Shown: positions 1 to 64,000 of the stretch, in pieces
Layout: each line of letters opens with the position of its first letter
Numbering within the stretch: position 1 is the first letter of the stretch
Notes under the pieces: generated by a model
The model's input: the letters and a program-made list of their open reading frames with translations, nothing else
Databases searched by the model: none
What the model was told of the DNA's origin: nothing
Source: Sedimentisphaerales bacterium
GTDB lineage: Bacteria; Planctomycetota; Phycisphaerae; Sedimentisphaerales; Anaerobacaceae
Direction of reading: 5' to 3'
DNA length: 64,000 nucleotides
NCBI GenBank assembly: GCA_963708075.1
Contig: OY970194.1
Location: 1,312,001-1,376,000 of the forward strand
Position numbers and translations under genes: made by a program

Positions 1-264
1 CTCACATCCGATCACCCCATCGACCTGACGCGCTACCAGGTGGTGAACTGCTACATGGGAAGGATTCCCCTGATCAACTCCGGCGGGCCCTCCGGCAAGG
101 ACGATTTGCAGCAGGCCGTCAAGACAGCCGTGATTAACAAGCGGGCGGGCGGCACGGGCCTGATCACGGGCCGTAAAGCCTTTCAACGGCCGATGGCGGA
201 AGGTGTGCGGTTGCTCAACGCCGTCCAGGACGTGTACTTGGACAAGGAAATCACGGTGGCCTGA
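1..264 (+). CDS. fbaB: Class I fructose-bisphosphate aldolase, C-terminal part (runs off the window start)
   Basis: Frame 1 reads [29 protein letters not shown]...[20 protein letters not shown], the characteristic FbaB C-terminus. Confidence 0.9.
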
Positions 265-346
265 GTTTCAAGCCCCAGCCTGTCAAGGTGTTCTCCACGT
301 TGTTGTGCATTCAAAACTTCACCTTGACAGGGGTGATTTCAAGTCC

Positions 347-1477
347 CTATGTTTCCTCAAGATCGATCTTGAGGTCCAGGAACTTCAGCATGTCCTTGAG
401 AGTGATGACCCCGACCAGACGGTCTCCGTCGACCACCATGAGCCTGCTGCGGCCGGTCCTGTTCATCAGGGACAGTGCCCTCATGGCGTCAGTGTCGGGA
501 GAGATCGTGGTGTCGATCGAACATGGAACGAGCACGTCCTGCACGTGCAGCGTATTCCATTGCTCCCTCGGTATGTTCTTCACCTCGTTGGAAGTGATGC
601 AGCCGGTGAGGGTGCCTTCTGCTGAAACAGGGAACATCTTGTAATGGTACTTATAGAAGTAGTCATCCACCAACTCGCGAATGGAGGTTGAGGGCGGCAC
701 GGTGACAGGGTCCGGCTGCATGAAATGGGCAATGGTTTCGCCGCTGAGGGCATTGCGGACGAGGACCTGGCGGTAGGATGTCAGCGCAGCCCCCCGGATG
801 AACATGCCGATCAGGAAGTACCAGATGCCTGTGATGAAGCCGCCGCTGATGAAGCTGAGCAGCCCGATGACGATGAGGAACATGCCAAATCCCGAGCCGA
901 TGGCCGAGGCGACTCGTGTGGCCCAACGGATGTTGCCTTTGGCGAACCAGAGAATAGATCGCAGCACCCGGCCGCCATCGAGAGGGAAGGCGGGCAGCAT
1001 ATTGAAAGCGGCAAGTACGAGGTTGAGCCAGCCGAGATACACGAGCACGCCGTTGATCGGCTCAGGCCAGCCGATGACTCCTCCAACTCTGAAGATAAGC
1101 AGGAAGATAATACCCAATATGACGCTCGACACGGGGCCGGCAATCGCCATCAGCAGCTCCGTCTTGGCATTTTCCGGCTCCTCTTCCATTTCCGCCACGC
1201 CGCCGAAAATGAAGAGCGTGATCCCCTTCATCGGCAGGCCAAAGCGCCTTGCGACAATGGAATGCCAGAATTCGTGGAAGACAATGGATAGGAACAAGCC
1301 GATCGCTCCGGCAGCCCCCATCCACCAGTATGTCGCTGTGGAATAGTTGCCGAACCACACGGGGAACAGCCCTCGCGCCAGGGACCATGTGACCAGTACG
1401 GCGAGGAACAGCCATGTGAAGTCAATGCTGACGTCGAAGCCGAGGATGGTGAACAGATGGATCTTTTTGCCGAACAT
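347..1477 (-). CDS. Site-2 protease (peptidase M50) with C-terminal CBS pair
   Basis: HEFWH zinc motif, FNMLPAFPLDGGR motif, multiple TM helices, two CBS domains. Confidence 0.9.
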   Translation of the reverse strand: MFGKKIHLFTILGFDVSIDFTWLFLAVLVTWSLARGLFPVWFGNYSTATYWWMGAAGAIGLFLSIVFHEFWHSIVARRFGLPMKGITLFIFGGVAEMEEEPENAKTELLMAIAGPVSSVILGIIFLLIFRVGGVIGWPEPINGVLVYLGWLNLVLAAFNMLPAFPLDGGRVLRSILWFAKGNIRWATRVASAIGSGFGMFLIVIGLLSFISGGFITGIWYFLIGMFIRGAALTSYRQVLVRNALSGETIAHFMQPDPVTVPPSTSIRELVDDYFYKYHYKMFPVSAEGTLTGCITSNEVKNIPREQWNTLHVQDVLVPCSIDTTISPDTDAMRALSLMNRTGRSRLMVVDGDRLVGVITLKDMLKFLDLKIDLEET

Positions 1478-1705
1478 GTGCGTTTCTCCTGAAATTCGCC
1501 GCAATACAGTACTTATAGGCCGGTGCGCCCCGTCCGGAACGTAGAGAAAGCCTCAGTTGGGAACGCGTAAATGCCTATATGTAGGCACGTGGGGATATGT
1601 GCGTTTTTTCCCGCTCGCAGCGATGCGGCAATCGTATTAGATGAGGATACGGATACCTTCGGGGGTCCGGCAGAATATGACAAGTGACTGATTGAGGGGT
1701 AACGC

Positions 1706-2035
1706 ATGTTTGAGACACTGGATAGGTTGATGTTGGCGAGCCTGGGCGCTCTGTCCATGACGCGCGAACGGGCGGAGAAGATGTTCGACGACTATGTCAG
1801 CCGGGGGCAGGCGGAACGGGACACCCGCGGTGGCTTTGTCAAGGAGGTGATGGACAGTGCCGAAAAGACCCGGCTGGAGCTTGAGAGGCTGGTATCCGAC
1901 CAGGTCCGCCAGACGATGAAGAGCCTCCAGGTGGCCACGCAGGAGGATATCCAGCGAATCGAGCGGGAGATGGCCACGAAGGCCGACACCCTGCGGATCG
2001 AATTGAAGCTGGATCAGCTTCTGGCGAAGGAGTAG
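1706..2035 (+). CDS. Phasin-like (PHA granule-associated) coiled-coil protein
   Basis: LASLGALSMTRERAEK...VATQEDIQRIE pattern; directly upstream of an ABC1 kinase. Confidence 0.7.
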   Translation: MFETLDRLMLASLGALSMTRERAEKMFDDYVSRGQAERDTRGGFVKEVMDSAEKTRLELERLVSDQVRQTMKSLQVATQEDIQRIEREMATKADTLRIELKLDQLLAKE

Positions 2036-2041
2036 CGATCC

Positions 2042-3736
2042 TTGTGCGCGGTGCAGGCTCCCTTCAGGGGCCGCTTGGATCGTCTGCGGCGCTATCGGCG
2101 TATCCTGGCGGTGTTCACGAAGTACGGTCTTGAGGAAATGGCCGATGCGATGCGGTCCAGGGTCTTCATTCGCCTGGGGCAGAGGGCGGGCTCCCTGCGT
2201 GCCAGGTTTGCCGTGGAAGGCCGAAGCCGCCCGGAACGGGTGCGACAGGCCTTGCAGGAGCTTGGACCCACGTTCATCAAGTTCGGGCAACTGCTCAGCA
2301 CACGCCCCGATATCGTTTCCCCGGAGTATATCCGCGAACTGGAGCGTCTCCAGGACCAGGTGAACCCGGAGGACCCGCAGGAAATCCGTGCGGAAGTGGA
2401 AAAGCAGCTCGGAGGCAAGCTGGAGGACATCTTCAGCTATTTCGATCCCGAGCCGCTGGCCGCCGGCAGCATTGCCCAGGTCCATCTCGCCCGCACGAAG
2501 GAGGGACAGGAAGTGGCCGTCAAGGTCAGGCGGCCGGGCATCGTCGAGCTGATTCGGACGGACCGGCAGATCCTCGAAGAGCTTGCCGGCGTCATCAAAT
2601 CGATGTTCTTCGAGCGTGAGACCATCGACCCGCGGGAGATGGTGCGGGAACTCGGCGAAGCCATGTCCCGGGAAACCGATCTGACGAATGAGCGGCGGAA
2701 TCAACTACGCTTTCTCAAGTCGTTCGAGCATGACCCGAATATCCACATCCCCATAGTGTATGGGGACTATTGCAGCGACGGCGTGCTGACAACGGAGTAC
2801 GTCCAGGGGGTCAAGCCGGGAGATCCCGAGGACCTCGCTGAGAAAGGATTCGATGTCAAGCTGATCGCCAAGCGGGCGACGGACTTCGTCTTCGAGCAGA
2901 TTTTCGAGTTGGGCTTTTTTCACACGGACCCCCATCCGGGCAATTTCTTCGTGCTGCCGGGCAACGTGCTGGCCCCGATCGACTTCGGCCAGGTGGCGAC
3001 CCTGTCCTCGCGTGACAAGTGGCTCTTCGATCAAATCGTGCTGGCCGTGGTGGACAACGAGCCCAGGCGGATTGTCGATGCCTTTGAGCGTGAGAACATG
3101 ATGCAGGACCAGACCGACGTCGGCAAGCTCACCGTCGATGTTGAGCAGATTGTCGGGGCATACTGGAATCTGCCGCTGAAGGAGATTCCATTCCGGACGG
3201 TGGTCCTCAAGGTGTTCGACGTCTTTCGCACGCATTACGTCCGGCCGCCGTCCGGGTTTGTTCTGACACTCAAGAGCCTGATGACCATCGAGAGTTTCGC
3301 GCGGTCGATGGACCCGGACTTCAACATCATTGAGGCGCTGCGGCCATACGCCCGGCGCACCGCGCTTCGGACCCTGGAGCCCAAGCACGTATTTCACCAG
3401 TTGCGCAAAGCCCTTGAGGACGCCGGCGATCTTGCAGGAAGGGTCCCCAAGGACCTGAATACCATCCTTGCCAAGCTTCGACAGGGGAGATTCGAGCTTC
3501 GCGTTCATCACGAGCACCTGGAGGCTCTGACCAAGACCCTGGACAAGAGCTCCAACCGCATCAGTTTCGCATTGATCATCGCCGCACTGCTGGTGGCATC
3601 GAGCCTGCTGGTAGCGCAGGAGGGGACAGTCCTCGGCCTGTTTGACCTTCAATCGATGGGCATCTTCGGCTATATTATAGCCGCCATTATCGGCGCGTGG
3701 CTGCTGATATCCATCATCCGCAGCGGCAAGCTGTGA
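2042..3736 (+). CDS. ABC1/AarF/UbiB-family atypical kinase
   Basis: LGPTFIKFGQLLSTRPD, AAGSIAQVH, VAVKVRRP, FFHTDPHPGN, IDFG; C-terminal TM helices. Confidence 0.92.
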   Translation: MCAVQAPFRGRLDRLRRYRRILAVFTKYGLEEMADAMRSRVFIRLGQRAGSLRARFAVEGRSRPERVRQALQELGPTFIKFGQLLSTRPDIVSPEYIRELERLQDQVNPEDPQEIRAEVEKQLGGKLEDIFSYFDPEPLAAGSIAQVHLARTKEGQEVAVKVRRPGIVELIRTDRQILEELAGVIKSMFFERETIDPREMVRELGEAMSRETDLTNERRNQLRFLKSFEHDPNIHIPIVYGDYCSDGVLTTEYVQGVKPGDPEDLAEKGFDVKLIAKRATDFVFEQIFELGFFHTDPHPGNFFVLPGNVLAPIDFGQVATLSSRDKWLFDQIVLAVVDNEPRRIVDAFERENMMQDQTDVGKLTVDVEQIVGAYWNLPLKEIPFRTVVLKVFDVFRTHYVRPPSGFVLTLKSLMTIESFARSMDPDFNIIEALRPYARRTALRTLEPKHVFHQLRKALEDAGDLAGRVPKDLNTILAKLRQGRFELRVHHEHLEALTKTLDKSSNRISFALIIAALLVASSLLVAQEGTVLGLFDLQSMGIFGYIIAAIIGAWLLISIIRSGKL

Positions 3737-3768
3737 CCATCATCGAGAACTGGTGAAAGGCGGCGACT

Positions 3769-5199
3769 ATGCGAGTGACTGGTAGGATGGGCTTTAGCCC
3801 ATGCGGTTGTTTGGCGATTGCGGCGGTTCTTCTGACGGTCTATGGCTCCTCAAAAGCCCAGGATAGTCAGCGGATGGGGCCCCTGGCGGTACATCCGCAG
3901 AACCTTCGCTATTTTCAGAATACGGCCACGAAAGAGGCCGTTTATCTTACCGGCTCGCATACTTGGGCGAACCTGGTGGATATCGGCCCGTCGGACCCGC
4001 CGCCGCAGTTCGACTTCGACAAGTACATCGATTGGATGGCGAAGCTCAACCACAACTTCATGCGGATGTGGACCTGGGAGCTTGTCTCGTGGGACACCAA
4101 GGCCAATGGGGAGGGCAAACACCATACGTCTGCCCCGCAGCCCTACGCTCGGACCGGGCCGGGAAATGCCCTCGATGGCAAGCCCCAATTCGACCTGCTG
4201 CAATACGATCCAGTGTACTTCGAGCGACTTGCCAAACGTGTGGCAGCCGCCCGCGAGCATGGTATCTATGTCTCCGTGATGCTCTTCGAAGGCTGGGGCC
4301 TGCAATTCTCGCCCGGCGCCTGGGAGGGGCATCCTTTCAATCCCAAGAACAACATCAACGGCATCGACGGGGACACCAATCACGACGGCAAGGGCGTCGA
4401 GGTTCATGAGTTGGGTAATCAGACTGTCACGGACATCCAGCAGTTGTACGTGCGCAAGGTCGTCGATACGATCAACGGCTTCGACAACGTCCTGTACGAA
4501 ATCTCCAACGAGAACCACCCGCCCTCGACCCAATGGCAGTACCAGGTGATCCGATTCATCAAGGAATATGAGAAAACCAAGCCCAACCAGCATCCGGTTG
4601 GCATGACCTTCCAGTACCAGGGCGGGACGAACCAGGCCCTGTTCGACAGCCCGGCCGATTGGGTCTCGCCGAACCCGGACGGCGGCTACCGCGACGACCC
4701 GCCTGCGACCGATGGCCGCAAGGTCATTCTCAACGACACCGACCACCTCTGGGGCATCGGCGGTAGCCAGGGGTGGGTCTGGAAGGGTTTCACGCGCGGG
4801 TACAACGTGCTGTTCATGGACCCCTACGATGGCGAGGTCCTCGGCCAACCTCTTGACCCGAAGTGGGACCCCGTTCGTCGGAGCATGGGGTACACGCTGC
4901 AATACGCCCGCAAGATGGACTTGGCGCAGGCCCGTCCAACTCCGGAGGTCGCATCCACAAAGCACTGTCTCGCCAATCCCGGCAAGCAATACCTGGTGTA
5001 CAGGCCCGCAGGCCAAACCGGTCCGGTCACCGTAAAGCTGGAGCGCGGGACTTACAGGCATGAATGGTTCGATCCGGGCAGCGGCAAACAAGCTTCTGTC
5101 GGCACGACGACTGCTGCGGACGGCGATACCCAATTCCCATGTCCGTTCGAAGGTGACGCGGCGTTATTCCTGGCACGGGTGGGGGAAAGCGGTTACTGA
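3769..5199 (+). CDS. Secreted TIM-barrel glycoside-hydrolase-like protein (DUF4038/apiosidase-like) with C-terminal collagen-binding-like beta domain
   Basis: Signal peptide; YEISNE acid/base-like motif; C-terminal WFDPGSG...DAALFL domain. Confidence 0.65.
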   Translation: MRVTGRMGFSPCGCLAIAAVLLTVYGSSKAQDSQRMGPLAVHPQNLRYFQNTATKEAVYLTGSHTWANLVDIGPSDPPPQFDFDKYIDWMAKLNHNFMRMWTWELVSWDTKANGEGKHHTSAPQPYARTGPGNALDGKPQFDLLQYDPVYFERLAKRVAAAREHGIYVSVMLFEGWGLQFSPGAWEGHPFNPKNNINGIDGDTNHDGKGVEVHELGNQTVTDIQQLYVRKVVDTINGFDNVLYEISNENHPPSTQWQYQVIRFIKEYEKTKPNQHPVGMTFQYQGGTNQALFDSPADWVSPNPDGGYRDDPPATDGRKVILNDTDHLWGIGGSQGWVWKGFTRGYNVLFMDPYDGEVLGQPLDPKWDPVRRSMGYTLQYARKMDLAQARPTPEVASTKHCLANPGKQYLVYRPAGQTGPVTVKLERGTYRHEWFDPGSGKQASVGTTTAADGDTQFPCPFEGDAALFLARVGESGY

Positions 5200-5237
5200 C
5201 TCGCCGCACAGAGTTCTCCGGTGACCCGGAAGCGTTT

Positions 5238-5266
5238 TTGACACTACGGGCGAGGCGAAGTAAGAT
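5238..5266 (+). promoter_or_regulatory. Sigma70-type promoter of the PQQ-propeller operon
   Basis: TTGACA-17 nt-TAAGAT, about 40 nt upstream of ATG 5309. Confidence 0.65.
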
Positions 5267-5308
5267 ATAGACACCATCTACTTCTAACGCTCTTGAAAGG
5301 GCAGTGGT

Positions 5309-8300
5309 ATGGATCGCACGCGAATCGCCGGACTGCTATGTGTTCTGACCCTCCTGATATCTGGACCCGCTCTCGCTCGCACCGTAACCGTAAAGGAAGT
5401 CATCGATGCGGCGGGCGCCAATCGCGGGATTTGTGTAGTGCTCGGCCAGCCCGGGTGCGATCTGGCTCTCGACTTGGCGAGACAGACTGAATTCCTGATC
5501 TACACGCAGCTTCCGGAGGCGAAGGATTTCGAATCGGCCTGCGGCAAGGCCGAAGAGGCAGGCTACTATGGAAGCCGGATCTTCCTCGCCAAAGGCGGGC
5601 AAAGACTGCACATGGCCGACAACATAGCCGACGTAGTCGTGGTGCTCGATGCCAAGGATTTCTCACAGGAGGAGACACTTCGAGTGCTTCGGCCCGACGG
5701 CAAGGCCATCCTCAGCGATCGAACCGTCGTCAAGCCGGTCCCTCAGGGCCTGGATGATTGGAGTCACCCATACCATGGGCCGGACAACAATCCGCAGTCG
5801 AACGACAAGGTTGTCGTCGCCCCCTATCTGACGCAGTTCTTCGCGGAGCCGCGGTACGCGCCGCTGCCCCAGGTGGCCGTGGCCTCCGCCGGTCGTGTGT
5901 TCAAGGCCTTCGGCCACGTCGCATTCAAAGTGCGCGAGGAGCCGTTCTTGAACAAGCTCGTCGCCTTCAACGGGTACAACGGCACGATCCTGTGGCAGCG
6001 GAACCTGGCTGAGGGCGTCATGATCCATCGAAATACGATGATTGCCACGCCCACAACGCTGTACGTCGGGGATGACAAATCATGCAAGCTGATCGATACA
6101 GCGACCGGCCTGCTGCAGGGTGAGATTGCCCCGCCGGCCGATGTGGCGGGCGGCACGTTCTGGAAGTGGATGGCCCTCGAAGGCAATGTCCTGTATGCGA
6201 TGATGGGTGAGCAGGAGCAGCGTGACTCGACGAAGAAATGGAAATCCGACCGGCACGGGTGGCCCTGGGATCCGATTTCCGAGGGCTGGAACCAGCCGGA
6301 GAACCCCTGGGGCTTCGGTCGAAACGTCCTGGCGATTGACCTCAAGACAAGGAATGTGCTCTGGAGCCATCGCGAGCAGGAGCCCATCGACGGCCGGGCC
6401 ATCTGCATGAAGAATGGACGGATCTACGTCTTTGCGTTCGGCAAGTACCTTGCATGCCTCGATGCGAAGACCGGCAATGATCTCTGGCGCATGACGCCGG
6501 GCAATGCCCCGAAGCTCTTTGCTTCGCTTGGCGAGTACCAGAATCGCCAGGACTGGCGGACGAACTGGCGCACCACCTGTTATCTCAAGTGCAGCGACAA
6601 AGCCTTGTATTTCGCCGGGCCGCCTATCGGCAAGCTTCTGGCGGTCTCCACACAGGACGGGAGGATCCTCTGGGAACATCCCTACGGCAACTTCCAGCTT
6701 GTCCTGCGGGATGACGGCCTGTACGGCATCAGCGGCCAAATCGATGAGGCCCCAAGCATGAAATTCGATCCGCTGACCGGCAAGGTGCTGGCGGAGATCA
6801 CCAAACCCCGCCGGGCCTGCACCCGCCCGACAGGCGCCGCCGATGCGATTTTCTTCCGGGCCGAAGATGGCTCGGTGCGATTGGACATGGCGTCGCTGCG
6901 GCCGCAGTGGATCTCGCCGATGCGTCCCGCGTGCCAGGAAGGCGTGACCGTCACTAACGGGCTCCTGTACTGGTGGCCATCCGTATGCGATTGCCAGTTG
7001 ACCCTGTATGGCGTCACGTGCCTGGGGCCCGCGGGGGATTTCGATTTCACGCCCGAGATCACGCAGGTCGACCGGTTGGAGAAGGCCGGCGGCTCAGCGG
7101 CGAACGTTGCCGGTTTGCCCATCTCGCCGGGCGACTGGCCCACCTTCCGGGCGAACAATGCCTGCAGTGCGGCCGTGCCTGCGGTGGTTGCTGTAAAACC
7201 GAAGCTGCTCTGGCAGTCCGCGCCTCTATCCTCGACAGTCCCCGGCCTGCCTCGCATGAGTCCGCCTGTCACTGCCGGCGGCCTCGTTTTCGTCGGCGGG
7301 ACGGACGGGATCGTTCACGCCTTCGACGCCGCCACGGGCAAGACCCGCTGGAAGGCCCGCACCGGCGGCGCCATCCGCATGCCGCCGACGATCTGGGAAG
7401 GGCGGGCCTTTGTGGGCTCGGGCGACGGTTGGCTGTATTCCTTTGAGGCGGCGACCGGTCGGCAGCTTTGGCGGTTCCGTGCCGCTCCGGCCGAACGCGT
7501 GATTCCCGTCTACGGCACGCTTATGTCCACGTGGCCCGTCGCCGGCGGGGTCCTGGTGGATAACGGCGTTCTCTACACGGCCGCCGGGATCGCCAACTAC
7601 GATGGCACGTACCTGTACGCCCTGGATGCGCGGACCGGTCAGGTGAAATGGCACAACGGCACCTCCGGCCACCTCGACACAGACGCCCGCACGGGCGTGA
7701 GCCTGCAGGGGCATCTGCTGCTGCACGGCGGAAAGCTCTACCTGGCGGGCGGCTCATCCATTTCGCCCGCTGCGTACGACGCGGCGACCGGGCGATGCCT
7801 GAACGACGGCAAGGACCTGGCCAATTGCCTCTCGCGAAGTCCCCGAGGTTGGGAGTTGTCCCTCCTGGCTGACCAAGTTGTCGCTTGTGGCAAGCCCTTC
7901 TATGGCCACCCGGCGTACGGCGTCTACGACAACTCGGTGTTCAACAGGGTGTTCATCGCTCCGATGGGCGATCAAACCGTGGCGTGGGCCGCCGATTTCA
8001 ACGTGCACAAGGTCATGGGATTCAAGAACTTCGACTGGCAAGGGCTCGCTGCCAAGGTGGCCAAGTCAGAGAACCGCTTTGTGGTTGACTGGGACAAGAT
8101 TGCTCCCTCGACCAAGCCTGCCTGGTCCGTGCAGTTTGAAAAGGCCCACGCGATGGCGGCTTGCAAGAATGTTGTTGTGTTGGCCACGGATACGGAACTG
8201 GTGGCCTTGAACCTGGCCGATGGGAGTGTGCAATGGAAACAGCCTTTGCCTCAGCCGCCGGTCGCGTGGGGACTCGCCGTCGATAATGCAGGCAGGGCGG

Positions 8301-8359
8301 TGGTGACTCTTGTGGACGGGAAAGTCGTTTGTTTTGGCCAGGGCCCGGGAGCAATTTAG
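5309..8359 (+). CDS. Secreted PQQ-like beta-propeller protein with N-terminal degenerate methyltransferase-like module
   Basis: Signal peptide; LRVLRPDG methyltransferase motif; many DAxTGxxxW repeats; DWPTFRANN second propeller. Confidence 0.8.
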   Translation: MDRTRIAGLLCVLTLLISGPALARTVTVKEVIDAAGANRGICVVLGQPGCDLALDLARQTEFLIYTQLPEAKDFESACGKAEEAGYYGSRIFLAKGGQRLHMADNIADVVVVLDAKDFSQEETLRVLRPDGKAILSDRTVVKPVPQGLDDWSHPYHGPDNNPQSNDKVVVAPYLTQFFAEPRYAPLPQVAVASAGRVFKAFGHVAFKVREEPFLNKLVAFNGYNGTILWQRNLAEGVMIHRNTMIATPTTLYVGDDKSCKLIDTATGLLQGEIAPPADVAGGTFWKWMALEGNVLYAMMGEQEQRDSTKKWKSDRHGWPWDPISEGWNQPENPWGFGRNVLAIDLKTRNVLWSHREQEPIDGRAICMKNGRIYVFAFGKYLACLDAKTGNDLWRMTPGNAPKLFASLGEYQNRQDWRTNWRTTCYLKCSDKALYFAGPPIGKLLAVSTQDGRILWEHPYGNFQLVLRDDGLYGISGQIDEAPSMKFDPLTGKVLAEITKPRRACTRPTGAADAIFFRAEDGSVRLDMASLRPQWISPMRPACQEGVTVTNGLLYWWPSVCDCQLTLYGVTCLGPAGDFDFTPEITQVDRLEKAGGSAANVAGLPISPGDWPTFRANNACSAAVPAVVAVKPKLLWQSAPLSSTVPGLPRMSPPVTAGGLVFVGGTDGIVHAFDAATGKTRWKARTGGAIRMPPTIWEGRAFVGSGDGWLYSFEAATGRQLWRFRAAPAERVIPVYGTLMSTWPVAGGVLVDNGVLYTAAGIANYDGTYLYALDARTGQVKWHNGTSGHLDTDARTGVSLQGHLLLHGGKLYLAGGSSISPAAYDAATGRCLNDGKDLANCLSRSPRGWELSLLADQVVACGKPFYGHPAYGVYDNSVFNRVFIAPMGDQTVAWAADFNVHKVMGFKNFDWQGLAAKVAKSENRFVVDWDKIAPSTKPAWSVQFEKAHAMAACKNVVVLATDTELVALNLADGSVQWKQPLPQPPVAWGLAVDNAGRAVVTLVDGKVVCFGQGPGAI

Positions 8360-8363
8360 CGCA

Positions 8364-9524
8364 ATGAGACTGCATCTGCCTTTTGTGATTGTCTTGGGCT
8401 GCCTGGCGCTCCATGTGCAGCCTGCCTATGGTTGCCGATACAATGTCCGTGAGGTCGGCTTCATCGACGTGGGTGTGGAGGCGTACCGTCTTTTTGTGTA
8501 CCTGCCGCAGGACGTTTCGCCGGATGAGACGACACGTCTGAAAGAGACGGTCGATGTCGCCCTGATTGACAGCAACATCCGATTTGAGCCGGTCGTGGTC
8601 GGCGCGGACGTGAACCATCCAGCCATGGAATTCGTTGTCACTCACGCGATCACGAGTTTTCCAGCCGCCGTCCTGGTTTCGCCGGATGGCCAGTCGCGGC
8701 CGCTGAACCTGGCGGTGGCCGGCGGTTCTCTCGGGCAGGCGGTTTCCTCCGCTCTGGACTACGTGCTGCATTCGCCGATACGCCAGGAGATTCTTGAGAA
8801 AGCGGCTGAGTGCTACGGTGTCGTGTTATTGATCGAAGGGCCGGAGCCGCAGAGCAACTCGAAGGCGCGTGAGGTTGTGTCAACAGCAATCGGCCGCATA
8901 CGCGAGCAGTTGGATCTCCTGCCCAAGCCCATCGCCCGGCCGCCGGAGATTGTCACACTCGATCACCAATCGCTGGATCGCGAGCGGGTGTTGCTGTGGA
9001 GCCTCAGCCTCAAGCCGCAGGACATCAATGAGCCGTGTGCGGCGGTTCTCTACGGCCGGGGACGGTGGATCGGGCCATTGTTCAAGGGTGGCAGACTCAC
9101 CGCCGACCCTTTGACCGAGATGCTTCTTGTCATCGGGTCCGACTGCGAGTGCGGCCTGGACCACCGGTTTCTGCAGGGCACGATGCTGCCCGTCCGCTGG
9201 GATGAAGGACTCCGGGAGAAAATGGTGAAAAGCCTCGGCTTCGATCCCGAGGACCCGATGGTGAAGATGGAGATGGTTTCCATCGTGCGCCGCGGCATGG
9301 GCGGATTCGACGGCATGGACATGCCGCTCGGCTATCGCGAGATACAAGTCGGCGGTGACGCCTCTGACGACGAGATTCCAGAAGAATCGCCCGCTTCTAC
9401 TCCGAATTCCGCACTCCGCACTCCGCACTCGGAGTTCAACATTCTCGCCGTCTCCCTCGGCGGCATGGCCGCGCTCGTTGGTCTGGCATCTGTGGTGATT
9501 GTCTTGAGGGCCAGAAGAACATGA
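8364..9524 (+). CDS. Exported Cys-containing protein with C-terminal membrane anchor (hypothetical)
   Basis: Signal peptide ending AYG-CRYNVREVGF, DCEC motif, C-terminal TM plus RARRT; stop overlaps the next ATG. Confidence 0.7.
   Translation: MRLHLPFVIVLGCLALHVQPAYGCRYNVREVGFIDVGVEAYRLFVYLPQDVSPDETTRLKETVDVALIDSNIRFEPVVVGADVNHPAMEFVVTHAITSFPAAVLVSPDGQSRPLNLAVAGGSLGQAVSSALDYVLHSPIRQEILEKAAECYGVVLLIEGPEPQSNSKAREVVSTAIGRIREQLDLLPKPIARPPEIVTLDHQSLDRERVLLWSLSLKPQDINEPCAAVLYGRGRWIGPLFKGGRLTADPLTEMLLVIGSDCECGLDHRFLQGTMLPVRWDEGLREKMVKSLGFDPEDPMVKMEMVSIVRRGMGGFDGMDMPLGYREIQVGGDASDDEIPEESPASTPNSALRTPHSEFNILAVSLGGMAALVGLASVVIVLRARRT
9401..9434 (+). repeat. Heptamer tandem repeat (TCCGCAC)n inside a CDS
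   Basis: tccgaat tccgcac tccgcac tccgcac tcggag. Confidence 0.8.
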
Positions 9525-12500
9525 GAAGATTCACGCCGCTCGCGGGCCTTTGCCTGCTGATGGTGCTTGGGCGCTCGACGTATTGTCAGGACTGGCCCAC
9601 CTACATGCACGACAATTTCAGGAGCGGCGTGACAGAGGCACAGCTCGAGTTGCCCCTGGAATGCGCGTGGACATTCAAGACGCTGTACCCGCCATCGCCG
9701 GCGTGGCCCGGCCCTGCCAAGCAGGATTTCTTCCACGACCATTTCGACCTGCGGCCCGTCGAGAACCTACGACTGGGTCTTCCATGTGATCGCGCAGGCA
9801 GACACCATTTACTTCGGCTCCTCTTCCCAGGACAAGATTTACGCGCTGGACGCCGGCAGCGGAAAGGTTCGCTGGACATTCGTCACCAATGGGCCCGTGC
9901 GATTTGCCCCGGTGTTCTCGGATGGGCGGATTTACGCAGGCTCGGACGACGGCTATGTGTACTGCCTGTCCGGCGATGACGGCTCGCTGATCTGGAAGCG
10001 CCGCGTGGCATCCGATGAGCGGCTGATCCCCGGAAACGGGCGCCTGATCTCGCTGTGGCCGATCCGGACCGGCTTGGTCGTTGAGGATGGGGTCGTCTAC
10101 GGCACCGCCGGTCTGTTCCCCGAGCAGGGAACGTATCTGGCGGCGCTCGACGCCTGGACCGGCTCCGTGAAATACCGTCAGCGGCTGGAGATCCTGCCGC
10201 AGGGCTATATGCTCGCCTCCGCTCGGCGGCTGTACGTGCCGACCGGACGGACCAATCCTGCGATCTTCTCCCGCGAGCAGGGAACGATGGAGGGACAACT
10301 GCCGAGTGCGGGCGGCGCCTATGCGCTGCTGACCGAAGATGTTCTTGTGACCGGTCCGGGGCGTGGGCCCAAGATGCTCCAGGGCGACGACATAGAGACA
10401 AAGGACGGCATCGCCACGTTCAGCGGGCTTCGCATGGCCGTTCAAGGGGCCGTGGCGTATATGCAGTCCGAGCGGCAATTGTCGGCGTTCGATCGCGGGC
10501 GGTATCTGGAACTCTCGCGGCAGCGCACGAAACTGGACCGGACGCGAAGCGAGACGAAGAAGTCGCTCGAAAAGATGCCGGAAGGCCGGCCGGAGGCCGA
10601 GCAGGCCAAACGCCAGATCAAGGACTTGACTGCTCAAATCAGTCAACTCGATGCGCAGGTGAAGGCCTGCTATCTCTGGACTGTGGAGTGCATTTATCCA
10701 TTCGCCATGGTCATGGCCGGCGAGACTCTGTTCCTGGGCGGCGATAACATGGTTGCGGCCGTCGATAGCGCGAAGGGCGATGTGGTCTGGACGGGCCGCG
10801 TTCAGGGACGGGCATATGGATTGTGCGTCGCCAATGGCGCGCTGTACGTCAGCACGGATGCGGGAAAGGTCCATTGTTTCCGCCACGGCACCGGCGACGG
10901 CGAGCCGAGAATGATTGCCGAGGCGGTCTCCACAGGTGGATATCCGCAGGATGGGCTCACAAAGAGATACGAAGCGGCGGCGGATTACATCCTTCAGCAA
11001 ATCCCGCAGGCAAAGGGATACTGCCTGGTTCTCGACTGTGGCGAAGGCCGGCTGGCGTGCGAGTTGGCCCGGCGAAGCAAATTGAGGATTGTCGGTGTCG
11101 TGCCGGATGTTGATGCGGCGGACAAGGCTCGTAAGCTTCTCGATCGCGCCGGATTCGCCGGCCGGGTCACCGTTCATCCCTCTGCTGATGGCCGATTACC
11201 TTTCACGAGCTACTTCGCGAACGCCGTGGTCTCAGACGGAACGCTCCGCGGCGGGCAATATCCGGACAATCCTCGTGAGATCATGAGAGTCCTGCGGCCG
11301 CACGGCGGCGTGCTCCTCCTCGGTGCACCTGCGGACTCCGGGGAGCAGATGCAGCGGTGGGGCCAGGCCTTCTCTCCACAATGGAAGACTGTGGATCAGG
11401 ACGGCGTCACATGGGGTCGTCTCGAAAGAGGCGGTCTTGACGGCTCAGGAGAGTGGACGCACCAGTACTCCGAGCCGGGTAACAGTGCCTGCAGCGGCGA
11501 CAAGCTCGTCGAAGGCCCGCTCACGATCCAATGGTTCGGCGAGCCCGGCCCGCGCGACATGCTCGACCGGCACCATCGCACCATCGCGCCGTTATGCAAG
11601 GACGGACGGCTGTTTGTGCCGGGCGATTGCATGGTGTTCGGCGTCGATGCGTACAACGGGACAATCCTGTGGCGGACCGACGTGCCGGACTCACGCAGGC
11701 TTGGGACGTTCCTCGATTGCGGGAGTATGGCCGTCGATGATCGCATGCTGTACGTCGCCGCCGAAGACGGTTGTCATGCATTGGATGTGCGAACCGGTCG
11801 GCAGGAGCGGGTCTTCGCCACGCCGCAACTGGCCGGCGACGAAGCACGCAGGTGGGGGTACGTCGCTTATGATGGCTCCATGCTCTTTGGCTCCGGCTGC
11901 AAGAGGGAGGCCTCCTATCGGGAAACGAGCTACGCTGCCGATTATGCCTTGTGGTACCGCAACATGAAGCTGGTGACCAGCGACTATCTGTTCGCCAGAG
12001 ACAAGGCTGCCGACACCCTCGCATGGACGTACCGAGATGGCGTCATCCTCAACACGACGATCACTGCAGCGGCGGGACGGATCTACTTTGTGGAGACGCA
12101 CAGCCCGGCGGCGCTGGCGGACAAGGCCGGCCGCCTGCCCGTCAAGACCCTGTTTGCCGGCGGCGAGCAGTACCTGGTGGCCCTGGACCAGAAGACCGGC
12201 AAGCCCGTCTTCAAAAAGAAGATCGACGTCAGTCATTTCGAGGAGCCGGTGTACCTGACTTTTGGCGAGGGTGTATTGCTGCTGAGTGGCTCACGCCTCT
12301 TCAACGAGTCGGTGCGGTACTACTACGACGCCTATGACGCAACCACGGCGGAAGAACTCTGGCACACGGACCATAACAGCGAGTTGGCTATCGATGGCGG
12401 GCACGGCGAGTACAATCGGCAGCCTACCATCATTGGCAACACCGCTTATGCCTGGCCCTACGCGTACGACCTCCGCAGTGGAAAGCGGGTCGAGGCGTGG

Positions 12501-12764
12501 AAGTTCGAACGCCGGGGCCACGGCTGCGGGAACATTTCCGCCTCGGCCCAGTGCCTGTTCTGGTGGGGCGGCAATCCGTGGATGTATGACTTCGGACCGC
12601 AGGGTGGGCCGACACGCCTCAATACCGTCTCCAGGCCGGGATGCTGGATCAACATGATCCCTGCTGGCGGACTCCTGCTGATCCCGGAGGCCAGCTCGGG
12701 TTGTACCTGCGGCTTTTCGCTGCAAACCTCCCTTGCCTACATTCCCGAGAATAGTCTAAAATAG
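9521..12764 (+). CDS. Secreted PQQ-like beta-propeller protein with internal methyltransferase-like module; +1 frameshift near 9763-9767
   Basis: The signal peptide/DWPTYMHDNFRSG N-terminus (ORF 9521) joins YDWVFHVIAQADTIYFGSS (frame of ORF 9786) if one base is removed from GAGAACCTAC. Confidence 0.8.
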
Positions 12765-12815
12765 CGGCTGGCAGATTCGTTAACGGTGCGTGTTCGACGT
12801 TAGGTGGCAGATCGC

Positions 12816-13961
12816 ATGTCTATTGCCCGAATGGTTTTCAAAGAGATTTGGCACCGCAAGGTCAATTTCCTGCTTGCGGTCCTCGCTGTGACCACGGCGG
12901 CGGCGTTCTTCGTGGCCTTTCGCACGGCGGCCGGCGCCTCCGAGCGGGAGACGGCCCGCGTCATGCTGTCGATGGGGTACAACCTGCATATTATCGCCAA
13001 ACAGGCGAGCGCGGACGCCTTTCTCGTGACGGGAATTCCGGACAAGACGATGCCCGAAACATACCTGGATGCGCTGGCTGCTCAGCGCAGCATCTCCTAC
13101 AATCACGTGCTGGCGACGCTCGACGGCAGGATGACCTGGCGGGGCATCGACATCATCCTGACCGGTCTGTCGCCCGAGGTGGGTCCCCCGAGCGAGAAGA
13201 AACCGCCGCTGACGTTCAAAGTCCAGCCAGGGACCGCGTACGTGGGCCATCGCATAGCGGGATCGCTCGGGATTCAGAAGGGCGATGTGATTGTCCTCAA
13301 CGACAAGGAATTGAAGGTCGAGCGGTGCCTTGCCGAGTCCGGCGGCGTGGACGACATGCGAATCCAGTGCAGCCTGGCTGATGCTCAGATGATTCTCGGG
13401 TGGCCGGGACAGATCTCGCAAATCAAGGCGGTGGATTGCCTCTGCTTCGCGAAAGGCGACCCGGTCGAGATTCTGAGGAAGGAGCTGGGTTCCGCTCTGC
13501 CGGAGGCACAGGTGTTTCAGGCCACGTCCCTCGCGACGGCTCGCACCAAGCAACGGCAGATGATCCAGAATCTCTTTGCCGTGATGTTGCCGTTCGTCCT
13601 GGCGGCGTGCGGCGTGTGGATCGCCGTGCTGGCCGTCACGAATGTGCGGGACAGGCGGCAGGAGATTGGTCTGCTGCGTGCCCTGGGATACGACACCGGC
13701 AGTATCCTGCGTCTATTTCTTGGCAAGGCCGTGCTGGTGGGTTTGTTCGGCGCTGCTACAGGTTTCCTGCTGGGCACCGGTCTGGGGCTTCAGTTCGGGC
13801 CTCGCGTGTTCGAGGTTACGGCCCAGGTCATGCTGCGGCCGGAACTCTCTCTGCTCGCCTTCTCCTGTATCCTCGCGCCGTTGTTCGCCGTCATCGCCAG
13901 CCTTGTCCCCGCTGTGGTCGCCGCGACGTACGATCCCGCCGCAACGCTGAGGGAGGAATAA
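12816..13961 (+). CDS. FtsX/MacB-like ABC transporter permease
   Basis: N-terminal TM, periplasmic domain, VRDRRQEIGLLRALG motif, DPAATLREE end. Confidence 0.88.
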   Translation: MSIARMVFKEIWHRKVNFLLAVLAVTTAAAFFVAFRTAAGASERETARVMLSMGYNLHIIAKQASADAFLVTGIPDKTMPETYLDALAAQRSISYNHVLATLDGRMTWRGIDIILTGLSPEVGPPSEKKPPLTFKVQPGTAYVGHRIAGSLGIQKGDVIVLNDKELKVERCLAESGGVDDMRIQCSLADAQMILGWPGQISQIKAVDCLCFAKGDPVEILRKELGSALPEAQVFQATSLATARTKQRQMIQNLFAVMLPFVLAACGVWIAVLAVTNVRDRRQEIGLLRALGYDTGSILRLFLGKAVLVGLFGAATGFLLGTGLGLQFGPRVFEVTAQVMLRPELSLLAFSCILAPLFAVIASLVPAVVAATYDPAATLREE

Positions 13962-13963
13962 AG

Positions 13964-14624
13964 ATGCCTAGTCCTTGAGAACCTCGGCAAAACGTACCGG
14001 ACGCGAATTCACAGAGTAAAGGCCCTCGACGGTGTCAGCCTGCAGATCGACAAGGGCGAGTTTGTCGTCGTCTGCGGGCCCAGCGGCAGCGGCAAAACCA
14101 CGCTGCTGATGATGATCGCCGCCATGCTCCACCCGAGCCGGGGCTCGGTCCGGTTCGACGACAAGGATATCTACAGGATGAGCGGCCCGGACCGCGCGCA
14201 ATTCAGGGCCAACAACATCGGCTTTGTATTTCAGATGTTCCATCTGGTGCCGTACCTGAGCGTTCTGGAGAATGTTCTCGTGGCCGGCGGAGCCGTTGGA
14301 AAGACCGACAGGACGCGAGCGAAAGAGCTTCTGCAGCAGCTCGGGCTTCAGCACCGCATCCGGCACCGACCGGCCGAGCTCAGCGCAGGTGAAAGACAGC
14401 GGGCCGCCATCGCGCGGGCCCTGCTGAATCGGCCGAAGCTGATTCTCGCCGACGAGCCCACGGGCAATCTCGATCCGGAAAACGCCGGCGGCGTTCTCAA
14501 GCACCTGCATGAATTCCAGCAGGCCGGCGGCACGGTTATCATTGCGACACATGGCCCCGCTGCCGGCGAGTTCGCCACCCGGACCATCCACCTGCGCGAC
14601 GGAGTGATCGAAAACCGCGCGTGA
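13964..14624 (+). CDS. ABC transporter ATP-binding protein (LolD/MacB-like); +1 frameshift at 13967
   Basis: ATG-C-CTA GTC CTT GAG gives MLVLENLGKTY...GPSGSGKTT after removing one C; LSAGERQR, ILADEPTGNLD. Confidence 0.88.
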
Positions 14625-14628
14625 TCGA

Positions 14629-16056
14629 TCAGTTCGTGTACCGCACTGTGCCGGACTCGTCTACCTGGTAGCCCCACTTCCCGACGTAATCCGAGCCGGA
14701 GAGGAAATCGTCGTTGGTTTCCTTCAGCCTTCTTGAGAGGAGAGCCTCCAGATTCGCCTGCAAGGTGGCGTGTTCAGGCTTGTTGCATAGATTGTCCAGT
14801 TGGCAGGGGTCTTTGCCATTGTCGAACAGCAGCCAGGGCCCCTTGAGGTCGCGGACGTATGTGTGTCGGCGGGTCCGCACGCCGCGGTACTCCCGGCCGC
14901 CTCTCGCTCGCGTCCACTGTCCGAACGGCGCGGGGCAGCAGATCAATGCGGCATTGTCGGGCACGGGCGACTTGCCGGTCAGGACTGGGGCGAAATCAGT
15001 GCCTTGGACAGTCCCGGGAATAGTGATGCTGCTGAGACCCAGCAGCGTGGGCATGATATCCGGCGTGTTGATCGGGATGTCAATGGTCCTGCCTTGCCTG
15101 CCGAGCAGTGCGGGGTAACGTAACAGGAATGGCACAAGGATGGACTCATCCCATGGCTGCTGCTTGTTCTGGCCGCCATGAGAGTAGAGCATGTCCCCGT
15201 GATCCGAGGTAAAGACGAAGATCGTGTCCTCCTCGATTCGGGTGTCGCGCAGTGTCTGAAGGAGATCGCCAACGCAGTCGTCAAGAGCGGCGATATGGGC
15301 ATAATAGCCGACGAGAGCTTGCCGGGCCTTCTCCTTGTCCGCCTCGGGCACATTCGAGCGCAACGTGATTGTCTCAGGCTTAAAGAGTTGCCTGTACCTC
15401 TCCGGGGCGGTCTCGTACGGCGAGTGAGGCGGGCCCCAGGACAGAAACAGGATGAACGGCGGTCCGCCCGCACGTTCGCGGATGTACCGCTGCGCATCGT
15501 GGGTCTGGGCGATGGCGTCATAGCCCTCCCATTTCAGCTTGACGTCCTCATCGCCATAGTAGAACGAGTTGTTATAGGCGTGGGTGCAGCCCAGAACCTT
15601 CCAGAACTCGAACCCCTGTCGCCGCTCGCGCGGGATGAACGCGCTTCGCTGGTTGCCGTCGAGGTGCCATTTGCCGATGTAGCCGGTCTTATAACCGGCC
15701 CGCTGATACACCTCCGCAATGGACACGGCATCGTCCTTCAGCCGTACGTCATTCAGGAATACGCCGTGAGTCAGAGGGTACTGTCCCGTCAGCAGGCTGG
15801 CACGATAGGGGCTGCACACTGGGCAGCACGACACGGCATTCTTGAAGTTGATGCTCTCGGCTGCAAGCCGATCCAGGTTGGGCGTTCGCACGTCCTTATT
15901 GCCGGCGTATCCGGTCGCCTCCGCCCGCCACTGGTCCGCAAAGACGAAGACCAGGTTGGGTCTTCGCTGCGGGGTTCCGGCCCGATTCTGCTGTGGGCCT
16001 AACAGAAGCGATGCCGCACCAAGCCCGGCTGCTTTCAACAATTCCCTTCTTCGCAT
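14629..16056 (-). CDS. Sulfatase (Cys-type) with Tat signal
   Basis: MRRRELLK Tat motif, PNLVFVFADQ, CSPYRAS (CxPxR), GKWHL, SDHG. Confidence 0.92.
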   Translation of the reverse strand: MRRRELLKAAGLGAASLLLGPQQNRAGTPQRRPNLVFVFADQWRAEATGYAGNKDVRTPNLDRLAAESINFKNAVSCCPVCSPYRASLLTGQYPLTHGVFLNDVRLKDDAVSIAEVYQRAGYKTGYIGKWHLDGNQRSAFIPRERRQGFEFWKVLGCTHAYNNSFYYGDEDVKLKWEGYDAIAQTHDAQRYIRERAGGPPFILFLSWGPPHSPYETAPERYRQLFKPETITLRSNVPEADKEKARQALVGYYAHIAALDDCVGDLLQTLRDTRIEEDTIFVFTSDHGDMLYSHGGQNKQQPWDESILVPFLLRYPALLGRQGRTIDIPINTPDIMPTLLGLSSITIPGTVQGTDFAPVLTGKSPVPDNAALICCPAPFGQWTRARGGREYRGVRTRRHTYVRDLKGPWLLFDNGKDPCQLDNLCNKPEHATLQANLEALLSRRLKETNDDFLSGSDYVGKWGYQVDESGTVRYTN

Positions 16057-16082
16057 ACTCTCTCCAGTCAGACCCTCCACAC

Positions 16083-16107
16083 GGGCGAGTGTGAAACCCG
16101 CCCCTAC
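16083..16107 (-). repeat. GTAG-tagged REP-like palindrome
   Basis: Minus strand GTAG-GGGCGGGT-TTCAC-ACTCGCCC in a divergent intergenic region. Confidence 0.65.
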
Positions 16108-16237
16108 ATCACGAGGATTATACCTGGCGGGGGGCAACGGCGATATCTCGGACCTGTATCGAGTCGGTTGACGGAGTGTCGCGTTCCCACTACACTGATT
16201 CGTGGAGCGTGGATCTGACTTTTGTGAGGTTCGTCAC

Positions 16238-17566
16238 ATGGAATTGTCGCGGTTGCTGGGAACGAGTTTCCGCTGTGCCTGTGGAAGGGTGCATGAGGTG
16301 CCGGTCAGGAAGCTTCTGTATGAGGCCGGTGCTGTCGGTGCTCTGCCTGAAATCCTCGGCCGGAACGGCAGAGCGGCCGTTGTCGCCGATGTGCGCACGT
16401 GGGATGTCTGCGCGGCAAGAGTACATGACGCGCTGAAGCAGGCAGGGTTTGGGGTCTCCAGAGTCATTGTCCCCGACAGGGCCAAAGGCGGGCCGATATG
16501 TGACGACACGACGGTTCAGTGGCTTCTCGGACAATTGCGTGGCATACAGCCTGAGATTGTGGTCGCCGTCGGCAGCGGCGTTGTCAATGACCTCAGCAAG
16601 TGGGCGTCGTTCGAGATGCGGATTCCTTACGTCGTTGTGGCGACAGCGGCATCGATGAATGGCTACTCGGCCGCCAACGTGGCGCCGACGATCGGGGGCG
16701 TGAAGATGCTCATCGAGGCCCGGCCGCCGGTGGCTGTGATTGCCGAGCCGGCCGTCATTGAGCAGGCGCCACACGAGATGACCACGGCAGGCTTCGGCGA
16801 CACGATTGCCAAGTTCCAGAGCAACGCTGATTGGATCACGAATAAGCTCCTGCTTGGCGAGTACTATTGCGACTTCTGCGCGGGGATCGCCGCCAGTTTG
16901 GAGCCTCTGTACCTGGCCCGGCCGGAGGATATCGGGGATGGCAAGCGGGAGGCGGTGAAGGGCTTGTTCGAGGCCTTGTTCTGGACTGGCCTGGCCATGA
17001 CGCTGGTAGGCACAAGCGCCCCGGCCAGCGGCGGTGAGCACCTGCTCAGCCATACGCTGGACATGTGGGCGGGAGCCTGTGGCGGCACTCATGACCTGCA
17101 TGGCCGGCAGGTGGGAATCGGAACGTTGCTCTCCGCTGCTCTTTATGAGCGCGTTCTTGCTGTCGATAGCCCCTCGCCCAGAGATTTGCCGCCCCGGATC
17201 GATGAGGCGTTCTGGGGAGTGCCGGCTGTGGTGGCGGCGGTCGCGAAACAGTACGAGGCCAAGAGGCAACCCCTGGAAGTGATCCGGCAAAGGATCGCAA
17301 GCGGGCAGTCGTGGGACCAGCTACGGATGGAACTGGCGGCGACGGTGAAGAGTCCCAAGACGATCCGGGATTGGCTCAAGCGTGCCGGCGGTGCGGTTTC
17401 CGTACGCGACATTGGCTGCTCGCGCGAGCAGATCAAGGCCGCCATCCTGCACATGCACGAGATCCGCAAGCGGCCCACAATCGTAGACCTGGCCTGGCTC
17501 GTCGGCATCCTGCCCGATGCCGTCGACGATCTGATCGATCAGTGGCTGACCGGCGACGGCGGATGA
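16238..17566 (+). CDS. sn-glycerol-1-phosphate dehydrogenase family (AraM/EgsA-like)
   Basis: CACGRVH N-terminus, AVGSGVVNDLSK, ATAASMNGY, AGFGD, PASGGEH, LHGRQVG. Confidence 0.85.
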   Translation: MELSRLLGTSFRCACGRVHEVPVRKLLYEAGAVGALPEILGRNGRAAVVADVRTWDVCAARVHDALKQAGFGVSRVIVPDRAKGGPICDDTTVQWLLGQLRGIQPEIVVAVGSGVVNDLSKWASFEMRIPYVVVATAASMNGYSAANVAPTIGGVKMLIEARPPVAVIAEPAVIEQAPHEMTTAGFGDTIAKFQSNADWITNKLLLGEYYCDFCAGIAASLEPLYLARPEDIGDGKREAVKGLFEALFWTGLAMTLVGTSAPASGGEHLLSHTLDMWAGACGGTHDLHGRQVGIGTLLSAALYERVLAVDSPSPRDLPPRIDEAFWGVPAVVAAVAKQYEAKRQPLEVIRQRIASGQSWDQLRMELAATVKSPKTIRDWLKRAGGAVSVRDIGCSREQIKAAILHMHEIRKRPTIVDLAWLVGILPDAVDDLIDQWLTGDGG

Positions 17567-17579
17567 CGATACGCGTTCG

Positions 17580-17927
17580 CTATCCGTAGACGAAAGTTTT
17601 GTGCTCGAGAGACTCCTGGGCGGCGGTCTTGTCCGCGACGAACTGAAGAAGCTTGTATAGTCCCACCCGCCTGAAGATAGCCATGATACTGGGCGGAACG
17701 GAGCACAGGATCAGTTGCCGTCCCGTCGTGCTGAGCAGCCGGTTCAGGATAATCAGGCCACAGATCGTCACCGAGGACATGGTTTCGACCCGCGTGAAAT
17801 CCACGACGACGTGGCGGTTTACCCTGGGGGTGGTCAATCGTGCGGCGGTTTCCAACTCACTACTCCGATCCGGCTCCTGGGGCAGAGTGATAAGAAGGAC
17901 AGTTTCAGTGAGGTTGTGAAGAGCCAT
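17580..17927 (-). CDS. STAS-domain protein (anti-sigma factor antagonist-like)
   Basis: VVVDFTRVETMSS...LILCSVPPSIMAIFRRVGL; TATAAT on the minus strand at 17954-17959. Confidence 0.8.
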   Translation of the reverse strand: MALHNLTETVLLITLPQEPDRSSELETAARLTTPRVNRHVVVDFTRVETMSSVTICGLIILNRLLSTTGRQLILCSVPPSIMAIFRRVGLYKLLQFVADKTAAQESLEHKTFVYG

Positions 17928-18185
17928 GAGACATCTCGATTCCAGTGAGCGGCATTATACCGCGCCGTGCAGGTTCGTCCGAACGCCATTACTTCGGATT
18001 GCCGCCCTCATGTAAAATATAACCCGGCTGATGCAAAATCCAAATTCGCCGCGAGCGAAATGCGCATCTTTTGGGACGCCTGTTGCCTGAACTTGCCCGA
18101 TTGGCCGTTGCAGGTCATTGCGGCCGACGGTACACTGGCCGCTCCGGCGTCAAACGGTTAGGGTTGGACGCTTGCAGGGTCCGAT

Positions 18186-18731
18186 ATGCTTAAGTTCATT
18201 ACTGACAAGCAAATATATGAAGAGGTCGTCTGTGCGATGATTCCCAGGGCCAAGCGGATGCTCTGGCTGGCTACCGCTGATCTTAAGGACCTCCACGTGC
18301 ACAAGCACGGCAGAATGGTCCCTTTTCTGGAGGTTCTGTCGGACCTGGTTCGCGGCAACGTGGAAATCCGGCTGCTTCACGCCAAGGAGCCCGGACCGAT
18401 CTTCCGCAGGGATTTCGACAAGTATCCGAGCCTCGCGAAAGGGCTGGAGCGGATGCTCTGCCCTCGGGTCCACATCAAGTGCGCCGTGGTGGATGGCGAA
18501 TGTGCCTATGCCGGCAGCGCCAATCTGACGGGAGCAGGCATCGGGGCCAAGAGCGATCGCCGGCGCAATTTCGAATCAGGGATCGTAACGACCGATCCGG
18601 CTGTCATCGGCCTGATCATGGAGCAATTCGATGGAATCTGGAGGGGGTCACACTGCCGGGAATGCGACAGAAAGGAATTCTGTGATGAGCACGCAGGTAT
18701 CTTGTCCACCCGGAGAGGAGAAAACGCGTAG
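18186..18731 (+). CDS. Single-domain phospholipase D-family (HKD) protein, probable nuclease
   Basis: HIKCAVVDGECAYAGSANLT...NFESG; C-terminal CRECDRKEFC. Confidence 0.85.
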   Translation: MLKFITDKQIYEEVVCAMIPRAKRMLWLATADLKDLHVHKHGRMVPFLEVLSDLVRGNVEIRLLHAKEPGPIFRRDFDKYPSLAKGLERMLCPRVHIKCAVVDGECAYAGSANLTGAGIGAKSDRRRNFESGIVTTDPAVIGLIMEQFDGIWRGSHCRECDRKEFCDEHAGILSTRRGENA

Positions 18732-19239
18732 TGAAGCTCAGGGCCGGGTCAAATGCTATGGCTACCTGGACATAGAGACAACGGGCCTCAGTCGTAGCTA
18801 CTGCGATCTCACGGTAGTAGGGGTGGCGGTAATGCGCGGAGCACAACAGCAGTTCATGCAGCTTTATGGCGATCAGATCAACGCCGAGGCTGTGCTGGGC
18901 CTGCTGGAGGGTGTGGATGAGTTCTATACGTACAACGGCAGCCGGTTCGATCTGCCCTTCCTCCAGCAGAGGCTGGGCCTGGACATACGCCGCAAGTACG
19001 CACATACGGACCTGATGTACAAGTGCTGGCTCAAGAACCTCAAGGGCGGCCTGAAAGTCGTCGAGGCGCGCCTGGGCATAGAGCGGCGGCTCCAGGACAT
19101 GAATGGACTCATGGCGGTTCGCCTGTGGTGGGAATATGTCAACAACAATGATATCCAGGCCCTGCGGACGCTGCTGGAGTACAATAAAGAGGACGTTGTC
19201 AACCTCCATGTTCTGCGGGAGAAACTTGGCGTGAAGTAG
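18685..19239 (+). CDS. RNase H-like DEDD exonuclease (RNase_H_2/YprB-like)
   Basis: YLDIETTGL, TYNGSRFDLPFL, GGLKVVE, LEYNKEDV; start uncertain (18631-18685). Confidence 0.85.
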   Translation: MSTQVSCPPGEEKTRSEAQGRVKCYGYLDIETTGLSRSYCDLTVVGVAVMRGAQQQFMQLYGDQINAEAVLGLLEGVDEFYTYNGSRFDLPFLQQRLGLDIRRKYAHTDLMYKCWLKNLKGGLKVVEARLGIERRLQDMNGLMAVRLWWEYVNNNDIQALRTLLEYNKEDVVNLHVLREKLGVK

Positions 19240-19262
19240 ACGCCTACTGTGGTGCATCGCGT

Positions 19263-20264
19263 ATGCTGAACCGGGTGCAACTCAATCGCGGAACGCACGG
19301 CCATATCCGCGTGCTGATCTATGGCGGTGGGGCGGTAGGTCTGGGCATCGCGAGCTGCCTGCTCCATGCGGGCAACGAGGTGGATATCCTCGCAAGGCCG
19401 CAGACGGTCGCCGCCCTGGAGAGGGAGGGGCTGACGCGGACGGGGATCTTCGGCGATGTCCATGCCAAGCCCGGGGCGTTTCGCTGCTACTGCTCGTTGC
19501 AGGAAGCGTGCAGCGGACCGTATGATTTCGTGCTGATTTGCACAAAATCGTTCGATTCGCCTTCCGTTGCAGAAGACCTTGGCCGACAGCGAGCGTGCAC
19601 GAATAGCACCGCGAAACTTGTGTTGTTCCAGAACGGCTGGGGCAATGCCGAGGTCTTCGCCGCCCGGTTCGACAAAGACCGCATCTTCAACGCGCGAGTC
19701 ATCACGGGGTTTCACAAGCATCAGCCCAACGAGGTGGAGATCACGGTTCACGCCGACAGCATCCACATCGGCAGCCTCTTCGGTGTGGACCCCGGCGCTG
19801 TGGAGAGTCTGTGTCATGCCATCAGCGCGGGCGGGATCCCCTGCGAGAAGACCGATGCGATCGAGAAGGACCTGTGGGCGAAGATGCTGTACAACTGCGC
19901 CCTGAATCCGCTCGGAGCAATCCTCGGCGTGCCTTATGGAGTTCTGGCCGAGCATGCGCCGACGCGACAATTGATGGACAAGATCGTCGAAGAGGTTTTC
20001 GCAGTCATGGCGGCCAGTGGTTACAGGACACACTGGCAGCAGGCCCAGGACTTCCTGAAGGTCTTCTACGAGCGATTGGTTCCCGACACCGCCGATCACA
20101 GGTCTTCCATGCTCCAGGACCTCACAGCGGGCAAGCGTACGGAGATCGACGCGTTGAACGGGGCCGTCATCCGGCTGGCGAACGAGCACGGACTCCAAAC
20201 CCCGTACAACGGCGCCGTCTATCGCCTGATCCGGTTCCTTGAGAGCCGCCCCGGCACCGAGTGA
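19263..20264 (+). CDS. panE: 2-dehydropantoate 2-reductase (ketopantoate reductase)
   Basis: GGGAVG, CTKSFD, FQNGWG, WAKMLYNCALNPL, SSMLQD, TEIDALNG. Confidence 0.9.
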   Translation: MLNRVQLNRGTHGHIRVLIYGGGAVGLGIASCLLHAGNEVDILARPQTVAALEREGLTRTGIFGDVHAKPGAFRCYCSLQEACSGPYDFVLICTKSFDSPSVAEDLGRQRACTNSTAKLVLFQNGWGNAEVFAARFDKDRIFNARVITGFHKHQPNEVEITVHADSIHIGSLFGVDPGAVESLCHAISAGGIPCEKTDAIEKDLWAKMLYNCALNPLGAILGVPYGVLAEHAPTRQLMDKIVEEVFAVMAASGYRTHWQQAQDFLKVFYERLVPDTADHRSSMLQDLTAGKRTEIDALNGAVIRLANEHGLQTPYNGAVYRLIRFLESRPGTE

Positions 20265-20276
20265 GAAGGCCGACCG

Positions 20277-21113
20277 GGAATTGGCTTTGTTTTGCACAGC
20301 CGGCTCTTTGGCAGGACCGCCCGGCTTGCTGGTTCGATCTTTCCCAAATGCCCCACACGTCCCAAGTTTGGCTTTGTTCCGCATGGCGTGGCGGGCCTCC
20401 AGATTGCCCCATGCAAATTGGCTTTGTTTCACACCCCATGCCTCCCGGCCATTCGGTAGGGTGGGCTCTGCCCACCGCGGGTCCATCGGCGGGAATTGGC
20501 TTCGTTTCTGACCCGGTTCCAACGCATCACTTCTCTCGTAACCTCCTTTCAGGTCAATAGTTAGCGTCGCCACGACCGTCCATTGAATTGGCTTTGTTTG
20601 TCACAGTGGCTCTCACGTTCTTCAATCCGCATTCTGCAATCCGAAATCCGCAACCCCGGGGCTCCTGCCCCGAAATTGGCTTTGTTTGGCAGGGCCGGTC
20701 GTCGCTCCGGGCCGTCTCTGACCGCCTGTTCTCCACATATCACATGTCCCCCAAATTTGGCTTTGTTTCGCACAGTCGCCTCCTGTCGAACCGTCCCGCA
20801 TGCAATACCAATTCTCCCCCAAATATCCCATCCATCCCAGGTTTGGCTTTGTTTTGCGCAACAAGCCGCGCTCGTAGTGACGCCGTAAGGCGTTCGTGGC
20901 GAGGGCCCTTGTCTTCCTCCTATGGAGATTGGCTTTGTTTCGCATCATCGACCAATCAAGCATAACCCCTTTCTCACATAGGATTTCGGCTGATTCCGGT
21001 CCATGTGAATTGGCTTTGTTTCGCACAGCGTACTCCTTGCCTTCAATTCGCATTCCGCAATCCGAAATCCGCAATCGCAGGGCCCTTGGCCCCGAATTGG
21101 CTTTGTTTCGCAT
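20277..21113 (+). repeat. Regularly interspaced direct-repeat array, 11 copies of about (AA/GT/AT)TTGGCTTTGTTT(C)GCA
   Basis: Core TTGGCT starts at 20281, 20368, 20418, 20496, 20588, 20676, 20757, 20843, 20929, 21010, 21097; no credible CDS here. Confidence 0.9.
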
Positions 21114-21222
21114 GACCCGGCGCCCGCTGACGCTGATGTGTGCCTGACCGGTCCCCGGCAGACCTTCGGGGGTGTGGTCGGAATTCGGTGGCGGCGTGTA
21201 GCTGCCGTGTGCGGACCGGGCC

Positions 21223-21509
21223 TCTTTCGTCCCTTACGGGACTGGCTTCTATCCTTGACCTCGGTTTCCCAGCGATGAATCGCTGGGCTATTCTCTATCG
21301 CCCTCCGGGCTTGGACGGCACCCGGACGGATCGATCACCATCCCGCAGGTGTTGCAGCTACTCTCTATCGCCCTGCGGGCGTGGACTGCGCTCCAGTCCT
21401 CTTGCGTCGGTCCATCCGCCCCACAGGGGCGATCGACAATAGCCCACCGTTTCAACGGTGGGTACCGATAGCCAATCCTATCCCAGAGCCCCGCAGGGGC
21501 GAAAGAAGA
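21223..21509. repeat. Inverted pair of ~88-bp triple-hairpin elements (BIME/REPIN-like) with a degenerate partial copy between them
   Basis: 21223-21310 (GTCCC-ttac-GGGAC; CCCAGCGA-tgaa-TCGCTGGG-CTATT; GCCC-tcc-GGGC) matches the reverse complement of 21418-21509 in layout and linker sequence. Confidence 0.75.
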
Positions 21510-21581
21510 CTGGGGGCGCTCCTTTGTCCGGCGGAATCGGAATCCGCCACCGAATGCCGACCGCACCCGACCTTCGGAATC

Positions 21582-21608
21582 TTTGATTTTTGATGTTTGA
21601 TTTTTGAC
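21582..21608 (+). repeat. Heptamer tandem repeat (TTTGATT-like)
   Basis: tttgatt tttgatg tttgatt tttgac. Confidence 0.7.
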
Positions 21609-21761
21609 TTGCCCATGGCTCATACGGGCGTGCCCACAGATCGGCGATACTTGGTCGTAGGACCATATACTAGAGACGCTCGCCGAGCCGGATTGTTCCA
21701 GGAATTTCTGTTGAATAGTGAAATACTTCAGACCTTTTTGCGGTCCTGACCCCGTCTGTTT

Positions 21762-21812
21762 GTAGTGACGCCGCAAGGCGTCTCCTGGATGATGCCCTTG
21801 CGGGCACACTAC
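21762..21812. repeat. Inverted doublet of GTAG-tagged REP hairpins (REPIN-like)
   Basis: GTAGT-GACGCC-GCAA-GGCGTC on +; GTAGTG-TGCCC-GCAA-GGGCA on -. Confidence 0.75.
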
Positions 21813-22182
21813 AAGCGCACCGGCCAAGCCTGTCTCCTGTCCTCCGCCAGAATCCATCTGCCACGTCGGGCAACCTGCCGGTGGATGAGTTTTGCGCGTT
21901 GGGGTCACCAGCATGATAGATCGCTCGCGCAGGCGCCAAGCAACGCCTGGAACAGGGCTCCAGCCCGAGCCATGCTGGAGGCCAAAAGCGGCAAACTCCC
22001 GTCGCGAAGCGACGGAACCGACAGGCCCGCCTCATGACTCTGGGCACAGGCAATCCGCCCGGCCTCGCCCGGACCAGGTCCTGCTCACCTGTCACGACTC
22101 GCTAATCTCTTGTCACGCCGGGACCTCCTGCCTTTCTATCCTGGGGCCTGTCCGGAGAGGGGGAGAAGTGGTCCGGGCGCTC

Positions 22183-22204
22183 GTAGGGTGGGTCCTTGAC
22201 CCAC
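22183..22204 (+). repeat. GTAG-tagged REP-like palindrome
   Basis: GTAGG-GTGGGTC-CTT-GACCCAC; same family as 20456-20476. Confidence 0.7.
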
Positions 22205-22237
22205 GCGGTTATCTTCCTGGAATCCTCGCCCGCCCGC

Positions 22238-22266
22238 TTGACCCGCCCGGCCGGACAAGCTACAAT
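22238..22266 (+). promoter_or_regulatory. Sigma70-type promoter with no full-length downstream gene
   Basis: TTGACC-17 nt-TACAAT. Confidence 0.5.
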
Positions 22267-22459
22267 AGCGGATGACAGTTGGAGCGAATCGCATGGTGGC
22301 AGTGCACGAGACGGACAGAATTAGGAACTTGCCCGGTATGCGTGGGGCAGCGCCCGGTCCATGCTGACGGGCGGGATGCGACGAAATAAGCCGTCCCCCA
22401 GAGTCCGTGAACCAAAAAAGTACCGTACCCGTTTAATTCCCCGGAACTTCCCGAGATAG

Positions 22460-23128
22460 TCACAGCCTGCTCCTGTCCTTTTCTGCTTGCAGGGCGTTCT
22501 CGATCTTTGATAGCTCTTGGTGTGAGTACTCTACCCTGTGGTCGATCTTACCGTTGTCCCCCTGCAACATGTGTCCGATGGTAACAGGCCCAACAGTCCA
22601 CTCGGAATACCATGTGCCGACACCCATGGCTATCCCTGTGCCCCATCGCTCTGGATCTTCGCGATAGGAAGTGGACTGCCAGATTCTCTTGGACTCCACC
22701 GGTTCACCATACTTCTCTCTGAGTTTTGCCTCAATGACTTCAAACTCGGTACAATACCAATTCGCATTTGAATGCTGTGTCAGAAATGAATAGCGCCCTC
22801 GAACGAATGTGTCAGATGCGAAAAGGTAAATGCAGCCTACCTCCAGACCGCCAATGCTGTCGTGAAACCCCATTCCCTTCTCGTTCTCATACATTGGCTC
22901 ACGTGCCTCGGCCTCTTTGATTCTTGCCCTACTGGCACCCCAGGGCACACCCCGGAAAAGGATGGTGTTCGGCTCAGCAACCGCCTTGGCTGCCCAAGTT
23001 CCATCGGTGTAGAGGATAACCCTCATCCCTGAAAATGTGATTGCCTCCTCTCGAACCGTCTTCTCTGTGTCAGCGACGGTGACCATCGTGAGCGACAAGA
23101 CACACAGGCAAATGGCTACGCGAGTCAT
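22460..23128 (-). CDS. Hypothetical exported protein
   Basis: Signal peptide MTRVAICLCVLSLTMVTVA; FRGVPWGAS and LREKYGEP motifs; AT-richer codon usage. Confidence 0.7.
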   Translation of the reverse strand: MTRVAICLCVLSLTMVTVADTEKTVREEAITFSGMRVILYTDGTWAAKAVAEPNTILFRGVPWGASRARIKEAEAREPMYENEKGMGFHDSIGGLEVGCIYLFASDTFVRGRYSFLTQHSNANWYCTEFEVIEAKLREKYGEPVESKRIWQSTSYREDPERWGTGIAMGVGTWYSEWTVGPVTIGHMLQGDNGKIDHRVEYSHQELSKIENALQAEKDRSRL

Positions 23129-23191
23129 GCATTCTGCTCCTTCCCTCGTCATTTCGTATTTCCCAGCGGGCACGATGCAGAAGGGCACCCG

Positions 23192-24115
23192 CTACTTTGC
23201 GTAGAACGGCTCTATTTCAGGTGGTTGGTATGTAGCGTACTCAACTCCGTCCGCTACGGTCATAAGCCCTCTCAGGCTTTCGCGGGCACCCTCTACCTCG
23301 TGGAGTTTCGGCATATGAAGGTCGAATGGCATCTGTGGGGAGATGCCAATAACCTGAGTCAACATTGCCCGAATAAACGCGCTGTCATGGTCAGGACACA
23401 CTATGGCCGACTCGCCAGCGGCTCGGGCGAAGTAGTAATTGAGGACATGAGCCTCACCCCTTTCCAATTGCATGGCTGTATGCGAAGGATTGCCGGGCGT
23501 TATGTCCTCATAAGGATTCCAGTCATCTGGCATAGAGCAGGCGACGAAGCAGCACCGAGGACTGAGCGGGTAGTAGAGGACTGACTTAGGCGATATTAGA
23601 AAACCGGTCACGTATACGGGATTATCTGTTCTGATGAAGAAGTCATCAGGGTGCGCAACCAAGATGGTCCAGTCTCTTCCAGCAACCTCGCGAAGGTCCA
23701 GGCACTCCTCGCAGCCGACACGATCATGCGATGGTTGCTCCCTTACACCTGTGAGTTGCTTTGCAGTCTCCTCGTAGCGCATGAACGTTGGCGTACGCAC
23801 AAACTGGGAACGAAGGAACTGCGACCACTTAAGACGCGATTGTGCATCTAGTGACCGCCCGCGGAGCAGTGCGTCATAGATGAGCGATGCAGGGGTCTCC
23901 AACTCGTGGTGGAGCGCATATTCGACACGATCCGTGTACAGTCTGCGCAGGCGACCCCACTGCCTCCACCCGTTCGCGGTCTGACTCACTCTCCCCTTGT
24001 GATAGTCACGATAATAACAGACATAGTGTTTGTTCGCCGCCCAGTGCTCGTTCGCAAACGCAGGAGAGAAATGGTTGTTATTAACTCGAGGCCACCGCGA
24101 GTTGCACGCACACAT
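23192..24115 (-). CDS. DUF4238-like protein
   Basis: NNHFSPAF N-terminal motif, SQFVRTP, FIRTDNPV...YYPLSPR; start uncertain. Confidence 0.6.
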   Translation of the reverse strand: MCACNSRWPRVNNNHFSPAFANEHWAANKHYVCYYRDYHKGRVSQTANGWRQWGRLRRLYTDRVEYALHHELETPASLIYDALLRGRSLDAQSRLKWSQFLRSQFVRTPTFMRYEETAKQLTGVREQPSHDRVGCEECLDLREVAGRDWTILVAHPDDFFIRTDNPVYVTGFLISPKSVLYYPLSPRCCFVACSMPDDWNPYEDITPGNPSHTAMQLERGEAHVLNYYFARAAGESAIVCPDHDSAFIRAMLTQVIGISPQMPFDLHMPKLHEVEGARESLRGLMTVADGVEYATYQPPEIEPFYAK

Positions 24116-24392
24116 TTCTGTTCTTCTCCCAACAGTTACTTGAATTGGGGACAACCGCCGAGTGTCGCCTTGCTCTGTCCTGTTTTACCCGACACTTGGA
24201 CTGGCACAACCATCCAACTCATCTTGACCTCAGCGGGTGCGCCCAACGTAGCGGAACCGCCAACCACTTCGTCGCCGCTTCATCAAGTATCACGAAATGG
24301 GTCGAGGGAGGCAAGAGAAAACGCAGGGCAGCCCGGCGTGGAAATTCGAAATTCCAGGCCGGGGAGGAAGGAGGGGCGGATCTGGCGGATCT

Positions 24393-24437
24393 GGGGACAC
24401 AATACTTAATTCTCCACGAAGTAAGTAATGTGTCCTC
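24393..24437. repeat. Imperfect inverted repeat with GGGGACA end
   Basis: GGGGACACAATACTTA...TAAGTAATGTGTCCTC (14/16 complementary). Confidence 0.7.
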
Positions 24438-24552
24438 GGAATCCCTTTTGAGGCCGGGGCACGCGTGGTAGAATAGTGCATGCGGTACGGACGACCCAAT
24501 GCAATACGCCAACGGAGTGCGGAGAAGAAACACGGTTTCGGAGGACAGAGAG

Positions 24553-25324
24553 ATGAAAGCAATTTATTGGCAGGCCTTTATTCCGCTTATGGCCATTCTG
24601 GCTGTCGCCCCAATTGCTCAGGGCAAGCTGTCGCGCATTCGAGACCCTTGCTGGCACGTTCGAAGTCGGTGGCAGCGTGTATATCGACGACATTTGGGCA
24701 GCCGAATACCCGGAGTTGAATCTGCCATACTCCGACGGTTTTCACGTGGTCGATAGTCAACCGGTATCTGGCTCAGCTCAATACGTATTGCCCGGAACCG
24801 TGGTTCCCTTGGAGGGCGTCTTCTGTGAGGCGAGCTATGAGAGAATCGCCACCATTTATGAGCATGGAGTAATGGTGTTCAGCGACGAGGGTTCTGGGGG
24901 CGTGGCAATTAGCGATTATCTCTTTCGACCACGGCATTCCTCTGTCTATGAAGTGACCTTCAGCGGCTTCTTGACCCCAGTGGGAATGCACATACCGCAC
25001 GATTGGTTCGAATTGTATCTGACCGATACAACTACCGGCGAGGCTCTCATCGATGTCCGTGGGCCGTTCCACGGGCCATGGGCCGAACTATTCAGTTACT
25101 CTTGGGATACAGAGCACGAAGAGACGTTCAAGTTCCGTTTCTTCGATTCACACACGTATCGCCTGAAGATGCTGATTCAACCCTTCTCTACTTTGTGGGA
25201 CAATCCCAGCATAGGCGGTGAAATGAACGTATCAATGAAGCCAATTCCTGCTCCTGGCGCGGCCCTACTTGGTACTCTCGGTGTCAGTCTCGTTGCATGG
25301 CTGCGCAAGCGTCACAGCTTATAG
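24553..25324 (+). CDS. PEP-CTERM-like (IPAPGA) surface protein; +1 frameshift at 24621-24623
   Basis: RBS plus signal peptide MKAIYWQAFIPLMAILAVAPIAQ joins ASCRAFETL if GGG is read as GG; C-terminal PIPAPGAALLGTLGVSLVAWLRKR. Confidence 0.75.
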
Positions 25325-25536
25325 AAGACATCTTACCAGCGAGACCTCAGTACAGGACCGCCGCCGGGATGGCAGTGCTGTCTCGTCTGTGAAGGGAAGA
25401 AAAGAAGGGGTCAAGAAGCTTTGGATTTAGGTGTCGCCAGGAGCTGGCACAGCTTTGGAGAGGATTCGGGGTCAACTCTCGGCGCTTGACGGTCGGCACG
25501 GACTGTCCGAGGTCGGGGTGGGAAGCCGGTCCATAA

Positions 25537-25675
25537 TTGATGATGGATGATTGTTGATTGATGATTGGGAGGAAGAAAGAGGGTATCGCGCAAAGACGCA
25601 GAGAGCGCCAAGAAACGACGAAACGCAGGAGCCTTCTTGAACGGTTTCCTTGGCGTGCTTGGCGTCTTGGTGCGA
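25537..25675. repeat. Heptamer tract plus ~30-bp inverted repeat made of 9-mer units
   Basis: ttgatga tggatga ttgttga ttgatga; 25587-25616 cgcgcaaagacgcagagagcgccaagaaac vs 25644-25675 gtttccttggcgtgcttggcgtcttggtgcga. Confidence 0.7.
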
Positions 25676-25712
25676 GGTAATCACGGTTCCGGCTGGAAGC
25701 CGGGCTGGGCAG

Positions 25713-25952
25713 TCATGGTCTATGCGCTCGGGTCCGACGTTGGCTGTCAGAGGACAAGAGCTTCTTGCGAGTTTTCGGGCCGACCTTTTCGGGCACGACG
25801 GTCTCGGCACACAACGGAGCGAGCAGAGGGTCGCGGAGGACCTCCTCGTGGGTCCTTTGCCGCTTTTGTGCCCAGGTCAAGGCCGCATCTTCTTCATCGA
25901 TCTGTGTTCGCCGCTGGCGCATCCATGCCACGGCGTCAAATCTCTTCTTCAT
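25713..25952 (-). CDS. Small putative antitoxin downstream of a PIN protein
   Basis: MKKRFDAVAWMRQRR; overlaps the PIN gene stop. Confidence 0.6.
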   Translation of the reverse strand: MKKRFDAVAWMRQRRTQIDEEDAALTWAQKRQRTHEEVLRDPLLAPLCAETVVPEKVGPKTRKKLLSSDSQRRTRAHRP

Positions 25953-26406
25953 TGAGCAGCATCTCCTTTGGAGAGCGGATTTCTATCGGCCGATAGCCCT
26001 TCTCCATGCTTACGGCATTGAACAACCGTATTCTACCAAGATTGACGATGTGTTTGAAGTTCCAACTCACCAGGACATCACACTCGCTCACCACGGCCAG
26101 AGCTACGTGCAGGCAATCCGCACGGCTTCCGGGCCCGACGATCCGGTGTTCCAGATAGGCTTCTGCCAAGGCGTAGGCTTCGTCGTTATCCGCCAGGAGG
26201 ATCCGGTGCTCTTGCGGTACTTCCGGCGGTCGTCTACGGACCCGTTCGGGGGCACCCGCCAATTCGCGGAGCGTGTGTTCGGACAGAACCATCACATATC
26301 GGCCTTCGATGAAAAGCCGCCACAAGGTCAGACTGTCTTCGGCAAACTCGACATCGTCACAACCGCCGACGACAGAGGCATCGACATAGACCAGCATCTT
26401 CTTCAT
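25936..26406 (-). CDS. PIN-domain protein (VapC-like toxin)
   Basis: VYVDASVVGG...EL...DCLHVALA...LVSWNFKHIVN; real start MKKML at 26406. Confidence 0.85.
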   Translation of the reverse strand: MKKMLVYVDASVVGGCDDVEFAEDSLTLWRLFIEGRYVMVLSEHTLRELAGAPERVRRRPPEVPQEHRILLADNDEAYALAEAYLEHRIVGPGSRADCLHVALAVVSECDVLVSWNFKHIVNLGRIRLFNAVSMEKGYRPIEIRSPKEMLLNEEEI

Positions 26407-26622
26407 CTGCCTGCTCACAGTCCATACTGTACGCCACCTTGGAGCGGTCTGCAAGAGTCTGCCACTGTGTTTCGGATTTCCTGCTTTGTGCTTTCTTGCT
26501 GGTGTGTCCTGTGTACTGCGGCGTGGGATGGCGTATAATGGCGCCGGAAGTATGGTTGTGGAACAGGTTGATATACGCGGCGTGCGGGGCGGCTTGGCCC
26601 GGCGGCTGCGGGATCGGGGCCG

Positions 26623-28722
26623 ATGGCAGGCAGAAGAATAGACGAACATACGCTGAGAGTGCTCGAATTCGAGGATGTGAAGAACCTTCTGGCGTCGTTT
26701 GCGGCCAGTGATTTGGGCCGGGACGCGGCAAGGGCGCTGTATCCGTCGGTCGATCTGCGATGGGCGAAGGCGCGCGTCGCGGAGACGGCCGAGTTGGGGG
26801 CGGTGCTGGAGCGTGGCGAACGGGTGCCGATGGCCGGCCTGCGCGATATCCGGCCGACGCTCAAGGAGTTCGGCAAGAAGCAAACGGTGCTTGAGCCTGC
26901 CCAGTTGCTTGAGATTTCCGACACGCTGGCGGCCAGCGGCAGGCTGAGGCTGTTCCTCACGAATCTGGAGCCATCGCAGAGCAGCCACCTGCACGCTATG
27001 GGCGAGAAACTCGGCGATTTTCAGGCCATCGTGGATGAGGTCAGCCGGTGCATCGGCGGCGATAAGCGCGTGCGCGACGACGCTTCGGATAAGCTCAAGG
27101 AGATCCGCCGCAAGATGGCGGAGTTGAGCGAAGCCATCCACCATCGGTTTTTGAGTATTGTCTCTTCGCCTTCGCTGCGTCGGGCGGTCGAGAACGACAA
27201 TTTCCTGCTGCGTCACGGCCGGCCCGTCGTCGCGCTAAAAGCCAATTACCGCACCGCTTTGCGAGGCACGGTTCTGGATCGTTCGAACACCGGGGCCACC
27301 CTGTACGTCGAGCCGGACGAGCTGGTCGAGTTGAGCAACGAGATGGAGGACGCGGTCTTCGAGGAGAAGAAGGAGATCGGCCGCATCCTGTGGCTCCTCA
27401 CGAAGATGGTCCTCGATCAGCAGGAGGCTATCCTTGACAGCGTAAAGACGCTCGCCCTGGTTGATTTGACCTATGCGAAGGCGAGATTCGGTATCGCCTA
27501 CGGTATGCACCCGCCGGACCTCAATCCCGGTGCTTCGCTGCAGCTTCGCCAGGCCCGGCATCCTCTGCTGCTGCATGTGGCAAGCCGGCAAAAGGGGTGC
27601 GAGGTGCGCGAGCTGACCGATGAGATCGTGCCCATCGACGCCCGTCTGGGCGAGGACTTCGACCTGCTCCTGATCACCGGGCCCAACACCGGCGGCAAGA
27701 CCGTGGTTCTCAAGACCATCGGCCTGCTGACCGTCATGGCCCAGAGCGGCATGCACATCCCGGCCCTCGCGGGATCGCAGGTCTCCGTCTTTCGGCAGGT
27801 CTATGCGGATATCGGCGACGAGCAGAGCATCGAGCAGAGCCTGAGCACGTTCTCCGCCCACATGCGACAAGTCGTCAAGATTCTGAACGAGACGAACGAC
27901 GGCACGCTGGTCCTGCTCGACGAGCTTGGTGCGGGGACCGACCCAATCGAGGGGGCTGTATTGGCCACGGCTGTGCTGGACAAGCTGCTCGAAAAAGGCG
28001 CGAAGGTCGTGGTGACCACCCATCTGGGGCAACTCAAGTCCTACGCCTACAGCACGCCGCGGGCACAGAACGCCTCGGTGCAGTTCGATAGCGAAACCCT
28101 GGAGCCCACGTTTCGATTGATGATCGGTACGCCGGGCAGCAGCAATGCGCTGGTCATCGCCAAACGCCTGGGCATGCCCAACTCCGTCATCGTCGAGGCG
28201 AGCTCCTCGCTGGAAAAGGAATCCGACGGTACCTCTGATCTGATCAACCAGATTCAGGCGACCCGCGAAGATTCCGAGCGCAAACGCTCCGAGGCCCAGT
28301 CGATGCTCGACGAGGCCAAGGCAGTGCGCTCCGAGGCCGCCGAGAGACTGCAGCAAGTGGAAGAGGAAGGCCGGCGGCTTAAGGAGCAGGCAGACCAGGA
28401 GATCGACGATTCCATGCGGGCGGTTCGCCGCGTGATCGATGAGTTCGCCGCCGAGATGCAAAACGCCCCGAGCCTGTGGCAGCAGAAGGCCCAGGGGTTG
28501 GTCGAGAAGACAGCCGAACTTGCGGCCGGGACGCCCCTGGCGACGCGCCATGCAGCCTTCATCGAGACCCTGCACAGGGGCGACAGCGTCTACGTGATTC
28601 CCTTCCGGCGCGAAGGCATCGTGGAACGCGTGCGCAAGAAGCGGGGGACAATCGAGGTCTTCGTCGACAGCAAGCAGGTCGAGGTACCCTTCGCAGAAGT
28701 CTCAAAACCGCAGCAGGCGTAA
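26623..28722 (+). CDS. mutS2: MutS2-family ATPase lacking the C-terminal Smr domain
   Basis: LRVLEF start, ARHPLL, ITGPNTGGKT, DIGDEQSIEQSLSTFSAH, LLDELGAGTDP, coiled coil, KOW-like end; TATAAT at 26534. Confidence 0.88.
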   Translation: MAGRRIDEHTLRVLEFEDVKNLLASFAASDLGRDAARALYPSVDLRWAKARVAETAELGAVLERGERVPMAGLRDIRPTLKEFGKKQTVLEPAQLLEISDTLAASGRLRLFLTNLEPSQSSHLHAMGEKLGDFQAIVDEVSRCIGGDKRVRDDASDKLKEIRRKMAELSEAIHHRFLSIVSSPSLRRAVENDNFLLRHGRPVVALKANYRTALRGTVLDRSNTGATLYVEPDELVELSNEMEDAVFEEKKEIGRILWLLTKMVLDQQEAILDSVKTLALVDLTYAKARFGIAYGMHPPDLNPGASLQLRQARHPLLLHVASRQKGCEVRELTDEIVPIDARLGEDFDLLLITGPNTGGKTVVLKTIGLLTVMAQSGMHIPALAGSQVSVFRQVYADIGDEQSIEQSLSTFSAHMRQVVKILNETNDGTLVLLDELGAGTDPIEGAVLATAVLDKLLEKGAKVVVTTHLGQLKSYAYSTPRAQNASVQFDSETLEPTFRLMIGTPGSSNALVIAKRLGMPNSVIVEASSSLEKESDGTSDLINQIQATREDSERKRSEAQSMLDEAKAVRSEAAERLQQVEEEGRRLKEQADQEIDDSMRAVRRVIDEFAAEMQNAPSLWQQKAQGLVEKTAELAAGTPLATRHAAFIETLHRGDSVYVIPFRREGIVERVRKKRGTIEVFVDSKQVEVPFAEVSKPQQA

Positions 28723-28728
28723 CGAACG

Positions 28729-29886
28729 TCACACCATCGCTTTGCTGAGTATTTCAAGGAGTTCGTCGTCGCGCAGCTCGATGGGATTGCCCTTCATGCT
28801 ACTGGCCTTCTTTGCCTGGGCGACGACGGCAGGCAGGTCTTCCCTTCGCAAGCCGTACTCGCTCAATCCGGGCAGGCCGAACCCAGCGCATAACTCCTGA
28901 ATCCAGGAGACAGCGTCGGACGCCTGGGCGGCGGGTTTGCCGGTCAGGATTCTCGCGGCCTCATCGAAGCGGGCCCGGGCCGGTGAGTCGAAGGATCGGG
29001 ACTGCAAGGCCCATACGTTCGCCTCAATGACGTAGGGCAGAAGCTTGCCGCAGATAACGCCGTGGGGCGCATTTGTCATGCCTCCCAGTGGGCCTGCAAA
29101 CCCGTGCACGGCGCCGAGGGCAGCGTTGGCCAGTGCAAGACCGCTGAAGAGACTGGCTATTGCCATATCCTCGCGCGCCTGGGCATCGTTCCCATCCCGG
29201 AACGCACGTTGCAGGGACCGGCCGATCCGTTGCAGGCCCTCGCGGCAGACGCCGTCTGTCATCGGATTGGCTTTGTTTGAAACGAATGGCTCGATGAGTT
29301 GAGTGAGGGCATCCAAGCCGGTGCTGGCGGTCAGCTTCGGCGGCATGGAATGGGTCAGCAGCGGATCGACCAGGGCCACCCGGGGCAGCAGAAGGGGGCT
29401 TCGCATGCTGACTTTTACCCGGTGCTCGGGGACAAGGAGGACCGCGTTGCGCGTGACCTCGGCCCCCGTTCCCGCCGTCGTCGGCACAGCGATGTACGGG
29501 ACCGGCTCGCCCTGCAGAGGTTTACCCTTGCCGACGACCTCAAGATAATCGAGCAGTTCCCCCTCGTTTTTCAGCATGGCAGCAACGACCTTGCCTGTAT
29601 CGATGACGCTGCCGCCGCCGATGGCGATCACGACCTGGCTCTGGGCCCATCGCGCCGACACGACAGCCGCCTGGGCCATCTCCGTCGTGGGTTCCCCGAC
29701 GACATGGAAGACTTCGGGCACGACCGCCACGCAAGCAAGTTGATCGAGGATTCGACCGAAGCGGTGCGGATCGCTCCCCAGCATGAGGAACACCCGGTTG
29801 CCAAACGCGACGGCTATCTCGGCCAACTGGTCTGCGGCACCCGGGCCAAAGATGATCCTGTCGGCAGTAGAGAATTCGAATCTCAT
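28729..29886 (-). CDS. Iron-containing alcohol dehydrogenase
   Basis: GGGSVIDTGK, VPTTAGTGAEVT, GLDALTQ, GAVHG, PHG. Confidence 0.92.
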   Translation of the reverse strand: MRFEFSTADRIIFGPGAADQLAEIAVAFGNRVFLMLGSDPHRFGRILDQLACVAVVPEVFHVVGEPTTEMAQAAVVSARWAQSQVVIAIGGGSVIDTGKVVAAMLKNEGELLDYLEVVGKGKPLQGEPVPYIAVPTTAGTGAEVTRNAVLLVPEHRVKVSMRSPLLLPRVALVDPLLTHSMPPKLTASTGLDALTQLIEPFVSNKANPMTDGVCREGLQRIGRSLQRAFRDGNDAQAREDMAIASLFSGLALANAALGAVHGFAGPLGGMTNAPHGVICGKLLPYVIEANVWALQSRSFDSPARARFDEAARILTGKPAAQASDAVSWIQELCAGFGLPGLSEYGLRREDLPAVVAQAKKASSMKGNPIELRDDELLEILSKAMV

Positions 29887-29898
29887 GGAGCGGACCAC

Positions 29899-30219
29899 CT
29901 ATTTCCCCGAGTAATCCCAGCCCTGCTCGCCCGGAAAAACGTTGGCGTACTTCATGCTGCTCCGCGGTTCGGCCATCATGCTCTCCACGGTGTCACGCCA
30001 CTTCTTATAGTGGGCCGTCTCCTTGTGCTTGGCGGGGTCGTTCGGCGTGCGGTAGACCTCGACGAGGACGAACCGCGTGGGGTCGTCCTGTTGTTGAATG
30101 ACATCGAACCTGGCAACCCCCGGCTCCTTCACACTCTGTTTTGCGTTCTCGGCGCTGGCGGCTCGGAACGCCTCCACCTGGTCCGTCTTGACGTGCACGT
30201 GCACATGAACGATCAGCAT
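29899..30219 (-). CDS. ABM-domain (LsrG-like) protein
   Basis: [11 protein letters not shown]...FVLVEVY...[12 protein letters not shown]. Confidence 0.85.
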
Positions 30220-30396
30220 ACCTGTCTCCTTACCGGAAATGAGTCTTCAGCAGTGTAGCACACGCTCAGCGTACACGCAACCGTACCTCTCGATTCGTCG
30301 GTGGACAGGACAAACGGACTGTTCCTCCTTTCCGTCAGTGGGTCGACAGGCTGTGTACATTCTGCTCCTGTTGACCCAAGTGAGAGGCGTTCGTCG

Positions 30397-30425
30397 TTGA
30401 CAATGCATCGCACTTTCGTTATGTT
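30397..30425 (+). promoter_or_regulatory. Sigma70-type promoter
   Basis: TTGACA-17 nt-TATGTT upstream of the RNase HII-like gene. Confidence 0.5.
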
Positions 30426-30504
30426 CTTACATGCGGATGTTGGGCTTTTTGCGGTATGGCCGCGGGGAATCATGGTTGGTATCGGGAAAGGCAGAGCAGC
30501 GAGT

Positions 30505-31464
30505 GTGGCGATTCTGGCAGGGATAGATGAGGCGGGTTTCGGGCCATTGCTGGGACCGCTCCTTGTGTCATGTGACGCGTTTTCTGTCGAGCCGGCGCTG
30601 CTGGGGGCGGATCTGTGGCAGGTCTTCAAACGCAGTGTCGGGATGACCCGGAAGCGCCTTTCCGGCCGTCTGCTCATTGCCGACAGCAAGAAGGCCTACA
30701 ACAGGGCCGAAGGGCTTGGACACCTGGAACGGACGTCGCTGGCTGTGCTTCAGGCGATGGGCAAGGAGACGCAAGATCTCGCGTCTCTACTGAGCGTCCT
30801 GTGCCCGGATTGCCTGCCGCGACTGGCGGAGTACGCTTGGTATGGGGGCTTACGGGATCGTCCTCTGGCGACTGGGCATGCGGATGCGAGGATCGCGGCA
30901 AAGGTTTTCGCCGACGACCTCCAATCTCATGGGGCCAGGCTGGTACACCTGCGAAGCTGCTGCCTCGATGTCATGCACTACAACAAGTTGATCGACACGG
31001 TGAAGAACAAATCGCAGGTCCTGTACATCACCACGACCCGGCTGATTCAGAATCTGCTGGATGAATTTCCGCGGGAGGATGTCCACGTGCTGATCGACCG
31101 GCAGGGCGGACGGGCGCATTACCGGGAGCATCTGCTTCGCAGCTTTCCCGGCATGGACCTGAAGATCGTGCATGAAGACGAGAATCGCAGCGTCTATGAG
31201 CTGCGAGGCGCCTCCCGTATGCTTCGCCTGACGTTCGAGGTCAAGGGGGATGATCGGTACCTGCCGGTGTCGCTGGCCTCCATGGTCAGCAAGTATGTCC
31301 GGGAGTTGCTGATGGAGTGCATGAACGACTACTTTGTCCATTTGGACGCGGGCCTGCGGCCGACGGCGGGGTACTGGCAGGACGGCCAGCGATTTCTCAA
31401 AGATTTGCAATCTCGCCTGCCGACTCTTAAGATAGACGACCGCCAGTTGGTCCGGTGCCGGTAA
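30505..31464 (+). CDS. RNase HII-fold protein (divergent)
   Basis: AGIDEAGFGPLLGPL, DSKK, IDRQGGR, VSLASMVSKYVRE, GY. Confidence 0.8.
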   Translation: MAILAGIDEAGFGPLLGPLLVSCDAFSVEPALLGADLWQVFKRSVGMTRKRLSGRLLIADSKKAYNRAEGLGHLERTSLAVLQAMGKETQDLASLLSVLCPDCLPRLAEYAWYGGLRDRPLATGHADARIAAKVFADDLQSHGARLVHLRSCCLDVMHYNKLIDTVKNKSQVLYITTTRLIQNLLDEFPREDVHVLIDRQGGRAHYREHLLRSFPGMDLKIVHEDENRSVYELRGASRMLRLTFEVKGDDRYLPVSLASMVSKYVRELLMECMNDYFVHLDAGLRPTAGYWQDGQRFLKDLQSRLPTLKIDDRQLVRCR

Positions 31465-31559
31465 TCTGATTTTGGTTTGTGATTTTTGATTGCTGATTTG
31501 AAGAGGCGGATCCGGGGTGTTTCCCAAATCAACAATCAAACATCAACAATCAGCAATCG
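31465..31559. repeat. Two heptamer tracts in inverted orientation (hairpin)
   Basis: gatttttgattgctgatttg ... caaatcaacaatcaaacatc. Confidence 0.7.
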
Positions 31560-31573
31560 TACGAGGATCTGTG

Positions 31574-32959
31574 ATGCAGCAGCGTAGCGAACAATCGTGG
31601 TTCACGACAGTCTCGCTGGGTATCATCGCCGTCGTGGCGTTGGCGGCGGCACTGGTCTATACGCGGACGATCATGATTCCCTTCGTCGTGGCGGTGTTCA
31701 TCGTCGCGCTGGTCGCGCCGATCCAGGACTTCCAAGTCAGGCGTCTGAGACTGCCTCGCTTCATCGCCACCATCGTGACGTTGCTCTTTGTCCTCTTCGT
31801 GATGGCTGTGGTGTCTGTCTTTGTCGTGCAGGCGATCCGGACGATTGCGTCCACGGCAGGCGAATACAGCACCAGCTTCGCCAAGATGGCGAACAAACTC
31901 CTCAAGCCGATCGAGTATGTGTACAAGCGGGAGGAGCCGAAGCCCGAGCCTCCGGCGTCATCCGATGATCCGAACTCGAAATCCGCCGTGACGCACGAGG
32001 AGCCCAAACCCGTCCCGAAGCAGCCGGCGGTGCTGGAATTGTATCCGTTTATCGAGGATAACGCCAAACCGGCGGAGTTGGAGGTGCAGCCTCGGCCCGT
32101 CGCCCCGGCAAAGGACTCGAATGAAGCCATCGACCCCAACGCCCCGCCGGGGACGACCGCAGAGCATTCGCTGATCGACACCAAACAGATTGCCAAGGAT
32201 CTGGCGGACAGTGCGAAGCAGGTCGTCAGAGACATGGCGAACAAGATGTTCGCGATACTCACGAACGCAGTCCAGGTGATTTTCGGGCTGATTTCGGGCG
32301 TGCTGTTTGTCCTGATTTTCGTCGTGTTCCTCCTTGCCGGCCGCAACCCGTACGCAGAGCACTCGCAGGTCTACAAGGATGTCGTGCAGAAGATCGGGCG
32401 CTACGTCGGCATCCACTTCGTCATCTCGGCGGTAACCGGCGTGCTGGTCTGGGCCTCGCTCACGATCATCGGACTGCCCCTGGCAGGGGTGTTCGGCGTG
32501 GTGGCCTTCGTGCTGAACTGGATCCCCTCGATCGGCTCGATCATCGTGACCCTGCTGCCAATCCCCATCGCAATGGCGGAGTTCCACGACAGCCTCTGGT
32601 TGATCGTCCTGGTGGTCGCCGTTCCCGGAGCCATTCAGAACCTGCTGGGCAATATCATCGAGCCCAAGCTGATGGGCGAAGGGCTGGATCTGCATCCGGT
32701 CACGATTCTCCTGGCCCTGTCATTCTGGGGGCTGGTGTGGGGGATTGTCGGCATGTTCCTGGCGGCCCCGATCACGGCCGCGATTCGAATCGTGCTGATG
32801 CAGTTCGACATGCTCAAACCCATCGGCAACCTGCTGGCCGGCAATTTCGCGAAAGCCCCGGCTCCTGAACCGGAGACGGCCCGGCAGGCGGAGGCGGAGG
32901 CTACGCCTTCTTCAACTCCTCCTGAAGCAGTTGAACCTGGCGGCTCTCTTCCCGAATGA
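31574..32959 (+). CDS. AI-2E family transporter with a Pro/charged insertion
   Basis: LNWIPSIGS, GNIIEPKLMGEGLDLHP, WGIVGMFLAAP. Confidence 0.9.
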   Translation: MQQRSEQSWFTTVSLGIIAVVALAAALVYTRTIMIPFVVAVFIVALVAPIQDFQVRRLRLPRFIATIVTLLFVLFVMAVVSVFVVQAIRTIASTAGEYSTSFAKMANKLLKPIEYVYKREEPKPEPPASSDDPNSKSAVTHEEPKPVPKQPAVLELYPFIEDNAKPAELEVQPRPVAPAKDSNEAIDPNAPPGTTAEHSLIDTKQIAKDLADSAKQVVRDMANKMFAILTNAVQVIFGLISGVLFVLIFVVFLLAGRNPYAEHSQVYKDVVQKIGRYVGIHFVISAVTGVLVWASLTIIGLPLAGVFGVVAFVLNWIPSIGSIIVTLLPIPIAMAEFHDSLWLIVLVVAVPGAIQNLLGNIIEPKLMGEGLDLHPVTILLALSFWGLVWGIVGMFLAAPITAAIRIVLMQFDMLKPIGNLLAGNFAKAPAPEPETARQAEAEATPSSTPPEAVEPGGSLPE

Positions 32960-33389
32960 TCTTATCGATGGTGTCCCTGCTGGCGGGGTCGCGGGCAAAG
33001 TCCTTCAGGCCCCGGTAGAAGATGACGACTTCGTTGGCGCGGCGGATGGCATCTTTGAGGACCTGGCGAAGGCTCTCCTTGCCGGTCAGCCGGTCGGCGA
33101 CATCCTGGCTGGTCCCGAACCACGTCAGGCCCGCCATAACGGGCGGGTTGGAGTGGACGTAGTCGTCCGGGTCGAAGGTACCGAACTCCCCGGTCTTCTC
33201 CGAGAACCGCTTTCGCATGCGGGCCCAAATCTTCTCGTGCTTGGCTTTCCAGGTGGCCAGGCGGTAGTAAAGGTCACGAATCTGCGGGTCGGCGAATGTC
33301 TCGGCTGCCTGGAGGTAGAATTTGGCCCCCTTGTGCTCGATCTGCTCCGCAATTTGCAGGATTTCGAAGACGTTGAACTTCGTCTCCAT
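32901..33389 (-). CDS. Ferritin-like/rubrerythrin-domain protein
   Basis: EILQIAEQIEHKGAKFY...IIREE; several canonical di-iron ligands appear substituted. Confidence 0.8.
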   Translation of the reverse strand: METKFNVFEILQIAEQIEHKGAKFYLQAAETFADPQIRDLYYRLATWKAKHEKIWARMRKRFSEKTGEFGTFDPDDYVHSNPPVMAGLTWFGTSQDVADRLTGKESLRQVLKDAIRRANEVVIFYRGLKDFARDPASRDTIDKIIREESRQVQLLQEELKKA

Positions 33390-33500
33390 GCCGTGCCTTT
33401 TCGAAACGGATACTGTTGTCTCCCTCAGGAGCCTTGCGCCGGCGCCTCGATTCTGCCGAAAGCCGATACCCGCCTGCGGCATGCAATATCGATATAAGAC

Positions 33501-33528
33501 ATTATAGCCGCTGCCGGTGTCGTGTCAA
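33501..33528 (-). promoter_or_regulatory. Consensus sigma70 promoter for the ferritin-like gene
   Basis: Minus strand TTGACA-16 nt-TATAAT. Confidence 0.7.
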
Positions 33529-33753
33529 CCGCGAACCTGCACGGGCGAATACCCAATTCGGTGACACTACGCTTGTCTGGCAACGCCCGATAATCAGGCT
33601 CCGGAGACTCTCCCCGCCCGGTGGGAAAAACGACTTTCATAAGGCAAAGACTCCTTGTGGTTGTTATATTGGTAGCCGGCCGCTCTTCATTGGCGGTCTG
33701 TGGCAACGCGAAGTGGAACTGAGAGACAACGAGAGTTCGAAAGGAGGAACGCA

Positions 33754-34737
33754 ATGAGTCTGAGAGGCGTATCTCTGGTGATCGTGGTTCTGGCTGCCTG
33801 TGCAATCCCCGTCGCCGCGCAGGAGAAACTCGGTGACTTGGTGGCCCAGGGTGGTTACGACTGGCTGATGGGCCGGTGGGTCGCGACGACCGACCAGGGC
33901 GAGAAGGTGGAATTCCGGTACGACTGGGCGATGGACAAGTACATCGTTGTTGCCGACACCATCATGGGCAACTTCAAGTACCATGGTATCATCATGCTCT
34001 CGCCGAACAGTTACGAGCCGATGGGATTCGGCGCCGACAACAGGGGCGGCCTGTGGAAGGGGACCTGGTCCGAGGACCCCGCCGGGCTGGTCAACAGGAT
34101 CGAGCATACGAGTCCCGACGGCCAGGTGCGCAAGGGCGACATCGTTCACAGCAGAGTGGACGCCGATACGATGGCCGTTGCGATCTACGCCGTCGATAGC
34201 AGCGGTACTCGCAGCAGCGAGCCCTGGACCAAGCAGACCTACAAGCGTCAGACGACGCCGGCGACGGCCGCCGCCTCTGCTGCCGAGCAGAGCGGTGGTT
34301 CATCGGACTACCAGACCCTGGGCGACCTCATCGCACAAGGCGGCTATGGATGGCTCATCGGCAAGTGGGTCGCGACTAAAGACGACCGAACGTACCAGCT
34401 CGAGCACACCCCCATCCTCGACAAGCACGCCGCACTTGTGAATGTGAAGATCGGCGAGTTCCAGTATTGCGGCATGATCACCTATGCGCCCGCGAGCCAG
34501 GAGATTGGCCAGATCGGCGTGGACAACAGGAGCCGCATCTGGAAAGGCACGTGGGAGCAGGGCGATGAGGGAGCGGTGTACAAGGTCGATGTCGCCAGGC
34601 CGGATGGCGCCACGCAGAAAATCCAGATCGTCTACATCAAAGGCGACAACGATACGCTGAAGACCAAAGAGTACGCCGTCGAGGATGGCAAGGCTACGCT
34701 GCGCGACGAGCTGACCTTCAAACGCCAGAAGCCGTGA
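33754..34737 (+). CDS. Exported hypothetical protein with an internally duplicated domain
   Basis: AGGAGG RBS, signal peptide; LGDLVAQGGYDWLMGRWVAT / LGDLIAQGGYGWLIGKWVAT. Confidence 0.8.
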   Translation: MSLRGVSLVIVVLAACAIPVAAQEKLGDLVAQGGYDWLMGRWVATTDQGEKVEFRYDWAMDKYIVVADTIMGNFKYHGIIMLSPNSYEPMGFGADNRGGLWKGTWSEDPAGLVNRIEHTSPDGQVRKGDIVHSRVDADTMAVAIYAVDSSGTRSSEPWTKQTYKRQTTPATAAASAAEQSGGSSDYQTLGDLIAQGGYGWLIGKWVATKDDRTYQLEHTPILDKHAALVNVKIGEFQYCGMITYAPASQEIGQIGVDNRSRIWKGTWEQGDEGAVYKVDVARPDGATQKIQIVYIKGDNDTLKTKEYAVEDGKATLRDELTFKRQKP

Positions 34738-34788
34738 CAGAAAGTCACGGCAACCGGCCGGGAGTCTGTTGACGGAATCCGTTCGAGA

Positions 34789-35538
34789 TCAGAACCGGAT
34801 GCGCCCGCCGAACATGTAGATTGGGCCGCTCAAATCGATGCCGGAGTCTTCCTTGTCGAAATCGTACTGGAACTCGAACAGCAACTCCGCGTTATCGCTG
34901 ACGGCCACGTTCAACCCTGCTACAACGAACGGGAAGAATCCGTGGGCGATGGTGTCCGTGCCTTCCTCTTCGTCGATGAGAGTGTGGAATGTGCCGGGGA
35001 AGTGCGGGTCCTCGAAGGTCTCCGCGTACTCGTACTGCCAGTAATCGAGGAACCAGAAGTAGCCGATGCCGGCCCCGACGTAGGGCCGGAGGCTCCTTTC
35101 ATAGCCAAACGGGTACAAGCGGGCGGCCAGCCGGATGTCGAGCATGAAGAGGTCGTCGAGGTAAGACTCTTCGATCAGCACATCCTCATCGATGCTGACG
35201 TAGTCGTCGTCGATCGAACCCAGAGAGGAACCGCCGACGCTGAAGGCCACGTCGACGTAGTCGTCGGCGAACACCGGGCTGGCGATCTCCAACTCCAGTC
35301 TCGCCCGGGTCGTTTTGTCGAGATCGATGGGGTCTTCCACTGTCTGAGCGCCGATCTTCAAGGCGATCCCGGGGCCGGATTGGCCGGCACACGGCGTCGT
35401 CCAGGCGAACGAGGCGGCGAGCGTGCATATTGTGACCGTTATCAGGCTGCCTCGGATTGTGTCGCCACGGGAGGAATTGGTGATGTGGTTCCGGCGAGAT
35501 GCGTGACACCCTCTGCGGATAGACCCTGTTCGTGCCAT
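34789..35538 (-). CDS. Outer-membrane beta-barrel protein
   Basis: RPYVGAGIGY, terminal GGRIRF; start uncertain. Confidence 0.75.
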   Translation of the reverse strand: MARTGSIRRGCHASRRNHITNSSRGDTIRGSLITVTICTLAASFAWTTPCAGQSGPGIALKIGAQTVEDPIDLDKTTRARLELEIASPVFADDYVDVAFSVGGSSLGSIDDDYVSIDEDVLIEESYLDDLFMLDIRLAARLYPFGYERSLRPYVGAGIGYFWFLDYWQYEYAETFEDPHFPGTFHTLIDEEEGTDTIAHGFFPFVVAGLNVAVSDNAELLFEFQYDFDKEDSGIDLSGPIYMFGGRIRF

Positions 35539-35671
35539 GCTTTTCATCTCCATCAAGAGACTGAAGGTTTCAGGCCTAATCGTCCGATCTTTCGGCTCCA
35601 CCAATAAAAGGCACCCGCAGGCGTGTCGGTAACGCTCGAAAAGGGCCGAATCGCAAGGTCGGCTCCGACGA

Positions 35672-36220
35672 TTACTGTGGCGGGGGCGAGGATTCGCTGG
35701 GGCGCAGGGTCACGTCGGCCCCGAGGGGGCGGACATCGAGACAGGCGACCAGGAAACGGATGCCGGATTTTGCGTCGCCTGTGAGACGTTCGGCTTCTGC
35801 GGCCAAAGGATTCGGGATGAGACCCACCCATTGCGTTGCCCATGGTGCGCCCCCCGGGATGAATGCTGTCGTGGCTGGGCCGGATGCGTGCGGCCGCCCC
35901 GCCGGCGTCGAGAGAGAGAACAGGACCGCCGCGGCGATGACGAGGCACGCCGCCGCAGCCAGCGCCATGCGGATTCGAAAACCATGATTTGGCGGCTGCA
36001 TACGAGTGACGTGCGGGAGAATCCAGGGAGAGGGTCGTTCCGGGGCTTGCTGCCATCTGTCGGCTTCGGATCTCAGGCGTATGTCGATGGTACGGCAACT
36101 CTGAAGGAATTGCCTGCAACCCGCGCAGTGCGTGACATGCCGCCTTGCCCATCGATTGCCGGGACTGCCGGAATCGGCGGCACTGGAAATCATGAATCGG
36201 AAGAACCAGCAGAGCATCAC
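35672..36220 (-). CDS. Putative zinc-binding anti-sigma factor
   Basis: HVTHCAGC (HxxxCxxC), single TM, downstream of an ECF sigma. Confidence 0.7.
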   Translation of the reverse strand: MMLCWFFRFMISSAADSGSPGNRWARRHVTHCAGCRQFLQSCRTIDIRLRSEADRWQQAPERPSPWILPHVTRMQPPNHGFRIRMALAAAACLVIAAAVLFSLSTPAGRPHASGPATTAFIPGGAPWATQWVGLIPNPLAAEAERLTGDAKSGIRFLVACLDVRPLGADVTLRPSESSPPPQ

Positions 36221-36260
36221 ATGTCTCCTGACATCATTATCCTCCGGGCCTGTGATCGTA

Positions 36261-36814
36261 TCATTTGTCCACGTCCATGGCTTCGGACTGCCTATTCAGA
36301 CACTTCGCCAAGCTCACGCGGGCGCGGTAGAGCAGCACTCTGACGCAGACCTGCGACTTGCCCATTGCCGTGGCGATCTCCTTCACGGACATGTCCTCCG
36401 CATACTTGAGCCACACTACCTGCCGCTGGTAATCCGGCAACTCGGCCACCTTCGCCCACAGGCCCTCCCGTTGCTCCTGCCTGTCGATTTCTTCGTCGGC
36501 GCAGGTCTGTAGACGAAGGCTAAGGGCACTGGATTGCGGCTCTCTTTTGCGTCGTCGGCTGACGGCCAACCGCCTCGCGATCGTGAACAGCCACGTCGAG
36601 AACTTCCATGAATCATCATACCGGCCGAGGTTCTGGTAGGCTTTGATGAACGTATCCTGAACCAAGTCTTCGACTTCATGGCGATCGCGGGTCTTTCGCC
36701 GCAGGAATACGTGCAGCCTGGCGCATACCGATGGACCAGCTCGGCGAACGAGGCCTGGCAGCCTTGTTGGGCCCGCCAGGCCAGTTCCTCCGAATCCAAG
36801 TCCCGCAGCATCAT
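36261..36814 (-). CDS. ECF RNA polymerase sigma factor; -1 frameshift near 36720
   Basis: SEELAWRAQQGCQASFAELVHRYAP joins RLHVFLRRK...EDLVQDTFIKAY...FSTWLFTIA...EIATAMG if one base is added. Confidence 0.85.
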
Positions 36815-36816
36815 TC

Positions 36817-37785
36817 CTACGGGGTTGTGGTTTGCGTCTGCTGCTGTTGCTTCTTCTGCCATTGCTCTTTCAAAAATGCACCGATGGACTGTGCCGGGGC
36901 CTCAAAGCGCGCCTGAACGATCTTATCGTTACGCACAACGTTCACATTCTTGGCAAGCTCGCTGAGCTTCGGCTGTTCCTGGGCGGCCAACTGGGCCATG
37001 GCCACTACGCCTTGCGCCATCTTCAGGATGTTGTCCGCCACTTCCGGCGACTGGCCTTGCAGCCGCAACCCGATGAAGACCTTCTCCGCAGTCTCGCCGG
37101 CGGCCAGGGAAAGTGACTCCGCCTGCTTGAAGATGGCCGCCTTTGGGTCCTGGCCAACGATGTCGCCAACACCGATGGCGGCAATCTGCAGGAACGTGCC
37201 GCTTTCACCCTGGGGGATCTGATTGAGCAGTTCCGCCGAAGCGCCTGTCCCCGACCCCTTGAGTGTATCCACGGCCCCCTTCAGAGCGTCCAAGCCGATG
37301 CTGATCGCCACCTGCTGTCCCTTGTGGACGTATCCGTACATGAGCTGATCGGCTGACGGGCCCTTCTTCTTGTCTTCATTCAGCCAGCGATAGAGCGTGA
37401 CGTCCTGATAAGAGATCTCCTGGTACTGCGGGTTCCATCGCACAATGCCCAGGAGCTTGTCCACATCGAACTTGCCGTTGAAGATAGCCACGGCGTTATT
37501 GCGATCCTGTCCCTTGCCGTATATTGTCACGCCTCGGATGTCCGTGAGCGGGTTGAAGGAGAATGCGTCTACGAATGGCTGCATCTTCTCCTCGACGCCT
37601 TGGGCTTTCAACTCGGCCAGGAGCAGCTTGCCGATAGCGGAATTGCGGAACGCGTCCAGATCGGCGTGGAGTGTCCAGTTGGCCGTGGGGCCGATCTCGC
37701 TTTTCTGCAATGGAACTGCCATCGCCGGGACGGCCGCCAGACACAGGCCCCCCAGAAGAACGCATGTCAATGCTCTCTTACCCAT
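36817..37785 (-). CDS. Exported hypothetical protein
   Basis: Signal peptide, AGGAG RBS, co-oriented with the ECF sigma. Confidence 0.75.
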   Translation of the reverse strand: MGKRALTCVLLGGLCLAAVPAMAVPLQKSEIGPTANWTLHADLDAFRNSAIGKLLLAELKAQGVEEKMQPFVDAFSFNPLTDIRGVTIYGKGQDRNNAVAIFNGKFDVDKLLGIVRWNPQYQEISYQDVTLYRWLNEDKKKGPSADQLMYGYVHKGQQVAISIGLDALKGAVDTLKGSGTGASAELLNQIPQGESGTFLQIAAIGVGDIVGQDPKAAIFKQAESLSLAAGETAEKVFIGLRLQGQSPEVADNILKMAQGVVAMAQLAAQEQPKLSELAKNVNVVRNDKIVQARFEAPAQSIGAFLKEQWQKKQQQQTQTTTP

Positions 37786-38003
37786 GATTCACTCCTTTTC
37801 ACATTCTACAGGATAGCTGCTGTCCGCACCATAGTCCGGGGCGGACCATGCCGGTCGCCACAAGCGATTTCGCGGCATTTCTACCCCCTTCTACGCGCGA
37901 CCTGCTGGAAAGGTTACAGAGCGGGGGCACGAAGTCTTCTCAAGGCTATACAGACATGATATCATCCAGCCGGCTCTTTCAGCCTGAGAAAAAGGAGACG
38001 ACC

Positions 38004-38969
38004 ATGGCACGTAAATTGGGACGGCGACAGGTGTTAGGAGCGGCGGCTGTCGGCACGCTGCTCAATTCCCATTTGGCGCACAGTCAAGCGCAGGGTGCAG
38101 ATTCTGCGGCGGAGCGAGAGGTGCGGCTGGAGTTTCTCCGGCCGAAGGAGATCGACGAGGCTCGCAAGGCGTGTCCCACGATCTACCAGCCGCTCGGAAC
38201 GATCGAATGGCACGGCGTGCACAACGTTGTCGGTGTCGATGCCGTCAAGGCTCATGCGCTCTGCGTTCAGGCCGCCAGGAAGGGCGGGGGGGTCGTTGTG
38301 CCGCCGCTGTACGGGGGCGTGGGCGGTTTGAGCGAGCCCCATACGTTTATCATGGACCCCGAGGACAACGTCTTCTCCAAGCTCCTCCGGCCGTGGCTGG
38401 AACAACTGTGCCGGGAGATGGCCCGTGACGGGTTCCGTGCGATCATCATCCTCACGGGCCATTACGGGGCCGCCCAGCAGATCGTTGTCCGCGGAACCGC
38501 CGTCCGCATGAGCCGGGCACTGGGCATTCCCGTCCTCGGCACGCCTGAATATATGCTGGCCCTGGACGAGGGTTATACCGGCGACCACGCCGCCTGGGGC
38601 GAAACCTCGCTCATGATGCACCTGTTCCCCGGCACCGTCGATCTCTCGCGACTGGGCGAGCCTCCGTATCAGGGCGTCGGCGGCCGCGACCCTAAGCAGT
38701 CGTCCGCCGAGGATGGACGCAGGATCACCGAGACTATCGTCTCGCGATTGGCGACACTGGCCCAGAAGATGCCGACATGGAACGAAGAGACCCTGGACCG
38801 CTTTGTTGATGCGGAGGCAACCCTAGTCGCGAGGCAGCTTTCCGCACCGCGAGGCAGGAACGCGATCTGGACCGCCTGGCGCAATAACGCCACCGCGATG
38901 CGCGACTATGGCAAGCTGCTTGCCGAGGAGCGTTTCGACGAGATCAAGGCCGCTGTCGGACGGCTGTAG
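38004..38969 (+). CDS. Creatininase-family amidohydrolase with Tat-like leader
   Basis: PLGTIEWHG...GVD, TGHYG, DHAAWGETS. Confidence 0.88.
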   Translation: MARKLGRRQVLGAAAVGTLLNSHLAHSQAQGADSAAEREVRLEFLRPKEIDEARKACPTIYQPLGTIEWHGVHNVVGVDAVKAHALCVQAARKGGGVVVPPLYGGVGGLSEPHTFIMDPEDNVFSKLLRPWLEQLCREMARDGFRAIIILTGHYGAAQQIVVRGTAVRMSRALGIPVLGTPEYMLALDEGYTGDHAAWGETSLMMHLFPGTVDLSRLGEPPYQGVGGRDPKQSSAEDGRRITETIVSRLATLAQKMPTWNEETLDRFVDAEATLVARQLSAPRGRNAIWTAWRNNATAMRDYGKLLAEERFDEIKAAVGRL

Positions 38970-38984
38970 GTAGGCGCGATCTGC

Positions 38985-40483
38985 TCATCGGACGTCGTAC
39001 CGCAGGAATGACACGAAGGACGCGGCGAAGAAAAGGATATTGAACAGGAGCAGAGCCCCGATGTCCCAGGCCGCAAGGCCCAGAGACTGCCAGAATCGGT
39101 AGTCTCGCTCCTCGAACTTGGGCACGCCGGCGAAATCCACGGGCTTGCCGGAGATCGCCGTCCACTTTTCGACGGAGAATTCAGCATCGAAAAGAAAGTG
39201 CACGCTGTTCGGGTCATCCTCATCCTGATCCAGAATATACTGCCTGAGATCGTCCTGATACTGCCTGGCCTGTCGATACAGGCTCGCACATCGTTGGATT
39301 CCCGTGCCCGCGATTGCCTCAGCGGCGCGCTGGTAGAGCACGATGGGCGATAAGCAGACGGCGTTCCTGCCGGCCTGCGCCTGTGCCAGCATCTGGTTGT
39401 ACAATTGATCCCACAGCCTGCTCATGGCGGCCGCCTTCTCATTGCAGTACCGGGCGGCGGCGGGCGGGTTGACCGAGGGATAGGTGCGGTCTTCCTGCCA
39501 GAGTTCGTGGGCGTTCTTGCCGTACTTGCTGGCCTCGGCGTCATGGTCGAACTGGAGCATCGTATTCAAGAGGCTGTCACGAAACTGGCTGCTCGGCGGA
39601 AGGCGGACGGTGGCTTGTGCGATGATGCTCCCGAAGCTTGGATCAGCACGACCAGGCCCGCCCAGAGCAGCAGTAGAACAACAATGCTGCTGACCGAATG
39701 AGCCACCCGGCTGGAAACGACCATGGCCAGGACGATCCAGAGAAACAGTCCCAGCATCAGAGACCTGGCAGGATACCCGGTGGAGCAGGATATGAGCAAG
39801 CCGCCATTGAAGACCGCGGAAATGAAAAGTAGCGACGCCACGTACATGATCCCCATACGGACCCAGTCCGACGCTGCGAGTTCCACGGCCGGGGAGAGGG
39901 ACAGCATCAGGATGGCCACCAGAAACGCCATCGTCAGGGGCACCGCCAGGGTCATCATGCCCGCGAGGGTCTTGCCGAGCAGTATCTGGTGGCGGGCCAC
40001 AGTGCCCGACGCGGTCAGCAGAAGGGTACCCGCCATGCGCTCACCGGATATGGCGTCGTATGCAATCAGCAGGGCCAGCAGGCTCAGCACCGTTCAGTAC
40101 AGGAGTGACAGGTCCAGGCTTTGCAGGATCGCGAGGCACGGATTGGCGGCAACCGCGCCGCCGCCCAACTCCGGTATGGAGTATCTATCGATGCTGGCGG
40201 AGCTGCTCACCTGGCTTTCAATCCCTCTACTGAAGACCGAAAGCACCGCAGGTGGCCGGTAGACGCGATGATTGCTCATGACGTGATCGTAGACCTTGGA
40301 CGCCATGAGCTCCGCCTCGTCAGCGGCCACGCTGTCGTGGTATTCCTTCCATTGCCGCTCGTAATCGCTCAGTAGAACGGGCATGAGCACCGCCGTCAGC
40401 GCCACAGTGACAATCGTGCCGACGAGGAACCTGAACATCATGAGGTTGAGCAGCAGATCCTTTCTCCCGATCTTCCAGATCAT
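38985..40483 (-). pseudogene. ABC-2 type permease pseudogene (in-frame TGA, apparent fusion, frameshift)
   Basis: LDLSLLY*TVLSLLALLIAYDAISGER in one frame; duplicated TM motif; -1 shift at 39640 restores IPSFGSIIAQ...FLRYDVR. Confidence 0.75.
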
Positions 40484-40506
40484 GGGCGGCGCCCCCTTGC
40501 TCTTCG

Positions 40507-41781
40507 TCAGTTGAGTTGTAGACCCGCTTCTCTCAGGGCGGCCAGTGCCCGCTTGTGATTCCCGTTATACCCGAGCCACGCATCCACGATCCGGCCTTGC
40601 CGGTCGATGATGCAACTCATCGGCGCAGCCGCTGTCTTATCTCCGTAGCCGTCGAGTACCACCCTTCTGGCGGTTGCGGAACAATCGTGGATCATCGGGA
40701 ATGTCACCGGGTTCTCGCGCAGGAAGGCGCGTAAGATGCGTTCATCATCCGTATAGTTGAGACCGAGGACTGCCAGCCCGCTATCCTTATGCTTTTCGTA
40801 CAATCCCTGGAGACGCCGCATCTCCTCGCGGCACTGGGGCGAGCCACACTGCCACAGATAGAGCCAGATGACCTTGCCGCGATAGTTCGACAGCTTGATC
40901 TTACCTCCGTCGGACGCACACAATTCGAAATCCGGCGCCTCTTGCCCGCTCTTGACAAGCATGTCCTCCGGCTTGGGCATACTCCAGGCGCGGTAATCCG
41001 CCGGCGGCGACCAGGCAAACGTGTCCGGCGGCAGGTCGCCGTTGACGTGGATGTCGGACCATTCTTCCACGGAGATTTTGTTGTCCGCGACTCGCACGAT
41101 CTCCTTGATCCTCCGCGGCAGGTGATCGCGCCTGGAGATCCACAGGTGCCGAGTCCGCTGGGCACCCATGTAGCTGATCTCGATCACATCGCACTTCTCG
41201 CCCCCGACCCTGTTGGTGCCTCGACTGCAAATCCCGTCCATATACGGATCGAACGTGTCCGCGTGGCGGTGGAAAGTGCTTGGATCGAGCACGCATCCGA
41301 ACCAGGCGATCCCGAGCCGGGCGACCTCGCCGGCAACGGAGTCGCTGCCTGACGAAGCTGCTTTTCGGATGTAGACGTTCGAGCTGGTCTTGTCAAAGCT
41401 TTCCTGATCGTCGCACCACAGGTATGGCCGGTCCCCCGACCAGAAGACCCAGAGGTCGTTGCCGTCGCCGATCAGGGTGCTGCGCTTGGAGCTGGGACCG
41501 TTCGTCAACTCGATGTGGAAGAAGCCGGGTTTCGCCAGCCAGACTGTATAGCTTGACTCACGGCTGTCCGAGCCGCTGCAGACACTTACATAGGAGAGAT
41601 TGTCGGCGCCGTGTATCGCCTGGATCATCGCATCGTACACGCCGTGTGCGGCGGGCTCATCCTTCACGATCATCGCGGGCCGCCATCGCTCCGGCGAAGC
41701 GCCGACGACGTAGAGGGCCCAGGCCTCCAGCACAAGTGCCGCAGCGACGATGATCATCCATGTCCGGGTTCTCTTTGCCAT
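40507..41781 (-). CDS. LolA-like plus redoxin (TlpA/AhpC-TSA) domain protein
   Basis: APDFEL...LSNYRGKV...WQCGSPQCREEM; N-terminal LolA-like region. Confidence 0.75.
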   Translation of the reverse strand: MAKRTRTWMIIVAAALVLEAWALYVVGASPERWRPAMIVKDEPAAHGVYDAMIQAIHGADNLSYVSVCSGSDSRESSYTVWLAKPGFFHIELTNGPSSKRSTLIGDGNDLWVFWSGDRPYLWCDDQESFDKTSSNVYIRKAASSGSDSVAGEVARLGIAWFGCVLDPSTFHRHADTFDPYMDGICSRGTNRVGGEKCDVIEISYMGAQRTRHLWISRRDHLPRRIKEIVRVADNKISVEEWSDIHVNGDLPPDTFAWSPPADYRAWSMPKPEDMLVKSGQEAPDFELCASDGGKIKLSNYRGKVIWLYLWQCGSPQCREEMRRLQGLYEKHKDSGLAVLGLNYTDDERILRAFLRENPVTFPMIHDCSATARRVVLDGYGDKTAAAPMSCIIDRQGRIVDAWLGYNGNHKRALAALREAGLQLN

Positions 41782-41814
41782 GTGTTCAGTGACGACCTCT
41801 CAAGATTGTGGCTC

Positions 41815-42576
41815 TCAGTCACGCTCGCGCGAGAATTGCCGCCGGCTGAGCAGGGCGATTCCGACGGCGCTGTAGGCCAGCGTCAACATCAGGCTGTGCA
41901 CCACGCAGGCGACACTCTTCGGGACGCTGTACTTCCCGACCGCAAGACTGTATTTCCCGTATTCTCCGTGCGCGAATGTGAACAGCAGATCGAAAGGCGG
42001 CCAGAAATACCTGACGAAGCCCATGAACACACCCTTGTTGGCTTGGGGACCCATGAAGCCCATCAGCATGGTCACGACGAAGTAGCCGGTGACGATAACG
42101 ACCAGCAAGAGCAGGCAGTTGTACATCCGCCCGACCACGACCGATACGGATGTCGATAGCGCCGCACAGGTGTTGAACAGGAGCCAGGAGGCGACCAGCC
42201 ACAGACCAAGACCGTCCACGGTCCCTCTTCTCATGATCGCGTGGAGAACAATTGCGATGCCGCCGGCCAGGGCCAGATGTGTGGCGCCCTGCAGCGACAA
42301 TCCGAGCAGGCGGTAAATGTAGAGCTCGCCGCGCCAGAACGGCCGGGTAACCACGACGCAGATCCGGCCGGAGGCGATGTCGTCGCCGAAGATGCCGGCG
42401 CTCAGGGCCAGAGGCAACAGAAAGCCGCCCCAGATGAACACGAACTTGCCGTACTCCGGCGACTCCGGAAGGAACAGCCACCAGAAGACACCATAGATCG
42501 CCAGCCATGCGATGTGCACGATCCAGATATAGCCTCTTCGGTAGAATGTCTCCTTAATCAGCTCGTAGGCTCTCAT
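41815..42576 (-). CDS. ABC transporter permease
   Basis: Six TM helices; follows an ABC ATPase. Confidence 0.75.
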   Translation of the reverse strand: MRAYELIKETFYRRGYIWIVHIAWLAIYGVFWWLFLPESPEYGKFVFIWGGFLLPLALSAGIFGDDIASGRICVVVTRPFWRGELYIYRLLGLSLQGATHLALAGGIAIVLHAIMRRGTVDGLGLWLVASWLLFNTCAALSTSVSVVVGRMYNCLLLLVVIVTGYFVVTMLMGFMGPQANKGVFMGFVRYFWPPFDLLFTFAHGEYGKYSLAVGKYSVPKSVACVVHSLMLTLAYSAVGIALLSRRQFSRERD

Positions 42577-42579
42577 CGG

Positions 42580-43554
42580 CTACGTCCTCTCATTGCACAG
42601 TCGCAGGAATACTTCCTCGATGTCTTCGCTTTGCAGCAGCACGCCGGTGATCCGTGCCCCGCCCCTGGCCAGATCGCAGACGATATCGGGGACCTCCTGG
42701 GGATCACTGAGGCCGATGACCAGTTCCGTGTCGGACGTGCTGAGCACCTTGGAGGCCGGCAGCAATCTCTCCGCGACCTGAGTACCACCGGAGACGAGCT
42801 CCACGCGCAACCTTCCGGCCTGGCTTGAGGCGATCTTGTCTGCGAAACTGATCACCTGTCCGCGGTGCATGAAAAGGTAGTCGCCGGTTAGTTTCTCCAA
42901 CTCGCCCAGACGATGTGAACTGATAATGACAGTGGTGCCGGAATCGCGCAATTGCTTGAGCAGATCGCGCAAGTGGATGATGCCAATCGGGTCAAGGCCG
43001 TTGCTCGGCTCATCCAGAAGGAGCACCTGCGGGTGATTCATGACCGCGACGGCCAGGGCGAGGCGTTGCTTCATACCCTGGGAGAAGTCCGAGCAGGGCC
43101 GGTGGGCGAACTCCTGCATCTGCAGTTGCTCGACGGACTTATCCACCTGTGCGGAGATGTCGCCGCGAGACAATCCCAGCAGCGCCGCGTGGTAGCGAAG
43201 GGTGGCCTTGGCCGAATAGCCTCCGATGAATACGGAGTGTTCCGGCATGTACCCCAGGCCGCGATGTGCCTGTACTGAGCGGGCCGGATGCCCACAGACG
43301 GCGACATCACCCTCAGTAGGCAGGATGAGCCCCGCGATCAGGTTCAGCAGGGTGGATTTGCCCGCCCCATTTGGGCCGATCAGGCCGACAATCTGGCCTC
43401 TGTGCACCGACAGCGAGACATCTTTCAAAGCACAAACCTTCTTGGTGCTGTGAGGCAACAGCTTCTCATAGACCTTGGTTAAGCGTCGGCACTCGACGAC
43501 CGCTGAGGACTTGTCCCCGCGGCGGTCGGTCTCCCTGTCTGTTTGTGCGAGCAA
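42580..43554 (-). CDS. ABC transporter ATP-binding protein
   Basis: GPNGAGKST, FSQGMKQR, LLDEPSNGLDP; AAGGAG 7 nt before TTG. Confidence 0.92.
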   Translation of the reverse strand: MLAQTDRETDRRGDKSSAVVECRRLTKVYEKLLPHSTKKVCALKDVSLSVHRGQIVGLIGPNGAGKSTLLNLIAGLILPTEGDVAVCGHPARSVQAHRGLGYMPEHSVFIGGYSAKATLRYHAALLGLSRGDISAQVDKSVEQLQMQEFAHRPCSDFSQGMKQRLALAVAVMNHPQVLLLDEPSNGLDPIGIIHLRDLLKQLRDSGTTVIISSHRLGELEKLTGDYLFMHRGQVISFADKIASSQAGRLRVELVSGGTQVAERLLPASKVLSTSDTELVIGLSDPQEVPDIVCDLARGGARITGVLLQSEDIEEVFLRLCNERT

Positions 43555-43582
43555 TGTCCATCTCCTTCAACGATCCCTGCGA

Positions 43583-44960
43583 TCATTGGCCGTTGGGCTC
43601 CGGGAATTGCCAAACGATGTCACGGTCTCCCCCCCGTTTGAGCGGTTCGGCAATACCGCCGTTGTCATTCCGGTCGTCGCCGACGCTATACACGAGGAAG
43701 CCCTCGCCCTGGGGGCGGTAGTGCAACGGTTGCCGTATGAACGGATCCGTCAGATCATTCAGACCAAGGGCATCGAGCGACGGGGGCCATGCGCCGTGCG
43801 TCTGCTTGTACTGCATCAGGGCCAGCCCGGCCCGCGTCAGGCGCACGGACGCCGTCATTCTGTAGTAGGCCCACTGTATGCCCCAGATGAATGGGACCAT
43901 CCGGTCGGTCACGAAATTATGCCCCGTGAGGGTTCTCAATCTCCCTGTATTCCTGTGACTCTCTGGGAACATAGGCGCTTTGAAGAAGCTGCGTGGACTT
44001 ACTCATGATCTGCAGGTACGCTGCATGATCGGCGTTGAACCTCGGCTTGAAGGTCAGGAATCGGAAGGTCAAGCGGTAGCCAAGTCCCGGGTTGACGTCT
44101 TCGCCGGTCCACGGATTCTTCCGCAGCGCCTCGAACAGCTCATCATCCGGCAGGCAAAATAGCCATTCGCCGAGCAGCAGCCGTTCTCTGTCCATGGCGC
44201 GGACAACGGGCTCGACATCGTCCAGACCCGCCAGAAGACCTTCGATTTCCCTGTAGTTCTCGCTACTGGGCGGCGCGGTGTTGCACAGTGTCTGAATGGT
44301 CCCGCATGAGTAGTTGATCATGCCGGTCCGGGAAAACTGGCTGCCGACGCTCGGCTCGTTGCGCGGCCCGTTTGCAAATCGCAGCAGGGTCGGGATCATA
44401 CCCCAGGCCTTCTCGGATCGACCGGCTTCAGCCTCCAGATGCACCCTCGTGCCCACGACCCGGATGAGGTCTCGCAGGTCCTCCATGGCGGGCGATTCCA
44501 GGGACAGGCCGCGCGGGGCGTCGCGATCGAAAAACTGACATGCGGGCCGGCGCGTTCCCTCCTCGACGACCGAAATTGCCTGAGTCACCACCTCCCGCCC
44601 CATCAGCTGCTTCAACTCCTCGACTTCCTGCTTCTTCCTTGCGAGCTTATCCGGGTCGTCGGTCTTCCTGAAGGGTGCGCCGGCGAGTGTCCCAAGGTGC
44701 TTGAGCAGGTTCTTGTCCTGATCGGGTTGTGCCTTCAGCATCGCCGCGGCTTTCCTGTAAAGCACCGCAGCGTTCTGGTCGTCAGGAACCTTCTCTGGAG
44801 TCACATCGGCCACACGCATGGGCCGGCCGTCCTTCTCCAGGGCGGCGTACGCCTCGCGGAGCCTGGCCGTGGAGCGTGTCAGCGATACGGCGTACATCGT
44901 GCCCAGCGCGGCAACGATGATGCCGATGCCCACCAGAATCCGTCTTGACCTCTTGCGCAT
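43583..44960 (-). CDS. Membrane-anchored hypothetical protein with GspG-like C-terminal motif; +1 frameshift at 43930-43932
   Basis: REIEN joins LTGHNFVTD...GLALMQYKQTHGAWPPSL...DPF...VYSVGDDRNDNGG. Confidence 0.75.
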
Positions 44961-45123
44961 CCGTCTCTCCCCTTGCAGTCCGTGTCTTTCTCAGACGCCT
45001 GTCCCGACCGCCATTCTCGGGTGCAAGACTGTCCGTATCTTAGAGACGGTCCAGAGGCAGAAGCGTTAAACGCAGATCATGGATTTTGCTGCAAATTGTT
45101 GGGCCAAAGGCGTCGAGAGGGGC

Positions 45124-47814
45124 CTATTGCCAGGACCGGAGGCGTTCGGCTTGTCTCTGGAAGCTTTTCGCCATGGAGTGGGCGCGGGCCTCCAGCAGGA
45201 AGCTGCGGCCCTCAGGCGTTCGCGTGTAGACCAGTTGCGTCGGTCCGACGTACCTGGCCCACATCCTCCTGAAATGCTCGGCAAGCTCCTTGTTCCTGGC
45301 GAGAGGGGCAGGGACTGCGTGATAGTCTTTCCTCATGAGCCATCCGAGCGGCGACTTTCGGACGAGGACGTACCTGGGATTCTCGATGGGGCCGAGGACC
45401 TCCTGGAGGGCTTCGAGGAAGATGGACCGCTCCCGCGTCGTTGCACCCTTGAGCGAGCAGCTCACCAGGCCATATTCCTGCTGCCGGGCGACCACCTTCA
45501 ACTGCCAGGAATTGGTCTCGATGACTTCCGCCTGGGCCAGCGATTTTACCAAGGCTTTGCCAATCTGTTTCATGCTCGACGCGACAGAGCCATGCCAGAG
45601 GAAGAGCCAGAGGGCTTTGAGGCACTTGGGCACCGCGGCCAGTGCAGCAACCGCGGAGATGATGGCCAGCATCAGCAGCGAGCCTTTCAGGGTCATGCTC
45701 TGTGAATTACGCCCGGCAGATTGCATCAGGAGAGCGAACACGGACACGCCCCAGAACCACGCCTGCCAGAGGACCGCCAAAATCGTGTTGCGGAAGACAA
45801 AATCGCGAGGCAACGCCAGTTGCGAAGCGGCGACCTGCTCGACCATGCCGCGAGTTTCGTCGGACCCGAGGGCCTGCTCCCAGTCGGTGATGAGTCTCGC
45901 CCGATCACGGGCTCTTTGCATCATCACGCCGTTGATGTGGTCCATTCGCGTCTTGCCGTAGGGCGGCCGGCCCAGGCCGAGGCGTTCCAGCCCGCTCTCG
46001 ATCCGGCTGCCCGTGAAGGACACGCCGGCAAACGATTTGAACCGCCTCGCCAGCGTCTCCATATCCTCGTTGAATTCCTTGGCGTCTTCCTCCTGGCATA
46101 CGAGGTGCCAGATATTCGCCGTCTTCGTCGGATTGCCCTCCTGCGTGCGGATGGCCCGGCCGCGCATCTGGTTGGACAGCATGTATGAGCCGACGAAGCT
46201 GGCCAGGATCAGCGAGTTCACCGAAGGCGCGTCCCAGCCCTCGCCCAGCAGGGACGTGGTACCGACGAGCACGGTGATGCCGCCCCGATTGAACAGACTG
46301 GTAATCAGGCTGACCATCCTGTGCTTGTCCGCTCCGGGGATCGTCACCTCACAGAACTGCGGATCGTGGGGCAGAGGCTTGAATCGGATATCGGCAGGGT
46401 TCAGTCCAAACTCCGGGGCACAGGCATGCAGGGCCTCGCAGGACCGGCTGGGGATGACCGTCAGTGTCCCGCTGAGGATGCCGAGGCGCACATTGGTCTG
46501 GCTGCGGCGAATCTGCTCGAAGATGGGCACGACGCCGAGATGCTTGACCGGCTTGAGATCCGCCTCGTCCGCCGGAAAGTCCGCCCGCCGGATGAAATCC
46601 GTGAGGACCACCATTCGCAGGTCTTGCCCCAGGCTTTCACTTTCCAACGCCACAATATCTTCGACGCTCTTGAGCTTGGAGGCGCTTCGGATCAGGAGTC
46701 TGGCGATTCTCGTGGTGCTGCGCAGGCTGATGTCACGCCGTTCCACCGCCCCAATGCGCTTGGCGTCGCGAAGGATGCGATGGAGCATGTCCTTGTGACC
46801 CTCGAACAACTTGGCATGTGTGTAGAGGCAACCCGCCAGCAGGATTTCCAGTTGCTCCCAATCCAGCCCGGGGCATTTCCTTGGCGAAAGGCCAATGACC
46901 CGCAGCAGCTTTCGCGGGGGATGGCCCCGGACATGGCCGAGGAATGAGGCGATGCTCGAAAAGAAAGGCGGGTCATCGAGGATCTGCTCGGCACAGGACC
47001 ATGAGTCGCTCGCGCACGGGTGGCTCTCCAGAACATTGAGGAACTCCTGATCCGCGTACAGCCGTTGCACGAAGTCGTTCACGTCATTGCGAAACTCGCG
47101 AATCTCCTGCTGCTCGGCCCGCAGAGGGGCGGACATGTAGACGTAATCCTGGTGTGGGCAGAGGTTCTTCTGCTGGACCAGCTCAGGTACAGAGATTTCC
47201 GCATCGATCGTTCCGCACAGTCCGATGTATCGCTCCCACTCAAACGGCGAGACGTCGAAGGGGGCGGTGGCCGTCAGCGCAACGACTGCGGGTTTATCGA
47301 GATGCTCCTTGAGATCGGCGAGGCACTTCCACCACTCATTTCGCAGATGATGGGCCTCATCAAGCACAAGCGTGTGCACTCCCAGTTGCTTGAGCCGTTC
47401 CAGCAGTGCATCTTTCCCAACGACCCGCGAGCCGGTCTGCGCATTTTTCGCATCGTCAGTGTAGACGCTATGAAGTCCCTGGTAGGTCGAAGCAGTAATG
47501 AAGCGGGGATTCCGGATGTCTTTGGAGATCCAGTTCGGCGTGCGGTGCTCGTGGTTCATGAACAGATGGACGAAGCGATCCACCCATTGATCCTGAATGG
47601 CCACGGTAGGGGAGAGGATCAGTGCCGGGCGATTCAGTCGCCGCATCACCTCCAGGCCCAGGACAGTCTTGCCCGAGCCCGGAGCGGCGACGATGTGCAG
47701 GTGGCGGTCGTCCAGGTGCTGCTTGAGTTCATCGAGTACCCGCTGCTGGTAGCTGCGCCAGGGCTTTCGAAATTCCACGCCCGCGGGAAATGCGTTTATC
47801 TTCTGCTCAACCAT
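45124..47814 (-). CDS. SF2 DEAD/DEAH-box helicase (ResIII-like) with C-terminal TM region
   Basis: WRSYQ, APGSGKT, LDEAHH, LTAT, LGEGWDAP, QMRGRAIR. Confidence 0.9.
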   Translation of the reverse strand: MVEQKINAFPAGVEFRKPWRSYQQRVLDELKQHLDDRHLHIVAAPGSGKTVLGLEVMRRLNRPALILSPTVAIQDQWVDRFVHLFMNHEHRTPNWISKDIRNPRFITASTYQGLHSVYTDDAKNAQTGSRVVGKDALLERLKQLGVHTLVLDEAHHLRNEWWKCLADLKEHLDKPAVVALTATAPFDVSPFEWERYIGLCGTIDAEISVPELVQQKNLCPHQDYVYMSAPLRAEQQEIREFRNDVNDFVQRLYADQEFLNVLESHPCASDSWSCAEQILDDPPFFSSIASFLGHVRGHPPRKLLRVIGLSPRKCPGLDWEQLEILLAGCLYTHAKLFEGHKDMLHRILRDAKRIGAVERRDISLRSTTRIARLLIRSASKLKSVEDIVALESESLGQDLRMVVLTDFIRRADFPADEADLKPVKHLGVVPIFEQIRRSQTNVRLGILSGTLTVIPSRSCEALHACAPEFGLNPADIRFKPLPHDPQFCEVTIPGADKHRMVSLITSLFNRGGITVLVGTTSLLGEGWDAPSVNSLILASFVGSYMLSNQMRGRAIRTQEGNPTKTANIWHLVCQEEDAKEFNEDMETLARRFKSFAGVSFTGSRIESGLERLGLGRPPYGKTRMDHINGVMMQRARDRARLITDWEQALGSDETRGMVEQVAASQLALPRDFVFRNTILAVLWQAWFWGVSVFALLMQSAGRNSQSMTLKGSLLMLAIISAVAALAAVPKCLKALWLFLWHGSVASSMKQIGKALVKSLAQAEVIETNSWQLKVVARQQEYGLVSCSLKGATTRERSIFLEALQEVLGPIENPRYVLVRKSPLGWLMRKDYHAVPAPLARNKELAEHFRRMWARYVGPTQLVYTRTPEGRSFLLEARAHSMAKSFQRQAERLRSWQ

Positions 47815-48169
47815 GGGTGAACCGCCAGTAGCCATAGATCACCGCGGCCTGCAGCAGGACGATGACCATGAAGACAATCCTGAAGCCGCGCTTTCGAGTC
47901 TTGTGTCGAAACAGCCCCTGGGCGATTGCCGCTCCGGGGCTGCCCCCAAGCAAGGCCGCCACGTGCAGCGCCGCCTCCGGGATGCGAGTCCCGCCGGCGA
48001 CCGCCTGACGCTTATCGTACCCATAGAGGGCCAGCGTGACCACGTTCATGCTGATCAGGCCCGCATACACCGGCGCCACGCCCAGCCGCCACAAGAGTAG
48101 CGCCAGGCCAACCGCCATACACAACACGAAACCGAGAGTATATTGTATGAGTCTACGCCTTTGCATCAC
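47807..48169 (-). CDS. DUF1294 membrane protein
   Basis: YGYDKRQA...RIPEAALH...LGGSPGA...FRHKTRK. Confidence 0.88.
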   Translation of the reverse strand: MMQRRRLIQYTLGFVLCMAVGLALLLWRLGVAPVYAGLISMNVVTLALYGYDKRQAVAGGTRIPEAALHVAALLGGSPGAAIAQGLFRHKTRKRGFRIVFMVIVLLQAAVIYGYWRFTHG

Positions 48170-48269
48170 AATCTGCTCGGGAACAATTCATATCCATGCG
48201 AACCTCCATCTATATCGGCTCCTTGCACGGTGTTCTTCGCTGATTACAGAGAGTGTACAGCTCGGCGCC

Positions 48270-48770
48270 CTATCTGTCGGGCTCATCTGCGGTGATGGTG
48301 AACGATATGGGGAACTCCAGCGTGCCGCTCCAAATGGCTTTGATCGCCGGGTCCCTGTAAGCAAGATCGGGGTCCGGCACGAGAACGAGCGTGGCTCTAT
48401 ACCGGCCGGGCGCCTCCACGACGAAATTCGAAGGGTCCACCATGAAGTTGCCGGAACTGCCGGTCCTCGCGGAGAATCCGGGCGGCCATATGCCATGCAC
48501 CGGCGTCTCTCGCCCGTCAGGCAATCGCAGTGTGACCCTGAACGCGGCGGCCAGAGGGATATTCTTGTAGAGAATTTCCGCCGAGCCTCTCATCCATCGC
48601 CTGCCGGCGGGCGTCGAAAACTCGCCTATAGTCCAAATGTGCCTTGCAGAGAACGCAGCGTGCATGCCTTGGTCGATCTCCGGGGACGATATCAATTCGA
48701 CCCTCTCGGCAGCATCGTCTCCCGCGGTGGTGAAGATGATCCAACGCAATATCCGATGTACACGTCCCAT
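48270..48770 (-). CDS. Hypothetical protein, possibly a C-terminal fragment
   Basis: Protein-like 3' half (PGRYRATLVLVPDPDLAY...IWSGTLEFP) but no convincing start or RBS. Confidence 0.45.
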   Translation of the reverse strand: MGRVHRILRWIIFTTAGDDAAERVELISSPEIDQGMHAAFSARHIWTIGEFSTPAGRRWMRGSAEILYKNIPLAAAFRVTLRLPDGRETPVHGIWPPGFSARTGSSGNFMVDPSNFVVEAPGRYRATLVLVPDPDLAYRDPAIKAIWSGTLEFPISFTITADEPDR

Positions 48771-48793
48771 CGGGCATCAGGGTCCTGAAAGTC

Positions 48794-49738
48794 CTACAAC
48801 GGCTCATAGAATCGCTCGGGGCGGTCGCCGAGGGTGTTGGTCAGTGTGCCGAGGCCCTCAATACTACATTCGATTCGGTCGCCGGCGTTGAGAAAGTTGC
48901 CTGTGGCGACGCCCACGCCGGCCGGTGTCCCGGTGCAGATAACGTCGCCGGGCTCGAGCGTCGTGATATGGCTTATGAATGACACGATGTCGGCTATGGG
49001 ATAGATCATCTGCGACGTGTTCGCGTCCTGGCGGACCTCGTCATTGACCTTGAGGACCATCTTGAGGTTCTGCATGTTGGCGATCTCATCGCTGGTCACG
49101 AGGTAGGGCCCGAGGGGACAGAAGCCATCGGCCCACTTGCCGTTGAGCCAGTCATAGAACTCATCCCACGGCCGCTTCTGGCGGTTCTTCGAGAATGTCA
49201 CACTGCGCGCGGAGACGTCGTTGGCAATCGTATAACCCGCAACGTAGAGCAATGCCCTGTCCGGATCGATGCACTTGGCCTTCCTGCCGATGATGACGGC
49301 AAGCTCAAGCTCATAGTCGATCTGCTCGCTGTACACGGGCCATGGGATGACGTCATCGGGGCCGATGACAACCGTTGACGGCATGAGGAAGGGGCGGGGT
49401 ACAGTCGTTTGTCGGGCGGAGTCCGACAGGCCCAGGTTGAACCCGCGTTTCAGGGCGGCCTCCTTGATGTGCTCGCTGTAGTTGCCCGCGAGGGCGAGGA
49501 CCTTGCCCGGCCGGGGGATTGGCGCCAGAAGCTTCACAGCGTCGGGAGACCTCGTTCGCCAGGGCGAGGCGGCCAGTTGTCGCACCTGGTTCATGCACGC
49601 CGAGCCTCGCTCCAGAATCTCCAGCACGCTGGCCGGCGGGTTGGGCTCCTTCCATGACTCGGGGATATCGACGATCCCGCGGTCCGTCAAGACACCGCAG
49701 GAGATGGTATTCTCGTATGAGTAGCTTAGCAATTTCAC
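48794..49738 (-). CDS. Fumarylacetoacetate hydrolase-family protein
   Basis: DYELELAVIIG, GYTIANDVSAR, TLEPGDVICTGTPAGVG. Confidence 0.93.
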   Translation of the reverse strand: MKLLSYSYENTISCGVLTDRGIVDIPESWKEPNPPASVLEILERGSACMNQVRQLAASPWRTRSPDAVKLLAPIPRPGKVLALAGNYSEHIKEAALKRGFNLGLSDSARQTTVPRPFLMPSTVVIGPDDVIPWPVYSEQIDYELELAVIIGRKAKCIDPDRALLYVAGYTIANDVSARSVTFSKNRQKRPWDEFYDWLNGKWADGFCPLGPYLVTSDEIANMQNLKMVLKVNDEVRQDANTSQMIYPIADIVSFISHITTLEPGDVICTGTPAGVGVATGNFLNAGDRIECSIEGLGTLTNTLGDRPERFYEPL

Positions 49739-50057
49739 GCTCGTATCTCTCCTAAAGACAGCCGTCAGATTCTATGCAGATATTCTACTCCCTTGGAGCG
49801 TGGGCACAAGCCCGGTTTTCATGTGGATCGCTGCGTCTGATAATATCCGGGCCCCCAGATGTGCCCACACAGACAAAGCGGTGTGATACCTGCCTGCGCA
49901 CATCCTTCCAAACGCTCGGTCCGCCCGTATATCCCCTTTACAGGGCAGTGTTTCGCTCAAGGGAAAATCACCGATGGTCCGATTTTATTTATGTGACGGC
50001 GAATCACGCCGGACGCGAAGTGCCGTACAGGGGCTCGAGTTGAAGGGATGCTGAAGG

Positions 50058-50831
50058 ATGACGTTAAAGGGAATTCTGAGCGGGACCGCCAGTTGGTGGC
50101 GCGCCCACAGGTATGAGGATAACGACCATTGCGAGCCGGCGCTCGATGATGACGGCCTGCTGGCGATGGATTTCGAGCCGGATAGCGATCTCGAGGACGT
50201 GGGATCGACAGGACCGAGGAGCCGGCCGGTGGTGGTCAGCCCGATTACCTCCATTGAGCGGCGAGAGCCGGCCGAGAGGCTCCAGGAGGGCCTTGATCAG
50301 CTCGTGAGCCAGCTTGAGCGGATCAACGATCATCTGGGCGAGCAACTGGCGCAGCACGAGGAGCTCATGGGCCGCGTCAGGCAGCTCCCGCAATTGCTGG
50401 AGAGCCTTCCGTCGGCCGTGGAGAACCAGAAGAAACTGACGTCGCAGCTCCTGGAGCACCTGAGGGTCGCGGCGGCCAGGGACCGGCAGTTCGGCGCGAT
50501 CATCGAGCAGATTCCCGTCGCCTCCGCCCGGCAGACGGATGCACTCATGGACATCAATCATCAGCTCGCGGTCGCCACCGATATCGATGTGCAGATGGCG
50601 GAGAGCTTCAACAGGTTCCGCATGACCCTGGATCGGCTCAACCAGAACACCGTGAGCAACACGGAAGGCATTCTGCAAATGAGCAGGACCTTCACCGCCA
50701 GCGACCGGTACCTCAAGTATGTCGTTGCGAGACTCAACAAGCGGTACGCCTGGACGCTGGCCTTGGCGCTGTCCGTCTGTGGAGCCGTAGTCGCCGCGCT
50801 CACTGGCGTGATTTTCTACCTCGCCCGCTGA
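50058..50831 (+). CDS. Coiled-coil hypothetical protein with C-terminal TM
   Basis: Heptad-rich helical sequence, hydrophobic tail. Confidence 0.7.
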   Translation: MTLKGILSGTASWWRAHRYEDNDHCEPALDDDGLLAMDFEPDSDLEDVGSTGPRSRPVVVSPITSIERREPAERLQEGLDQLVSQLERINDHLGEQLAQHEELMGRVRQLPQLLESLPSAVENQKKLTSQLLEHLRVAAARDRQFGAIIEQIPVASARQTDALMDINHQLAVATDIDVQMAESFNRFRMTLDRLNQNTVSNTEGILQMSRTFTASDRYLKYVVARLNKRYAWTLALALSVCGAVVAALTGVIFYLAR

Positions 50832-50899
50832 CGGGGGACACAAACCTCCGGAATAGATGCTGCGGAGGCGTTGCGCGCATCCGGCAAGTCCGTACGGTC

Positions 50900-51679
50900 T
50901 CACTGCGGTGATCTGCGACGGGGCACGACAATGCGATAGATGACAAAGGCGAGAGCCGCAAGGCCAAGGAAGGCAAGGAGCCACAACATTGTCGGGAGGG
51001 TATCGCCAGGGGTGAACAAGCCGGCGATCATGCGGGCCAGGACGACGTAGGCATTGCCCCAAGCCTCGGAGCGGAAGAACGCCACCGGCGCGTTGGGGGC
51101 GCCGATGAAGGGACGCAGGACCCAGGCCATTTGGATGCCGACGAACGCGTAGAGGAAGAACCACGCCCAGAGCAGTTGCCGATGGCGCGACGTTCGGCGG
51201 ATGAGCGGGCCATAGTACCGGCGGACGACCACCTGTGCCGCGGCGCTGGCGACGCCGAACATCAGGGCATTGAAGAGCACCGCTTGCCGGTAGTTGGCGC
51301 ACGACAGGTACCAGAAGGCCGTGATCGGAGCCAGGCCTGCGAGGACGACCGTGATACACGATTGCGTGGCGACCACGGTGCGCAGGACTTCACGGAAGTC
51401 ATCGCGCAGGCCGGCCACCGTGTTAATGACAAAGAAACTGGGTAGACAAAGCAGAAAGGTGGCCAGCAGCAACAGGGGGACCTTTACGCCGGAGTAGAGC
51501 AACTGATGGAGTCGTTCAGGAGCGAGGCCGCTGTATGTGCCCATAACGGCCCCATAGAACAGGCCGCAGGCGATCAGCAGAATGAACAGCCAGAGGAGAC
51601 GGCCCGACAGCGGGGCGTCGGAGGCGAACACACCACGGCCGCGCAGAAAGTCATCGATGGCTCGAAAGAAAGCTCGCAT
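50900..51679 (-). CDS. Integral membrane hypothetical protein (paralog of the upstream gene)
   Basis: KVPLLLL...LPSFFV; YAFVGIQMAWVLRPFIG. Confidence 0.8.
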   Translation of the reverse strand: MRAFFRAIDDFLRGRGVFASDAPLSGRLLWLFILLIACGLFYGAVMGTYSGLAPERLHQLLYSGVKVPLLLLATFLLCLPSFFVINTVAGLRDDFREVLRTVVATQSCITVVLAGLAPITAFWYLSCANYRQAVLFNALMFGVASAAAQVVVRRYYGPLIRRTSRHRQLLWAWFFLYAFVGIQMAWVLRPFIGAPNAPVAFFRSEAWGNAYVVLARMIAGLFTPGDTLPTMLWLLAFLGLAALAFVIYRIVVPRRRSPQ

Positions 51680-52454
51680 TATTGACCAAGCAGTTGAGCG
51701 AGCGTGCGGAGAACGTCGACAAAGAAGTTCGCCTCACGACCGCGGAACAGTTGGAAAGGCAGGTCCGGGCGACCGATGAAGGGGCGAAGAATCCAGCCCA
51801 TCTGCGCCCGACCAACGCATAAATCACCACCCACACCAGGAAGGTCTTGCTCGCGGCAGTCTTCTCCCTCGCCAGGGGTTGAGGCGTGGATTGGACGGTC
51901 ACGGCCCCTGCCGCCTTATCCAGATCGGGCATAGTAGCAGGGGGCGGGGACTGGGCCGCCTCAAGGCTGGAAAGCATGGCCAGCAGGACCTTGAGCCCGA
52001 TGATGCCGGCGACCGTGAAGAAGAACACGTTCAGGAGCTTCATGAAAGGGTAGCTGGTCGTGCTGAGCGTGAAGAACGCGGTGATCGGGCCGAGGGACGC
52101 GAGCACGGCCAGGTTGATGACAATCGGGACGAGGATAAGCCGGAATGTGTCCTTCGGCCCCAGCCGCACGCCCAACAGCGCGCTGAAGACGTAGAGCGAC
52201 GGGAAGGTCACCGCGAGCGTCAGGAAGAACAGGGCCGGCACCTTGACGGCCGACGTCACCAGTTGCGCGAAGGAGGGCGGTGTCCGCGTCGCGACAGCGT
52301 ACAAGCCCATGCACACCCCGTAGATCATCCCCATCGCCACCGATACTACGACGAGCGGTTGGATGTGAATGTGAGCTGTGCCTTCCGCGAGCAGCCGCGG
52401 ATCGGCCTTGCGGCCGCGCAGGGCCTCATCCAATTCTCTCAGCCAATGGATCAT
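51679..52454 (-). CDS. Integral membrane hypothetical protein; -1 frameshift at 51807-51809
   Basis: KVPALFF...FPSLYVF; corrected end YALVGAQMGWILRPFIG...LLGQ* gives a TAATG overlap with the next gene. Confidence 0.8.
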
Positions 52455-52618
52455 TTCCGCACACTCCTTTTCTTAGAGCCAGGCCAACCGATATCCCTTG
52501 CCACCTGTGTCATAGATCTCAGACACCCGGCGGGCATCATTCCGCTGCAAGTAGTGTAAGAACGGACTGTTTCTCTCGCAAGACAGATCCTCTCGAAATC
52601 TTGGTCAGAGTCCCTATT

Positions 52619-52843
52619 TCAACGGTACGTCCACTTGATCTGAAACTCGACTTCCTCGCTGCCCCCTTCGCGTTCATGTTCGACATTGAATTCGGCACGA
52701 ACGGGCATGTAGATGCGTTCCCCGGCGATCTGGATCTCGAACTTCTTCCCCTTTTCCAGGGCATCCGCCAGTCGCCGCAACTTCGCCACAAACTGCGAGA
52801 CTGCATACCCTTTTTCAATGTCCCGTTTCTGCTTGCGTCCCAT
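52619..52843 (-). CDS. Amphi-Trp domain protein
   Basis: KLRRLADALE...IQIAGERI...EHERE...EVEFQIKW. Confidence 0.85.
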   Translation of the reverse strand: MGRKQKRDIEKGYAVSQFVAKLRRLADALEKGKKFEIQIAGERIYMPVRAEFNVEHEREGGSEEVEFQIKWTYR

Positions 52844-52901
52844 GTCCTGTCCTCAGAGTCTCACCTGTGTCGCGGTTTCGTTCGAATGCGCATGAGCGCG
52901 C

Positions 52902-53237
52902 TCAGTAGATGCATGCGTCCAGGACAGAGAGTACCTCGTCCAGCACGGGCTGCGGCGCTTTGGCGATTCGTCTGGCGTTGCGAGCCCGAAAGTCAATGGA
53001 TTTGACTTGCTCTGCCATCACGAAGCCTGAGACCCGCGGGCATCCGGCAACGGCGACATGGAACGGGAATCCGCGTTCCGTGGTTGTGACGGGGCAGACG
53101 ATGGCAAGGCCCGTGTGCCTGTTGAAGAGATAATGGCTGATGACCATGGCCGGCCTGCGGCCTTTCTGTTCGTGGCCGGATTGCGGATCGAACGTCAGGG
53201 CAATCAGATCGCCTCGCTGAGGGATGTACTGAGCCAT
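52902..53237 (-). CDS. mazF: PemK/MazF-family endoribonuclease toxin
   Basis: YIPQRGD...FDPQSGHEQKGRRPA...CPVT...EQVKSIDF. Confidence 0.92.
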   Translation of the reverse strand: MAQYIPQRGDLIALTFDPQSGHEQKGRRPAMVISHYLFNRHTGLAIVCPVTTTERGFPFHVAVAGCPRVSGFVMAEQVKSIDFRARNARRIAKAPQPVLDEVLSVLDACIY

Positions 53238-53486
53238 CTACCACACCTCTTTGCCGGCCGGTCGGCCCCAGTCAAACTCCTCAGTTCGATAATCCTTGGG
53301 GATTCGCTTGACAAGCTGCTGAAGGCTGTGTTTACCCCTCGGATGCTTCACGGGGGCCACTACGATCACGCCGTCGCGGACAGCCACGTCCACCTCATCC
53401 CCGACGGAAATCTGTGCGTCATCCAGTAGTTGCTTGCTCAAACGCAGCCCCTGGCTGTTTCCCCATTTCTGTACTTTCGTTACCAT
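53238..53486 (-). CDS. mazE: AbrB/MazE-family antitoxin
   Basis: VQKWGNSQGLRL...EFDWGRPAGKEVW. Confidence 0.92.
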   Translation of the reverse strand: MVTKVQKWGNSQGLRLSKQLLDDAQISVGDEVDVAVRDGVIVVAPVKHPRGKHSLQQLVKRIPKDYRTEEFDWGRPAGKEVW

Positions 53487-53504
53487 ATATGATTCTCCAA
53501 ATGG

Positions 53505-53541
53505 ATATACGAAGTATAGCCCACAGATTCACTCGCGTCAA
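53505..53541 (-). promoter_or_regulatory. mazEF promoter with palindromic operator
   Basis: Minus strand TTGACG-17 nt-TATACT; TATAC-gaa-GTATA palindrome overlaps the -10. Confidence 0.7.
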
Positions 53542-53579
53542 CCCTGGCGCGGTTGCCCAGTGGAGAAGGCAAGGGAACT

Positions 53580-54392
53580 CTATGGATCGGATGCGCAACT
53601 CGGCGGACCGGGTTCGATTCGGCCGCCGTAGACTTCGATCAGACACCGGCGGAACACACGGTCGAGATCGTCCGTGGAGGTGCGTGTCGCCGGAGGCGTG
53701 GGCTTTTCCGAAAGACGGGCAAGCTCACGCTCCAGGAAATCGGAGATGATCGGGATCCGCGGCCCGCGGGCCAGCTCGTCGCCATCCTTCTTTCGTCGGA
53801 CCATGTCCTGAACCGCTGTCTTCAATTCGCCATCATCAAGAATACGATCGATCAGTGCGTCGAACTTCATGGGTACTACGCCATAGTCCCTCTCGATCCA
53901 CAGGCATGCGAGCACCGGCCGCAGGACGTACAGGTACTTCTTGAGCCAGACTACATCACCCTGCAGGTACTCGCGATTGTTGCCCTGGGCCATGTGCAGA
54001 TAGTGATAGTGGCACGTAGCGGGCTGGTAGTACTGGGGCATCAACTCGCGAATCCACGCTGTGATGTCTTGCCGCTCCCGGTATACAATGGGCGACTGGA
54101 GCCACTCCAGCAGCGGCGGATTCGAACTGCGGAGCAACTGCAACGCCTTTCGGAGGTCCCAGCCGGAGATGTCCAATACTTCGTCCGCTGGCGGCTCGAT
54201 CACGTCTCGTCCGAGCATGACGCGTAGATACCATTGTGTTGGCTGAACATAGATGAACCGAACGTCGAAATCGCTGTCCTGTGATTCGAATCCCCATGCC
54301 CGGCTGCCCGACTCGCACGCGTAGAGGATACAAACGTTCTGGTCTCGTTCGATTCGTCCCAACTCCACTCGGATTTGTTCCGTTGGCGTCAT
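53580..54392 (-). CDS. DNA polymerase beta-superfamily nucleotidyltransferase (YcgL/RlaP-like)
   Basis: ESGSRAWGFESQDSDFDVRF, GWDLRKAL, SNPPLLEWLQSP, KKYLYVLRP. Confidence 0.88.
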   Translation of the reverse strand: MTPTEQIRVELGRIERDQNVCILYACESGSRAWGFESQDSDFDVRFIYVQPTQWYLRVMLGRDVIEPPADEVLDISGWDLRKALQLLRSSNPPLLEWLQSPIVYRERQDITAWIRELMPQYYQPATCHYHYLHMAQGNNREYLQGDVVWLKKYLYVLRPVLACLWIERDYGVVPMKFDALIDRILDDGELKTAVQDMVRRKKDGDELARGPRIPIISDFLERELARLSEKPTPPATRTSTDDLDRVFRRCLIEVYGGRIEPGPPSCASDP

Positions 54393-54441
54393 TTAACAGC
54401 ATTCCCAAGGAACCAATGTCCTATGCACATGGGGTCGCAGC

Positions 54442-55269
54442 CTACAGCGGCAGGTCGCGGCGGCGCCAGATGAGGGCGCCGACGACGGCCGTGGATAGAA
54501 GAATCACTGTCAGCCAGACCATATTGCGGACGGGCCATTCGTACATCAGGTTGGAGTAATAGATGAAGTAGAACAATGTGGCCCGGTGGAGGAAGCGGAT
54601 CGAAGGCAACCACTCGGAGACGAGGGACACGAAGTAGTTGAGCGTGAGGAAGGCGACCGCGGCGCCCAGGGCCGAATACAGCCGGGAGAATGTTGCCGCA
54701 CAGAGCAGGGCGAACGCGCCGAAAGAGCTGGCGAGCAGTCCGCCGTTGATGGCGATGCGAAAGAATAAATCGAGAGGGATGGGCTGGTCGAAACGGTAGA
54801 TGCGCACGGCGACGGCGGTCCCGAGGAACATTGTCAGGACGAGGGCGAACATGCCGGCGAGCGTCAGGACACACGCGCAGAGATAGACCTGCGTTTTCGT
54901 TACGGGTCGGCTGAGGATCAGCTCCATGGTCCCTTTCTGCACCTCGCCGGTGAGCAGGCCCGTAGGCACGCCGACGGCAAAGAGCATACAGAGAAACATG
55001 ACGAATGGATGCTGGTAGCCGATGGTGAGCAGTGCGGCCGTGTTGCCGGCCTGCAGCATGTCGCCGCCGAGGGCGGTCTTGACAATCGACGGGAGCATGT
55101 CGAGGAATGCGAGGAAGGCCCGGACGTTTGCATTGTCGTGCACGATGGCGCTGACGGCAATCTGCATCAGAAAAATCAGCAAGGCGATCCCGAGCCAGAC
55201 AGGCAGGATGCGCAGGAACCAGAATCGCAGCAGGGCAAACGGGAATGGCGGCCGGGATGTATGGCTCAT
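54442..55269 (-). CDS. ABC-2 transporter permease
   Basis: GEVQKGTMELILSRPV, terminal RRDLP. Confidence 0.85.
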   Translation of the reverse strand: MSHTSRPPFPFALLRFWFLRILPVWLGIALLIFLMQIAVSAIVHDNANVRAFLAFLDMLPSIVKTALGGDMLQAGNTAALLTIGYQHPFVMFLCMLFAVGVPTGLLTGEVQKGTMELILSRPVTKTQVYLCACVLTLAGMFALVLTMFLGTAVAVRIYRFDQPIPLDLFFRIAINGGLLASSFGAFALLCAATFSRLYSALGAAVAFLTLNYFVSLVSEWLPSIRFLHRATLFYFIYYSNLMYEWPVRNMVWLTVILLSTAVVGALIWRRRDLPL

Positions 55270-56207
55270 GGGCGCGTCCCCTCACGAGTCTTCAGCGAGT
55301 TGCCTGCAGCGGTGCCTGGCGGCTGATAGTACTGAATGAAAGCCTCCTCCAGAGATGTCTGCGGCGTAGTGATGCGGTCGATGGGAAACTGTGCGACCCA
55401 TTTCAGGATGGCATCGGATGTGCCCTGATAGGCAAGGTGGAGCATGTGGGCCTGTCGCTCGACAATGCGCACGCCCGGCAGCCGATCCAACGGCACCTCC
55501 GGAACCGGCGTGCCGTCCATGAACCAGACCTTCAGGCGGTATTCGCTCTCCCGGGTGATCTCGGAGATGGGCGCAACTTTCACGAGGCGACCCTCGCGCA
55601 GGATCGCCGCACGATTGCACATGGCGGATACCTCGCTCAGATCGTGCGATGACAAAAGCACGGCGGCGCCGGCCTCGGCGGCTTCGCGGATCAGGTCCAG
55701 CACGACCTGGCGTACGAGCGGGTCCAGGCCGGCGGTGGGCTCATCGAGCACCAGCACCTCCGGCCGGTGCTGAAAGGCATAGATGACCGCGACCTTTTGA
55801 CGATTCCCCTTGGAAAGGTCGCCTACGGGACGATTCAGATTCAGGCCCAGTCGCTCCGCCAACTCCTCGCGCCGAGCCTGCAGATCGTCGCTGCCGCCGA
55901 GTGCGGCAAGGGTATGCAGCAGGTAGCGTGCGCTGGGCCATCGCCAGATGCGAAACTCGCCCGGCAGATAGCCAATCCGCGCATGCTGGGTGGCTCGACC
56001 CGGCGCGACTCGCGTTCCGAGCACGCAGACGTGGCCGCCGCTCGGCCGCAGCAGGCCCATGATGCATCGAATCGTCGTGGTCTTGCCCGATCCGTTGGGG
56101 CCGAGATATCCAAACACTTCCCCGCGTTCGATGGCGAAGGTCACGTCCTCGACGCCGCGGCTCCGGCCGTACCATTTCGTCAACGAATTGATTTCAAGTG
56201 GCTTCAT
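55266..56207 (-). CDS. ABC transporter ATP-binding protein
   Basis: GPNGSGKTT, LSKGNRQK, LDEPTAGLDP. Confidence 0.92.
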   Translation of the reverse strand: MKPLEINSLTKWYGRSRGVEDVTFAIERGEVFGYLGPNGSGKTTTIRCIMGLLRPSGGHVCVLGTRVAPGRATQHARIGYLPGEFRIWRWPSARYLLHTLAALGGSDDLQARREELAERLGLNLNRPVGDLSKGNRQKVAVIYAFQHRPEVLVLDEPTAGLDPLVRQVVLDLIREAAEAGAAVLLSSHDLSEVSAMCNRAAILREGRLVKVAPISEITRESEYRLKVWFMDGTPVPEVPLDRLPGVRIVERQAHMLHLAYQGTSDAILKWVAQFPIDRITTPQTSLEEAFIQYYQPPGTAAGNSLKTREGTRP

Positions 56208-56219
56208 CCCGCTCGTTGC

Positions 56220-56384
56220 TTACTCGCTCACCTCCGCTTGCGATGTCTGGGGCCCCATGAGCCGGTAGATAATCGCATCGTGCAGGTCCGGCTCGCCCCA
56301 GAAGTAGATGACTAACAGGAAGATTCCCAGAATCAACATGCCACCAGCGTAATCGACTTTCAGGTTCGTCTGTGTTTCCGCCAT
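56220..56384 (-). CDS. 54-aa single-TM small protein (not in the ORF track)
   Basis: GAGGGA RBS; MAETQTNLKVDYAGGMLILGIFLLVIYFWGEPDLHDAIIYRLMGPQTSQAEVSE; ends 12 nt before the ABC ATPase start. Confidence 0.7.
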   Translation of the reverse strand: MAETQTNLKVDYAGGMLILGIFLLVIYFWGEPDLHDAIIYRLMGPQTSQAEVSE

Positions 56385-56484
56385 AACGGTCCCTCGTCAA
56401 TATCATGCCAATCCGCAATTGCATACGGCAGCTTTCCATCGGATCATACCGCCAAAGGATGACACCGGCAATATGCATGGCCGA

Positions 56485-57255
56485 CTATGATGGATTGCTC
56501 TCAGCCGGCGGCGGGCGGCGTCCCATTTGATAAATCTGGAGACCGAGAACGACGAGGGCAACATCGGCAGCGACGAGGCAAAGGACCTGTGTGAGCGACA
56601 GCAGGCCAAAATAGAGATACCCTTCCGTATCGCCACGCAGAAAGTCGGTGAGACTCCTGCCCAGTCCATAGATGGCGAGGAACCACAGCAGCTTTGTCCC
56701 GCGCCATCGCTCTGACCTGAGCATCGCGAAAACAAGCAGGATGATTAGCATGATGCCGATTTCGTAGAGTTGCGTCGGGTGGAGGGGCACGCCTGCCGGT
56801 GCGCCGCGAGCGGCCTCGGGAAACGTGATGGCCCAGGGCAATGAGCAGGGCTTGCCATAACAGTCGCCGTTAAGCAGACAGCCCAGCTTGGCGGCGATCC
56901 ACGGGACAGGAATTGACAACCCGACAAGATCCAGCGCCGCCCGCCTGTCTTGAGCGAGCAACAGCACTGCCGGGACAGCCAGCGCCCAATACGCCAGCAG
57001 CCCGCCCCAGAGCCCTCCGTGCAGGTAGTGCTCCGCCTGGAACAGCGCCGTCACATCCAGCGGGCCATGGCGAAGATCGAAGAGCAGTTTCGCGCCGAGG
57101 ACCATACCGACGAAGTAACACATGCTCGCGGTGATCCATACTCGCCGCTTGAGCCCGTACCTCCTCGCAACTCGCCAGCTCACCAGAAAGTGCAGGATAA
57201 TCCCGGCAAAGTACATGATCCCGTACGTCGGCATCGGTCCAATCCATGGCCACAT
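56485..57255 (-). CDS. Prolipoprotein diacylglyceryl transferase-family protein
   Basis: TYG, GGLWGG, KLGCLLNGDCYG, PWAITFP, HPTQLYE, DFLRGD. Confidence 0.85.
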   Translation of the reverse strand: MWPWIGPMPTYGIMYFAGIILHFLVSWRVARRYGLKRRVWITASMCYFVGMVLGAKLLFDLRHGPLDVTALFQAEHYLHGGLWGGLLAYWALAVPAVLLLAQDRRAALDLVGLSIPVPWIAAKLGCLLNGDCYGKPCSLPWAITFPEAARGAPAGVPLHPTQLYEIGIMLIILLVFAMLRSERWRGTKLLWFLAIYGLGRSLTDFLRGDTEGYLYFGLLSLTQVLCLVAADVALVVLGLQIYQMGRRPPPAESNPS

Positions 57256-57269
57256 AGGTGTCTCTCCAG

Positions 57270-59207
57270 TCAACCGAGCAACTGGCGGGCCCGATCCAAA
57301 AGGGGCTTCGGATAGCCTTCCTGCTCCAGGATCCGCAGGGCTGTCTTCGTGCCGGCCGGACCCGGGCGCAGGCGGTAGTCGAACGCTATGCCGTGCTCGT
57401 GCAGATGCTCCTGGAAATGATAGTTCTCGGCGGAAGCCGTTGTTGCAGCCGCCTGGGCCAATGTCTCCTCGTGCGTTGCGATGAGGAACAGATGGCCGGA
57501 GGCCGCCAGGTGCTCGAACAAGGCGATGTCGGCGGCTGTCCTCTCCTGGGAGTTTGTGCCCCGGAAGGGCTCGTCGATCAATCCGAGGATGGGCGTGGAG
57601 TCTCCCGCATCCAGAACTATGCGGCGGAGCCGGCGGACCTCGGAAAGAAAATAGCTCTCGTGTCTAGCCAGATTGTCGCTGACCCTGACATCCGTCATCA
57701 GGCGCACGGGAGACCAGGCCATTTCCCGAGCGGGCACCGCCGCGCCGGCTTGGGCCAGCAGTGCGTTGACTCCTACCATGCGCAAGAACGTGCTCTTACC
57801 CGCAGCGTTCGGCCCCGTGATGACCCATGTCCTCTTGTCCGCGGTCAGGTGCACGTTGTTGGCCGTTGCATCCTGTTCCAGGATAAGCGGGTGCCGCCCA
57901 TCCGCAATAGTGATGCCTGTGTCGGTCCCGGGGCATGGATAGCAGGCCACCGGCTGCTCCGCAGAAACACAAGCCAGACTGCACAATGCCTCCAGTTCGG
58001 CCATGGCCGAAAGACCCTGGAGGAGCGTATCCCGATTGGGCACCACGCGAGCCAGCACGGCTTCGGCGATGTGCAGGTCCAGGAAGACCGTCACATTGAG
58101 GATGCTGCGCACCGTGCCGTGCAGGCCTGCCCACTCCAGCCACGCACAGAGCGATGGGATTCGGCCGTGCGCGACAACATCATGGAAACGCTCCTTCAGC
58201 ACGCTCAGGGCGGTCTCACTGGGCAACTCCTGCTGCGCATGCTCTGCGATTGCGAGAAAATGTCTCAGTGTGGGTGCCAGGTCGGTCCAAGGGGATACGG
58301 AGGCTCTCAGGTGGCTGAACATGCGTCCGCGGGCAAACAGAACCAGGCCGTTGAAGGCCAGAACGGCGACAAGCACCCGCACCCACTCAAAGTCACCTGC
58401 GACGATGCGGCTGACGGCGTGGATCACCAACAGGCCGCTGAATACAGACCATAGCCTGATGCCTGCAGATACAACTGATCGCGATGGGCTCTCGGTCTTG
58501 TGGAGCAGATGGACGAGCTTGTCCACGTGTCTCGATCCCGTACGCAGCAGCAGGAGGGAAGCCATCATGCGAAGCCGCTGCTCATGGTGTTCATCGAGCC
58601 AGCGGACGGCCTGTTGGCGCTGCTGGATGTGCTCACAAGATAGACACGGGCGGTCCAGCATGTCGCGCAGCCGGCGTGCCCCAAGCTCTGTCGAAGCCCG
58701 GTTCAGCAGTCCGAAAATGCCCACCGGCGGTCCATACAGATCGAGATCATCACGTTCCTGATCCGTGAGTGACCACTCAGGCCCGGATTCAAGGACCGCC
58801 GGCAAAGCTACGGATGTCCCGGCCGGGTCCTCGGGACGCTGCCAGGTGCGGACGGGATGGTCCCGCTGAGCGCTTGCATCGAGGGATTCCGTGATGATAG
58901 TCAGTGCACGCTCCGCGAACGCGCGTTTGTCCTGCCAGCCGGCATGTCGCAGCACCGCCGCAGCGAAGCCCGCAAGGCCGACGATGCCGGCGGCGATCGC
59001 AAGCGGCAGCTCATGCCGTAACAGAACCACGACGGCCGCGCCCGCCGCAAAGGCCAGCAACCGAATCCAGGACCATCGCGTCTCAAGGGCATGGTATCTG
59101 GCATGCTCCGGCTCAAGTTGCCGTCGACGGCCAGTCAGCCAGTCGCGGCAGAAAGAACCGGGAGGGGAGTCCCGGCCCACCTTTCCTCTGTCATTCTCCT
59201 GTGCCAT
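57270..59207 (-). CDS. Membrane-associated MutS-like protein (domain V ATPase)
   Basis: N-terminal TMs, DLDLYG...LLNRAST, ITGPNAAGKSTFLR, ESYFLSEV, IDEPFRGTNS, ATH. Confidence 0.85.
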   Translation of the reverse strand: MAQENDRGKVGRDSPPGSFCRDWLTGRRRQLEPEHARYHALETRWSWIRLLAFAAGAAVVVLLRHELPLAIAAGIVGLAGFAAAVLRHAGWQDKRAFAERALTIITESLDASAQRDHPVRTWQRPEDPAGTSVALPAVLESGPEWSLTDQERDDLDLYGPPVGIFGLLNRASTELGARRLRDMLDRPCLSCEHIQQRQQAVRWLDEHHEQRLRMMASLLLLRTGSRHVDKLVHLLHKTESPSRSVVSAGIRLWSVFSGLLVIHAVSRIVAGDFEWVRVLVAVLAFNGLVLFARGRMFSHLRASVSPWTDLAPTLRHFLAIAEHAQQELPSETALSVLKERFHDVVAHGRIPSLCAWLEWAGLHGTVRSILNVTVFLDLHIAEAVLARVVPNRDTLLQGLSAMAELEALCSLACVSAEQPVACYPCPGTDTGITIADGRHPLILEQDATANNVHLTADKRTWVITGPNAAGKSTFLRMVGVNALLAQAGAAVPAREMAWSPVRLMTDVRVSDNLARHESYFLSEVRRLRRIVLDAGDSTPILGLIDEPFRGTNSQERTAADIALFEHLAASGHLFLIATHEETLAQAAATTASAENYHFQEHLHEHGIAFDYRLRPGPAGTKTALRILEQEGYPKPLLDRARQLLG

Positions 59208-59362
59208 GGGACTCGTATATACACGGCCTGGAATGCTTCTGTCAATCGAGGGCATGGCGGCGAGATTGGGGGACAATGAGGAAAAGGCCATATCGACCTG
59301 GGGTTTACCGCCATGTGGAAGGCTGGACGTGGATCATGTTGACAGCTTCTTTCCGCCTGCGG

Positions 59363-59392
59363 TTGACACGCGGTTTGCCGGTGGTGTATAGT
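59363..59392 (+). promoter_or_regulatory. Sigma70-type promoter for the PMM/PGM gene
   Basis: TTGACA-18 nt-TATAGT. Confidence 0.55.
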
Positions 59393-59503
59393 ACCTTGTC
59401 TAAGGCACAAATATGATGGACAGGGTGCCATGCTCATCCGGGCAGCGGGCAGACCCGCACGAGCAAAAGCAGGCGACCCGCAGGACCAAAGGAGTGAGTT
59501 CGT

Positions 59504-60874
59504 ATGAATCCGGAGATCTTCAAGGCCTATGACATCAGGGGCGTTTACCCTGATGAGGTGAACGAAGAAGATGCGTGGAAGATTGGCTGTGCGGCGGGGC
59601 GGTATCTGCCCTCGCTGATCAAGGGCTACGAGCGGGGCAAGCCGCAGTCGCAGCAGGTGTGTGTCGGCCGGGACATGAGGACGCATAGCGAGCCGCTAGC
59701 GCAGGCCCTCACGGACGGGATCCGCTCCACGGGGACCGGCGTGATCGACATCGGGATGATCGACACGCCGCAGATGTACTTTGCCATCAATCATCTCGGG
59801 ACATGCGGAGGCATCCAGGTCACCGCCTCCCACAATCCCGCCAAGTACAACGGCTTCAAGATCTCCGGCAAGGGAGCCCTTCCTATCGGTATCGATACGG
59901 GGCTGGTCGAGATCAAGCACCTGGCGACGGCCCTGCTCCATACCAAGGGCAGGCTCACCGGCTCCCTCAAGACGCACGATCTGACCGACGCATACAGGAA
60001 GCATGTACTGCAGTTCCTCCAGAGCGATTTGAAGAAGAAGAAGGTGGCGATCGATGCCTCCAACGGCATGGCGGGCAAGATGATCCCTCTGCTCTTCGGC
60101 GATGTCCCCATCGAGATCGTGGACATCAACTTCGAGCACACGGGCAAGTTCAAGCACGACCCCGACCCGCTGAAGGATAAAAGCCTGAATCAGGTCAGAG
60201 CGACGGTCAAAAAGGATGCTTGCGATTTCGGGGTCTGCTTCGATGGTGACGCCGACCGGATGATCATGGTCGATGAGAACGGGGACACGATCAGTTGCGA
60301 TCTGCTGACGGCGTTCCTTGCGCCGTACTTCCTGCGGAAAAAGCCGAAGTCCGCCATCGTGTACGACGTGCGGAGCAGCCGCGTCGTGATGGAGGAAATC
60401 ATCAAGTATGGCGGAACGCCTCGGCGCGAGCGCGTCGGGCATGCCTATATGAAGAAGGCAATGCGCGACACGCACGCGGTCTTCGGCGGAGAACTGTCCG
60501 GCCACTTCTATTATGAGGAGAACTTCTACGCCGATTCGGCCGTGATCACGCTGGTGCACACGCTGAACGTCATCAGCGAAAAGGATAAGCCGATGAGCGA
60601 GCAGATCCAGCCGCTGAGGCGATATCACAGCAGCGGCGAGATCAACTTCCGCGTGGAGGATAAGCAGGCGAAGATGGAGGAGCTGACCCGTCGTTACGGC
60701 GATGGACAGATCGATCATCTCGACGGCGTGACCGTCGGCTTCAAGGACTGGTGGTTCAACTGCCGGCCGAGTAATACCGAGCCGCTGCTGCGCCTGAACA
60801 TCGAGGCCAAGACGAAGGAGTTGCTGGACGAGAAGTTGGCGGAGATCGAGGGCCAGCTTGGGACGCGCCAGTAG
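59504..60874 (+). CDS. Phosphomannomutase/phosphoglucomutase
   Basis: FKAYDIRG, TASHNP, FDGDADR, GELSGH, RPSNTEP. Confidence 0.95.
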   Translation: MNPEIFKAYDIRGVYPDEVNEEDAWKIGCAAGRYLPSLIKGYERGKPQSQQVCVGRDMRTHSEPLAQALTDGIRSTGTGVIDIGMIDTPQMYFAINHLGTCGGIQVTASHNPAKYNGFKISGKGALPIGIDTGLVEIKHLATALLHTKGRLTGSLKTHDLTDAYRKHVLQFLQSDLKKKKVAIDASNGMAGKMIPLLFGDVPIEIVDINFEHTGKFKHDPDPLKDKSLNQVRATVKKDACDFGVCFDGDADRMIMVDENGDTISCDLLTAFLAPYFLRKKPKSAIVYDVRSSRVVMEEIIKYGGTPRRERVGHAYMKKAMRDTHAVFGGELSGHFYYEENFYADSAVITLVHTLNVISEKDKPMSEQIQPLRRYHSSGEINFRVEDKQAKMEELTRRYGDGQIDHLDGVTVGFKDWWFNCRPSNTEPLLRLNIEAKTKELLDEKLAEIEGQLGTRQ

Positions 60875-60902
60875 CTAAACAAGAGTATATGCACAGGAAA
60901 TA

Positions 60903-61220
60903 GTGAAAGTAATGGAAACGTTCACGAAGATGTTTCTCACGAAGAATGGGCCTGTGGAAGGCATACAGACGAAATGGCCCGGGTTCAGCATCCTGGTGGT
61001 GACCGGGTCGAAGGGCTTCCTGGCATGTCCCGCGATCGATGTGGAGGCCTGCCAGCGGTACGGCGTGGCGGCCGCCCTCGTGGAGAGCACGCCGCAGAAC
61101 CCCATCGGGACGCTGGACCGGTTCCCGAATCGCAAGGTCACGAAAGTGAATGAGAAGGCCAAAGCCCTCGGCATCCACGAAGGCATGGACGCCACCGAGG
61201 CATTTACGCTGATTGCCTGA
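60903..61220 (+). CDS. YunC/DUF1805-family protein
   Basis: KGFLAC..IDV...AAA...VNEKAKALGIHEGM. Confidence 0.75.
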   Translation: MKVMETFTKMFLTKNGPVEGIQTKWPGFSILVVTGSKGFLACPAIDVEACQRYGVAAALVESTPQNPIGTLDRFPNRKVTKVNEKAKALGIHEGMDATEAFTLIA

Positions 61221-61347
61221 GGCATCAGAGGCCCGCCACGGACCATGGAGGGGACGATACGTGCGGGCATGAGGTCACTGGACCTCCCGGACGGGCTTTG
61301 GCCTTTTCCTTTGAATATGATTGTTGATGCTCTGTGAGGAACTGCTG

Positions 61348-62316
61348 ATGATGAACGATGCTCTTTCCCGCCGACGTTTCATGACGGTCTCGGCCGCCGG
61401 GCTCGGAGCCACTCTGGTGGCCCGAGGTCATGCGACTGCTGCAAATCCCCAACCCTCCGGCGAACGGGGAACGCACCCCTTCAAATACTCCCTGAATACA
61501 AGTACGATTCGCGGCCAGAAGCTGGGCCTGGAAAAGGAGATCGACGTGGCCGCCCAGGCGGGCTACCAGGCCATCGAGCTGTGGGTCAGCACGATCCAGG
61601 AGTATGTCAAGAGCGGCGGGAAACCGGCGGACGCACGGAAACGCATCGAGGATCGCGGCCTGACGTTGGAGAACGCGATTTCTTTCAGCCGCTGGATCGT
61701 CGATGACGATGCGGCGCGGGCTGAGGCCGTCGAGCAGGTCAAGCGGGAGATGGACTTGCTTGCCCAGATCGGCGGTAAGCGCATCGCTGCTCCGCCGGCC
61801 GGCGCGACGGACAAGCCGGGCCTGGACTTGCTGAAGGCGGCCGAGCGATACCGGGCGATTCTGGACCTCGGCGACAAGATGGGCATTGTGCCGATCCTGG
61901 AATTGTGGGGCGGCTCCAAGAACCTGCACCGGATCGGGCAGTGCATGTTCGTGGTGATCGAGAGTGGCCATTCGAAGGCGTGCATGCTTGGTGACGTGTA
62001 CCACATCTACAAAGGCGGGTCCGACTTCGCGGGCCTGAAAATGATCAGTCCGCAGGCGATGCCTGTCATGCACATGAATGATTACCCCGCTGAGCCGCCG
62101 CGGGAGAAGATCGGCGACCGCGATCGCGTGATGCCCGGCGACGGGATCGCTCCGCTGACGCAGATTCTCCGCGGCCTGCGCGACAACGGCAGCCGGGCGG
62201 TCCTCTCGCTGGAGTTGTTCAGCCCGGCGTACTGGGAGAAGGACCCGCTGGAAGTGGCTAAGACCGGCCTGACCAAAATGAAGTCGGCGGTAGACAAAGC
62301 GCTTAGCCCGGCGTAG
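61348..62316 (+). CDS. Sugar phosphate isomerase/epimerase (TIM barrel) with Tat signal
   Basis: SRRRF, LNTSTIR, ILELWG, DVYH, HMND, PGDG, SLELF. Confidence 0.88.
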   Translation: MMNDALSRRRFMTVSAAGLGATLVARGHATAANPQPSGERGTHPFKYSLNTSTIRGQKLGLEKEIDVAAQAGYQAIELWVSTIQEYVKSGGKPADARKRIEDRGLTLENAISFSRWIVDDDAARAEAVEQVKREMDLLAQIGGKRIAAPPAGATDKPGLDLLKAAERYRAILDLGDKMGIVPILELWGGSKNLHRIGQCMFVVIESGHSKACMLGDVYHIYKGGSDFAGLKMISPQAMPVMHMNDYPAEPPREKIGDRDRVMPGDGIAPLTQILRGLRDNGSRAVLSLELFSPAYWEKDPLEVAKTGLTKMKSAVDKALSPA

Positions 62317-62389
62317 GGTGTCCGTCGGCCCTGTGAGGGTGGAGACCGTGGGTCCATATTTATGACGGGTGCAAGTGAAGGGAGGGAAC

Positions 62390-63154
62390 ATGGCAATCCA
62401 TGTGTGCTTCACGGCCGCAGCGATCTTCCTCGGGGCCGCTATCGGTGGTGCCACGGATGTGTTGCCGCGGGACGGGACCTCGCTCATCGCCACTCATGAG
62501 GCGCTGGCCGGCGTGGAGAAGCTCAGCATCGCCCTGGCCACGCAGGAGACCCCGCAAGTGGAGAAGCTGGTCGATATTCCAAAGCTGCGGGCACAACTCG
62601 TCGCGAAACTCAAGGAGGCCGGCATCAAACCCATGGAAGGTGAAGCCGGGGCATGCCCGCGTCTGGTTGTGCAGATCGAGGGCGTGATGGTGCCGGACTG
62701 TGACAAGTGCATCTGCCGTGTGCAGACCTCAATGAACAGAGTTGTGACGTTTACCGCTCATCGGGACCTGCAGGTTGAGGCCGAGGTCTGGCGCCTGAGG
62801 CCAACAATGAAGGTGGTGGCCGGGAATGAAGCAGGCAAGATGATTACGGACGCTGTTTTCGCGCAGGTTGAGGCGTTCATCGACGCGTATGAGTCCGCCC
62901 CCATGCAGGCTCGCGTGACGGCGGCCGAGCCGAATACGCCGGGATCAGGGAGTCCCAACCCAGCGAAGTCAAGTCCGCAGAATCTCCAGGCCGTCTCGCA
63001 ATTTCCCTTTGTGGCGTCCAAGAGCGCATCCGTCTTTCACCGGCCGGACTGCCGCTGGGCCCAGAACATCTCCGGGGACAACCGCCTCGGCTACAAAACC
63101 CGGGAGGAGGCTATCCAGGCGGGCAAGCGGCCGTGCAAGTCCTGCCAGCCATAG
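62390..63154 (+). CDS. Exported protein with C-terminal Ada-like zinc-binding domain
   Basis: FVASKSASVFHRPDCRWA...EEAIQAGKRPCKSCQP. Confidence 0.8.
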   Translation: MAIHVCFTAAAIFLGAAIGGATDVLPRDGTSLIATHEALAGVEKLSIALATQETPQVEKLVDIPKLRAQLVAKLKEAGIKPMEGEAGACPRLVVQIEGVMVPDCDKCICRVQTSMNRVVTFTAHRDLQVEAEVWRLRPTMKVVAGNEAGKMITDAVFAQVEAFIDAYESAPMQARVTAAEPNTPGSGSPNPAKSSPQNLQAVSQFPFVASKSASVFHRPDCRWAQNISGDNRLGYKTREEAIQAGKRPCKSCQP

Positions 63155-63177
63155 GCCCAATCGAGAAGGATGGAAAA

Positions 63178-64000
63178 GTGACGACCAGAGAGCGTGTTCT
63201 AACCGCGTTGAGGCATCAACAGCCCGATGCTGTCCCGTACGACGTCCGATTCACGCTGCCTGCGCATGCCAGGATGATGAGGTATTACAGCGACGGACAC
63301 TTCGAGTCCAAGCTGGGTAACTGCTTCACGTGGTTGCGGCCGCACCCGCCCGAGGCTCGGTTCACCAAGGTGGCCCCCGACATCTACCAGGACGAGTTCG
63401 GCGTGCAGTGGGATCGGCATATCGACAAGGACATCGGTGTCGTCTGCAACCGCCTCGTGACGCCGGAGAATGTGACGACCTTCGAGTTCCCGGATCCCAA
63501 CGATCCTTCGCGATATGGGTCGTTCGATGGCACCATCGCGTCCCGCCCGGATACGGCCGTCCTCGTCAGCCTGGGCTTCTCGCTCTTCGAGCGGGCCTGG
63601 ACCCTGGCGGGCATGGAGAACGTCCTGATGGCCATGGCGACGGACAAGCCGTTCGTGCACACCCTGCTCGACCGCATCCTTGAATTTAACCTGGCGATCA
63701 TCGAGAACGCCTGCTCGCACGGTGTGGATATCTTTCGGTTCGGGGATGATTGGGGCCACCAGCGGGGCGTGCTGATGGGGCCGCAGTTGTGGCGCGAGTT
63801 CATCAAGCCCCGGTTCCAGCAGATGTGCCGGCTCGTCAAATCCAAGGGCAAATTCACGATGCTCCACTGTTGCGGCAAGGTCGATGAGCTCTTCCCGGAC
63901 TTTATCGAATGCGGCCTCGATATCTTCAATCCCTTCCAGCCCGAGGTGATGGACGTCTTTGAGATCAAGCGGCGGTATGGCAACGATCTGACGTTCTACG
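63178..64000 (+). CDS. Uroporphyrinogen decarboxylase-family protein (runs off the window end)
   Basis: MTTRERVLTALRHQQPDAVP, DEFGVQW, LFERAW, GDDWG, LHCCG, NPFQPE. Confidence 0.88.
   Translation, partial: MTTRERVLTALRHQQPDAVPYDVRFTLPAHARMMRYYSDGHFESKLGNCFTWLRPHPPEARFTKVAPDIYQDEFGVQWDRHIDKDIGVVCNRLVTPENVTTFEFPDPNDPSRYGSFDGTIASRPDTAVLVSLGFSLFERAWTLAGMENVLMAMATDKPFVHTLLDRILEFNLAIIENACSHGVDIFRFGDDWGHQRGVLMGPQLWREFIKPRFQQMCRLVKSKGKFTMLHCCGKVDELFPDFIECGLDIFNPFQPEVMDVFEIKRRYGNDLTFY

Follow-up and report, generated by a model that had tools for sequence, protein, structure and literature searches.

The repeat array that follows panE in the window (the whole stretch of 64,000 nucleotides of Sedimentisphaerales bacterium DNA that was analysed) is very probably the gene-less derivative, specifically the 3' part, of a single-gene element, as judged by comparing its sequence with other copies. 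A complete copy would consist of a leader, then a gene whose product carries an ANRRNAxKSTGPRT motif, and then a series of direct repeats. The element is real, is not CRISPR, and is apparently undescribed and widespread over several phyla; no description of it was found in the open literature, a search in which subscription journals were mostly outside coverage, as were supplements.

Results

The array occupies positions 20278..21112 (minus strand; locus A8 of 41) and consists of 11 direct repeats of ~19 nt and 10 modular units. Its biologically meaningful strand is the minus strand, on which the repeat reads TGCGAAACAAAGCCAATT. The 11 co-oriented copies claimed in the original prediction are real, with starts at 20281, 20368, 20418, 20496, 20588, 20676, 20757, 20843, 20929, 21010 and 21097, and the periods given there (87, 50, 78, 92, 88, 81, 86, 86, 81 and 87 bp) were reproduced exactly; the fourth copy is TTGGCTTCGTT. 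When at most one mismatch was allowed, 13 repeat matches were found in the window against a shuffle mean of 1.52, and 13 was reached in 0 of 100 shuffles. A single exact repeat core at 29267, in a coding region, is probably due to chance. The array begins ~14-17 nt downstream of the panE stop, in agreement with the predicted ~15 nt, and panE (ketopantoate reductase, with ApbA domains; 19263..20264, plus strand) is a host gene lying on the 3' side of the array and convergent with the element. As had been predicted, there is no credible coding sequence in the array: the gene caller placed no gene inside it, and the 163-aa NKAN ORF on its minus strand has no Pfam match. An Rfam scan of 19000-23000 placed no family on the array, and no sigma-70 consensus was found in 20200-22000. 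Contigs of one sequencing run support pieces of 19200-26900, with the joints deriving from other repeat copies.

Several of the units carry recognizable modules. Two are GTAG-type and REP-like, a hairpin at 20456..20476 (plus strand), whose family occurs outside arrays too, and a second module at 20874..20893 (plus strand), of which there is a further copy at 21762. An ATCCGCA heptamer tract lies at 20620..20660 (plus strand) with a second copy at 21041-21080, and the two heptamer-tract units are 82% identical over 82 nt. The 92-bp unit contains an imperfect palindrome of the TAA-N~18-20-TTA type (20539..20564) and corresponds to the repeat-palindrome-repeat unit, of modal length 90 bp, that lies behind intact genes in other genomes. 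A second palindrome-type module (20963..20986) lies in an 81-bp unit, and over its full length the spacer of this unit shares 78% identity with a unit of array A12. The palindrome module is thus carried by both the 92-bp and the 81-bp units of the window, and elsewhere there is usually one copy per array (14 of the 15 arrays having it).

The repeat belongs to a large family. Across both strands of the 7.5-Mb genome, there are 299 exact matches to TTGG[CG]TT[CT]GTT, while a fifth-order Markov model predicts ~1-1.5 per word and strand. Most of them (270) fall into 41 clusters, every one of which is confined to one strand, and 29 are solitary; the consensus of 294 units genome-wide is ~19 nt long, [A/C/G]AATTGGCTTTGTTTCGCA. 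The suggestion of a lineage-wide interspersed repeat was therefore borne out by 41 arrays in this genome and by abundance across the genus, where 23 other members hold 23-1228 repeats per genome against 2-11 for reversed-pattern controls; in most other families of the order, the count is near control. The proposed ~85-bp period describes the window array and fails genome-wide: units can be as short as 32 bp or as long as 375 bp, and for gene-less arrays the median is 77. Nor did the suggested helical phasing (about 8 turns) hold (Rayleigh p~0.21 at 10.5 bp, 208 spacings), with p=0.018 at 11 bp being one among five periods tried (n=208), so that these arrays differ from phased operator or iteron arrays in lacking whole-helical-turn spacing. 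In the host genome, 30 of the 41 arrays are directed toward a co-oriented host gene and usually end shortly before its promoter; this bias was not reproduced in the GTDB loci (35 vs 33, from crude ORF calls). In some relatives (G003, G024; L023-L044) the repeats occur as inverted pairs within an array, unlike in the host genome.

One unannotated gene is present in nine copies, eight intact and one broken and split by another element, and ten of the 41 arrays make up the 3' portion of these copies. The gene product starts with M..A.V.ANRRNAxKSTGPRT, and the gene is read on the AACAAAGCCAA strand, opposite to the one on which the repeat was originally described. At G000:C1:4778158-4780453, a gene copy is frameshifted, and an ORF of 371 aa that looks transposase-like in sequence interrupts its array. 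On the correct strand, 13 of 31 gene-less arrays were matched by a profile built from the leaders of six gene-bearing copies; the further long hits of this profile are weak. A second profile, from the leaders of the remaining three gene-bearing copies, raised the number to 14. The other 17 match neither profile, and about ten further arrays have in common a different leader with a TTGACA-type promoter. A GTAAGTC-N12-GACTTAC-type palindrome, similar to the one in the 90-bp unit, marks the 5' end of the leader; it is found at tRNA-Lys and tRNA-Ser ends as well, and also ~500 bp before an integrase gene (e.g. G000:C1 2321595, 2233740 and 5725446).

In several gene-less copies, the leader, the ribosome-binding site and the first codons continue directly into the first repeat. 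In the window, a decayed ribosome-binding site and the first ~12 codons of the element gene, with the start codon lost, were recognized by eye at 21119..21167 (minus strand) against nine gene starts and other gene-less copies, and this remnant also passes directly into the first repeat. Homology shows that the window copy has lost the gene body from about codon 12 to the first repeat. Further upstream is the conserved leader (class I; 21570..21730, minus strand; nhmmer E=1.3e-24 with the profile of six gene-bearing leaders), which has a heptamer tract at 21582-21607 and is without the 5'-most palindrome of the leader. An unrelated 399-bp MITE (21170..21568) splits the leader; it has 25-bp terminal inverted repeats and a 9-bp target duplication (21161-21169 and 21569-21577), and its family has 19 near-full copies in the genome with 8-9-bp target duplications.

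The window copy is located at the junction of panE and a mutS2-like gene (26623..28722, plus strand; named from its sequence rather than by a family scan), where there is a 6.4-kb insert (20265-26622). The rest of this gap (22460..26400) holds accessory genes, namely a 242-aa hypothetical, a DUF4238 gene and ORFs of 236 and 137 aa without Pfam match; these are neighbours of the element and are not assigned to it. When the locus downstream of panE was compared across the genus, panE adjoined or overlapped mutS2 in 8 of the 11 genomes where panE was matched. The gap of G007 and G021 is occupied by the gene and 2-3 repeats directed to mutS2, opposite to the window copy; in G005, the gene follows panE at a contig end; and in G027, a gene copy with an early stop lies immediately before mutS2. 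Other cargo at this junction includes a kinase-like ORF (G007) and REP-like DNA (G011). Site-specific targeting of the gap is not proposed, since a single opening followed by refilling explains the pattern equally well.

In order to follow the link between gene and repeat beyond this genome, we compared homologous loci in GTDB using the best 80 of 574 confirmed homologous stretches, a sample biased to close relatives in which 72 loci have enough flank. A repeat was found 450-1300 nt after the gene start on the gene strand in 60 of these 72 loci; a repeat in range was absent from 12, and inverted copies were present in 13. Among the same best 80 of 574, the three bins covering 500-1250 nt hold 138 forward repeat hits against at most two in any other 250-bp bin, and the repeat-bearing hosts include Planctomycetota, Acidobacteriota, Pseudomonadota and Actinomycetota. 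In these stretches, 73 repeat copies lie after the stop of the gene and 60 lie within the ORF, where they fall into all three frames (16/19/25). Because the repeat occupies all three frames and is often found beyond the stop, these counts show that it is conserved at the level of nucleic acid. The modal spacing of repeat pairs in other genomes is 90 bp (14 at 90, 6 at 91 and 4 at 89), with the imperfect palindrome in the centre.

The protein encoded by the element had no match in Pfam, NCBIfam or PDB sequences and no credible match in PHROGs; in an Atlas search, the core hit only unnamed clusters and residues 1-48 yielded no usable result. Neither a catalytic domain nor a transposase of the DDE, HUH, serine, tyrosine or DEDD class was recognised in these searches. 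The family is nevertheless very large: a profile search collected 38,584 clusters (50% identity) at E<=1e-3, 22,568 at 1e-10 and 1,753 at 1e-30, with the weaker hits expected to include proteins that have only the N-terminal motif or the tail in common. One homologue, WP_068422708.1, is encoded on a plasmid of the cultured Planctomyces sp. SH-PL62 and has a single repeat in its tail. Structure prediction (pLDDT 83; residues 33-39 <50) gives a helical protein, two of the helices being long, and fold searches returned generic helical hairpins only (best Z 7.6, rmsd 3.4, 106 aligned), so that no specific fold match was obtained, nor was one obtained for the model of a phage homologue (pLDDT 64.5). 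The homodimer prediction, with a score of 0.02, gave no call either way. In a 77-row alignment, A9, N10, S17, T18, G19, P20, N32 and R87 are invariant and there are no conserved Cys/His finger ligands; H36 is conserved too, and Y155 is at least 90% conserved and is replaced by His in five copies of the host genome. Residues 2-44 match phage proteins with 99.3% probability, the common motif being STGP[RK]T...N..KHG over ~44 residues, and homology ends at residue 44. A terminase large subunit directly follows the phage motif-sharers in 7 of the 12 pairs scanned, three phage homologues match small-terminase PHROGs, and 4 of the 8 tested match HGGxSTG NF041373; the identity of the phage proteins as small terminases rests on this gene order and on the PHROG hits, as the fold searches are unspecific. 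The phage loci are without the repeat, so that having the motif in common is not enough to specify it. Among the IMG/VR loci L095-L143, there is a group of phages in which a Cys-rich protein of 205-245 aa precedes a terminase large subunit of divergent sequence; an integrase often lies immediately upstream, and these Cys-rich proteins are mostly unnamed in PHROGs (phrog_26872).

In several features the gene resembles mobile DNA. It was found in 22 of the 23 other genomes of the genus, in 0 to 24 copies per genome, some of them broken, and its copy number covaries with the repeat count (rho 0.87 over 41 genomes and 0.79 over the 25 in the family, kin not being independent). The dN/dS ratio is 0.17-0.57 over 28 pairs (first 100 codons), and the gene is under purifying selection. 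In a quick tree, the eight intact copies of the host genome form one clade (SH-aLRT 99), and the copies of several Acidobacteriota genomes likewise group by genome. These results show a lineage-specific expansion of the gene, though clustering by genome could also be explained by gene conversion. Five copies are 84-92% identical in DNA and lie at unrelated sites. No recurrent partner gene family was found among 133 neighbours of homologues. Most of these neighbours are housekeeping genes; they include five transposases, which belong to different families, as well as a single reverse transcriptase and a single HNH gene. The same picture emerged from 53 ORFs taken from the window and from the flanks of 20 of the 31 gene-less arrays. 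One ORF beside a homologue in an environmental Planctomycetota genome (L016:3976-4737) has a weak PF07737 match (E=1.5e-6). The element is therefore multi-copy and patchy, with both filled and empty sites, as are IS elements and MITEs, and the region upstream of the promoter travels with it. No terminal inverted repeat or target duplication was seen by eye at the ends of nine aligned copies, the ends being unfixed without a close empty allele.

The units themselves are mosaic. When the spacers were searched against phage, plasmid and self sequence, the phage and plasmid searches were blank, while 167 of 253 spacers match a spacer of another array in the same orientation (0 in the shuffled set). 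Identity over the whole spacer is at least 65% for 162 of 231 spacers compared with 3 of 60 shuffles. We then looked at the neighbours of the best pairs (at least 70% identity) between gene-less arrays: of 40 scorable pairs, none had matching neighbours on both sides, 4 had a match on a single side and 36 had no match on either. Whole units thus recur between gene-less arrays with different neighbours, which supports the suggestion of a site array that collects small modules and shows that the units are mosaic. Module order shows partial conservation (agreement in 35 of 44 ordered pairs, a count without a null model), as expected under block inheritance, and this counts against unit exchange. 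In addition, REP or heptamer families found outside arrays match 122 of the 253 spacers in part, with more than 80% coverage in 8; several modules are ordinary REP or heptamer families common outside arrays, and some of the sharing may have arisen by independent insertion. An exchange of units anchored on the repeats is, on these data, an even proposition.

Discussion

Our working reading, to which the evidence leans somewhat, is that the array is the 3' site array of the element and that the protein binds the repeat and brings repeats together, an activity that would underlie both copying and exchange. That the protein of the element recognises the repeat as a DNA site is slightly more likely than not. 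Protein made by intact copies would bring repeats together, and the synapsed repeats would allow the element to be copied into new intergenic sites and single units to be exchanged between arrays, with a cutting enzyme probably supplied in trans. A wider proposal is put forward tentatively, and it may well be wrong: that a motif like that of phage small terminases drives a new class of single-gene element in several phyla with no known transposase, whose protein recombines or synapses the 19-bp repeat and whose gene-less arrays make up a network across the genome in which short non-coding units are captured and swapped singly.

An RNA role, in which a leader-driven transcript through the array is bound or processed by the protein for guide-type function or RNA-mediated copying, seems unlikely. 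It would account for repeats that are co-oriented within each host-genome array and lie downstream of a leader, for the clear TTGACA-type promoters of several leaders, for the strand bias of the spacers (C>G in 38 of 41 arrays) and for the basic N-terminus of the protein. However, units differ widely in length (32-375 bp), the predicted fold of the minus-strand RNA is no more stable than that of shuffled sequences (z=-0.55), DNA upstream of the promoter moves with the element, and 13 of the 72 loci (best 80 of 574) carry inverted repeat copies. Neither Cas1 nor Nop genes were found in the 92.8%-complete genome and the spacers have no phage or plasmid match, which, with the RNA fold, leaves the original reading of a processed guide array unsupported.

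We also hold it unlikely that the protein is a host factor that organises the chromosome or regulates, as MatP does for matS, while host recombination and the insertion of REPs let the arrays grow and mix passively in intergenic gaps that tolerate them. Purifying selection on the gene and its presence in 22 of 23 other genus genomes would fit such a factor, and the REP families of the units are abundant outside arrays in a genome with 13 Y1 transposase matches; the panE-mutS2 gap, moreover, gathers different inserts in different genomes. Yet a host factor would not be expected to occur in 0 to 24 copies per genome, some broken, in lineage-specific clades and among unrelated neighbours, and the repeats are bound to the 3' end of the gene itself instead of being scattered singly.

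Less probable still is that the protein is a stand-alone adaptor resembling small terminases and that the repeats and palindrome form a packaging signal, the element being spread through transduction by a helper-phage terminase and not through intragenomic copying. The N-terminal motif is common to phage proteins directly preceding TerL, some of which match small-terminase PHROGs (three) or HGGxSTG NF041373 (4 of 8), and the 90-bp repeat-palindrome-repeat unit recalls the layout of cos/pac packaging sites. However, the element protein has only the ~44-residue N-terminal motif in common with phage small terminases and HGGxSTG proteins (NF041373), the remainder being unrelated; the phage loci are without repeats; and the presence of near-identical copies at five unrelated positions in a single genome requires an integration step beyond packaging. 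Phage small terminases are ring oligomers that bind both packaging DNA and TerL, and their genes immediately precede that of TerL; no terminase or other recurring phage gene was found among the 133 neighbours of bacterial homologues. Finally, a protein repeat encoding a functional KQSQ, TKPI or NKAN peptide is very improbable: the array is indeed translated where the gene is intact, as the ORF runs through it in eight intact copies of the host genome and such tail peptides occur in 116 of 120 homologues, but the spread over three frames and the larger number of copies after the stop than inside the ORF (73 vs 60; best 80 of 574 stretches) largely refute this reading; gene-less spacings spread over the mod-3 classes (86/59/67) and a window array in which no gene is called also count against it.

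The reading in which the protein synapses the repeats of its own element can be set beside known systems. IS elements comprise intact single-gene copies plus internally deleted, non-autonomous MITEs, and it is this behaviour that the element resembles most, with intact and internally deleted copies, lineage bursts, and filled and empty sites. It differs from them in having no transposase family match and no visible terminal inverted repeats or target duplication; the true MITE inside the window leader, which has both inverted ends and a target duplication, provides a direct contrast. Integrons hold cassettes with attC hairpins, an IntI tyrosine recombinase and one promoter region. The likeness is that units of the element appear to move singly between arrays behind one promoter region; the differences are that these units are 30-170-bp and non-coding and are bounded by a fixed non-palindromic word, not an attC hairpin. 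No tyrosine recombinase was found beside arrays, the four PF00589 matches in the genome all being elsewhere.

The original statement that the array is not CRISPR is upheld by its ~19-nt repeat, its units of 32-375 bp, the lack of a Cas1 match and its self-matching spacers. Typical CRISPR repeats are 25-36 nt with spacers of similar, near-constant size (PMC12045711), and both the repeat and the unit sizes of the window family fall outside these typical values. TIGR-Tas arrays have two alternating 8-12-nt repeats and 9-nt spacers in 36-nt units (PMC12045711), a layout absent from the arrays of the element. With both systems the element shares a row of repeat units that adjoins a leader and, where the copy is intact, one gene, and it differs from both in its single 19-nt repeat and in variable units drawn from self-derived repeat families. 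The Nop domain (PF01798) had no match in the genome and the fold search listed none, Tas proteins being divergent. REP/BIME sequences and REPtrons are built on a palindromic 20-40-bp unit tagged GTAG or CGTC and are associated with RAYT transposases (PMC3733652). The element is alike in its short, dispersed intergenic repeats, its mosaic clusters and the GTAG-type REPs among its modules; its organising repeat, in contrast, is non-palindromic, GTAG-free and co-oriented, and its gene has no Y1/HUH match. A Y1 (RAYT) partner is likewise lacking, with a Y1 hit in just 1 of 133 homologue neighbours and 1 of 53 array-side ORFs. The MIGE of giant viruses is a multi-copy element with one zinc-finger ORF preceded by non-coding DNA and with an unknown mode of spread (10.1101/299784). 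It resembles our multi-copy element of one ORF and non-coding DNA, in which, however, the protein is helical with no conserved Cys/His finger, the repeats come after the gene, and arrays lacking the gene are more numerous than intact copies.

The element brings forward a very large protein family without a Pfam, NCBIfam or PHROG model, and its association with a specific 19-bp repeat and a defined leader permits direct assays of binding and mobility. If the protein moves DNA, it would represent a route of transposition or unit exchange outside the known transposase classes, and, at about 180 aa, a compact tool candidate. The element also explains one way in which spurious ORFs with repeat tails, and CRISPR-like calls, arise in genomes of Planctomycetota and Acidobacteriota. 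Of the surrounding features in the window, the 399-bp MITE contains two matches to Rfam Acido-Lenti-1, its only location in the region scanned, and this "sRNA" family may here belong to mobile DNA.
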